DNA from: Piromyces finnis finn
Taxonomy: Eukaryota > Fungi > Neocallimastigomycota
Length of the DNA stretch: 64,000 bases
Assembly: GCA_002104945.1 (NCBI GenBank)
Contig: MCFH01000043.1
Span: forward strand, 124,001-188,000
Direction: 5' to 3'
Shown piece by piece: positions 1 through 64,000 of this stretch; position 1 is the first letter of the stretch, and every line of letters starts with the position of its first letter. Under the pieces are notes generated by a model. That model saw only the letters and a list, made by a program, of their open reading frames with translations, made no database searches and had not been told where the DNA came from. Both the position numbers and the translations under genes were made by a program.

Positions 1-2671
1 TCATTGAATAATTAATTCATTAATATTTAATATTAATTATTTATTTTTAATAATTCAATTTAAAACTATTTTTAGTATATACTATTGGGATACTTTCTAT
101 TCTGTTGGTTTTATATGACCAATTAGAATATTTTTTAAAGAAAATACCAAAGTATTGAGAAAATAAATCTTCATATTTTAAAAAAAGAAATTAAGTATAA
201 TATACTCTTTAAGATAGATGAATTAACAACAATGTCCTTTGTTATATTTTTCAACAATTAATATCTAATAAAAAATTTTTTTTAAAAAAACAGTTTTTTT
301 TAATATTAGTTCATTTATAATTTGTATATTAAAATTGAAAAGTTTTATTTTCTATTCATTGAGCACATATTGTTTTTTTATTTTTATTATTATTGTTTCA
401 TATTTTTAGAAAATCTAAATATAATCTGAAGTTTTTTTTTAACAAAAAATATTGTAAATTAGTATAACAATTATTTTCTTTTTTATAGTGTTGAATAATT
501 TTATGCTTGCAATTTGAAAACAAAAAAAAAATCCCTTTTAACAATTATTTCTATCTATTATTAAGGATATCAAACGAAATAAATGTTAAATGAGCCATTT
601 TAATAATTTATAATAAAAATAAAAGAATAATTAAAGATATTATGGTATTAATGTTTTATTAATTATCTTTTATTATAATATATTTTTTTTTTAACAAATT
701 CAACAACCTAACAAGTTCTACTAAATTATTTAAATATTAATATTTTGTAATTTTTGCTTAACTTTTTTTTTTTAATATTTCCAATTTAATATTGTTTAAT
801 TTATTATTAATACATAATTTATACATTAATTGAAAACTTATAAATTTTCTTAATTCACCACCAAAAAAATTAACTTTAAATTTCATTGGCCAGTCAAAAT
901 GTGCTTAAACGCAGATGAAAAAAAATTTTAAAAATTCAAAAATGAATGAATAAATAAATAGTAAAATAAATAAATAACTAAATAAATTAATGAAAAAAAA
1001 TAATATCCCAAATAAAATTGATATTATTTAAATTTAATTAAAAATATTTTATTTAATTTCTCTCTCTTTTTTTATTTGTCTTTATTTTTTATGGTCAGTT
1101 TTTTACCATTCATTTTAAGGTATCTAGGAAAAACTGTTTTAGTAATTTTTTGATAAATTTTTTTTATTAATTAAAAGGTCATACTTAATTAAATAAAGAA
1201 AAAAAAAATTCATCTTAAAAAATTTTAAATTTTTTAAAAAAAAATAGAGCAAAATGTTTAGGTAAAAAAAAAAAAAAAACTATATAAAATTTATACCATA
1301 CAAAAACCCAATGCAACTACAAAAATTCTATTCATAGCCTTTAAAAGTCCATTTTTACTATTTAATTTTTAGTTTCTTTTCTCCTTTTATTTTGAACTCT
1401 TTTTTTTTAAAAAAAAACTTGTTATATTAAGATTAAACCAAATGACACTAATTTGCTATTTCAATATTGGCATTTTTTATTATTAATAATAAAGTTTATA
1501 TATTAATTTACAATTTATCATATATTATATATATTACAATTGAATTTCAAATGTGGAAAAATAACTTTTTAAATTGTGGAATATTGAATTAAATGGATTT
1601 ATTATTTTATATATGAGTAAAAGTATTTATACCATATATTATTATAAAATAAATAATTTTGATTTGATTATCAAAAAATAAATTGTTTATATATGATATA
1701 TATTATAATATATTTATGAATATAATATTTGTACTTTATCTACATATTTTATATATATTACATTAATATTCTATTTATATTAAATATATTACATTATTAA
1801 TAAGGTTAATTATTAATAAAAATGATTATTAATAATCATTAAAATAATTAGATAATAAATAGCTAACCTTTTATTAATAATCAACTTAACAATAAATTAA
1901 AGTTTTAAAATAACCCAACCCTTCACATTTAATATAAAAATTTAAAAATTTTTATTATTTATTTATTTATTGATTTATTTACTTATTACTATTTATTTAT
2001 TATTAGTAATATTTATTCATTCATTGATTTACTATTATTAATATTCATTGATTTATTTATTAATAATAATTAATGTTTATCTATTTATTCATTGATTTAT
2101 TTATTAATAATAATTAGTAATATCAAAAATAAAGTTTTATTTTAATTTATTAGATTATTAGTAATTTTTTTATATGTAGCATGATCAACCTTCATTTACC
2201 ATAAAAAAAAAATTTTTTTTTTAAAGTTATATATAGCACTGAATTTCTTTCTTTTTGTTTTTTTATATTTAACTATTTTACCTGAAATGGGCCTATAATA
2301 ATTTATAATATAACTAGAAGAAGACAAACTCGTTTGAGAAAAAAAAAGTGTAATAATTTATTGTGTATTCAATATAATAAATAATCTAACAATTCAATTC
2401 AACTTTATTCAATAAGCAAATTTTAAAAGGGAATTTTAATAAACTTTAGCAATTTTTTTCATTATAATTTATTATATATAAAATTAAACGGATATAATTT
2501 CTTTTTTTTTAATGAATAAAAAGCAATCATTTTTTAATAGAACATATAATATTATTTTTATAATTTTTCATTATAGTATTATTTAAATATATATATGAAT
2601 ATTGCTTTCATTCCTTTTTTTCATATATTAAACACATTGTCACGATTCACTATCATAACTTAATAAGATAA

Positions 2672-5521
2672 ATGAAAGTTTTAATTCAAAATTTTATCAA
2701 CAACAATGAATTTTTTGAATTAAAGTCATATTTATGCTTTAATGATATTACTATCAAACAAGTATATCAAAACTGTTTTGATATACTTACATATTCCATG
2801 CTAAAACCTACCCATCTTGAAATTATATTTTATATTATCAGTAACTATGAAAATGTAAATTATGAAACAAAAGATGGTAATATACCTCTTTTTATAGCAC
2901 TGGAAAAACACCAACTAAAAGTGGCAGCATATTTATTGAAACGAGGAGCCCAAATAAATTTTCGTAATAATCAAGGCGAAACAGTATTACTCTATTTATT
3001 GAAAAAAAAATTATTAAATATAACCTTATTAAATTTTATATTAACAAATGGTATTGATATTAATGCTAAAGATATTAATAATAAATGTTTTTTAGACTAT
3101 GCTCGAGATGAGCGTTTAGTAAAAAGAGTATTTATGTACTATATATTTAATAATGATTTTATATTTAATATGGTCAGTTGTTCAAAGAATCGCTACCCTA
3201 TTTGTAGAAAAACTTTTTGTAAACGTATAAAAGCGGAGATAAAAAAAATTGATATCACCAAATCTATCTATTATTCTGTAGTGGATAATCAACAGTTTAA
3301 CATCCTAAAAATCATTCTTTCCTATGACACACACAATCATACCATAGGAGAAATTTGCGAAAAAAATTTATTAATTACCAAGGTGTCAAGAAATAATCAA
3401 TTGATGATGTTGAAATATTTGGTGGATCGTAATGCTAATATTAATGAAATAGACAAAGATGGAAATTCAGCTCTTATTATTGCTTGTAAAAATAGTGCCA
3501 AGGAAACAATTGACTATTTAATAAAACACGGTGTAGATATCTATCATAAAAATAATGAAGGATGGAATGCTTTGATGATTGCTTCCTATAATGGTTTATT
3601 AGAAACGGTACAAAATTTAGTAGAGGGAGGCCTTTCGGTCCACGAAAAAAATTTGATGGGTAGTGATGCCTTGATATATGCTGCAAGTCAAGGTCATCTT
3701 TCTGTTATACAATATTTACTAGAGAAAGGTGCCTGGATTCATTCTCGTAATCAAGATGGTTTCACACCATTATTAATGGCTGTAAAGCATGGATTTGATA
3801 AAGTAGTAAAATATTTAGTAAAACACGGTGCTGATATCGATGATCAAAGTAGTACTAAAACTACAGCAGTTAGTTTAGCAATTCAAAAGAACTATCGTTC
3901 TATTTGTGAATATTTAGTGGAAAAGGGGGCTAAGCTAAATGTTAAGGATAAAGATGGTTATTCAGAAATTGCATTAGCAATTTATCATGGTTATACCGAT
4001 ATTGTAGAATTGTTGATTCAGCATGGTGTCAATATACATGAACATAATGATAATAATTGTACCCTTTTACATATGGCTACTTGTCGTTGTCGTTTATCAA
4101 TATTGAAATTACTTATAGATTCAGGTGCTGATATTAATGCCAAGAATAATGAAGGTAATAATGCCCTTTTAATTGCTTGTGTAAAGGGTTCCCTTCCCAT
4201 TATACAATATTTAGTAGAAATGGGCGCTACTATTAATGTTATCAATGAAGAACACTATACCCCATTACTAATAGCTGCCCAAAACGGACATATGGATGTC
4301 ATGAAATATTTGGTTGAGAAGGGAGCCGATATGACCGTCGTGAATAAATTTGGATTTTCTCCTCTGACCATTTCAGCACTAAAAGGTCGAGTTACATTTA
4401 TCAAATATTTGATTGAACATGGCGCTAATGTTAACAATATTGGTCGAAATGGATACACTACTCTTATGATGAGCTGCATTAATGGTGATTTAAATGTCAT
4501 AAAAACACTTGTTGAAAGTGGAGCTGACCTCTCCATTCGAAATTGCAAAGGAGAAACTGTCCTTCATTGTGCCTGTACAATAAATGACGACCCAGCCATG
4601 GTTGAATACCTTATCCAACAAGGAGCTGAGGTTAATGCCAAAAATCAAGATGGTAACACACCTCTTCATTTAGCATCTCAACATGGTCTCAAGGAAGTAG
4701 TGAAAGTTTTAATTCGTTATCATGCAGATTTAGATGCTTTGAATAAATGTTTCTGTACACCGCTTTGTAATGCTATTATTACAAAGGGTTATTCAATTGT
4801 ACAATATTTTATATGGGAATGTAATGTCAATATCAACATTCAAAATAAGTACGGTTGGACACCGCTTATGATGGCTATTTGTAAAGATTCATTTTCCATT
4901 GTTAAACTTTTGGTAGAATATGGAAGTCAAGTGAATGATATTAATCATGAAGGATGGTCACCTGTAACCTTATCTGCTTCTAAAGGTTTCACTGAGATTA
5001 CAAAATATTTAGTAGAGCAAGGAGCTCACCTAGACTCTAAAAATCTTCAGGGAAATACAGCTCTTCATTTTGCATGTGTCGATGGTAATGAACTATTAAT
5101 ACACTACTTGGTAGAACATGGCGCTGATATCAATGAAAAGAACCAAGATGGTACTACACCTTTGATGGCTTCTATTCAAAATGGGCATGTTCGATCTGCT
5201 CGGTATCTTATTGATCACGGAGCATCTATAAGAGAAAAAAATAATGATGGATTTAATGCTTTGATGATGGCCGTTGATAAAAATTATTTAGATATAGTAG
5301 AAATGCTAGTTAAACGTGGAGTTAACGTTAATGAGGTTAGTAATAGTAGTTGTACAGCCTTATTGATAGCTTCCTCTAAGGGTTATATAGAAATGGTTCA
5401 ATATTTAGTCTGCCATGGAGCAGATCTTCATCATCGTTGTGAAAATGGATGGGATGCATTGACTTTTGCCTACAAAAATAATTATATCTCTATCATTCAT
5501 TATTTATCCATGTATATCTAA
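2672..5521 (+). CDS. Intronless ankyrin-repeat protein (949 aa, ~24 repeats)
   Basis: Single ORF with recurring 33-aa units of the G-x-T/S-P/A-L-x-x-A...LVEHGADIN type (e.g. GNTPLHLASQHGLKEVVKVLIRYHADLD). N-terminal ~220 aa aligns with the next two ORFs. Confidence 0.95.
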   Translation: MKVLIQNFINNNEFFELKSYLCFNDITIKQVYQNCFDILTYSMLKPTHLEIIFYIISNYENVNYETKDGNIPLFIALEKHQLKVAAYLLKRGAQINFRNNQGETVLLYLLKKKLLNITLLNFILTNGIDINAKDINNKCFLDYARDERLVKRVFMYYIFNNDFIFNMVSCSKNRYPICRKTFCKRIKAEIKKIDITKSIYYSVVDNQQFNILKIILSYDTHNHTIGEICEKNLLITKVSRNNQLMMLKYLVDRNANINEIDKDGNSALIIACKNSAKETIDYLIKHGVDIYHKNNEGWNALMIASYNGLLETVQNLVEGGLSVHEKNLMGSDALIYAASQGHLSVIQYLLEKGAWIHSRNQDGFTPLLMAVKHGFDKVVKYLVKHGADIDDQSSTKTTAVSLAIQKNYRSICEYLVEKGAKLNVKDKDGYSEIALAIYHGYTDIVELLIQHGVNIHEHNDNNCTLLHMATCRCRLSILKLLIDSGADINAKNNEGNNALLIACVKGSLPIIQYLVEMGATINVINEEHYTPLLIAAQNGHMDVMKYLVEKGADMTVVNKFGFSPLTISALKGRVTFIKYLIEHGANVNNIGRNGYTTLMMSCINGDLNVIKTLVESGADLSIRNCKGETVLHCACTINDDPAMVEYLIQQGAEVNAKNQDGNTPLHLASQHGLKEVVKVLIRYHADLDALNKCFCTPLCNAIITKGYSIVQYFIWECNVNINIQNKYGWTPLMMAICKDSFSIVKLLVEYGSQVNDINHEGWSPVTLSASKGFTEITKYLVEQGAHLDSKNLQGNTALHFACVDGNELLIHYLVEHGADINEKNQDGTTPLMASIQNGHVRSARYLIDHGASIREKNNDGFNALMMAVDKNYLDIVEMLVKRGVNVNEVSNSSCTALLIASSKGYIEMVQYLVCHGADLHHRCENGWDALTFAYKNNYISIIHYLSMYI

Positions 5522-5802
5522 AGCTAAACAAAAAGTAGATCATATTATTGACAAACGTAGGATCACTTTTTTTTTTTTTTTTTATTCTTCATTAATTATT
5601 TATTTTTTTTAATATATCTCTAAAGTATTAAATTTCAATATATATATTCTTCTATTTGACACTCTATATTTCTAATTTTATAAATTTTATTTTTCTTTTT
5701 TTTTTTTTTAAAATTTATATATATTATAAAAGTGCAATTTATTAAATCACTTTAAAAATTACAATTTAATTTAAAAGAAAAGTAGAGGGGGAAAAAAGTA
5801 TC

Positions 5803-5842
<40 letters not shown>

Positions 5843-6291
5843 TTTTATTATTTACATATATATAGAGAATACATTATAGATTATTATTACAATGAATTAA
5901 TTTTTATTGTGTTCTTTTTTATTGTACTATTATACTAAAAAAAATTAATCTTTTTATTTTTATATTTATAAATTCCATTTATATACCCAAAATATTATAA
6001 AAAATAAACTTTATATACATTAAGGAAATTATTAATTTAATCCTAATTATAAATACATAAATAATATAGTTGAAAAAAATGTATAATGTGTATTTAATAA
6101 GTTTTCTAATAAAATAGAAAACATTTCATATTAATAGAGTTTTTTTTTCTCATTGATAACGACATGTTTAATAAAAGTCAAATGCAATCATTATATTACT
6201 CTATTACTCTATCCATTTTATACATTTTATGGAGGTGATTAGTAATGACATTATTTCATTATTTCTATTGATATTGATAGTTTTTTTATAC

Positions 6292-6475
<184 letters not shown>

Positions 6476-6818
6476 TAATATTATTTTCTTCCATTTTTCC
6501 GCAGAAAAAATTCAATTTTTTTTTTTTTTAATTTGTGTCACTTTAAAATGAAGGTGATGGAAAAAAAAAAATTAAGAAATTTTTAAATTAAAAATAATAT
6601 AAATAAGAATGATAAAAAAAATTTTTTTTTTCTTTATTACCATTAAAAATAAAAAATTAAAAAAATTAAAATTTAAATTAAAAAAAAAAAAAAAAAAAAA
6701 AAGAAGCATTTAGAATATTACATATTAAATAATTATTCATTAACATTATCATACTATATCATTTATAAATATATATATATTTTTATAAAAATAGCTTGAT
6801 AAACGTATAATTTATTAT

Positions 6819-9077
6819 ATGAGTCATAAGCAATTATTAAAAAAATTACTTCTACAAAATAATGAACAGGAAATAAAAACATATTATATATTTAATAATA
6901 TCAAGGTAGAGAACATCAATGATACCACTTTTGACCTACTTATTTTTGCATTAGATCATAATGCATCTGATAATATCATTCTATTTCTTATTAATCAATA
7001 TACCCATTGTGACTATGAAACTCTAGATAAACAAATACCTATTTATGTTGCTTTAGCTCATAATCGTTTTGAAATTGCAGAAGCACTTCTTCATAGACAA
7101 GCTAATATTAACCGTAAAAATAGTAATGGAGATAACCTCTTAATATACCTTTGTAAAGAAGGTAAACTAAATCGTCGTAATTTATCCTTTGCTCTTCATC
7201 ATCATATTGATATTAATGCAAAAGATAATGTTGGTAAAAAAATTTTATATTATTTAATTCATGGTGAGGCTGTTTCATTGGTAAAAATGTTATTGAAATA
7301 TTATATATTTGATACCCCATTTATTCTTCAACTCCTTCAATATCATCGTTATCAAAAAGGACTTTCTGATCAGGAACTTTGTCATATCCTTCATCAAGAA
7401 ACTCAAAAATTAGATATTTCACAGTCTCTTTATTTTTCCGCTATCAAAAATGGTAATTTAGATATCATACAACAACTTTATATTAACGATGGCCATGCTC
7501 ATTTTTATGCTCCAATACCTTCTCTTCAATTAACGCCTTCTTTAACTCCTGTTCCATCTCTTGATACTAGTTTTAATTCACCTGATTTTAGAAATTTATT
7601 ATTTCATTCATCTAATAATGAAGACGCTAATACTAATAATACAGCACTTTCAATAACTAACAATTCTACGCCTTCCTCATCATCTCATAACCCTTTAAAA
7701 ACCAATACACTTTTATCAGCAAAAACTTCTGATAACATAAATTCTTCTTTTTCTAAACCTTCCAATAATATTATAGATCGATATAATATGCTTATTCATG
7801 CTACAATTAAAAATGAATTAACTTTGGTAAACTATTTTTTAGAATTAGGAGCCAATGTAAATAAAAGTAATAATAAAGGTGATACGGCACTAATAATTGC
7901 AGCATTTAAAGGTCAATTGGATATCGTTCAAACGTTGTTAAAACATGGTGCTAATGTTAATCATTGTAATAAACGTCATTATACAGCTCTTATTTATGCT
8001 TCTGAAAAGAATCACCATAAAGTGGTAAAAGAACTAATTAACTATGGAGCTTTTGTTAATCAACAAGAAAATGAAGGTAATACTCCTTTGATTTTAGCTT
8101 CTTTATTTGGCTGTAAAGATACAATTCGTATTTTACTTCAAGAAGAACGTTGTGATTCTTATCTTAAAAATCATCATGGTTGGTCTGCAGTTCATTGTGC
8201 TACTCTTTACCATCACCTTAATACCCTAAAAATCTTATTAGACCATGGTCTTCCAATTGATGATTGCAATGAAAAAGGCATAACCCCATTACACATTGCA
8301 GCAGAGAATGGTGATAAAAATATAGTGCAGTATTTAGTGACGCGAGGAGCCCGCTTAGATTACCCTAGTCAAACTGGTAAAACGGCATTAATGTTTGCTG
8401 CTGCAAGAGGTCATTTAGATACTGTAAAATGTTTAATAGACGGTGGTGCGCAATTAGAAGCCATTGAAATGAAAGGTGATACTCCTTTAATGCATGCTGT
8501 CTATAATGGTCACGTGGAAGTAGTTCGCTATTTAACTGAAAAAGGTGCCAATCTTCACATTCGTAATAGTAAGATGGCTACTCCTGCAATCTATGCAACT
8601 TCTAATCAGCATCCAGAAGTATTAAAATATCTATTAGAGCATAATGCTGATGTTGAGAGTCAGGATAGTTTAGGATGGAGTCCTCTTTTGATTGCGACCA
8701 AGTCTGGTCACTTAGAAATGATGCAACTTTTAATAGAGTATCATGTACCTTTAGATCAACAAGAAACAGGTGGGCGAACTGCTTTAATGATTGCAGTGGA
8801 AAATTATCATTTAGATTCTATGAAATTGTTGGTTAAAGCTGGCAGTCCGCTTACTCAACAAGATAAACATGGTCATACTGCTTGTGTGATTGCAGCATTC
8901 CATGATTATCAAGATATTGTGAAATATTTATTAGAAGAAGGTTATCGTCAAGAAGAAGATCTACTTTTAAGAAAACAAGAAATTTTAAATTCCTATGTTA
9001 TTGCGATGTTTAAGGAAAATACATCGGTAATACGATATCTTTCTTATTATATTACTAAACATAAGATTAGATATTAA
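6819..9077 (+). CDS. Intronless ankyrin-repeat protein (752 aa, ~12 C-terminal repeats), paralog of 2672-5521
   Basis: Ankyrin units such as GITPLHIAAENGDKNIVQYLVTRGA and GDTPLMHAVYNGHVEVVRYLTEKGA. Shares the N-terminal module; carries a Ser/Asn/Pro-rich insert. Confidence 0.95.
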   Translation: MSHKQLLKKLLLQNNEQEIKTYYIFNNIKVENINDTTFDLLIFALDHNASDNIILFLINQYTHCDYETLDKQIPIYVALAHNRFEIAEALLHRQANINRKNSNGDNLLIYLCKEGKLNRRNLSFALHHHIDINAKDNVGKKILYYLIHGEAVSLVKMLLKYYIFDTPFILQLLQYHRYQKGLSDQELCHILHQETQKLDISQSLYFSAIKNGNLDIIQQLYINDGHAHFYAPIPSLQLTPSLTPVPSLDTSFNSPDFRNLLFHSSNNEDANTNNTALSITNNSTPSSSSHNPLKTNTLLSAKTSDNINSSFSKPSNNIIDRYNMLIHATIKNELTLVNYFLELGANVNKSNNKGDTALIIAAFKGQLDIVQTLLKHGANVNHCNKRHYTALIYASEKNHHKVVKELINYGAFVNQQENEGNTPLILASLFGCKDTIRILLQEERCDSYLKNHHGWSAVHCATLYHHLNTLKILLDHGLPIDDCNEKGITPLHIAAENGDKNIVQYLVTRGARLDYPSQTGKTALMFAAARGHLDTVKCLIDGGAQLEAIEMKGDTPLMHAVYNGHVEVVRYLTEKGANLHIRNSKMATPAIYATSNQHPEVLKYLLEHNADVESQDSLGWSPLLIATKSGHLEMMQLLIEYHVPLDQQETGGRTALMIAVENYHLDSMKLLVKAGSPLTQQDKHGHTACVIAAFHDYQDIVKYLLEEGYRQEEDLLLRKQEILNSYVIAMFKENTSVIRYLSYYITKHKIRY

Positions 9078-10211
9078 AAAAAAAAAAAAAAAAAAAAGTG
9101 GAGTAAATTAATAATCCAACAAGAAACTATATATATATCAATACTATTAAAATAGTGGTTATATCCTATAATAATCAATAATTAAACAATAAAAATAAAA
9201 ATTGTTTTACCGTTATATAAATTATATAATTTTCTAAAAGAAAAAAAAGCTATTATTTATGTAAATAATATTTAAAGATAATGTAATATCTATAAACTGC
9301 ATTTACTAATATTTAATAAGATTTATAATAAATCATTTTGTCTAGTTTTATTTAAAACCTCCCGTTGTTAATTTGAAATGGATAAAATTAAAAATAAAAA
9401 TTATGAAAAATAAATCAACTATTATTTTTAAAATATTTAAAATGATAAAATATACCTATTATCTTGAATACATCTAATAATTTATAATAATTTATAATAT
9501 TATATATATATATTTTATTTATTATATATATAATTCTTTATAATTACTAAAAAATTTTGACATATAGTAATGAATAAAGAAAAAAAAAAAATTTTTTTTT
9601 TTGACAAAAATCAAATTAGCAATTTATTTAAAAAAAAAAAAGGTTAAAAGTTTTTTATTTATATATTGATATATATATAATATGTATAATACATTTAATA
9701 AAAAAAAAAAAGAAAATTAATTTATTTTTTTTAAAATAAAAAATACAATATTTTTGAAATTTCAAAACCTAAACCAAAATCTTTTTTTTTTTGCTTAAAA
9801 TTAATTTACATTTAAAATAACAATTAGGTAAATATTTTATTTATATAATACAAAAAAAGATATACATAAATAATAAATAAAAAAAAAAGTAATTTAAATA
9901 ATGGTAAAGAATAAAGTAATTTCAAAAATATAATTCAAATAAATAAATAAAAAAAAAACATTAATTTTTGAAATTTTATAATATGCTTTCTTTCTTTTTT
10001 ATATAATACTAATGAAACCATTTCCATTCAAAATAAAAATACTAATTTAATCTTATCCTATCTTCATTAATATTATAATTAAATTTTTATATTTTATTTT
10101 CTATATATACTTTTTTTTTTTTTAATATTGACCAGTAAAAATAAATACACTTTTTCTATATATTAATATATATTTTTTTTATCAAAAAAAAAAAAAAAGA
10201 AAGAAAAAAAA

Positions 10212-10518
10212 ATGGATAAACGTTTGGAACTCAAAAAAATGATTAAAGAGGATTGTTTTCATGATTATCAATCCTTTTTTGTATATGGAAATACTACACT
10301 TGCTGAAATTAATAACGTCAGTAATCATGAAATACCTTTTGATATTTTACTTTATATAATACAACAACCAGTAGTGCCAATAGATATATTGAAATTTACT
10401 GCAGCTAAATACCCCAGTCTTAACTATGAAGCCAGTTGTGAAGATATTAACAAAAATAGTCAAAAAACATATAATAATGAAGAATCAAACATCGATAATC
10501 ATGATCATCATCATCATC

Positions 10519-10558
<40 letters not shown>

Positions 10559-12374
10559 TGATGATGATAATAATAATATTATCACATCAGTGCCACTATT
10601 TTTAGCATTGGAACAAGAAAAATATGATGTAGCAAATTTACTACTTAAGGTAGGAGCAGATATTAACTATGCTACACCAATACTAGGTAATGCGCTTATG
10701 TATCTTTATCGTCGACAACAACAACATCTTAAATCACGACAACTTTACTTCCTTTTACATCATGGAATTCAGATTAATTATAATGGTAATGATGAAATGG
10801 AAATGGAACCTTTTCTCTATGATCTAGTTAATGCTCAAGATATTTCCCTTTTGGAACGTATTTTTAGATACTATCAATTCAATCAGGAAACAATTTTGAA
10901 ATTCATTCAAATTCAAAAGATAGGAAGAAAGCAAAGTAATGATATTCAAAATGATAATTTTAAGGATAAGAATACCCTTGTGAAAAATAATCAAGGTTAT
11001 AGTCAAGGACTTTCTACACTACAACTACAACATCTTTTGGAAAAAGGAAAGCAAAAAGTATATCTTACACGAAAAATGTATACCACAGCGCTTCATCATA
11101 AAAATTTAGAATTACTTCGACTCCTTTACCAATATGATACAAAAGAACATTTAACTCAAGTAAATCATTCGTATACCATATTATACAAGGCTTGTTCCTA
11201 TCCAGAAAATCTACCTATAATACAATTTTTAATAGAAGAAGCTGGAGCAGACGTTAATGAACAAGTAAAAGATACACTTTTTACACCTTTGATGATGACG
11301 GCACAGGAAGGTTTTGCTGACTATGCTGAATTTCTTATAGAAAAAGGAGGAGCTAAAATTGATGCGCAAGATTCTAGAGGTTTCACTCCGCTTATGTTTG
11401 CTTCCCATAATGGTCAAGAAGCAGTAGTAAAAATCCTGATAAAACATGGGGCTAAAGTAAATATGGTGAATGGACACCATAGTACCGCCTTAGTATATGC
11501 TTGCCAAGAAGAAAATGTCGGGGTAGTACAATATTTGTTAGAACATGGAGCTGATCCTAATATAAAAGATGGGCGTGAATCTACTCCCTTAATGAGTGCT
11601 GTTCAAAGTGGTAATCACGCCTTGGTACAAGTTCTTCTCCAGAATCCTCGTCTAACATATAATGAAAAAAATTATAATGGTTGGAATGCACTTATGTATG
11701 CTTGTTTTGGAGGGCATGTTGATTTAGTTCAAGAATTAATGTCAAAAGGAGAAAGTATTCAAGATAAGGATGTGAATGGTTTTACCTCTTTGATGATTGC
11801 ATGTCTTGGAGGTAAAAAATCAATTGTTGATTATTTATTAGATCAAGGCGTAGATATCAATGCAAAAAATAAAAGTGGAGCCACGGCCTTGATGGTAGTT
11901 TCACAAAATGGCCATCGAGATATTGTACAAGTTCTCATAGATCATGGAGCTAATATAAATGATACAGATCATATTGGAAACTCAGCCTTGATTTATGCCA
12001 CAATCAATAAACAAATAGGTATTGCTGAATTTTTAATTCAACGTGGTGCTAATTTAAATATTAGAAATCATCAAGGGGATACCCCTCTCATTCTTGCTTG
12101 TAACAACGGATCTCGTCAATTTATTGAACTCTTTATTCGGTATGGTACCACCACAATTAATACACCTAATCATAAAAATTTAACACCATTAAAAATTACA
12201 CAAATGCGTGGATTTAATGACCTTTCTACAATTCTTCTGGCTAACGGTGCTGATTCACCTTCTTCCTTCCCTTCTTCTTATTCTTCTTCTTCCTATACAC
12301 ATCATCCTTCCTACTCTTCATCTTCTTATCCTCATCCCTCAACCTCATCTTCAAGTAACGTTTTCTATCTCTAA
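10212..12374 (+). CDS. Intronless ankyrin-repeat protein (720 aa, ~11 C-terminal repeats), third paralog
   Basis: Ankyrin units such as GFTPLMFASHNGQEAVVKILIKHGAKVN. Shares the N-terminal module; has a poly-His/Asn/Asp insert and a Ser-rich tail. Confidence 0.95.
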
Positions 12375-13279
12375 GGTAAAAAAAAATATAACACTTGCCA
12401 AAATCATTACTGGCTTATTACTATAATCAATAATAATGATGTATATCATAATAACCATAATAAAATAATAGTTGTAATAATATATATATATATTTATTAT
12501 ATTATATTATATATATATATATAATTTTTTTTTTTTTAATTTTAAAAAAAAATAATACCCAATATATACGTATATTTATTAATAATAGTATCTCTAAAAA
12601 AAAATAAAGATTATTTTAAATATAATATATATTCTGTATCAATACCCTTCCTTCTAAATAATTAATAATCCTTATTTCAAATACAAAATAAAAATAAAAT
12701 AAAATAAAAAAAAAATAATAATATTTCTAACTAATTTAAGAGTATTTTCCTATTCAAAAATACAAAAGTTTAAAATTTATAAAGAATATTTTATTTTTTT
12801 TAAAATTATATATATTTTTTATTCAATTGTTATATTTATATGTTTATTATTTTTATTATATATGTATATATTTTAAAGTACTTTATATTATTCTTTTTCC
12901 TCTGTATTAATAATTATAAAAATTTTGTATATATATAATTATTTATTATTATAAATATTATTACAGAAAAAAATTTTTATTTTTTAAAATTATTAATAGC
13001 ATTAAATTTTAAAGATTTATAGGCATGTTGAAATGGTATATATACATTACTAAATCATAAAATAAGTTATTGATATTAATATATTAATATGTAATATATT
13101 TATAATTTGATTGAATGCAAAAATGTTATTATAAAAAAATAATGAAAATAAAAGAATATCTCTACAAATAAAAGCATATAAAATGACAAAGTTCTTTTAA
13201 AAACTTTTTAATCTCTTTTAATTAAATTCCTTATATATTGAATATGTTTGTATAGTTTTCTTATTTGATCATTCTTAAA

Positions 13280-13645
13280 TTAGAGACTGTGAATAGTAAC
13301 AATCTTTTTAGTTTGTAAAATTTTAGATTTTCTAATTATGAGTTTATCGGATGTAGTAGAAAGAGTACGGCGAATAATGATTTTACGAATAATAATAGTA
13401 CTTTTGATTAATTTATTTTTCTGATTAGTTGTAGATACACCTTTTTTCGTAGAATTCGAGCCAACTTTAGTATTTTGGTTACCTTCACCATTTCCAAAAG
13501 ACATTCCGGTAGTCTCTACCAAAGATTTATCATTAATAAATTTAATGAAGAGGTATAGGATAGAGTAAACAGTGAGAAACGTAAGGAAACCTTTAAAGGT
13601 AATAAATTTCAATAAGAGTATTATAATAATTATTGTAGTTATCAT
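13280..13645 (-). CDS. Small hypothetical protein or gene relic (121 aa; hydrophobic N-terminus, Gly/Asn linker, basic Lys/Ile/Thr-rich C-terminus)
   Basis: ORF in the track; visibly higher GC than flanks; protein-like composition; no recognisable family. Confidence 0.35.
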   Translation of the reverse strand: MITTIIIIILLLKFITFKGFLTFLTVYSILYLFIKFINDKSLVETTGMSFGNGEGNQNTKVGSNSTKKGVSTTNQKNKLIKSTIIIRKIIIRRTLSTTSDKLIIRKSKILQTKKIVTIHSL

Positions 13646-14921
13646 TTTTTTAAGTTTACTAATATACAGCTTTAATTATTATTGTTGTAATTTTAAATAT
13701 AAAGTTTTTTTTTCCTTTTGTGTAAATTCAATAGAATATTTTTTATTGTTTAATTAAATTTACTTTTAAATTTGGTATATAGAGGTATATTTCATTTATT
13801 GTTTTTTTTTTATCTTTTTTAAATAAAGTTAATTTTTATTTTTTTTATGTAAGTTGGTATTATATTTTTCTCTGACATTATTTTTTTTGGTTTATTAAAA
13901 ATGTTTATCATTCTCTTTATTAACAAAGATTTCTTCTTTATCTACTTTTATATTATGTATAAAAAATAGTTTTTATATTTTTTATTTGATAATAAATAAA
14001 AAGAAAAGTGAACTTTTTTTACTCTTTAAATACTTTTTTTTTTTAATATATAAATTAAAACTTTATTTTTTTTTTTTGGTATAGTCACAAAATTTTAAAT
14101 ATTTTATTAAAATTTTAATTTAAAAAAAAAAAAATTAACTAGACTAATAATAGATATTAAAATGATTTTAATTGCTTTTTTTATATATTCATAAGATGAA
14201 TAATAAAGAAATATAATAAATTATAGTCATAATAAATAATAGATATAAGAAATATGAAATAAATATTAAATAATAATAAATAAATAAGTAATAAAATGGC
14301 TCTTAATTCTTCTTAGTCATTATTAGTTTAAAATATTTCATATTTTTAGAGTTAACTAATTATTCATTAACATTTCAACAAAATCGAGGATGTTCATTCA
14401 AAGAAATTATATTGTATAATATATTACAGTATATTAATAATATATTGAATCTTGGTTCAGTCAATAAATCAAAAAATGAAATTCTGACAATATTATAATA
14501 TATTATAATAAATTACTATAATATATTATTTGTATTGGCTTTGATCTTTACCATCAATAATTTTAATACCAAGAAAAATAAAAAAAAAAAAAAAAAAAAA
14601 AAAAGCATTCATAATTAAAAATTAGTGATATCAAAATAACGAAAAAGAAGTCGAAAAAATGGAAAGAATATGAAATATTAAAGTCACTAAATTTTAGAAA
14701 TATTTTTATTCTTATTCTTATTAATAAATATTTTTATTACTTCTTTTTTTTTTAAAAAAATGAATTTATTAGATTTTCTTTCCTTTTTGTTTTTTTTTAT
14801 ATGTTTTTTTAGATCATTTTTAGAATTTTCGGTTTTTAGGAAAAAATATTAATTTGTTTTCTGTATTTTTAAAAAAGGAAAATTAAACTAAAAATAGATG
14901 ATTGAAAAAAAATTGTTGTAA

Positions 14922-14925
<4 letters not shown>

Positions 14926-15016
<91 letters not shown>

Positions 15017-15032
15017 GTTATTATTATTATTA
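14926..15032. repeat. (TAT)n microsatellite
   Basis: Direct reading; it produces the spurious poly-Tyr ORF 14902-15090. Confidence 0.95.
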
Positions 15033-16461
15033 TAAATACCTTATTTTCAAGAATTTAATAATATCAAAATTTCGCTATTTTCTAAAATAAAGTTTAAATT
15101 ATTGAATTAAATAAAAATTAACCAATTTGATATCATTATATCTTAATCTCTCTATGATTTAAAGCAATTATTCTACATATAAAGAATTTTTAATGATGTT
15201 TCATATTAAAAAGTTTTATTTGTACTTAATTTTGGTTTAATAAAGTTTTTAAGAATTAAATATTTACAAATATTAATTATAAATTATTCAATGTTTTTAA
15301 ATAAAATAGAAAACTAAAGAAATAATATAGCATCTTAGTAACAAAAAATTTTAAGAATAATGAGATAGAATAATATAGAAAAATATTAATATACATTATC
15401 TTTAAAAAATATAAAATTGATAATTTAAAGTTTAAATTATCATTTTATAATTCAACATTTTTTAACTTTAAATAATATTTAAAAAAGAAAAAAAGTTCGA
15501 TCTTGATTAAATAATATTTTAATGTAATAAAAAAGAAAAACTTTATTAAACTAAAAGTATTATTTAATAAAAAAAACAACAAGAAAAAAAAAACATTAGA
15601 ATAAATTTTATCATAAACTTACATTAAATTCATAAATTAAAAAGTCATGATCATAATGGATTATTAAAAATTTTATTATAATAAACTATATAAAAAAAAA
15701 ACACTTTAACTTTTCAAACAATAATGTATATATAGAAATTAAAAGTTAAATTGAAAAAAAAAATAGTTTTAAAATTAATATTTAATTAAAAGAATGATAG
15801 CTAATATTCCATTATTCAAAATACATGAAAATAATATTATTTCTTTTTTCGCATTAATATTTAAAATCCTTTTATTGCAATTTTATAATTAAATCCATTG
15901 CAAGAAAGATAAGATTTAAACAAATGATAATCAAAAATCATGATGAATATAGTAATATATTAAATTTATCAATTATAATTGTAAATAATAATGTTTATTT
16001 ATGATCCTTATTAGAAAAAGAGAAAATAGCAATAATTAATTCAAATAAGTTCATTAAAAGAATTACATTCAGAAGATCACAACCACAATAAAAAAAATAT
16101 TTCATCTTTTTATTTAATGCACTATGAATTTATAATAGTATCCAACTAAAATAATTAAGATTACAAAAAAATATGCTTTGAAATTTTTTAATTCCTTTAT
16201 AAGGCTTAAATAATGATATTAATAGGATTGGCTTCATTATAATTGTTTAAATTAAATTTACTGCTAGTCGTTAATCATGGAAAAATGGCACTTAACTAAA
16301 TAATATTAAAAGAAGGAATCTTTTCTTTCAGATAAAATATTTAAAAAATTTAATATATTAAAAAAGAACCATTAATTTCAGCCAAAATATATAAAACAAT
16401 CTAACATTTACCCAACAATGATTTCATTAATATATAAAATTGATTATAATTATTAATGAAT

Positions 16462-16504
<43 letters not shown>

Positions 16505-17565
16505 AATATTTTATTAGTATTTAAAACATTGAAAAAAAACTAATAACTACATATTGTAAAATATTTATCCAATACTATCTACATTTTATTTCTTATAATG
16601 TAAATATATACAAATCTTTATTTTTTTTAAATTTTAAGTAAAAGATTTATTCCTGAAATAAAAATGGTATTTAATATTATCATAATTTATTTGATAGTCT
16701 AATTTTATTAAAACATATCATCTAATCCCTTAAATTCTATAATAATTGCATCTTTTTTATAAAAAAAAATCAACAAAAAATACAAAATAAAAGTTTATCT
16801 TTAATTTTATGTCTTTATTTATATATAATAATATAATATTTTCTTATCCAGTTATTTATTATTATTTATTTTAATATTTTAATTAATATAAATTGGATAC
16901 ATTCATTAATAAAAAAAATAAAATTTCATATTTTAATAAAATATATAATATTAAAATATATACTAAGTTTAATAATTATATTTGTATATAATTATTATTA
17001 ATAATGTATAATTAAATTTTTAAATACTCTTTTATTATTATAAATACTTAACAAACTCTCTATTTCTTTCTATCACTTTAATATTAATGTTTAATATTTA
17101 ATAAATTTAAAAATCATAAAGAGCAAATTTTTTACTGCTTTATCAAATGAAATAATAAGATTCTTTTGTTTTAGAGAAAGTGTATAATATATATATATAT
17201 ATGAAAATAATAATTTCAATTATTTCTTTATTTAGGGTTAAAAAAAAATACAGTATATTTTATTTACAGGATTATATATAAAAATGATAATAATTAAGTT
17301 TTTCAGTAAATTTTTAAACTTTATTACTTTATATACTGTTTTTTTTAAAAAAAAAAAAAAATCATATTTTAGTACAAAGAATTTCTAAATTATTTAAATA
17401 TTTTCTAATTCATTCTTAAAATATAATATAACCAAAAATATATTAAAAAAAATTTTTTAAACTATCTATTTAACCAGCATTGCAAAATAATAAAATATAA
17501 ATATTTACTTTAATCTCTGTTAATGAATACTTAAATACTTATATTAATTATAAAAAAAAAACAAT

Positions 17566-20500
17566 ATGTATAATGCTATCAACGTAATATTAAACAATTT
17601 TTATCTTTTGATTTTTCTAAATATATCACTGATACTTATATCCCAAAAAGTAAAAGCAACTTCTATTAAAAATGAATATGATCTTAACAATATTATAAAG
17701 AAAAAGGATCAATCCAATTTAATATTAAATATTGATTCAAATATTAATATTTCAAGTAATATATCTATAATGAATTCATTTCAAAAAATATCGTTTATTG
17801 GAAATGATAAAGATTCCTCTGTATTAAAATTTACCAATAAAAATTATAAAATATATTTTTCTGAAAATGTAAAAGAGATTGAAATAATAAATATAACACT
17901 TTATGGAAATTTGCAATTTAATAATAATATTATAATCAACTTAAATTCTACTTCAATTAATGGAAATATTTATTCGAATTCTAATAAAAAGGATGGTTAT
18001 ATAAATATATCAAATGTTACATATAGAGCAACTTCAGTTTCAACAGATTATTGTGTTGATTTGAGTGGAAATATTGAAATTGATAATTCTCTATTTTTTG
18101 GTAGTACCTTATGTGGGTTAAGATTATTTAATTTCAACGGATTAAATAAATATTATTTAAAAATAAAAGATACATATTTTAATGGAGAATATAAATGTTC
18201 TTGCCTAAGTATTAACAGGGCAAATGATGTAAATATATATTCCAGTTCATTTGAAAATGGATACAATTCAGAACTCAATTATGGAGGGTCAATAATAATT
18301 TTTTATTTTATAATTTATTATTCTATAATAGTTTTGCATATATGTTAATTTTTTATATTAATTTTAATTTATATGATAGTGGTGGCATTTATATTATTGA
18401 TTCAAAAATCTTTATTCAATATTGTACATTTAAAAATATATTTAGTGAAAAAAATGGAGGAGTACTACATATTGATAATGCTTTATCATTTACAGCTGAT
18501 CATATAGATGTTTATAATTCTACCTCAGTTAATTGTGTAAATAAAAAAAAAGTATAATATACTTTTAATTCAATTAATAATATTAGTAATATGATAAAAA
18601 ATTAAATATTTTTTTAAAGGGAAGTATGGCTTATATCACTACCGAATATGAAAATAATTCAGAATTAGTTTTTAAAAATTTTAGACAATTTGATACAGGA
18701 ATTGAAAAAGAAATTTTGGATGGAGGGACAATTATGATGTATTATTAATATTAAAATAATTTTAAATGTAAAATTACTTTTATATATTATATGTAATAAT
18801 TATTTTATATAAATATATAATTATTTTGATCATTTTCATTTAGTTTAAAAAAAAATGCAAAAGTAAGTATAGATAACTATTACGCTGAAAATATAATAAG
18901 TAATCATTGTGCAAATGCTTTTACTTTAGAAGATCATTCTAAAATTCTTGTCAAGTAATGATTATTAAAATAAATTATAAAAATTGAATAAAGCCTTTTT
19001 TTTTCTAATGTCTAAATAATTTTTTAGGAATATTTATATAAGTAATATTAGAACAAATTGTTGGGATAGTGTATTCATAAATACAGTTAATTCAAAAAAT
19101 GTTAATATCAGAGCAGTAAATGTCACTATTAATGAAGCCTATCAGGTTAAAGATGAAGCTGGATTACTATTATGGTTAAATGATAATTCTCAAGCTAATT
19201 TAACAGAGTATAAATTGATAATAATTATTTATATATAGTAAATGATATCATAAATTCAAAAAAAAAGTTTTATTTTAATATTTATATCATAAATATATTA
19301 AATTAAAAATAGTATAAAAGTTATTAATTCTGGTGGTAAAAACACAAGGTAATAACACTATATTATGAAATAAATAATTTAACATATAATATTGTAAATT
19401 TTTCAACTAAGTGTCAAAAAAAAAAAAAAAAAAAAAAAAAACAATAAGATTAATATATGGATCTAGTGAATGCCCTGTAACAATTGATAACTTAGAAGTA
19501 AAGAATTTTAAATCAAATACCTACCAAGAATTCATAGTAATATATACTATTTCCAAAGAAAAAGGTTTAAATTAATAATTATATATTTATATATATAAAT
19601 ATATATATATATTCTCATTTTTTAACAAATTATTGGGCTTATATATATATTATGATACAAATTATTAGCCTATTTACATATGAATAATATAAAATTGGAT
19701 AATGTACAAATAGAAGGATGTGAATATTTAAATATATTAATATTATAAAATAATTATTTCAATGATAACATTAATCCTTATATAATAAATAAAATTATAT
19801 TAGCTCTAATTAGAACAACAAATTATTTGGATGTGACATTAACAAATTCTGAGGTAATAAAATTAAAGTTAATTTAATAAAACCATCGTAAAATTCTAAT
19901 TTATATAATTATTTTGTATTATAATAATTAGATAATAAATGTTAATTTATGTCATAATAGAAATGACGAAGAATGCAATATTAAAAAATCCTTATCTATG
20001 GAGGAATTAAAAACAAGTCTTGCATTTATAGGAAGAGAATCAATGATAACAATTACTAACACAACATTTAATAATATATATGGAAGTAAATATCTTTTAT
20101 TATTGAAAACAAAATAAAAGAATAACAAATACATATTCATATATATTTATCTATTATTAAAATATATAATACAATCAAAAAACAATAAATTAATCATTTA
20201 ACATTAAATTATAGATAGAGGATTTGCAATAGGTGATTCAGGAAAAATTATGATGCATAATAATACATTTAGCAATTGTCATTTTGATAATGGAATTATA
20301 GAAGTTGATACAAATAATTTTATTAATGGAAACTATTATATTGAGAACACTAATTTTTATAATAATACCTCTACAAAAGGGCCTATTTTAAATATTAAAA
20401 GTTTTGGAAAGGAAGATATTAAAGAAGAATCTAAAAAAAAACTGGATGATGAAGAATTTACAAATAATATATTAATTAAAAATTCAGTATTTAAAAATAA

Positions 20501-23095
20501 TTCGGCATCAGAACTGGGTGGTGTTATATACTCTATTAGTTCTAACTCCAATAGATATATTAACTTTGATCATTGTGAATTTATAAATAACATTGCACGT
20601 ATCGGTAATATATGCTTTAGTTTAAATAAGAATAGTGAACCTGAATTTTCCAATGCAGATATTATAAAAAATATGAAAGGAATCGCAACAAATCCAACTA
20701 AAATAGCATTATCTGATGATTATGATATAAAAATTAACTCTGGTGATAAAATTCCATCTGGTTTATCTTGTAAAAAAAATATATTAATTTAATTATTATT
20801 TATAATAGTTTCAATAATTATTATTAAATTTCAATTTATATTACATTTTTGTTATATAGGCAAGATGTATGATGATTATAATAATGGTATGTATTTTTTA
20901 ATATAGTATATAATTATAAAATTATTATTTCAAACCATTATTTCATTATTTTTAAAATTCTAAATAAAATATTTTATTAATATCTAATAAATATTTAATA
21001 TAATATAAATAAAGAAATATTGTTTGATACAGATATATCAAATTTTAATATTAATAATATGGTATCATTCAATATTGAAACCTCTGATGATTATAATGTT
21101 GAACTATATGGTCAAACAAAGTCATATTGTTGGAATGATAAATGTGAATTTCCATCATTTAAAGGTAAATATAAATTTTCCTAAAATATTTTATCTTTAT
21201 TTTCATGTTATATAATCAATATTATTCAATTTTTTATTTATTATACTAATCGATATACTTTTTATTATACTGTGAATGTAGTTATAGGAAATCCGGGTCA
21301 TAATAGAAGAATAAAATTTACGATTGTTACATTTGGTATATTAAATAAATATTATAATTATGAAATAATGACTTTTGAATACAAATATTAAATATAATAT
21401 ATATACTAAAAAAAAAATACAAAAGGCAAATATAATACTTTTGAAAATAATTCCATTGATTTAAATTTTCAAATCAAAGAATGTAATAGTTCTTACATAT
21501 ATCAATATATTGATAGTCCAAGATTAAAGTCATGGTAAATAATATATTTAATAATATAAATTAATAATTACTTTTATAAATATGTTTACAATCATAATAT
21601 TAATATTGTTTAAATAAATTATAGTTATAAACCTACATGCAGTCCTTCATGCAATAATAGAGGGGAATGTGTAAATATGAATGTTTGTAATTGTGAAAAA
21701 ACATTATTCACAGGAACTTATTGTAATGAACATTACCGGTTACTACGAAATAAAACGATTGATCTATCCTTAAGAACTATTATATATATCTTATTTATTC
21801 TATCTTTTATCATAATGATAATGTTGTTTATATACAGAAATAATCCAATAATTAAACCTGGTAAAATATATATTTTTTTAATAATCTCAATAATATACAT
21901 ATTACTTGTAATTATTAAAAGCTATTTTATAATATATATATATATATATATATATACAGCTGCATTTGATTTAATGCTAATTATTTTAGTTGGAATAATG
22001 ATAAACTTAATTTATGCACTCTTATTAACCATAGAAAAATCACCTCTTAACTGCTATAGTCAATATATATTAAGCAATATTGTAAGTGTCTTATTAATGA
22101 ATTTTAATTAAATATTTTTTTACATAAATTATAAAATTATTCTTATTATTAATATTATTATATATATTATATAATTAGGGATTCTCATTAGTATTTGTTA
22201 CTATCTTAGTAAAACTATTCAGAATATATAGAATGTAATATATATATTCTATATTTTTAATTATAATTTCATATTTATATTTCTGGAAAAATATTATTAT
22301 TTACTAATTTAAAATAAAATATTAAAAAGTTTTTGCTTTCACCCAGGAACAGTTCGAATAATGAAACAATCAACAACATATATAGTAATTTTTTCATATA
22401 TATCCTTTTACATAATTATTAGTATTATTTTTATCTTCTGTAATGGAATAAAATTAGATTTAAGGTTAACAGACGATTTTAAAGAATATAAGAAATGTAC
22501 ATTACCAAAAATTAATATATTATGGTAAGAATTTATCTATACAACAAACAATATACTATTATATACATATTATTATATACATATTATAAATACATTATAA
22601 TTTAATTTTTTTAAAAACAAAGTATAATGTTAAATTTCTTTGTGCTGGCTATTAGTTGTTTAATATCTTATGCTATTAGAGCAGTTGACGAAAAATATAA
22701 AGAAGTACACTTTTTATCAAATATTTTTAAACATATTTATTAATGAAATAATAAATGTAATATTAATACTATTTTTTTAATTACTAGAATTTAGCAATAC
22801 CTGTATATGTATACATTTTATTTACAACAATTACTCAAATAGTCAATTTTAATGATGAAATTTCAATTGTAGTTCAAGATTTTTTAGAAACCCTTGGGAC
22901 AATAATATACACTTCAGTAACATTATTATTTTTATATATATTTAAATTTTATAAAATATATATAATAAAATCAATTGAAAAAGAAAGCGTGTCAAAGCAT
23001 TCAATATATAGTTCTGATAATAATATAACATTTACACTTAAGTCAAAGTCTTTAGCTACATTAATGTCTAATCAAAAAAATCTATCATCAAATTC

Positions 23096-23130
<35 letters not shown>

Positions 23131-23207
23131 GTAATAATTTATGGAAATCTAAATCAATAAATGTTATTCCATATAGATATACTGATCATAATGTCGTTTA
23201 TATATAA
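17566..23207 (+). CDS. Multi-exon class C-like (7tm_3-type) GPCR with signal peptide, pectin-lyase-like beta-helix ectodomain and EGF-like motif
   Basis: About 20 GT-AG exons; those I spliced join in frame. Hydrophobic N-terminus; repeats like CTFKNIFSEKNGGVLHI and SVFKNNSASELGGVIYS; EGF-like CSPSCNNRGECVNMNVCNCEKTLFTGTYCNE; TM region with RNNPIIKP, VKLFRIYRIF, KEYKKC, AIRAVDEKYKENLAIPVYVY and LYIFKFYKIY; stop at 23205-23207. Confidence 0.85.
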
Positions 23208-24453
23208 CCATTTACTGAAGCAGCTAAGATTCATGTAATTTATTTATAAAAAAAAACATTTAGAATACTAGCTATCGGTTATGATAGTCATTCTTTATAT
23301 ATATATATAAAAAGATATACATCATTTTCTCTATTATAATTTTCAATACTATTATATAAAACTTTAATAATAGTTTTTATGATATTGTTCATAAAAAATA
23401 AATAATTACATATAATAGATAGTTATATAATAAAATAAAAATCAATGCTTTATTCTCTCATGCATATTAATGCTCATAAATATTGTAATAATTTAAAATA
23501 AATAAACTTGTTTTTAATATATGTATGATACATTTATATCTATGAAAGTGGCTAGAAAGATTATATGTCAAATTATATTGTAGGTAACTTGTGTAAATAA
23601 TTAATAATCAAACTTTCTGGATAATATTTATCATTCCATTATTAATATGATAAAAAATAATTATTGATCAAATAAATTTAATTACTACTTTCACAATAAA
23701 ACTACATTTTATTTATTTAATAAAGTTTAGTAATATAATAAAAATATGTTTAACTTTTAATTTTTTTTTTATCTTTACAAAATAATTCATATATATGAGA
23801 AATAAAGATAATACAAAATAAAAATATATTCCATTAAAAAAGAAGTATATTTCTTACTTACAAAAAAAAATAAAAAAAGAAAGAAAGAAAATCTACAAAA
23901 AATATATTTATTTATTAATTTATTTTCTTATTCTACTTATTTACTATAATAAGAAATAATTTATTTCAATTATTACTTTATAAAATTAAATAAAAATATC
24001 TATTAAATAAATTGTAATAAGAATTTCAAATTTTAATGATTACAATATAACAATAGTTTTAAGCCTTCAAAAAACTTTTTATTGTTGTTGTTATTCTAAC
24101 TAAGTTTTTTTTTTTTTTTTTTTTTTTTTTAATAATCAAAATATAAATTTAAATTACACATTTTCTTATAAAAAGAATTAATTTATTCTTATAGAATTGT
24201 TAGAATAACATTAATAAATATAAAAATCATAATTAAAATATTATTAATGGTATTACAATAAAATATACAAGAAAATAATAAACTTCATTAAACCAAAATT
24301 TAAACCTTGAAATAAAGAAGATTAATTATCTTTAAAAAAATATATATAAAAATATAAAGAAAGACAAAACATTAAACTAAATATTATAAAAATTTAAAAA
24401 TAATAAATAAATACCTTTTTTAAATTAAAAATTAAAATAATATAACATAAGAA

Positions 24454-26258
24454 ATGGCAACAACAGCCGAAGATTTCAGGGAATTATTAAATGCCGAAAC
24501 TCATATTGATATGGAAAAATTAAGGCAATTTTCAAAACATGGTATTCCGGATGAAGTAACTTTCAAAATAATATATATCAATAAAATATATAGATATAAG
24601 ATTTATAGATATATGCTATATACAATATGATATAAACAACATTTTTTTTTTCTTTGTAAAAAGAAAAAAATATAAAATGAAAAATAAAAATAAACAGTTA
24701 AATATACATTATAGAATTTCAAATCATTTTAATAACAAATATAAAACTATTATTGAAAAAATCTTTTTTTTATAATAAATATATTAATAAAATTTTTTAA
24801 ATAATATATTATTCAATAATGATAATGATAATAATAGGTAAGAGGTGATGCATGGAAATATTTATTAGGTGTTGAACAGCCAAATAAATGTAAGATAAAC
24901 TAGAAATTATCAATAATGTATTTTATAAAAAAAAAAAACAAGTTTCAATTTTTCATTAATACTTAATATAATAAATTTTTAATAATTTAAAAAGCTAATG
25001 AACTTTCTGTACTAAAAACAAAATATGAAACTTATAAACAATATGATAAAATAAATAACGAATTATTAAAACCAATAAGAGGAGAAGCTTCAAGATATAA
25101 TAGAAGTAAAGAAAAGTTTTTTAAATCAAAAAATCTTTCTTCTACCTTAGAAAATGTCATTTCTATATATATAGATCATAATCGTACTGTAGATTATAAT
25201 CCAGCTTTTATCCACTTATGCGGACCATTTGTATATTCTTATGATGATGAATATGATGTATATTATAGCTTCGAAAGACTTATGATACTTTTAGGTATAA
25301 TTTAAAAATTTAGAAATTAATTATCTTTATTAAATAATATATATATTATCATCAAAAAATATTAATCCATTACTACGTTTAATAATGCTTGTTTTTTATA
25401 CTTTATTTATATTAAAATAGATGAATATAATACTTTTCATGATATAAATGAAAGATTAGCTAGATTTTTGATGAGATTTAGAATGATATTACCAGATTTA
25501 TATAATCATTTTGAAGAAGAAGAAGTTGATTTTAAAGAATGGACCTCTTCATGGTAGTTTTATGATTCTAATAATATATAATATTATAATAATAATAATA
25601 ATATAAAACATATGATTAATATAAAACAAAATAAAATGATAATAAAAGGTTAAAATATTTGCTCGCTAAAGAATTACCATTAGATTGTTTAGTAAGATTG
25701 TGGGGTATGTATATCAAAAAAAAATTTATTAATAATTCATAAATATTTCATAAATTACTATTTCTAATTTTTTTTTATTATTATTACAACTGATTTTTCA
25801 TAATTACTAGATACTTACTTTTCAATTGAAGAAGGTTTTGACTTACATTTTTATGTTTGCTTAGGTATTTAATATGATAGGGATAATAAACATAATAATA
25901 ATAAAATTAAATAGTAATAAGTAATTCAACTTTTTTTATTGATATTTTATTAAATGGTATTATATATATAATGATATTATAATTATAATAATATAGCTAT
26001 ATTAAAATACTTTAAAGAAGCATTAGAAGAATGTGAATGTTCAGAAATTAGAGCATTGCTATTACGTCTACCATCTATGGATATGGATAAAGTAAATTAA
26101 AACAATAATATTTTTACTTACTTCAATAATTATATATAAATAATAATTTATTAATATATATATTGATATATATATATTTATTTATAAAATAGATTATTTC
26201 ACAAGCATTTACTATTAAGAATGAAATTATGGCAGAACAATTTTTAGATCCATACTAA
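24454..26258 (+). CDS. TBC (Rab-GAP) domain protein, 8 exons, atypical catalytic motifs
   Basis: Spliced product MATTAEDFRELLNAETHIDMEKLRQFSKHGIPDE/VRGDAWKYLLGV...LPDLYNHFEEEEVDFKEWTSSW/LKYLLAKELPLDCLVRLW/DTYF...HFYVCL/AIL, carrying the TBC motifs GIP..RxxxWxxLL and LxRLWD. Confidence 0.88.
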
Positions 26259-26977
26259 ATATAAATAAAACAATGTTATTGTTTTTTTCCTTATATATAT
26301 TAAAAAATAATAAATTAAATTAATAAAGACTTTTATAACTGAAAAAAAACAATAGGTATTAATTAATACAAAACTATTAAGTTATAATAGTAACATTGAT
26401 AACAATAAATAACTAGATATACATATAATTCAATAATATATAATAATATATGTAATCATATCATAATAATGATAAGGTACAGAAATAAATAACTTAAACA
26501 AAATTCACATAAATGTTTATACAATTTTCATTCTCATAATAAAAACTTTTATAAAAAAAAAGATATTATAAAAATTTAGAATAATATTTACTTCATAAAA
26601 GAAAGAGAGTTAATTGTGTTTATTAATTTTTCTTTTATTATATCATTTTTTATGTAATTTATTAAAAATTTATTTTTCAAAATAGTTTTAAATTAATAAT
26701 TAGTTTAAAAAATCAAAATTTTAATAAATAAAAAAATGTTTAAAAAAAATAAAATAAAATAAAAAAATAAAAATTGAAAAATACATAAGCATCTTAAAAT
26801 AAAGGGAAAATAAAAAAGAAAAAGTTGAGAAAAAAAATAATAATAGTATTTTTTGTATTTTAAATGTAATTCTATTAAAATAATAAAGAGAAGATTTCAA
26901 ATATCATTAACAATTAACAAACTAAAAATAAATGCATTAATAAAAAATAATTAAGATAAACATAAAGTAATTAAATA

Positions 26978-28291
26978 ATGAGTTTACAAAAAAATAAAAA
27001 TATTGTAAATGGTTATATATACCATGAAAAACAACATTTGGGATATTGCGCAAAAGTAAATTGACAATAGAAATGTATCTATAAAAAAAATAATGCAAAT
27101 AATAAATAATAATGTATTTTAAAATTAATAAATAATTCTAATTTTAATGTAATTATAAACTAATTATATAGCATGCTCTAAATTCTTTGGTAAATATTCT
27201 CTAGTATAATTAATAAGATTAACATTAAATGGAATTATCATAATACTTATTTATTTAAAATCATTTACATTAAAAGTTTCAAAGAGAGGAATTTACAATT
27301 AATGAATTAAATAAAATTTGCAACACATTAAAAGTTCAATATGCAAATTATAAATTATTTAATCCTCACAAAAGTGTATTGTAAATCAATAGTATCATTT
27401 ATTATAAATGCCATAATAATATCTATAAAATATATATATAAATAAATTATTGATTTTATTATTAATATTATAATGCTCTAATACTATATATAACCATCTT
27501 TTTCCATTTTTATATAGGTAATAAATAAATTATTATGTTATTTTGTTATACAGATATTAACTTCATACACTATTATATTATTAATATGTAGACCTATTGG
27601 AAACTATGATGTCAATGTAATTATGTGGGCATTAAATACCCGAGAAAAAGAAATACAATGGTTTGATAACAGGCACTTAGATGGTGAATCAAATTGTGTA
27701 TATAATATATATATATTAACTTATTTAAAGTAAACCCAATTTTCTTACAATATATTTATACCTTATATAATATTAGAATTAGAACAATTAGATATTGATG
27801 TATTATATGGTATAATAATCAATAAGGGAAGTAAAGGTTCTATATTTAATAAGCATTGGTACACACTAAGACCTGTGTATAAAAATAAAAATAGAATGAT
27901 AATTCATGAAAAAATATTAAGAAGCTCATCATCACAAATTAAAGGAAAGGATATGAAAATCGAAGATAAAAAGGAAAGTAAAAGTGAAAAGGAAAAAAAA
28001 GCATCACAAATAAAACCTCCAGAAATCCCACCTACAAATCTAATTGCAACAAAAATTACACTAACACATATTACTGTTGATTCTAATAATAATAATTATA
28101 GTACTGTTGAAGAATCACCAAGAAATAATGAAGAAAGCATAATGAAAAGTGATACTAAAGAAGAGTATGAATTTAGTTGGTGGAATTTAGACTCAAAATT
28201 GCAAGCTCCTATACGATATATTTCGAAAGAAGATGTAAGTTTTAATTACAATAATAGTGTAATTAAAGAAGTTATTAAATTAAATATATAA
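26978..28291 (+). CDS. Josephin-domain (JOSD1/2-like) deubiquitinase, 5 exons
   Basis: YIYHEKQHLGYCAK/HALNSL (Cys codon 27047-27049), GNYDVNVIMWAL, KHWYTLR (His 27854-27856) and WWNLDSKL (Asp 28190-28192) match Josephin family motifs. Confidence 0.85.
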
Positions 28292-28963
28292 AATATAAAA
28301 TTAATATAAAAATACTAATGCTATTATTTATTTTAAAAAGTTAATTTTCCACATAAAATGTCAAATTGTTAATAATTCACAAATCTTACTTATATATAAT
28401 AAATAATTTTATACATAATAATTCATAGTTAAAATTATTTTTATCATTCTAAATAACAACACAATATTGCTAAATAAAATATTATAAAAAAAAAACATAA
28501 CCATGTTATGACTAATTTAAAATTTTATATATGAATTATCATATTGATTTTATTTAATTTAAATAAAAAAAATATATTTAAAAATATAGTGTTGTCTATA
28601 ATAAAATAAAAATTTATAATTTAAAATATTATTTTTAGAAAAAAAAAAAAAGAATTACTATTAAAAAGAAATGAATAAATAAAAAATTTTAGCATATTCC
28701 TTTTTCTTTTTTAATATTCCATTTTTTTTATCGGTGAAATATATGTTTACTAAAATAATAATAAATTAAAAGTATTCATTCTTTATAAAAAATTAAAAAC
28801 ATAAACTTTATTATATAATATTAAAAGAATAAGCAAAAGATGGTAATTTTAAATAATAAATAATATTGATTATTAATTGTAATGGCAATTTTTTCAGTAA
28901 GTTTGAAGAATTATAATATATTTTTGAAAAAAGGTTATATATAGAAATAGATTCTTAAATCAT

Positions 28964-31545
<2,582 letters not shown>

Positions 31546-32829
31546 TTTGTCTTTTTATTATTAATAATAATTGATTATAAAATAAATAATATATTAATAT
31601 TTTTCCTGTTAATATTTGTTATTTAGCTTCTTCAAATTTCTATTTTTATTATATTTTATTTAAAAAATCTTTTATTAAAATAAATTAATTATTGTTTAAA
31701 TTCACCTTTAAATTAATATGATTATATTTTGACAAATTCTAAAAGTAAAATTAAAAGTAATAAAAAAAAAAAAAAAAATCTGAATGAGCAAATAAAATTT
31801 AATGTTATTAAAATAATAATATAATAATATTGGATAAAAAATATTATATAGTTGAAAACCTCATAAAAATTATAATATTATTATAAATAATTATAAGTAT
31901 ATATTATATTTTAAATCTTATTTTATAAAATTTCATTTTTTAAAATAATATATTTGTAATATATGAAACAATTAAAAAATATTAATATAAATATATTTAC
32001 TTTTTCTACATTTAGTATATTATAATATAAATGTTTTTAGTTATATTTGTTTTTTCTTAATAATGATTGGATAAAATTGATCTAATCACGTGTTTTAAAA
32101 TAAGAAATGATTAGTTTTTTAATGTAATGTATAAAGTAACGTTAATGTATTCAGTAACGTAATATAATTAGCACATTATTAATTTTGATATTAAAATTTA
32201 AATGATATAATTTGAAAACTTTAAAAATATAAAATATATTTATTAAAATTTTTTATTGTTTGTTTTTGAAAGATAAATTATATAGTAACTAATATGAAAT
32301 AAAATATGAATAATGGATTAAAGAAAATTTATAATAAATATGTTATAAATATATATATGTGTGTATAAATATTCTATAATATTAAAAGATAAAACTGAAA
32401 CTAAATAGTATAATTATAAAATAATCAACGGACAGTTGAATTCTGTAAAGTTCATCGGATGTAAATAAATAATAAAATTCAGAATAATAAATCGTTTGTT
32501 TAATTTCAATTATGGACGATATATTTAATTTCTCTAAAATATAATAAGTCCAATAAAAAATATAAAATAATAAAAATATTATCTAAAAGAAAAATTAGAA
32601 AAAAACAGAGAGAGGGATAAATAAAAATGACCAATTAAAAAATTTATTTATTATAGTATTATAACTTACCAATTTCGAATAATTTAATTCTCTATTAGTA
32701 TCCATAAATTTTCTCATTTGTTTTTTGATAATAATTGATGATAATGAAATGAGTAGCATAGTTATTAAATGATATATTTTCTAAGTATATATAATGTAAA
32801 AATAATTGTTTTAAAATAATTATTTTAAT

Positions 32830-35176
32830 CTAAAGCAATAATAATAATAATAATGAAATGCCTACTAATTTATGTTTCAAAACCATAAAAATTTCTAATA
32901 CTATTATAGATAAATATTTAACTATTATTTTACTATATATTGTTTTCTTTTTTTTTTTAATATTTTCTTTTATGAATGTATCATCCATTTTGCTTGAAGC
33001 AAATGCTTTTTCTAACCCAAAACAATCCTAGATGATATTTTTATAAAATATATAATATATATTCATTGTATTTAGTCATTTATAATTATATACATTATAT
33101 AAATATAAAATATTATTAATAGTAGTTACATCATCTTCCTCATCTTGTTTATTTATTTTTCCTTCAAAGTCATTAACATCATCATATTTTTTCTTCAACT
33201 TTTTAAGTAAACATTTTTAGTAAAAAAAAAATAAATAATAAATAAATAATTATATATTATATGCTATATATTTACATTTGTAATTTTAGTATTTGGTATA
33301 AATTTTAAAATTGAATAGGTTTTAATAATTAGCTATATCATAATTAAATAATAATAAAATAATAAATTGTTAATTTATATCAATCATTTATAAATAAAAT
33401 TAATAAAATTTAGGATATATTTATATTAATTTAAAACGGGAAAATTACAAATAAAATTATAATTAAGAAAAAAAGGTGTAATGAAAATGACTCCTTTATG
33501 GACCATTGATTTGTTTTTAATACATAATAAGATAGTGTTCTTATTATTATAAAATGAAATTGATATTGCTATTAAATGAATATATTAAAATGAATTAAAT
33601 TATTAATAATTATTTCAAATAATAAACTGAAAAATGTATATATATAAATAATTCTTAATTAATTTTAATTAATTTTTTTTTTTTTTTAATTCTCATACCA
33701 AGTACTTCTTTTTATTTGCAATTTCCCCTCCTAAACGCTTTTTTTTTAGCCATAAAGGGTTGAAGAGCATAGTAAATAAATATGTAAAAATTAAGAAAGG
33801 AGTTATATGATATGGTAGGCATTGACACAATTTATTTTTAGTAAAAGGACTTCTAAAATAGCATTGAAAATATTTTAGTTTATCAAGCAATTCTTCTTGT
33901 TCCCAACGTCTCTTTAAAGCATTGATATATTTTCCATTAAAAGTGCAATCATTATAATAAAATGTTTTAGGAAATATTACTCCTATAATAAAATAATTTA
34001 TTAATATTAAAGGACATAATTGAATAATGTTATTCAATAATAAAAAAAAAAAAGGAATATTAACTATATAAATTCATAATAAGATATAATTATATAATGT
34101 GTCTTATTCTGTACCATAAATATGATAACTAATAGTATATATTTCGAAAAATATGATATAACCCATTGCAAATAACCATATTAATAAGAAAAAAAAGATA
34201 GATTTTGATAAGAATTGAATTGTTGAACAGATTGTTGAAGTTGATAATTTAAAATTCTAGTTTTTATATGATAATTTTGTTGTTGTAATTCATTATTAAC
34301 ATTTTTGACACATTTTGAACAAATGATAGGATATCTATTTTCCAACGATTTTCTATATTGGTCAATAGTTAAATCATATAATTCCTTATTGAAACATATT
34401 ATAAAAATGTAAAAAATTCTTTATTAATAATGCAATTATAATAATAAATTTAACAAAACAATCACTAAAAATCATTTATATATATATAAATGAAAAGTAT
34501 ATTATGATATATGCTAATATATAATGTTAAATAAAGAAATTTACATCATCCCCAGGATCATAAGAAGCTAAAAGTTGAACGATAAGTTTTTGATTTTGAA
34601 GACAATTACTACAAAAAACAATATTCTCGTTTTCTGTATTAGTTCTCCTCTTAAAATTATCTTTTTTGTTATCGAATTTGTCTAAATACATTTCTGGATA
34701 ACTTTCAATGATTTCTCCATTCTTTTAATTTATAATATTTATGAATGTTTGAAATGCAATTTAATTTTTTTTTTTTTTTTTTTAAACGGAAATAATTAAT
34801 ATATGTTAAATCATTAATAATTATTAATAAAACATCCTTTGAATAAAAGTATATTAATTTAAATAGAAATTACTCTATCACGTTTATTCCAAGAATTACA
34901 TTCTTCACAAAACCAATTATACCAATTTTGTTCATTGGGTGTACCTTTTAAATATTTTTGGAAAGTCTTCTTTTTTCCACAATAAAAGCAATAAATTGTT
35001 TTGGAATGATAATTTAACTTCGGAATTCTTTCAAATATTCTATTTAAGTTTTTGGATATAAACTGCTTTATCGAAAAAAAGATATAAAGAACAATGTATA
35101 TAATTATTATATAAAAAAATACTATGGGAAGATTATTTTTTTTTATAAACTCAGATTGAGTTCTTGTTGCTTCCAT
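32830..35176 (-). CDS. Ima1/TMEM201(Samp1)-like inner nuclear membrane protein; 3' end uncertain (may extend to ~32374)
   Basis: N-terminal TM segment then four CxxC pairs: CFYC, WFCEECNSWN, FCSNCLQNQKLIVQLLASYDP and RYPIICSKCQKNV. This matches the Ima1_N pattern; further hydrophobic exons follow. Confidence 0.75.
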
Positions 35177-36390
35177 GATTAAATATTTGTTTTGTTTGTT
35201 TAAATTACTTCATTTATAAAAATAATTTTTAATTGTATCTATTACAGTAACATTAAGAAAAATTAAAAAATAATTTAAAGCTTAAAATGAAATTTCATCT
35301 ATTTTATATATATTTAAAATTACTTTTATTAAAAAATTAATAAATAAGAAAATCTAACCTTAAATTTTTCACCTAAAAATTTTATTATATAATATTCCTT
35401 GTAAAATTATTTAACATTTTTCTTGAGAACTTTATCAATAATATATAGTTTCTTGTACATTTTAAAAATGTAAAAAAAAGTTAAATTCACTCTTTTAATA
35501 ATAATAATATTATTAATATATTAATAAGTAAAAAAAAAAAAATTTATTATTTGTCTAATTATTATGAATAAACATTAACCTAATGTTTCCTTTCTATTTT
35601 TTTATTTTTTTTAATATATATTTTTTTTATAATATGAAATAAATTATCATAGTTAACTTTCAAAATAGTATATTCAAATTAATAATTTATTTTATTTTTT
35701 ATTTTTATTTATTATATTTATTAATTTTTATTTATTATATTTATTAATTTTTATTTATTTGTTGTTTTTTTGTTTTTTAAAATAATAGAATAATTTTTAA
35801 TAAGAAATGATTTTTTTTATTTACATAAAATTGATAAAAAAAAAATATATATATATATATATTGAAAAATGAATAAAAAAAAATGGATATATGATTTTAA
35901 ATTGTGTTTTTAATGAATAACTAATTAAATATAATTATATATATACTTTTTTTGTTCTTACTTATATTTACTTATAGTATTATCTATATATATATTATAT
36001 ATCAAAATATTTTTTTTTAAAAAAAAAAAAAAGAATAAATAGTAATCATTAAATTTTTAATCTCAAATTTACTAAAAAAAAATAATAATAATAATAAAAT
36101 AAAAAAACTATTAACTTATTATTTTGTAAAGTGGTATAACTAAACTTAGTTTTTTTATATTACTTTTGTTTTTTTTTTTAAGTATATTAATAATGTTGAT
36201 ATTTTTGTTTGTTTACTTTTTGTTGTTTCTTAAATTTAGTTATTTGATTATTCATTATTTTATAGTATTTTATATTATTTTTTCTGTTGATATGAATTTA
36301 TTTTGTTTTTTAATTTCTTTATTATTATTTTATATTTTTTGTTTTCTGTTTTTGTTTTATTGGTTTTAATTTAACTTTTTTTCTTTTTTT

Positions 36391-44096
<7,706 letters not shown>

Positions 44097-45665
44097 TTTG
44101 GAATTTTAAATTATTTTGTATTCTTATTGTTTGTATATCAATATTTTAATAGTTTTTCTTTGTGTTGTATATTGATTAATTTAATTGAAATTATTTCCAA
44201 TATAATATATAAAAGTACAAAAATAAGTTAATATTATTTATTCTTCAATTTAACTGTTTTTTATTATTATGATTATGATTATTCTTTTGTCATTTAATTT
44301 ATTTGATATATATATAAATTAGAAATAATATATTAAGATAAAAACTCGAAAAAAAATAATTAATTTAAAATTTCTTTCTCTTCCAACATAGAATTATTAA
44401 AATGAAAAATTTGTTGAAGTGATAGAAATGTAATTGGTTATATATTTTAAAAATTATTTCAAAATAAAATGTTGATATCATTTAACAATTTTTTTTTTAT
44501 ATTCTTCAACCTTTTTTTTTTTTTTTCCAAAAAAAAAAAAAAAAAAAAAAAAAAGGTTATGATATTTATTGTTTTGTTATTTATTGTTTTTATTTTACAC
44601 TATTCATAATAATATTATTATTAAAAAATAAAATCAATTCCAAATCTATTAATTAAATATTTTTTTTCTTCTAATGAATTAATAAAATGGAATAAAATAT
44701 TATTGAAAGAATTTTATACTTGTCAATATCTGTAAATTAATAATATTAATAATTTTTTTTTATTTTTTCTTTCTCGATTCGTAAAATTGTTGGTAAAATT
44801 TAAATATGATTTCATTATTTTAAATCGATAGTTCAAAAAAAAACTTTTTTTTTACTCTTATGTTATTCTTAATATCAACTTAAAATGTGATATAATTTAC
44901 CTCTTTTCTATATTGCTATTATTATTATTTAATTATTATTTATTTGTTATTCCTCTTTCTCTTAATTATATAAAATACACAAGAAAAAAAAAGCTTAAAA
45001 AATATATATACAATTTCTATTGTTGAAGCAATTTATAAACATCTTTATTTCTATAAAATTCGCTTTCTCCTTCATATATATATATAAAAATTTACACAAA
45101 TAATAATAAATAAATTATCTATTATTGATAGATTTGGAAATGAATTATTATTTCCACTTTCAAATAATAATAATAAATTATAAAAGATAAAGTAAAAAAT
45201 TTAAAAAAAAAAAAAAATAAAAAATAAAAATTTTTAAAATTAAAATTAAATAATAATAACAAAAAATTAAATTATAAATAATATTTATATTAAATAAAGT
45301 TTATCAATTTTAGATAAACAATTTAATTTTTTGTATTAAAAAATTTTGATTTATTATAAAAAAAAGTTTAAAACAAAAAATAAATAAATAAATAAATAAT
45401 TAAATAATTAAATAAATTTAATATAAAATATTTTATGTAATATAATTTTACTAATCGCCTTATGAAAATAATATAAAAAAACGGAATTTAGCAATCTAAT
45501 AATTCATAGATTGATATTTATATAATTATGATATAAATATTATAGTCATAAATTTTCACTTCACTAATATACCATATTTGTTGGTTTTTTCAGTATTTAG
45601 TTAGTTTTTTACCTTTATATTATTATACATTCAATTTAATATTATATATATTTACTTATTTATTT

Positions 45666-45705
<40 letters not shown>

Positions 45706-47150
45706 TTTGTTTATTTATTTATTTATTTATTTATTTATAATTAATATAAAAGTTATTTTTAATGATACTTATAAATACTAAAAAGTATCTTTATATATTT
45801 GTATTGAATACTATATAAAAACTTTCAAAAGAATAAACAATAAAAGCAAATTAAAATTTGAGATCATTATAAAGAAAATATATGGTAGTTGTATATTATT
45901 TAATAAATTCAATTAAATTGATTATAATTACCATTAAAAAAAAGTTTTTTAAAAAAAAGATGGACCGTAAATAATTAATCATTTTAAATGAATTTTATTG
46001 ATTAAAGTAATATATGTGAATAGATTAAAATTATATTAAAAAGTTAGAGAATGAAAATGATCATAACCATAATAGGAAATGAAAAAAAAATAGGGAAAAA
46101 ATAAAATTTTACCACCGTAAATATAAACTTTATAATAAAAGATAATTTAAAAATTATTATTATTAATATAACTTATAATAAACTTATAATAATAACAAGT
46201 AATTTATAAAAATAAAATAGTAAAGAGTTTTATCAAGATGTTATTATTTATATTGCTAAAAAAAATATATAGTAATAGATAATGAGTAGAAGCATAAGAA
46301 CATACGAATTAATTAAACTAAACCATAAAAGCATAAAAGTTCTTTTTTTTTATTATTAACATAATGATAGTACCTCTAAATTATAAATTATTTTTGTTTA
46401 AAAAAGTTTTATCTCTACATTAACAAAATTCATGGAAAAAGTTTAAAAGTAAGATTTTACTAGAATATTCTTCCTTTTGTTTTTAATGATAATAAATGCT
46501 ACTTACAATACATTATACAAAATAAAATTATTAATTAATATAAACTTTTAGGATTATTATCTGAGAAAAAAAAAATGCCTAAGTCGATTTTAAATCAAGA
46601 TGTTTTTTCTTTTTTTAAAAAAAAAAGAATATCTAAATAAAATAACTAAACAAAGTTTAATAATTCAAGTAGTTCAAGGTCTTTAACTCTTTAATATCAA
46701 AATTTAAAACATAATTTTATGAATTCAATGAATGAGAATATATCCCAAATTATCATAGAAACATTAACTTACTAGTTTTTTTATTATATTTTCTATCATA
46801 AATAGAGTACTAAATTATATTTTTAAATGTATACTCTTTTATCACTTTTTATTATTACAATATATGAGGATTCATATTAAAAAGTAATAATGGAATTATT
46901 CCTTATAGTTTCATAAACGTATCTTCTGTACGTAAAAACTTGATAATGAAAACAGTTTATGAAAATTTTAAAAAAAAATATATATCCGGTAATATTATTA
47001 AGTTTTTATATTTTATAAAAAATACTTCAAAAAATATTATTAGATTAAGCATTATTATTACAAATTTTGATAAATTATTTTTGTATTTGAATATATACTA
47101 AAAAAATAATTATCGGAAAGCCTAAAATAAAACCAAAATAAAAGAATAAA

Positions 47151-47186
<36 letters not shown>

Positions 47187-48979
47187 TAAATAATAAACTT
47201 TAAAAAAAAAGAAAAGAAGAAGAAAAAGAAAAAATAAAATAACGCATAAAATAAAATATAAAATAATTTTAATAGCTCACTGGTTAACTATATAATTATT
47301 CCTACAATTAATAATAATAATAATCGTTTATAAAATAGATAAAAAAGAAATTTTTACAAAAAGCTAATGAAAATAATAGATATTTTAAAAAAAAATTCTG
47401 TAATGAACTTGTCTTAATAATATTAAGTTTAATTAAAAATATTTACACTCGAAATTACACTAAATGATAAAAAAAAAGATTTATTATATATATAGAATGT
47501 AATGGAATTGATAATCAATAAACAATAATGTTTTAATTAATATTAAATATATATATATTTAAAGGAAAATATGAAATATAAATCATTATGTTCATTCTCT
47601 TTTCTATTATTATTATTTAATTATTTATTAATTAATTTATTTTATTAAGTCTTTAATTCTATTAATTAGTTAAATGATATTTTTAAAAATTTTAATAATG
47701 AATAAAATATTATTTTTATATTATTTAAAATCTTCGCATGAATTAATGGTCAATATTCATAAATCTTATTATATATAATTATTTATATATAATGAAATTT
47801 ATCATTTCTTCAAAATGGCATCGCATCCTTTAAATAAAATCATATTAAATAAAGACAATATTTTATAAATTATCATGAAATGGTATACCACTTATTTTAT
47901 ATGATTTTCTTAAATATCAAAACCTTAGAAAAATGTATAACATTCATCAGCCATAATATTAATTCATTTATACTAAGGATTTTATTTACTTCAAAAAATA
48001 ATATTATTTCTACCTACCAGAAACCTTTAATATTATATATATATTTGAAGGAAATGAATATTGCCAAAAATAGTTAATGTAAATAAAAATTAATTAATAA
48101 TATAATAAATCTAACTTGAGTAGTTTTTACACTATTACTTGCTAACACACAAAATAAATATTTTTATTTCATTTCAAATAAAATTGATATATACTATCAA
48201 ATATATATTCTTTTTTTTTTTTTAATATAGTATTCAAGTAAAAGACCATTCAGAAAATTTACAATAAGGAATAATAAAAGAAACAATATATTTTTCCTGT
48301 TTGTTTGTTTGTTTGTTTGTTTGTTTGTTTCTTCAAAAAATATTCCTTACAGATTACTATTACTTTTCAGTTTCATCTTTATTACCACTTCGGTAATGTA
48401 TTTCATATATTATCTCTATGCTCAATGTAACATAAAAACTTAATGGTTACTAAGTTATTTTTACAAATTACAGTTATTATATTAATATGAAATTCATTAA
48501 TCCTAGTCCTATGTTATCATGGTAAAGAAGGAAAAGATTCTTAAGTTTGAAAAGTATAATCTTTCAACTAAAAAAAGATGAATTCATTAATTAGCTGCTC
48601 TAAATTCAATGAAGTGAATTGGAATGTCAAATCAATCAAAATAATAAATAATATAAATATATATGTATATGTCTATTAAATGAAAGGAATAAATGAAAAT
48701 CATAATATCATTATATTTTATGAGCTATTTCTATTATCATTTTATTAAATAAAATTAAAAAAAATGAAAAAAAAAAAATAATAAAACCTACTAATTAAAT
48801 ATTTTATATTTTGTTTAATAGTTAATATTCGAAAAATTCGAAAAAAAAAATATATATATATATATATATAATTTATATTTTTATTATTTTATTATTTAGG
48901 ATACTTAATATAATGATTAGTTTTAGTAACAAAAAAAATAAAATATTGTACTTTTTTTATGCTGTTCTATAAAAGAGAT

Positions 48980-49024
<45 letters not shown>

Positions 49025-51705
49025 CATAATAATTATATTCATTTTATTTTATTTTAATAGGTTATTCTTTTATTAACTCTTTTTAATATTTTTTTAATTT
49101 TAATGAAATTTTAATGAATAACTGTATGTATTTTCTATTTTCTATAATAATATAAAATAAATCTTTTTATACTTATTTCATTGTTAATAAAAAATCGACT
49201 TTGTCAAATACTATTTAATGATTCTAATTTTTTTTTAAAGTTTAGTACCGTTTGTTTTAAACCTCCTTAATTAATAATTAATTAATACCTGAAAATAATT
49301 AAAAATTCATATTTTTCTTTATTATAATTATTATTAATCAACTTATTGACTAGCATTTATTCTTCTAATTAAATAATTCACATAGTTTAATTTATATCAT
49401 AATAATATGATATGGATTTAATTCGAACTTTATATATAAAAATAATTAAAAATAATTATTTATTATTTTATTAAGAAAATAAAATTATTTTTTAATCAAG
49501 CCAAAATTTATTATGACGGATGAAGGTCTAAAATATAGAAATACATTTAAAAATTAGAATCAAAAAATAAAAATCTTTATTTAATTAAATAAATCAAGCA
49601 ATAAAACTTTTCATATTAAGATAAAACTATGGTTAACATTAAAAAACAAATATTCCATAAAAATTCTTAATTATTTAATATAGATGTTTCTAGTTGAATT
49701 ATTTAATAATCCACTTGAATATCTAATATTTTATATAAAGATTTTTTATTTTTAATAGTACAGGAACTTTCAAATAAAAAAAAAAAAAAAAATGATGCTC
49801 TTACTTAAATATACTATTTTATTTTAGTTCTTATATAATATAAAAGTTGTATTCTTTATTAATATTGTTTCTAAATTTTAATAAATAAAAACACTTAACA
49901 ATCAAATTAGAAAAACTTTTCTCTTATTTTAATTATAATTTATGTTTGCTTTAATTTTAAAAAAATATGGTCATTCCTTATTATTACTTTTATTTTTTTA
50001 AAAAAAAACTGTTATGACCAAAATTAGTTTATATTGTTTTATTTTTGATACTCACTCTTTTAATCATCATATAAATAAAATATTAATATGAGATTTTAAT
50101 TATAATATTTTTTTTATTATTTAAAGTTTTTACTAATTCAAATTCTGTTGAATTATATAGATTAATCTATTACTTGTTAACTTCAAATAAATGCATAAAT
50201 ACATTATTATACTTTATATTATTAATATTAGTAATACTAAAATACCATTAGTTACAATAAATTGCATAAAATAAAAGAGTAAAATATCTAAATATCCAAA
50301 TATAATATTCTTTACAAATATTTTGAAATCTTTTGTATTACTTAAAATTAAATCATTAATAAAATTTAAATATATATATATATATTAATACTATTATATT
50401 TTTAAAAAATAAATTAGTCGCTCTAATTACAATTTAATTTTAGTTGAAAAGCATATTTGATAACTTTTATAAACCTTTATTATTTATAATAAATTAAATT
50501 TTTTCATAAACATTTATTATTCATAATAACTTGAAAGAATTCTTTACATAAACTTTCATCCTTCATGACAATTTTAAAAGTTAAAAGTAATAATCTCCAT
50601 ATTTAAAAATTTATAATATTCACCTTAATATCTTTTAAATCTATCTTTTTTAAAAAAAAATTAATATTCTATTTAAAAATATTTTTAATTTAAATTTAAT
50701 TAAATATATTAAAAAGATGTCTTTTACTTTATTTATTTCCAATACAATCGTATAATATATAATAAGTAATAAAGATATATACTATTATTTATTTCAATAG
50801 TATATAAACGTATATGCATATATATATTATTAAAATGTATAAAAATGTTTTGTTTTGTTTACAATTATGGTATATTACTAAAAAAAAAAAAAAAATTGCA
50901 TGCTATTATTAATAAAAAAAAATTTTATATCAATAGTAATAATGCATAAAAGTATTATTTCCAATATATTAGTTATATTGTATAATATATTATTAATTAT
51001 AATATTTATATTAATCCTTTATAAAGGCTGAGAAAAAAAATAATAGTATTAAATTTTCTATTACTTCAAACATAAAATATTAATATTTTTATTCAATTAT
51101 CCATTCTTCTTAAATAATATTAAAATATTATAAATTGGATGAATATTAAAAATATAAAGTAATTTTAATAAGTAATTTTTTAATAATATCTTATTTTTTT
51201 ACATATAATAAAAAAAAATAAAAATGTCATGTAATGGCAAGGAAATTATTGTAATGTTTCACAATCAAAAATTTATAATAATTTTTAATATAATTTTTTA
51301 CATAATTTTTTAATATATAAAAAATATAAAAATAAATTAAAATTAAATTGCCACAATATTTAATAATTACAAAAAAAAAATTAAAATATAAACCTATCAT
51401 TAAACTTCATAGCATATAAAAAAAAGCATTCATATATATTTGTTGTTAAAATAACATATAAATAATTAGTAATAACATATAAATTTATTTTTTAACAATT
51501 TATGAATTATCTAATAATAAATTTTGCCTACTATTATAAATATTATTAATATATTTAGTAGAAAACCTATTATTTAATATTTTATTATAATAGAATAAAT
51601 TTGTTTTATAGAGTTTATTTTTTTTTATTATCCTCTTATAATTAATATTTTTACTTTAATTATTAATGAAAAATAAACTTATGGAAACTAGTAGAACGAT
51701 TAAAG

Positions 51706-51709
<4 letters not shown>

Positions 51710-51744
<35 letters not shown>

Positions 51745-52222
51745 TTCCGAGTGCATTTCTCCCATCGATCAGAGTTAGCTCCAATGGTGGTTCTTAGAGA
51801 AACGTTGGCTCATTCCTATTGCTAGGTGGCTGTGACCCTCCTGGTCTGTCATACTGTTTCTTCAGCTTCGACGCTCACTTAATCCATGTACATTAGATGC
51901 ATGTCGTTGTACGATATTTCACAACTACAATGCTAAGCCTCTTATAGTCAATTTGATCACGTGTCAACCGCCCCCTAATGTTTACACTTAAATTGATTAA
52001 GGAATATTATGTGTTTTTGGCATAGCCTAAGTCACCACTTATTAAGTTCTAATTTGGAATGTACCATGTACACTAGACCCTCTCAGGCCGGCTAGACGAG
52101 TGTTATTATCATAGTAGTAAATTAGAAAGTTCATTTATACTTACCTGAATATCATAACCCAACCCATGGCAAACCCAGTGGGAAAATCCACAGGCACTGA
52201 CATCTGCGGGGTCGAACCAGAA
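51710..52222 (-). mobile_element. 5'-truncated, tRNA-headed, poly(A)-tailed retroposon (candidate SINE) with 11-bp TSD
   Basis: GC-rich island in very AT-rich DNA. Plus-strand T run ~51709-51741 is a 3' poly(A) on minus. ATTAAAGAACT is repeated directly at 51699-51709 and 52223-52233. The minus-strand 5' end reads GGTTCGACCCCGCAGATGTCA (B-box/T-arm plus acceptor-like end). Confidence 0.8.
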
Positions 52223-55200
52223 ATTAAAGAACTATAACATAATAATGTATTGATTTAAAATTAATTATTGTTTTTTTATTTTTTAATTGTATAATTATCC
52301 TTTATATAAAATTAAAAAATAATATAAAAATAAAAAAAAAGTATATCTTTATAGATAAATTAATGTTTCTAATAAAAAAGAATAAAGTTTTAAATCATAT
52401 CTGCAACTTAATAAAAATTAACAAGTTTAAATAATCTTGAATATCAAGTAATATTCACATATGAAATAGTTTTTAATGATTTAAAAAACTTTTCTAAAAG
52501 GTTATTTTTACAAGGGTTAGATAATTTATATATAAAAATAAAAATATTTATTTTGTATTAAATTTTTTTACATACATTTAATCATATGTATTTAATTATT
52601 GAATATATAAGGAAATAACTATATAACTTTATTAAAAAAGTATTTAATAATGTAATAAGCTTATTATAGAAAAGAAATATGTGCCAATAAATTTTATAAA
52701 GGCTTATATAAAACGTGTTATATTAGAAAAACATAGAAAAAGATAAAAAAAAAGTAATGGAATGATAGATTCTTTCTAATTCATTACATTAAAAAAAATT
52801 TATTTCTTATTGTAATTTATATAAACTTGTATTAAAAAAGAATAAACGTCTGTTTTTCCGAAATTAAAAAAAGAATAAAGTTAAAAAATGTCTCTTTTTT
52901 ACACTATTAATAATTATATTTTAATGATTTTAAAAGGTATTCTTTTAAAATCATTAAAAGGCTTTATAAAAAATATAATTCATTTCCTATTTTATTTTTT
53001 TAGGTACTATCATAACTCCAATTTAATCCTTCTAACCCTTTATAACATTTATATTTAAATTTTCCATTTTGAACATTTTACTTAAAAAGGATTTTTGTGT
53101 TAAATATAATTTTATAATACTTAATAATTACTAATATATATGATATACAGAACAATTTCAAAAAAAAATTAAAAGAGTAATAGTGGTAATAAAAAAATAT
53201 TTTTTAATATTATTAATGAAATGTGAGTTTATTGTTTTTTTTTTCATTTAATTTTATTTTGAAATGGCGTAGACTTTAACCAAACTTTTAAAACGTTTTT
53301 ATGCATTTTTCTTTTTTCCAGCGTATTTTATTTCATTTTATTATATTAAGAAATATTAAAGAAAATTATGAAAAAACTCCTTTTGTATCATTGTTTATTA
53401 GCCACTTCATTTTAATTTTTTTAATATTTCCAAAATAAAAATGCTTATAATTTTAATTATTAATAATATTTAGAAAGATAAAAAATATTAATAATATCGA
53501 AAATGCATCAAGTATTTTTGATATATTTAAAATATGATTGTCACATATAATAAATATAAATTAAAAATTTAAACTTTAAAATAGTTTAATAAGAATAAGC
53601 ATATATCAATATATATTAAAAAATAAAAACAAATTTTTTCTATTTATATATTCAAGATTAAAAAAATGTTATTGTATCGAATTAATATCATAAAATCAAT
53701 AAATTAAAAACTTTATTTATTATTAAAAACAATTAATACCATAATATATTTACAAATAAAATTTTAGGTTATTTTGGCTTAGAATGAATTAAAGTGGTAG
53801 TTTAATACCCTACTTTTAATATCACATTTAAATTAGTTAATAATACTAATAAAATAATAACAGGAATTGATTAAAAAAATTTTATTTTTAATATATGAAT
53901 TTTCTATTATGTAATTTATAGTAATTAAAGATATATTTAATAATAATAATGATATTATTATTATTAATAACAATTCTTATGCTACTTTTAATTATTTTAC
54001 TTATTCTTAATAATATCTTTATGCATTGTAATATTGATAATATTGATATTGATGAATTAATAAATTAGTATATAATAATATATTTATTTTTAAGGATGAT
54101 CCATTTAATGTTGATGCCATTTTTACAACAAAATTTTAAGTAAAAAATAATAATTTGTTTTTTTTTTTAAAAAACTGATGGTAAAATATTGGTGAAGAAT
54201 TAATTTATTTTAACCATTAATATTGTATATATAGGTTAATATATTGCTTTATATTATCGAAATTTTAAAATAAATCATATAATTTTCAAAATTTAAAATT
54301 TAAATTAATTTCATATATTATTATATATTTTAAAATTAAATTATTATATTATCTTTAATAATTAAATTGGCAATGTTTTTATAATTAACTTTACTAAATA
54401 TATAATAAAATATTAAAAATTGAATTATGTCAATTTATATTGATTTAATTTATATAATATATCTCTTCTTTAAGTAGAGTATATAACTAAATATATATTG
54501 CAATATATTTTAATTATTGGTTACAAAACAGAATAATTATTTAATAAATATAATAAAAGTAGTAACATTAATAGATAAAGTTAATAAATTATACAAATAA
54601 AATTTAATATATAAAATATAATAATATTACATATAATAAACATATAATATAAATATATTATTAAAATTAAAGATTTTAAATAAACATTTATATTATTTAA
54701 TCTAGAAACTCAATTATTCGTTGTCAATGATAGTTTTTGTTCGGTATATTTAATTTATTATCATATAAAGTTTATAATTTTATATTTTAAATAGTATTAT
54801 AGATTTTGATAGTCATAATTTAGCACACTATTCATATAATGCTTTTTTTAAATCTAATAAGTAAAAAAGGAAAAAGAAGAAAATTTGAAGAAAATTTTTT
54901 TTATATAAATACAAATAATTTTCCTTCCGTTTAAAAAATTTTTTGTCAATAATAACTTTTTTCTTGTAAATTTTAACTAAATATATATTTGACAATATAT
55001 ATTTTTCCCAAATAACTTATACTATTCCTAATTACACTACATTTTTTATCTCTTTATTTTTTTCTTTTGAGCATAATTTTTAAAAAAAAAGAAAAAGATA
55101 AAGAGTTTCATTAAAAAAAATATCTTTTTTTATTAAAAAACATTTTTTTATGTTATCAATTATATAATAAAGAAAGATACTTATTATTACCATTTTTAAA

Positions 55201-56165
55201 ACTTTGTGGATTTAGTTTTAAAATAAAATTCATATTTTATATATAAAATATTTTATTAAATATTAAAAAAAGTAATTATTATATCTTTTATTTAACTATA
55301 TATATACGACATATTTTAGACACAATTAATATAAAAAGAAAATTCTTAATTTCCAAAAAAAAATCCCCATCATAATTATAATTATTCAAAACTACTTATT
55401 ATCATAATTATATAATATTCAATTTATTATCACGTATATTCTATAAATATAATTATATTTTTATTTTCCATTTACAAAAATTATCATATTTTCCTCAATA
55501 TTAAAAAAAGTTAGCATCATTTAATAATTATTTTTAAAATACCATTTTATTTTTTATTTTATTATTTTATTTATTTATTATTTTTTTTTTACTATTTTTA
55601 AGTAATTTGAAAAGAATATTTTTTATTTTTATTTTTTATAAAATTTATTTTTATATTAATTGTAATAAAATGTTATCGGAAGAATTATGTAATTAACAAT
55701 TTTATATTATATTTTTTTTTTATTCACATATTTTATATCAAATAGATTGTATACTATAACGATAAGCAATTATTATCTGAAAAGTACAATTGTTAAAGCG
55801 AATACTATTAAAATAATACTATATCTTAGAATATTTAGAAAATTTGTATTTAGAAAATTTAAGTAAATTTTTTTTAAAAAGAATCATTTTTCCAAATTTA
55901 TCTTCGGATTTATATACAATTATATACTCTGAAAGTTAACATCGCATAAAATTTTGAAAAATCAAAGTTTAATTTTTTAAAGAACCAGTTTAGACTATTG
56001 GTTTATTATTATTATTATTACTATATTTTTTTAAATCGAAACAAATTATTACTTCGCAAGAGCATTTTATATTATTATTATATAAAATAACAAAAATCTA
56101 AATTAAAAACAAATATAAATTTATATACATAATTATTAATAAAAAATATAAAGTTATTATATATC

Positions 56166-59100
56166 ATGTCTTTTCAAGAAAACAGTGATTACAAGAAATC
56201 AATTGTTGAAATTCCAGTTAATAAAATTGTATTAGCTGATTCATTATCTTCAGATGATAAGTACAATGAAAGTTCTGAAAAAATTAATAAAATTGTTAAA
56301 AAGTTAAATGTTGTTGAAAATGAAATTATGAGTGAATCTGATGTTGGTTATGATGAAGATGAAGAATTTAATGATGAAGAATTTGAATTATATTTAAATA
56401 AGTTAAAGAAAGAAAATCCAGGTGAATATGAATTAATTATTAACGAACTTCAAAAGGATGATCTTAACAGTCCAAATGAAAGAACCATCATTACTTATCA
56501 AATGGCATCTCCAGTTGAAATTAAAGGTGAACGTCAATCTGGTATGATGTCTCCAGTTGAAAATATTGCTTCAAATGAACAACTTGATATGAAAAATGTA
56601 CCATTAATTAAAAAGCGCTATCGTATTTCTAAGAATAAGAAAGAAAATTTGTTAAATCATTCTGATAAAAAAGATACTATCTTAGCTGAATCTAGCCACC
56701 TATTATCTCCACCAGCTTCACCATTCCCACAAACTGAAAAGAAAGATCAAACTGCTAATTTGGGTCAATTTATAATTGACACTGAAAATGGAGGTAATGA
56801 TATCCAAATAGATTCCAGCGAGCAAATTGATGAAGAACTTTTACAACAAATTCAAAATCTTGAACTTGAAAATGGTAGTCAAAGTTTCATTACTACTACC
56901 ACTACCACTACTAGTTCTGAAATTCCAGAATTAGAAGGTAATAACGAAGTTGTTATTAAGAAGCGTATTCCAATTATTACCAAGGATGGTAAGAGGGCAT
57001 TTGTTGAAGTTATTGAAAAAACTGTTACTACTGTTACTAGTGAAGTAGATGATGAACCAGTTGAATATGTTGAAGAAATAATAGAAGAAGAAGAAGAAGA
57101 AGATGACGATGAATTACTTCAAAAATCCAATTTTTTCAAAGAAATTTCTAAAAGTATTGATAGTAAATTAAATACATCTTCTACTAAAATTGTTAAGGAA
57201 TCTCAAAGCGAAATAAATATTCCTGAACCAAAAGTTGAAGTGTTTGAAGAATTAGTTGAAATTCCAAATGATGATCCAACAAAGGAACCATTAATTAAAA
57301 AAATCACTAGAACCATAACTACTAAGATTAATCCAGAAACTGGTGATGAAGAAATTACTGAAGAAGTTGTTGAAGAAATTGAAGAAACCATTGAAGAAAC
57401 TGATGATGAATCAAGTGATAATGATAATATTGAGGTTAGAGAAGAAGTTTTTGAAGTTCCATCTGATGACCCAAACCAATCTACTATTATTAAGACTATT
57501 ACTAAGACTTATACCACTAGAATTAATCCTGAAACTGGTGAAGAAGAAATTGTTGAAGAAGAGGATATTATTTCTGATGATGAAAATGCTGAAAATGTCG
57601 AAATCAGAGAAGAAGTTGTTGAGGTTCCATCTGATGATCCAAACCAATCTACAATTATAAAAACCATTACAAAGACTTATGTCACTAGAATTAATTCAGA
57701 AACCGGAGAAGAAGAAATTGTTGAAGAAGATGCATTAGATGGTGATGACAATGTAGAAATTCTTAAAGGAGTTACTGAAGTTTCAAATCAAGAAAAATCA
57801 GTCCAAAGAAAGGTTGTCAAGAAAGTCATGAGATATGTTACCATTATTAATCCAGAAACAGGTAAAGAAGAAGTTGTTGAAGAGATTGTTGAAGAACAAC
57901 CAAATGAAGAAGTTGATGTTGAAGCTAGAGATATTGTTGTTGCTCCACAAGAAAAAGTAGAAATTAAAGAAGAAATTATTGAAGTTCCAATAGAAGGAGC
58001 CACTACTAAGCGAGTTATTAAAAAGATTATTAGATACATTACTAGAATCAATCCAGAAACTGGAAAAGAAGAAGTTGTTGAAGAAATTGTTGAAGAACCA
58101 ATTGAAGATGCTATTAGCGAATTTAGAGAAGAAAATCTTCCATCAGAACATGTAAAGGTTGAAGAAGAAACTCATGAAGTTCCAGTTGAAGGTGCTAATG
58201 AAAATGCTATTGTTCAAACTATCACAAAATCCTATGTTACTAGAATTAATCCAGAAACTGGAGAAGAAGAAATTATTGAAGAAGATGCTATTAGTGATAA
58301 TGGTGATGTTGAAATTATTGAAGAAGTTGTTGAAATTGACGAAGATCAACCAATTCAAAGAAAGCTTGTAAAGAAAATCACTAAATTTATTACTAGAATC
58401 AATCCAGAAACTGGAAAAGAAGAAGTTGTTGAAGAGATTGTTGAAGAACAACCAAATGAAGAAGTTGATGTTGAAGCTAGAGATATTGTTGTTGCTCCAC
58501 AAGAAAAAGTAGAAATTAAAAAAGAAATTATTGAAGTTCCAATAGAAGGAGCCACTACTAAGCGAGTTATTAAAAAGATTATTAGATACATTACTAGAAT
58601 CAATCCAGAAACTGGAAAAGAAGAAGTTGTTGAAGAAATTGTTGAAGAACCAATTGAAGATGCTATTAGCGAATTTAGAGAAGAAAATCTTCCATCAGAA
58701 CATGTAAAGGTTGAAGAAGAAACTCATGAAGTTCCAGTTGAAGGTGCTAATGAAAATGCTATTGTTCAAACTATCACAAAATCCTATGTTACTAGAATTA
58801 ATCCAGAAACTGGAGAAGAAGAAATTATTGAAGAAGATGCTATTAGTGATAATGGTGATGTTGAAATTATTGAAGAAGTTGTTGAAATTGACGAAGATCA
58901 ACCAATTCAAAGAAAGCTTGTAAAGAAAATCACTAAATTTATTACTAGAATCAATCCAGAAACTGGAAAAGAAGAAGTTGTTGAAGAGATTGTTGAAGAA
59001 CAACCAAATGAAGAAGTTGATGTTGAAGCTAGAGATATTGTTGTTGCTCCACAAGAAAAAGTAGAAATTAAAAAAGAAATTATTGAAGTTCCAATAGAAG

Positions 59101-62100
59101 GAGCCACTACTAAGCGAGTTATTAAAAAGGTTATTAGATACATTACTAGAATCAATCCAGAAACTGGAAAAGAAGAAGTTGTTGAAGAAATTGTTGAAGA
59201 ACCAAAAGAAGAAACTATTGAAGAACATCCAGTCATTGAAGTTGTTGAAGAACAGCTTATTGAAGAACAACCAATTGAAATTGTTAAGGAAGTTTCTTAT
59301 GAACCAAAAGAAGAAATTGTTGAAGAAAACGTTAGAGAAGAAATTATTGAAGTTCCTTCCGAAGAATCAGGAAAGAAAAGATTTATTAAGAGAATTATTA
59401 GATATATTACTAGAAAGAACCCAATTACTGGAGAAGAAATTGTAGAAGAAATAGTTAATGAAGAATCAACCGAAGAACAACCAGATGAAGTTGTTGAAGA
59501 AGTTATTTCAGAACCAAAAGAAGAAATAATTGAAGAACAACCAATTGAAGAACAGCAACCAGTTAAAGAAGTTGCTTCAGAACTAAAGGAAGAAATTATT
59601 GAAGAAAATGTTAGAGAAGAAATTATTGAAGTTCCTTCCGAAGAATCAGGAAAGAAAAGATTTATTAAGAGAATTATTAGATACATCACTAGAAAGAACC
59701 CAATTACTGGAGAAGAAATTGTAGAAGAAATTGTTAATGAAGAATCAACCGAAGAACAACCAGATGAAGTTGTTGCTGAACCAAAGGAAGAAAAAATTGA
59801 AAAACAACCAATTGAAGAACAGCAACCAGTTGAAGAAGTTGTTGAAGAAGTTGTTACTGAACCAAAGGAAGAAATAATTGAAGAACAGCAACCAGTTGGA
59901 GAAGTTGTTGAAGAAATTGTTACTGAACCAAAGGAAGAAATAATTGAAGAACAACCAGTTGAAGAACAACCAATAGTAGAAGTTATTAATGAAGTAAATT
60001 ATGAAATAACTGAAGAACAACCAGTTGAAGAAGTTGTTGAAGAAGTTATTTCAGAACCAAAGGAAGAAATTATTGAAGAAAATGTTAGAGAAGAAATTAT
60101 TGAAGTTCCTTCCGAAGAATCAGGAAAGAAAAGATTTATTAAGAGAATTATTAGATACATTACTAGAAAGAATCCAGTTACTGGAGAAGAAATTGTAGAA
60201 GAAATAGTTAATGAAGAATCAACCGAAGAACAACCAGTTGAAGTTGTTGAAGAAGTTATTTCAGAATCAAAAGAAGAAATAATTGAAGAACAACCAATTG
60301 AAGAACAACAACCAGTTGAAGAAGTTGTTACTGAACCAAAGGAAGAAATAATTGAAGAACAACCAGTTGAAGAACAAAAACCAGTTGAAGAAGCTGTTGA
60401 AGAAGTTGTTTCAGAACCAAAGGAAGAAATAATTGAAGAGCAATCAGTTGAAGGACAACAACCAGTTGAAGAAGTTGCTTCAGAGCCAAAGGAAGAAATT
60501 ATTGAAGAAAATGTTAGAGAAGAAATTATTGAAGTTCCTTCCGAAGAATCAGGAAAGAAAAGATTTATTAAGAGAATTATTAGATACATTACTAGAAAGA
60601 ACCCAATTACTGGAGAAGAAATTGTAGAAGAAATAGTTAATGAAGAATCAACCGAAGAACAACCAGTTGAAGTTGTTGAAGAAGTTATTTCAGAATCAAA
60701 AGAAGAAATAATTGAAGAACAACCAATTGAAGAACAGCAACCAGTTGAAGAAGTTGTTACTGAACCAAAGGAAGAAATAATTGAAGAACAACCAGTTGAA
60801 GAACAAAAACCAATTGAAGAAGCTGTTGAAGAAGTTGTTTCAGAACCAAAGGAAGAAATAATTGAAGAGCAATCAGTTGAAGAACAGCAACCAGTTGAAG
60901 AAGTTGTTACTGAACCAAAGGAAGAAATAATTGAAGAACAACCAGTTGAAGAACAAAAACCAGTTGAAGAAGCTGTTGAAGAAGTTGTTTCAGAACCAAA
61001 GGAAGAAATAATTGAAGAGCAATCAGTTGAAGAACAGCAACCAGTTGAAGAAGTTGTTACTGAACCAAAGGAAGAAATAATTGAAGAACAACCAGTTGAA
61101 GAACAAAAACCAGTTGAAGAAGCTGTTGAAGAAGTTGTTTCAGAACCAAAGGAAGAAATAATTGAAGAGCAATCAGTTGAAGGACAACAACCAGTTGAAG
61201 AAGTTGCTTCAGAACCAAAGGAAGAAATTATTGAAGAAAATGTTAGAGAAGAAATTATTGAAGTTCCTTCCGAAGAATCAGGAAAGAAAAGATTTATTAA
61301 GAGAATTATTAGATACATTACTAGAAAGAACCCAATTACTGGAGAAGAAATTGTAGAAGAAATAGTTAATGAAGAATCAACCGAAGAACAACCAGATGAA
61401 GTTGTTGAAGAAGTTATTTCAGAACCAAAAGAAGAAATAATTGAAGAACAACCAATTGAAGAACAGCAACCAGTTGAAGAAGTTGTTACTGAACCAAAGG
61501 AAGAAATAATTGAAGAAAATGTTAAAGAAGAAATTATTGAAGTTCCTTCCGAAGAATCAGGAAAGAAAAGATTTATTAAGAGAATTATTAGATACATTAC
61601 TAGAAAGAATCCAGTTACTGGAGAAGAAATTGTAGAAGAAATTGTTAATGAAGAATCAACCGAAGAACAACCAGTTGAAGTTGTTGAAGATGTTGATTCA
61701 GAACCAAGAGAAGAATCAACTGAAGAACAACCAGTTGAAGAAGTTGTTGAAGAAGTAATTTCAGAACCAAAGGAAGAAATAATTGAAGAACAACCAGTTG
61801 AAAAACAAGAAAAGAAGCCAATATTATATAGGGTATTTAAAAAGAGTAACAGACGTAGAAGAAAGTCAAAGAATCCAATTGAAGAAGGTGTTAAAGAAGT
61901 TGGTTCAGAACCAAAGGAAGAATCAACTGAAGAACAACCAGTTGAAAAAGTTGTTGAAGAAGTTATTTCAGAAACAAATGATGAAAGAATTGAAGAACAA
62001 CCAATTAAAGGTGTTGAAGAAGTTGTTTTAGAACCAAAGGATGAAATAATTGAAGAACTACCAGTTGAAGAACAAAAACCAGTTGTTGAAGTTGTTGAAG

Positions 62101-64000
62101 AAGTTGTTACTGAACCAAAGGAAGAAATAATTGAAGAAAAACAAGTTGAAGAACAAAAACCAGTTGAAGAAGCTGTTGAAGAAGTTGTTTCAGAACCAAA
62201 GGAAGAAATAATTGAAGAGCAATCAGTTGAAGGACAACAACCAGTTGAAGAAGTTGCTTCAGAACCAAAGGAAGAAATTATTGAAGAAAATGTTAGAGAA
62301 GAAATTATTGAAGTTCCTTCCGAAGAATCAGGAAAGAAAAGATTTATTAAGGGAATTATTAGATACATTACTAGAAAGAATCCAGTTACTGGAGAAGAAA
62401 TTGTAGAAGAAATTGTTAATGAAGAATCAATCGAAGAACAACCAGTTGAAGTTGTTGAAGATGTTGATTCAGAACCAAGAGAAGAATCAACTGAAGAACA
62501 ACCAGTTGAAGAAGTTGTTGAAGAAGTAATTTCAGAACCAAAGGAAGAAATAATTGAAGAACAACCAGTTGAAAAACAAGAAAAGAAGCCAATATTATAT
62601 AGGGTATTTAAAAAGAGTAACAGACGTAGAAGAAAGTCAAAGAATCCAATTGAAGAAGGTGTTAAAGAAGTTGGTTCAGAACCAAAGGAAGAATCAACTG
62701 AAGAACAACCAGTTGAAGAAGTTGTTGAAGAAGTTATTTCAGAAACAAATGATGAAAGAATTGAAGAACAACCAATTAAAGGTGTTGAAGAAGTTGTTTT
62801 AGAACCAAAGAATGAAATAATTGAAGAACTACCAGTTGAAGAACAAAAACCAGTTGTTGAAGTTGTTGAAGAAGTTGTTACTGAACCAAAGGAAGAAATA
62901 ATTGAAGAACAACCAATTGAAGAACAGCAACCAGTTGAAGAACAGCAACCAGTTGAAGAAGTTGTTACTGAACCAAAGGAAGAAATAATTGAACAACAAG
63001 TTGAAGAACAAAAACCAGTTGTTGAAATTGTTGAAGAAGTTGTTTCAGAACAAAATGATGAAATAACTGAAAAACAACCAGTTGAAGAAGTTGTTGAAGA
63101 AATTATTTCAGAACCAAAGGAAGAAATTATTGAAGAAAATGTTAGAGAAGAAATTATTGAAGTTCCTTACGAAGAATCAGGAAAGAAAAGATTTATTAAG
63201 AGAATTATTAGATACATTACTAGAAAGAACCCAATTACTGGAGAAGAAATTGTAGAAGAAATAGTTAATGAAGAATCAACCGAAGAACAACCAGTTGAAG
63301 TTGTTGAAGAAGTTGATTCTGAACCAAGAGACGAATCAACTGAAGAACAACCAGTTGAAGAAGTTGTTGAAGAAGTTGTTACTGAACCAAAGGAAGAAAT
63401 AATTGAAGAACAACCAGTTGAAAAACAACCAATAGTAGAAGTTGTTGAAGAAGTTGTTTCAGAACCAAAGGAAGAAATAATTGAAGAGCAATCAGTTGAA
63501 GAACAGCAACCAGTTGAAGAAGTTGTTACTGAACCAAAGGAAGAAATAATTGAAGAACAACCAGTTGAAGAACAAAAACCAGTTGAAGAAGCTGTTGAAG
63601 AAGTTGTTTCAGAACCAAAGGAAGAAATAATTGAAGAGCAATCAGTTGAAGGACAACAACCAGTTGAAGAAGTTGCTTCAGAACCAAAGGAAGAAATTAT
63701 TGAAGAAAATGTTAGAGAAGAAATTATTGAAGTTCCTTACGAAGAATCAGGAAAGAAAAGATTTATTAAGAGAATTATTAGATACATTACTAGAAAGAAT
63801 CCAGTTACTGGAGAAGAAATTGTAGAAGAAATTGTTAATGAAGAATCAACCGAAGAACAACCAGTTGAAGTTGTTGAAGAAGTTGATTCTGAACCAAGAG
63901 ACGAATCAACTGAAGAACAACCAGTTGAAGAAGTTGTTGAAGAAGTTGTTACTGAACCAAAGGAAGAAATAATTGAAGAACAACCAGTTGAAGAAGCTGT
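56166..64000 (+). CDS. Giant acidic Glu/Val/Ile/Pro-rich repeat protein, >2600 aa, open at the window end
   Basis: ATG at 56166 (MSFQENSDYKKSIVEIP...). The same frame holds at 57000, 57960, 60000, 61800 and 63960, with no in-frame stop seen. About 20 copies of (K/R)xIxRxITRxNPxTGxEExVEE separated by EPKEEIIEEQPVEE spacers. No signal peptide. Confidence 0.9.
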   Translation, partial: MSFQENSDYKKSIVEIPVNKIVLADSLSSDDKYNESSEKINKIVKKLNVVENEIMSESDVGYDEDEEFNDEEFELYLNKLKKENPGEYELIINELQKDDLNSPNERTIITYQMASPVEIKGERQSGMMSPVENIASNEQLDMKNVPLIKKRYRISKNKKENLLNHSDKKDTILAESSHLLSPPASPFPQTEKKDQTANLGQFIIDTENGGNDIQIDSSEQIDEELLQQIQNLELENGSQSFITTTTTTTSSEIPELEGNNEVVIKKRIPIITKDGKRAFVEVIEKTVTTVTSEVDDEPVEYVEEIIEEEEEEDDDELLQKSNFFKEISKSIDSKLNTSSTKIVKESQSEINIPEPKVEVFEELVEIPNDDPTKEPLIKKITRTITTKINPETGDEEITEEVVEEIEETIEETDDESSDNDNIEVREEVFEVPSDDPNQSTIIKTITKTYTTRINPETGEEEIVEEEDIISDDENAENVEIREEVVEVPSDDPNQSTIIKTITKTYVTRINSETGEEEIVEEDALDGDDNVEILKGVTEVSNQEKSVQRKVVKKVMRYVTIINPETGKEEVVEEIVEEQPNEEVDVEARDIVVAPQEKVEIKEEIIEVPIEGATTKRVIKKIIRYITRINPETGKEEVVEEIVEEPIEDAISEFREENLPSEHVKVEEETHEVPVEGANENAIVQTITKSYVTRINPETGEEEIIEEDAISDNGDVEIIEEVVEIDEDQPIQRKLVKKITKFITRINPETGKEEVVEEIVEEQPNEEVDVEARDIVVAPQEKVEIKKEIIEVPIEGATTKRVIKKIIRYITRINPETGKEEVVEEIVEEPIEDAISEFREENLPSEHVKVEEETHEVPVEGANENAIVQTITKSYVTRINPETGEEEIIEEDAISDNGDVEIIEEVVEIDEDQPIQRKLVKKITKFITRINPETGKEEVVEEIVEEQPNEEVDVEARDIVVAPQEKVEIKKEIIEVPIEGATTKRVIKKVIRYITRINPETGKEEVVEEIVEEPKEETIEEHPVIEVVEEQLIEEQPIEIVKEVSYEPKEEIVEENVREEIIEVPSEESGKKRFIKRIIRYITRKNPITGEEIVEEIVNEESTEEQPDEVVEEVISEPKEEIIEEQPIEEQQPVKEVASELKEEIIEENVREEIIEVPSEESGKKRFIKRIIRYITRKNPITGEEIVEEIVNEESTEEQPDEVVAEPKEEKIEKQPIEEQQPVEEVVEEVVTEPKEEIIEEQQPVGEVVEEIVTEPKEEIIEEQPVEEQPIVEVINEVNYEITEEQPVEEVVEEVISEPKEEIIEENVREEIIEVPSEESGKKRFIKRIIRYITRKNPVTGEEIVEEIVNEESTEEQPVEVVEEVISESKEEIIEEQPIEEQQPVEEVVTEPKEEIIEEQPVEEQKPVEEAVEEVVSEPKEEIIEEQSVEGQQPVEEVASEPKEEIIEENVREEIIEVPSEESGKKRFIKRIIRYITRKNPITGEEIVEEIVNEESTEEQPVEVVEEVISESKEEIIEEQPIEEQQPVEEVVTEPKEEIIEEQPVEEQKPIEEAVEEVVSEPKEEIIEEQSVEEQQPVEEVVTEPKEEIIEEQPVEEQKPVEEAVEEVVSEPKEEIIEEQSVEEQQPVEEVVTEPKEEIIEEQPVEEQKPVEEAVEEVVSEPKEEIIEEQSVEGQQPVEEVASEPKEEIIEENVREEIIEVPSEESGKKRFIKRIIRYITRKNPITGEEIVEEIVNEESTEEQPDEVVEEVISEPKEEIIEEQPIEEQQPVEEVVTEPKEEIIEENVKEEIIEVPSEESGKKRFIKRIIRYITRKNPVTGEEIVEEIVNEESTEEQPVEVVEDVDSEPREESTEEQPVEEVVEEVISEPKEEIIEEQPVEKQEKKPILYRVFKKSNRRRRKSKNPIEEGVKEVGSEPKEESTEEQPVEKVVEEVISETNDERIEEQPIKGVEEVVLEPKDEIIEELPVEEQKPVVEVVEEVVTEPKEEIIEEKQVEEQKPVEEAVEEVVSEPKEEIIEEQSVEGQQPVEEVASEPKEEIIEENVREEIIEVPSEESGKKRFIKGIIRYITRKNPVTGEEIVEEIVNEESIEEQPVEVVEDVDSEPREESTEEQPVEEVVEEVISEPKEEIIEEQPVEKQEKKPILYRVFKKSNRRRRKSKNPIEEGVKEVGSEPKEESTEEQPVEEVVEEVISETNDERIEEQPIKGVEEVVLEPKNEIIEELPVEEQKPVVEVVEEVVTEPKEEIIEEQPIEEQQPVEEQQPVEEVVTEPKEEIIEQQVEEQKPVVEIVEEVVSEQNDEITEKQPVEEVVEEIISEPKEEIIEENVREEIIEVPYEESGKKRFIKRIIRYITRKNPITGEEIVEEIVNEESTEEQPVEVVEEVDSEPRDESTEEQPVEEVVEEVVTEPKEEIIEEQPVEKQPIVEVVEEVVSEPKEEIIEEQSVEEQQPVEEVVTEPKEEIIEEQPVEEQKPVEEAVEEVVSEPKEEIIEEQSVEGQQPVEEVASEPKEEIIEENVREEIIEVPYEESGKKRFIKRIIRYITRKNPVTGEEIVEEIVNEESTEEQPVEVVEEVDSEPRDESTEEQPVEEVVEEVVTEPKEEIIEEQPVEEA
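57850..59200 (+). repeat. 552-bp (184-codon) coding tandem repeat, ~2.4 near-identical copies
   Basis: CAAATGAAGAAGTTGATGTTGAAGCTAGAG recurs at 57901, 58453 and 59005. Shadow ORF pairs 58143/58695 and 58159/58711 also differ by 552. Confidence 0.9.
59250..64000 (+). repeat. Mosaic coding repeat array with a 771-bp higher-order duplication
   Basis: Nine copies of EEIIEVP(S/Y)EESGKKRFIK(R/G)IIRYITRKNP(I/V)TGEEIVEEIVNEES. Identical shadow ORFs at 61783 and 62554 differ by 771 bp. Confidence 0.85.

Follow-up and report, generated by a model that had tools for sequence, protein, structure and literature searches.

How far does a reading frame extend if it is still open where the sequence ends, and what kind of protein would it encode? 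The window that we analysed is a 64,000-nucleotide stretch of the genome of Piromyces finnis, an anaerobic gut fungus. A preliminary description of the window had noted more than 2,600 codons with neither a stop nor an intron, running to its last position. We joined the window to the contiguous downstream genome sequence and found that the frame runs to 8,836 codons in all (3.4 times the portion visible in the window) before it meets a stop codon at the equivalent of window positions 82,674-82,676 (G000:C171:206676). The observation is confirmed and extended: this is a single uninterrupted gene of 26.5 kb. Because the GC content of the genome here is only 13-30%, a stop-free frame of 8,836 codons is not due to chance. 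The ATG at 56166 has in-frame stops on its 5' side, and in an alignment to the orthologous contig protein P0016 the two starts coincide. The computed product is very acidic, with a mass of 1,023.5 kDa (about 1 MDa), a pI of 4.11, 29% glutamate (about 2,600 residues), and a net charge of about -1,845; it has 9 cysteines and no tryptophan. The public gene model that we found for this locus (ORX44844.1; 538 aa) covers just the last 538 residues. A caveat is that exact repeats of at least 300 nt make up about 15% of the open reading frame (the longest is 892 nt), so the number of repeats in the assembly may be inaccurate.

The protein can be divided into a head (aa 1-370), a medial region of about 7,900 aa (aa 371-8290), and a tail (aa 8291-8836), with clearly distinct compositions. 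Table 1 lists the features that lie in the window.

Table 1. Features of the giant reading frame that fall within the window.
Feature	Position	Strand	Remarks
Part of the reading frame within the window	56166..64000	+	Codons 1-2,611 of 8,836; intronless; stop-free
Head (aa 1-370)	56166..57275	+	Ordinary amino-acid composition; SP/TP sites
Eleven back-to-back modules (aa 371-1015)	57276..59210	+	Pitch 51-67 aa
Module copy used for folding	57942..58106	+	AlphaFold2 pLDDT 83.4
Modules 12-20, KKRFIKRIIRYITRKNP[IV]TG type, with polyanionic linkers of 47-242 aa	59211..64000	+	
Polybasic linear motif LYRVFKKSNRRRRKSKNP, copy 1 of 7	61824..61877	+	Kept in orthologues and in the CaaX paralogue
Polybasic linear motif LYRVFKKSNRRRRKSKNP, copy 2	62595..62648	+	

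The head had been described as a unique N-terminus of about 370 aa with SP motifs. Of the seven SP/TP sites in the protein, five do lie here, and we found no meaningful match to it in Pfam or among PDB sequences. Several of its motifs are kept in the orthologue P0016 (VEIPVNK, EEFE..LN.LK..NP.EYELI, TYQMASPV, LLSPPASPFPQ, and KKRIPIITKDGK). There is no signal peptide, as had been claimed: by hydropathy, the first hydrophobic segment comes only after aa 8506.

We then examined the repeated module, whose consensus is EEIIEVP...KKRFIKRIIRYITRxNPxTGEEIVEE. Copies are about 41-50 aa long, and the full-length protein has 45 of them. The expected number of about 20 in the window turned out to be exactly 20. 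Beyond the first eleven modules, those in the window are 88-283 aa apart, and the eleven-module tract itself contains a three-module super-repeat of 184 aa, in two full copies. The first strand, EEI[IV]E[IV]P, is found in 35 copies. In a single AlphaFold2 run, with an alignment of 38 copies (A1; internal repeats and paralogues), the prediction for the module is an antiparallel beta-meander of three strands (mean pLDDT 83), much as the preliminary description had imagined it. In the folded copy, the predicted strands are at residues 5-16 (acidic, ending with EVP), 23-36 (basic), and 43-53 (acidic), and an NPETG turn joins strands two and three. The claimed alternation of charge also holds, with mean net charges of -3.2, +6.3, and -5.3 for the three strands. 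Overall, the modules are near-neutral and lie on the folded side of the charge-hydropathy boundary.

No characterised family accounts for the module. A module profile gave no meaningful match to PDB sequences, and the module region had no usable match in the ESM Atlas. When a single module model was compared to known structures with Foldseek and VIA-align, only generic three-stranded sheets were found (best E 0.09; best Z 5.3). Its closest neighbours in structure are sheets with a pairing partner, COMM domains and levivirus coat proteins among them. An isolated three-stranded sheet without a hydrophobic core, as modelled here, may need a partner. In Pfam, we found no Ig, Fn3, or other domain at E <=1 in aa 1-2611 or in the last 900 aa; across all the parts scanned, which included the head and the tandem modules on their own, there was only sub-threshold noise from PT-TG, YqzE, and Anthrone_oxy (the last with E 0.005, below the 27-bit cut-off). 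Neither a Pfam family nor a solved structure was matched.

The modules are separated by linkers of 10-869 aa. These are rich in E, V, I, P, Q, and K, in line with the E/P/V/K/Q-rich spacers of the preliminary description, and they have a net charge of -0.283 per residue and roughly one proline per 9-10 residues. Within the window, they are assembled from in-frame units of 21, 23, 27, and 50 aa. By charge and hydropathy, the linkers fall across the boundary from the modules, on the side of disordered chains, which agrees with the suggestion of a PEVK-like elastic tether. Judging from composition alone, the linkers are probably disordered or floppy.

The search for C-terminal domains beyond the window led to the tail. 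By hydropathy, the protein has hydrophobic segments only at aa 8508-8785, where there are six, so we predict that the protein is membrane-anchored at its C-terminus. The last five of these segments are conserved (43 invariant columns in five homologues), and the protein ends with ...SRIHEIRQNTIHY; its ...IRQNTIHY end is conserved. P0003/L030, P0006, and P0029, which are Neocallimastix-type sequences, have the same tail, again behind modules and acidic repeats. In N. lanati the tail is a gene of its own, so the anchor domain is separable. Searches of Pfam with the last 900 aa, the last 500 aa, and six tail homologues gave sub-threshold noise only; the tail had no usable match in the ESM Atlas; and an AlphaFold2 model of the tail, built with six sequences, is unreliable (pLDDT 57).

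Which organisms have this protein? Among 1.84 billion representative proteins, we found 22 relatives. Those with a name are all annotated as "hypothetical protein" and come from Piromyces or Neocallimastix; the remaining ones are contig proteins. A search with the first 1,000 aa gave three JGI contig proteins, with a candidate list that was saturated by E-rich words. As far as these searches reach, the module family is confined to the anaerobic gut fungi (Neocallimastigomycota). The module appears in at least four architectures: two are giants, one with a transmembrane and one with a farnesyl-type anchor, and the others are the C68 type and small proteins that carry a helical C-terminal domain. 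We found no literature on the locus tag or the accession, nor on gut-fungal proteins that are giant or rich in glutamate.

The farnesyl-type giant, a paralogue on C158, has the same modules, the polybasic motif, and a small helical insert. Its C-terminus is polybasic, and the frame terminates with ...KNKDCIIM and a stop codon: a cysteine at -4, then two aliphatic residues and X, which makes CIIM a CaaX box. Four independent contig proteins (P0005, P0010, P0020, and P0027) also have the modules, the polybasic motif, the helical insert, and the CIIM end. CaaX boxes are prenylated in the cytosol. If the paralogue is prenylated as its ending predicts, this indicates the cytosolic face of a membrane. 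An intracellular location is consistent with both this ending and the absence of a signal peptide. The earlier idea of an intracellular cytoskeletal spring survives in part: an intracellular location is supported, but with its six C-terminal hydrophobic segments the protein is not a free spring.

We propose, at about even odds, that this is a cytosolic beads-on-a-string protein of about 1 MDa with its C-terminus in a membrane, which serves as a lineage-specific elastic tether or spacer or as a membrane skeleton. The roughly 8,500 N-terminal residues would remain cytosolic. The linkers would repel themselves and act as entropic springs whose contour length could reach about 3 um, and the folded beads would serve as mechanically resistant or interaction units. 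The entire protein could then be a long elastic tether or spacer from the membrane to the partner of the head, or it could form a brush-like membrane skeleton.

Parts of this arrangement are familiar from other giant proteins. The PEVK region of titin (and similarly of Sallimus and TTN-1) is P/E/V/K-rich, has units of about 27-28 aa, and is an entropic spring within sarcomeric chains of Ig and Fn3 domains. The P. finnis protein is also a megadalton chain in which P/E/V/K(+I)-rich, probably disordered segments, with units of much the same length, alternate with small beta-rich folds, as expected of an entropic spring. Unlike titin, however, it has no Ig or Fn3 domains, is far more acidic, and is predicted to be membrane-anchored. 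We found no homology in Pfam or the PDB, so the resemblance to titin that was suggested earlier is one of composition. Nesprins (KASH proteins) and giantin are giant cytosolic chains of spectrin repeats or coiled coil, with a single transmembrane segment as a C-terminal anchor. The P. finnis protein is likewise a very long, apparently cytosolic chain with an anchor at its extreme C-terminus. A KASH protein ends with one transmembrane segment and then a luminal peptide of about 30 aa with a PPPX-like motif. We rejected a KASH-type tail anchor given the six hydrophobic segments, the ...SRIHEIRQNTIHY end, and the lack of a match to the KASH profile in the last 900 aa.

Two other comparisons are with arrays of beta-rich or acidic repeats. 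The G5-E regions of SasG and Aap from staphylococci share flat three-stranded sheets and a hairpin like "V.Y...NP.TGE", and a loosely G5-like rod had been suggested. SasG and Aap chains were among the top Foldseek rows, but not significantly so (20-26% identity, E about 0.1, TM 0.2-0.46). VIA-align gave Z = 3.8 to the G5 domain of an IgA1 protease, which is within the noise of generic three-stranded sheets, and G5 (PF07501) had no match in the Pfam scan. SasG and Aap are bacterial proteins outside the cell, and their units follow one another directly, with none of the long acidic linkers of the P. finnis protein. Membership among G5-like rods is not borne out. Pf332 and Pf11-1 of Plasmodium falciparum come from another AT-rich genome, have multi-kb (P)EE[LV]VEEV[IV] arrays, and are associated with membranes or the membrane skeleton. 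They lack interspersed NPxTG modules, their anchors differ, and we detected no homology to them in the search of 1.84 billion proteins.

Several other explanations need to be weighed against a tether or spacer. First, the beta modules and V/I/E stretches of many molecules might associate sideways to form a planar, viscoelastic, epiplast-like membrane skeleton. We consider this unlikely. Epiplastins (alveolins, articulins, and epiplasmins) are known from alveolates, euglenids, glaucophytes, and cryptophytes (Goodenough et al. 2018, PMC6212826). Their medial domains contain 25+/-7% V, 9+/-4% I, 16+/-5% E, 9+/-4% K, and 7+/-3% R, with G and A nearly excluded; their net charge is near neutral to mildly negative (-9 +/- 13), and acid-base dyads are strongly enriched (PMC6212826). 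The P. finnis protein has the same head/medial/tail organisation, a similar beta-strand/coil character, and a predicted membrane association, and lipid or transmembrane anchors are present in its family. Its medial region draws on the same subset of residues: V, E, I, K, Q, and P together make up 81.5%, and G, A, and L are almost absent. The proportions of V (15.6%), I (12.8%), K (6.8%), R (2.8%), G (1.1%), A (0.5%), and L (0.9%) roughly fit the epiplastin range. The repeat motif of alveolins is EKIVEVP, a string that occurs in alveolin papers, and the module strand EEIVEVP resembles it. That the nearest structures pair with partners would also suit a skeleton of this kind.

But the proportion of glutamate (31.3%) is about twice that of epiplastins, and the net charge of the medial region (about -1,800) is so extreme that it disfavours dense lateral packing. 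Acid-base dyads are depleted, with 4.0 per 100 aa versus 6.22 +/- 0.23 in 50 shuffled sequences. There are only two VPV motifs, and the alveolin family in Pfam (IMCp, PF12314) has no match anywhere in the genome at E <=10. Furthermore, the protein has discrete conserved modules of 50 aa and is 10-50 times larger than epiplastins, which lack such modules, and no epiplast has been described from gut fungi. We therefore rejected membership in the alveolins or epiplastins, given the lack of IMCp and the depletion of dyads, and the kinship to articulins and epiplasmins that had been suggested goes no further than the subset of residues.

Second, most of the length could be a runaway in-frame expansion of minisatellites in an AT-rich genome, with little or no specific function and perhaps with weak or no expression. 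The long exact repeats described above would fit this, as would tandem repeats with periods of 63, 69, 81, 150, 279, 429, and 474 nt (every one divisible by three) and a deposited gene model that is limited to the last 538 aa. The paralogous array on C158 is interrupted by TGA stops and frame changes. Also, Neocallimastigomycota have the most low-complexity regions per genome among fungal phyla (PMC11878562). The typical low-complexity residue of this phylum is asparagine (PMC11878562), but the medial region is asparagine-poor (2%). A comparison to an orthologous contig (L028/P0016; overall dN 0.30 and dS 0.72) bears on both sides. The linkers are almost neutral (dN/dS 0.72; 44% identity), but the module cores have a dN/dS of 0.26 and are 72% identical. 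This suggests that the module cores are more constrained than the linkers, although the repeats that were aligned to each other may not be strictly orthologous. Expansion without function would also leave it surprising that 26.5 kb contain not one stop or frameshift and that Piromyces and Neocallimastix-type sequences have conserved the head, the modules, the polybasic motif, the helical insert, and the anchor. Overall, we regard this explanation as improbable.

Third, and similarly improbable, the basic segment KKRFIKRIIRYITRK might be a basic amphipathic helix instead of a strand. It would bind calmodulin, acidic lipids, or tubulin tails, and the protein would be a multivalent docking platform. 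The common copy has hydrophobic residues at i, i+1, i+4, i+5, i+7, and i+8, and the mean net charge of the central segment (+6.3) would suit such targets. But AlphaFold2 makes this segment a strand (pLDDT around 85). Moreover, divergent N-terminal copies (e.g. STIIKTITKTYVTRINPETG) replace K and R with T, I, V, and Y, which favour beta structure, while the acidic strands and the NPxTG turn are retained.

Fourth, the abundant glutamates and the large net charge might form a polyanion store, as a buffer for cations (Ca2+, Mg2+, or polyamines) or as a condensate scaffold on the membrane of an organelle. This is very improbable: it leaves the conserved folded modules, the head, and the polybasic motifs unexplained, and we found no known cation-binding motif and no Pfam match.

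Finally, fungal cellulosome scaffoldins are also repeat-rich, over 500 kDa, and sometimes membrane-anchored (PMC8262932), but the ScaA fragment from P. finnis has Cys-rich GYY...C...C repeats (PMC8262932, Table S1), and our protein has no GYY, few cysteines, no N-terminal hydrophobic segment, and a paralogue with a CaaX terminus, so we rejected an extracellular ScaA-type scaffoldin, which has almost no chance of being correct.

We return to the proposed tether or membrane skeleton. A bolder form of it, which we doubt, is that gut fungi evolved on their own a megadalton, membrane-anchored elastic skeleton or tether that is convergent with both titin PEVK and epiplasts. The module would be a "charge-zipper", a domain type not named before, with a basic strand clamped by two acidic strands. 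Tension could unzip the module and expose a polybasic amphipathic segment, and the protein could be a mechanosensor in the rhizoid or the zoospore cortex. Such a role would suit cells that physically penetrate plant tissue.

If the proposal is correct, then this protein is among the largest non-enzymatic proteins of fungi, its module defines a domain family confined to Neocallimastigomycota, with at least four architectures, and it offers a molecular handle on the nearly unexplored organisation of membrane and cytoskeleton in the rhizoids and zoospores of gut fungi. It would also extend an epiplastin-like composition to an early-branching fungal lineage; epiplastin-like genes had been reported as absent from early-branching fungi (PMC6212826). 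As a simple, repeated, and charge-patterned three-stranded sheet, the predicted module is attractive for work on protein mechanics and design. Gut fungi are important for biotechnology, and because ORX44844.1 covers the tail only, studies of these fungi that are based on their proteomes would miss most of this protein.

The giant ORF encodes a predicted megaprotein with a head, a medial region in which foldable, near-neutral beta beads are strung on polyanionic linkers punctuated by proline, and a conserved tail with several hydrophobic segments (see table). Translation confirms the stop-free frame that the preliminary description had placed from 56166 to the window's end. When we read the contiguous downstream DNA of the same contig (the next 20 kb), the frame continued to a stop at window-equivalent position 82,676 (C171:206676), which gives 8,836 codons. 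The ATG at 56166 has in-frame stops upstream, and P0016, the protein from an orthologous JGI contig (L028), has an N-terminus that aligns to the start region. (The gene call on L028 ends at 897 aa because of an in-frame TAA at L028:~2850-2860, where the module strand EEIV-E-VP requires GAA; this could reflect a read error or a genuine stop.) The product would be 1,023.5 kDa, with a pI of 4.11, and its net charge would be close to -1,845. Glutamate accounts for 29% of residues, V for 14.5%, I for 12.6%, P for 8%, K for 7%, and Q for 6%, and there are 9 cysteines and no tryptophan. In AT-rich genomes, acidic repeat proteins of giant size are no rarity. The window occupies G000:C171:124001-188000 of a genome of 56.46 Mb in 232 contigs. 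The giant-ORF region has a GC content of 28-33%, versus a background of 13-24%, and its + strand is strongly purine-rich (GC skew +0.16 to +0.33, AT skew +0.18 to +0.38). An exact-sequence look-up with a C-terminal piece returned the sole deposited model that we found for the locus, ORX44844.1 ("hypothetical protein BCR36DRAFT_300646 [Piromyces finnis]"), which begins at an internal Met and spans aa 8299-8836.

Parts of the giant ORF and related loci
Feature	Location	Strand	Remarks
Giant ORF, in-window part	window 56166-64000	+	stop-free translation
Head	aa 1-370		ordinary composition; 5 of the protein's 7 SP/TP sites; several blocks conserved in P0016
Medial region	aa 371-8290		45 modules
Tail	aa 8291-8836		basic low-complexity stretch, then hydrophobic segments, then conserved end ...IRQNTIHY
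N. lanati tail homologue	L029, JACVTC010000009.1, 10001-11188		~332 aa; KAG4105389.1
C158 paralogous giant array	G000:C158:~154,500-168,300	minus	loci L020-L022; ~26 modules, ~378-bp units
Third module-bearing ORF	G000:C68:393,570-396,311 (L023:3570-6311)	+	914-aa open frame
Long acidic ORF	G000:C167:~1,311,232-1,321,287	minus	3,352 aa
Long acidic ORFs	C155:385,945-395,010		1,733 + 917 aa

The head matches the N-terminus of about 370 aa with SP motifs described earlier, and the roughly 20 module copies claimed for the window are exactly 20 of the 45 (an assembled copy number, to be read with the long exact repeats within the gene in mind). The module consensus is xEEIIEVPSxExxKKxxIKxIIRYITRINPxTGExEIVEE. 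Modules 1-11 are contiguous, with a pitch of 51-67 aa, and between later modules lie linkers of 10-869 aa, built from in-frame units of 21, 23, 27, and 50 aa (such as EPKEEIIEEQPVEEQKPVEEAVEEVVS). Interspersed are seven copies of a polybasic motif, LYRVFKKSNRRRRKSKNP, and a small helix-like insert that occurs twice (...LIPSVIEMIINEV...). This insert of ~50 aa (NEYFELIPSVIEMIINEVRFDNN...NILNRLLKQFNI) lies at aa 3,691 and 4,025, beyond the window in the downstream DNA (L009). It is a conserved element, also found in orthologues of the C158 paralogue (once in P0010 and twice in P0027).

Given an alignment of 38 distinct module copies from the giant ORF and two paralogues, AlphaFold2 predicts an antiparallel arrangement of three strands, at residues 5-16, 23-36, and 43-53, with a mean pLDDT of 83.4 and scores of 74-83 over the five models. 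On average, the strands carry net charges of -3.2, +6.3, and -5.3, which supports the proposed sheet of acidic, basic, and acidic strands. Alternatively, the central segment might be a basic helix. But the oldest-looking, N-terminal copies have T, I, V, and Y, which favor beta structure, in place of much of the central K/R, and they retain the acidic flanks and the NPxTG turn, which argues for a strand. Modules are roughly neutral overall and linkers carry -0.283 charge per residue; a charge-hydropathy plot places linkers well within the disordered region and modules in the folded one.

With the single-module model, Foldseek found only generic three-stranded sheets (best E = 0.09; SasG and Aap G5-E were among the weak rows), as did VIA-align (best Z = 5.3), whose top neighbors were an HCMV pentamer subunit, COMM domains, and levivirus coat proteins. 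In the literature, Pfam, solved structures, and annotation, we found no paper, characterized family, structure, or informative annotation for this module family. We predict that the giant ORF encodes an elastic or scaffold protein of giant size, built of repeats of a previously unnamed domain.

Relative to the orthologous contig (L028/P0016), the giant ORF has dN = 0.30 and dS = 0.72 overall. In cross-species repeat alignments that may not be strictly orthologous, dN/dS is 0.26 for module cores (72% identity) and 0.72 for linkers (44% identity). About 15% of positions in the giant ORF fall within exact repeats that are 300 nt or longer (up to 892 nt), which indicates recent tandem amplification or gene conversion.

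The downstream sequence, which the preliminary description had suggested checking for C-terminal domains, shows six hydrophobic segments within aa 8508-8785. These are the only ones in the protein, so by hydropathy it has no signal peptide, as previously stated. In N. lanati, the tail homologue is a stand-alone gene that also ends in IRQNTIHY, and the 10 kb upstream has no same-strand ORF of at least 150 aa. The putative tail anchor is thus a separable domain. The C158 paralogue instead ends in ...SKNKDCIIM and a stop, as do four independent contig proteins. We take this ending for a polybasic CaaX farnesylation signal, typical of proteins that sit on the cytosolic side of membranes.

The N-terminal 8,500 residues would be cytosolic, given the missing signal peptide, the implausibility of moving a domain of this kind through a membrane, and the predicted prenylation of the sister family. 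The linkers would act as self-repelling entropic springs; at 0.36 nm per residue, the contour length comes to ~3 um. The beads might supply mechanical resistance or binding surfaces, and the head and polybasic motifs are candidate docking sites. Overall, the protein may be fixed to a membrane and serve as a long elastic tether, spacer, or brush, a picture for which we consider the case evenly balanced; any specific membrane or partner would be far more doubtful. Of the earlier idea of a cytoskeletal spring or scaffold, we keep elasticity as a proposal, but with six C-terminal hydrophobic segments the protein is probably membrane-fixed rather than free.

Among known classes, the epiplastins (alveolins, articulins, and epiplasmins) are closest in composition and layout. 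The first module strand, EEIVEVP, resembles the alveolin repeat motif EKIVEVP. Epiplastin medial domains are built of V, E, I, K, Q, and P, with G and A all but excluded (PMC6212826), and the medial region of the giant ORF uses the same six residues. Nevertheless, we rejected membership in this class: acid-base dyads are depleted (4.0 versus 6.2 per 100 aa when shuffled), E content and net charge are far beyond the epiplastin range, VPV motifs are absent or nearly so (at most 2), and the alveolin profile IMCp has no match in the whole P. finnis genome. The likeness to titin/Sallimus PEVK regions is a functional analogy only, as homology is lacking and Pfam shows neither Ig nor Fn3 domains in aa 1-2611 or the last 900 aa. 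Membership in the G5 family is not supported either: aa 1-2611 have no Pfam match, and a G5 domain reached just Z = 3.8 in VIA-align. A KASH protein does not fit six hydrophobic segments and the lack of any Pfam match in the last 900 aa. The scaffoldin ScaA is excluded, since its published fragment is Cys-rich with GYY repeats (PMC8262932), which the giant ORF lacks.

We searched 1.84 billion representative proteins exhaustively with HMMER, taking the last 736 aa (three modules and the tail) as the query, and only 22 proteins matched. The named matches are all "hypothetical protein" from P. finnis, Neocallimastix californiae, N. lanati, and N. sp. 'constans'; the rest are from JGI, ENA, and Logan contigs. 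Three homologues (P0003/L030, P0006, and P0029) have the same order of module, polybasic YRV motif, and tail. Small Neocallimastix proteins (333-388 aa) also carry the module, with a helical C-terminal domain. The module behaves as a genuine domain restricted to this lineage. In these small proteins, P0012 and P0018 (N. californiae ORY85882.1 and many JGI/ENA contigs), the helical domain to which the 3-4 modules are fused is conserved (...LRNFIREQPLRLIESIRFEAVTRIIPLINQYEERL...). Eight members make up the P0012 cluster, and the commonest is on 10 contigs by itself.

The C158 paralogue shares modules, spacers, the polybasic motif, and the helical insert with the giant ORF. A head of its own (MLGNNLNEGE...) and "mirror" hairpins (TTTEVVIDPETGKKKTVTKKVTRKV) are also present. 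TGA stops and frame changes split it into ORFs of 955, 267, 330, 1,987, and 509 aa, with a poly-N run at the junction of the last two; it is either a decaying gene or affected by assembly indel errors. The NCBI model ORX47291.1 spans only its first 854 aa. The third module-bearing ORF, on C68, has PKEVTVPEPKEAPKTESKKSKKESVTSQ repeats, EVIEEIVEIPY strands, two full modules, and C-terminal TRTIVIKNKNGDVVETKTLEG hairpins, and has a contig homologue (P0022). P. finnis seems to have several PEVK-like megagenes: the DNA of the acidic ORFs on C167 and C155 is 64-66% identical to the linker repeats (EEQPVEEQQPVAEEVKPTEE type), with NPxTG modules almost absent.
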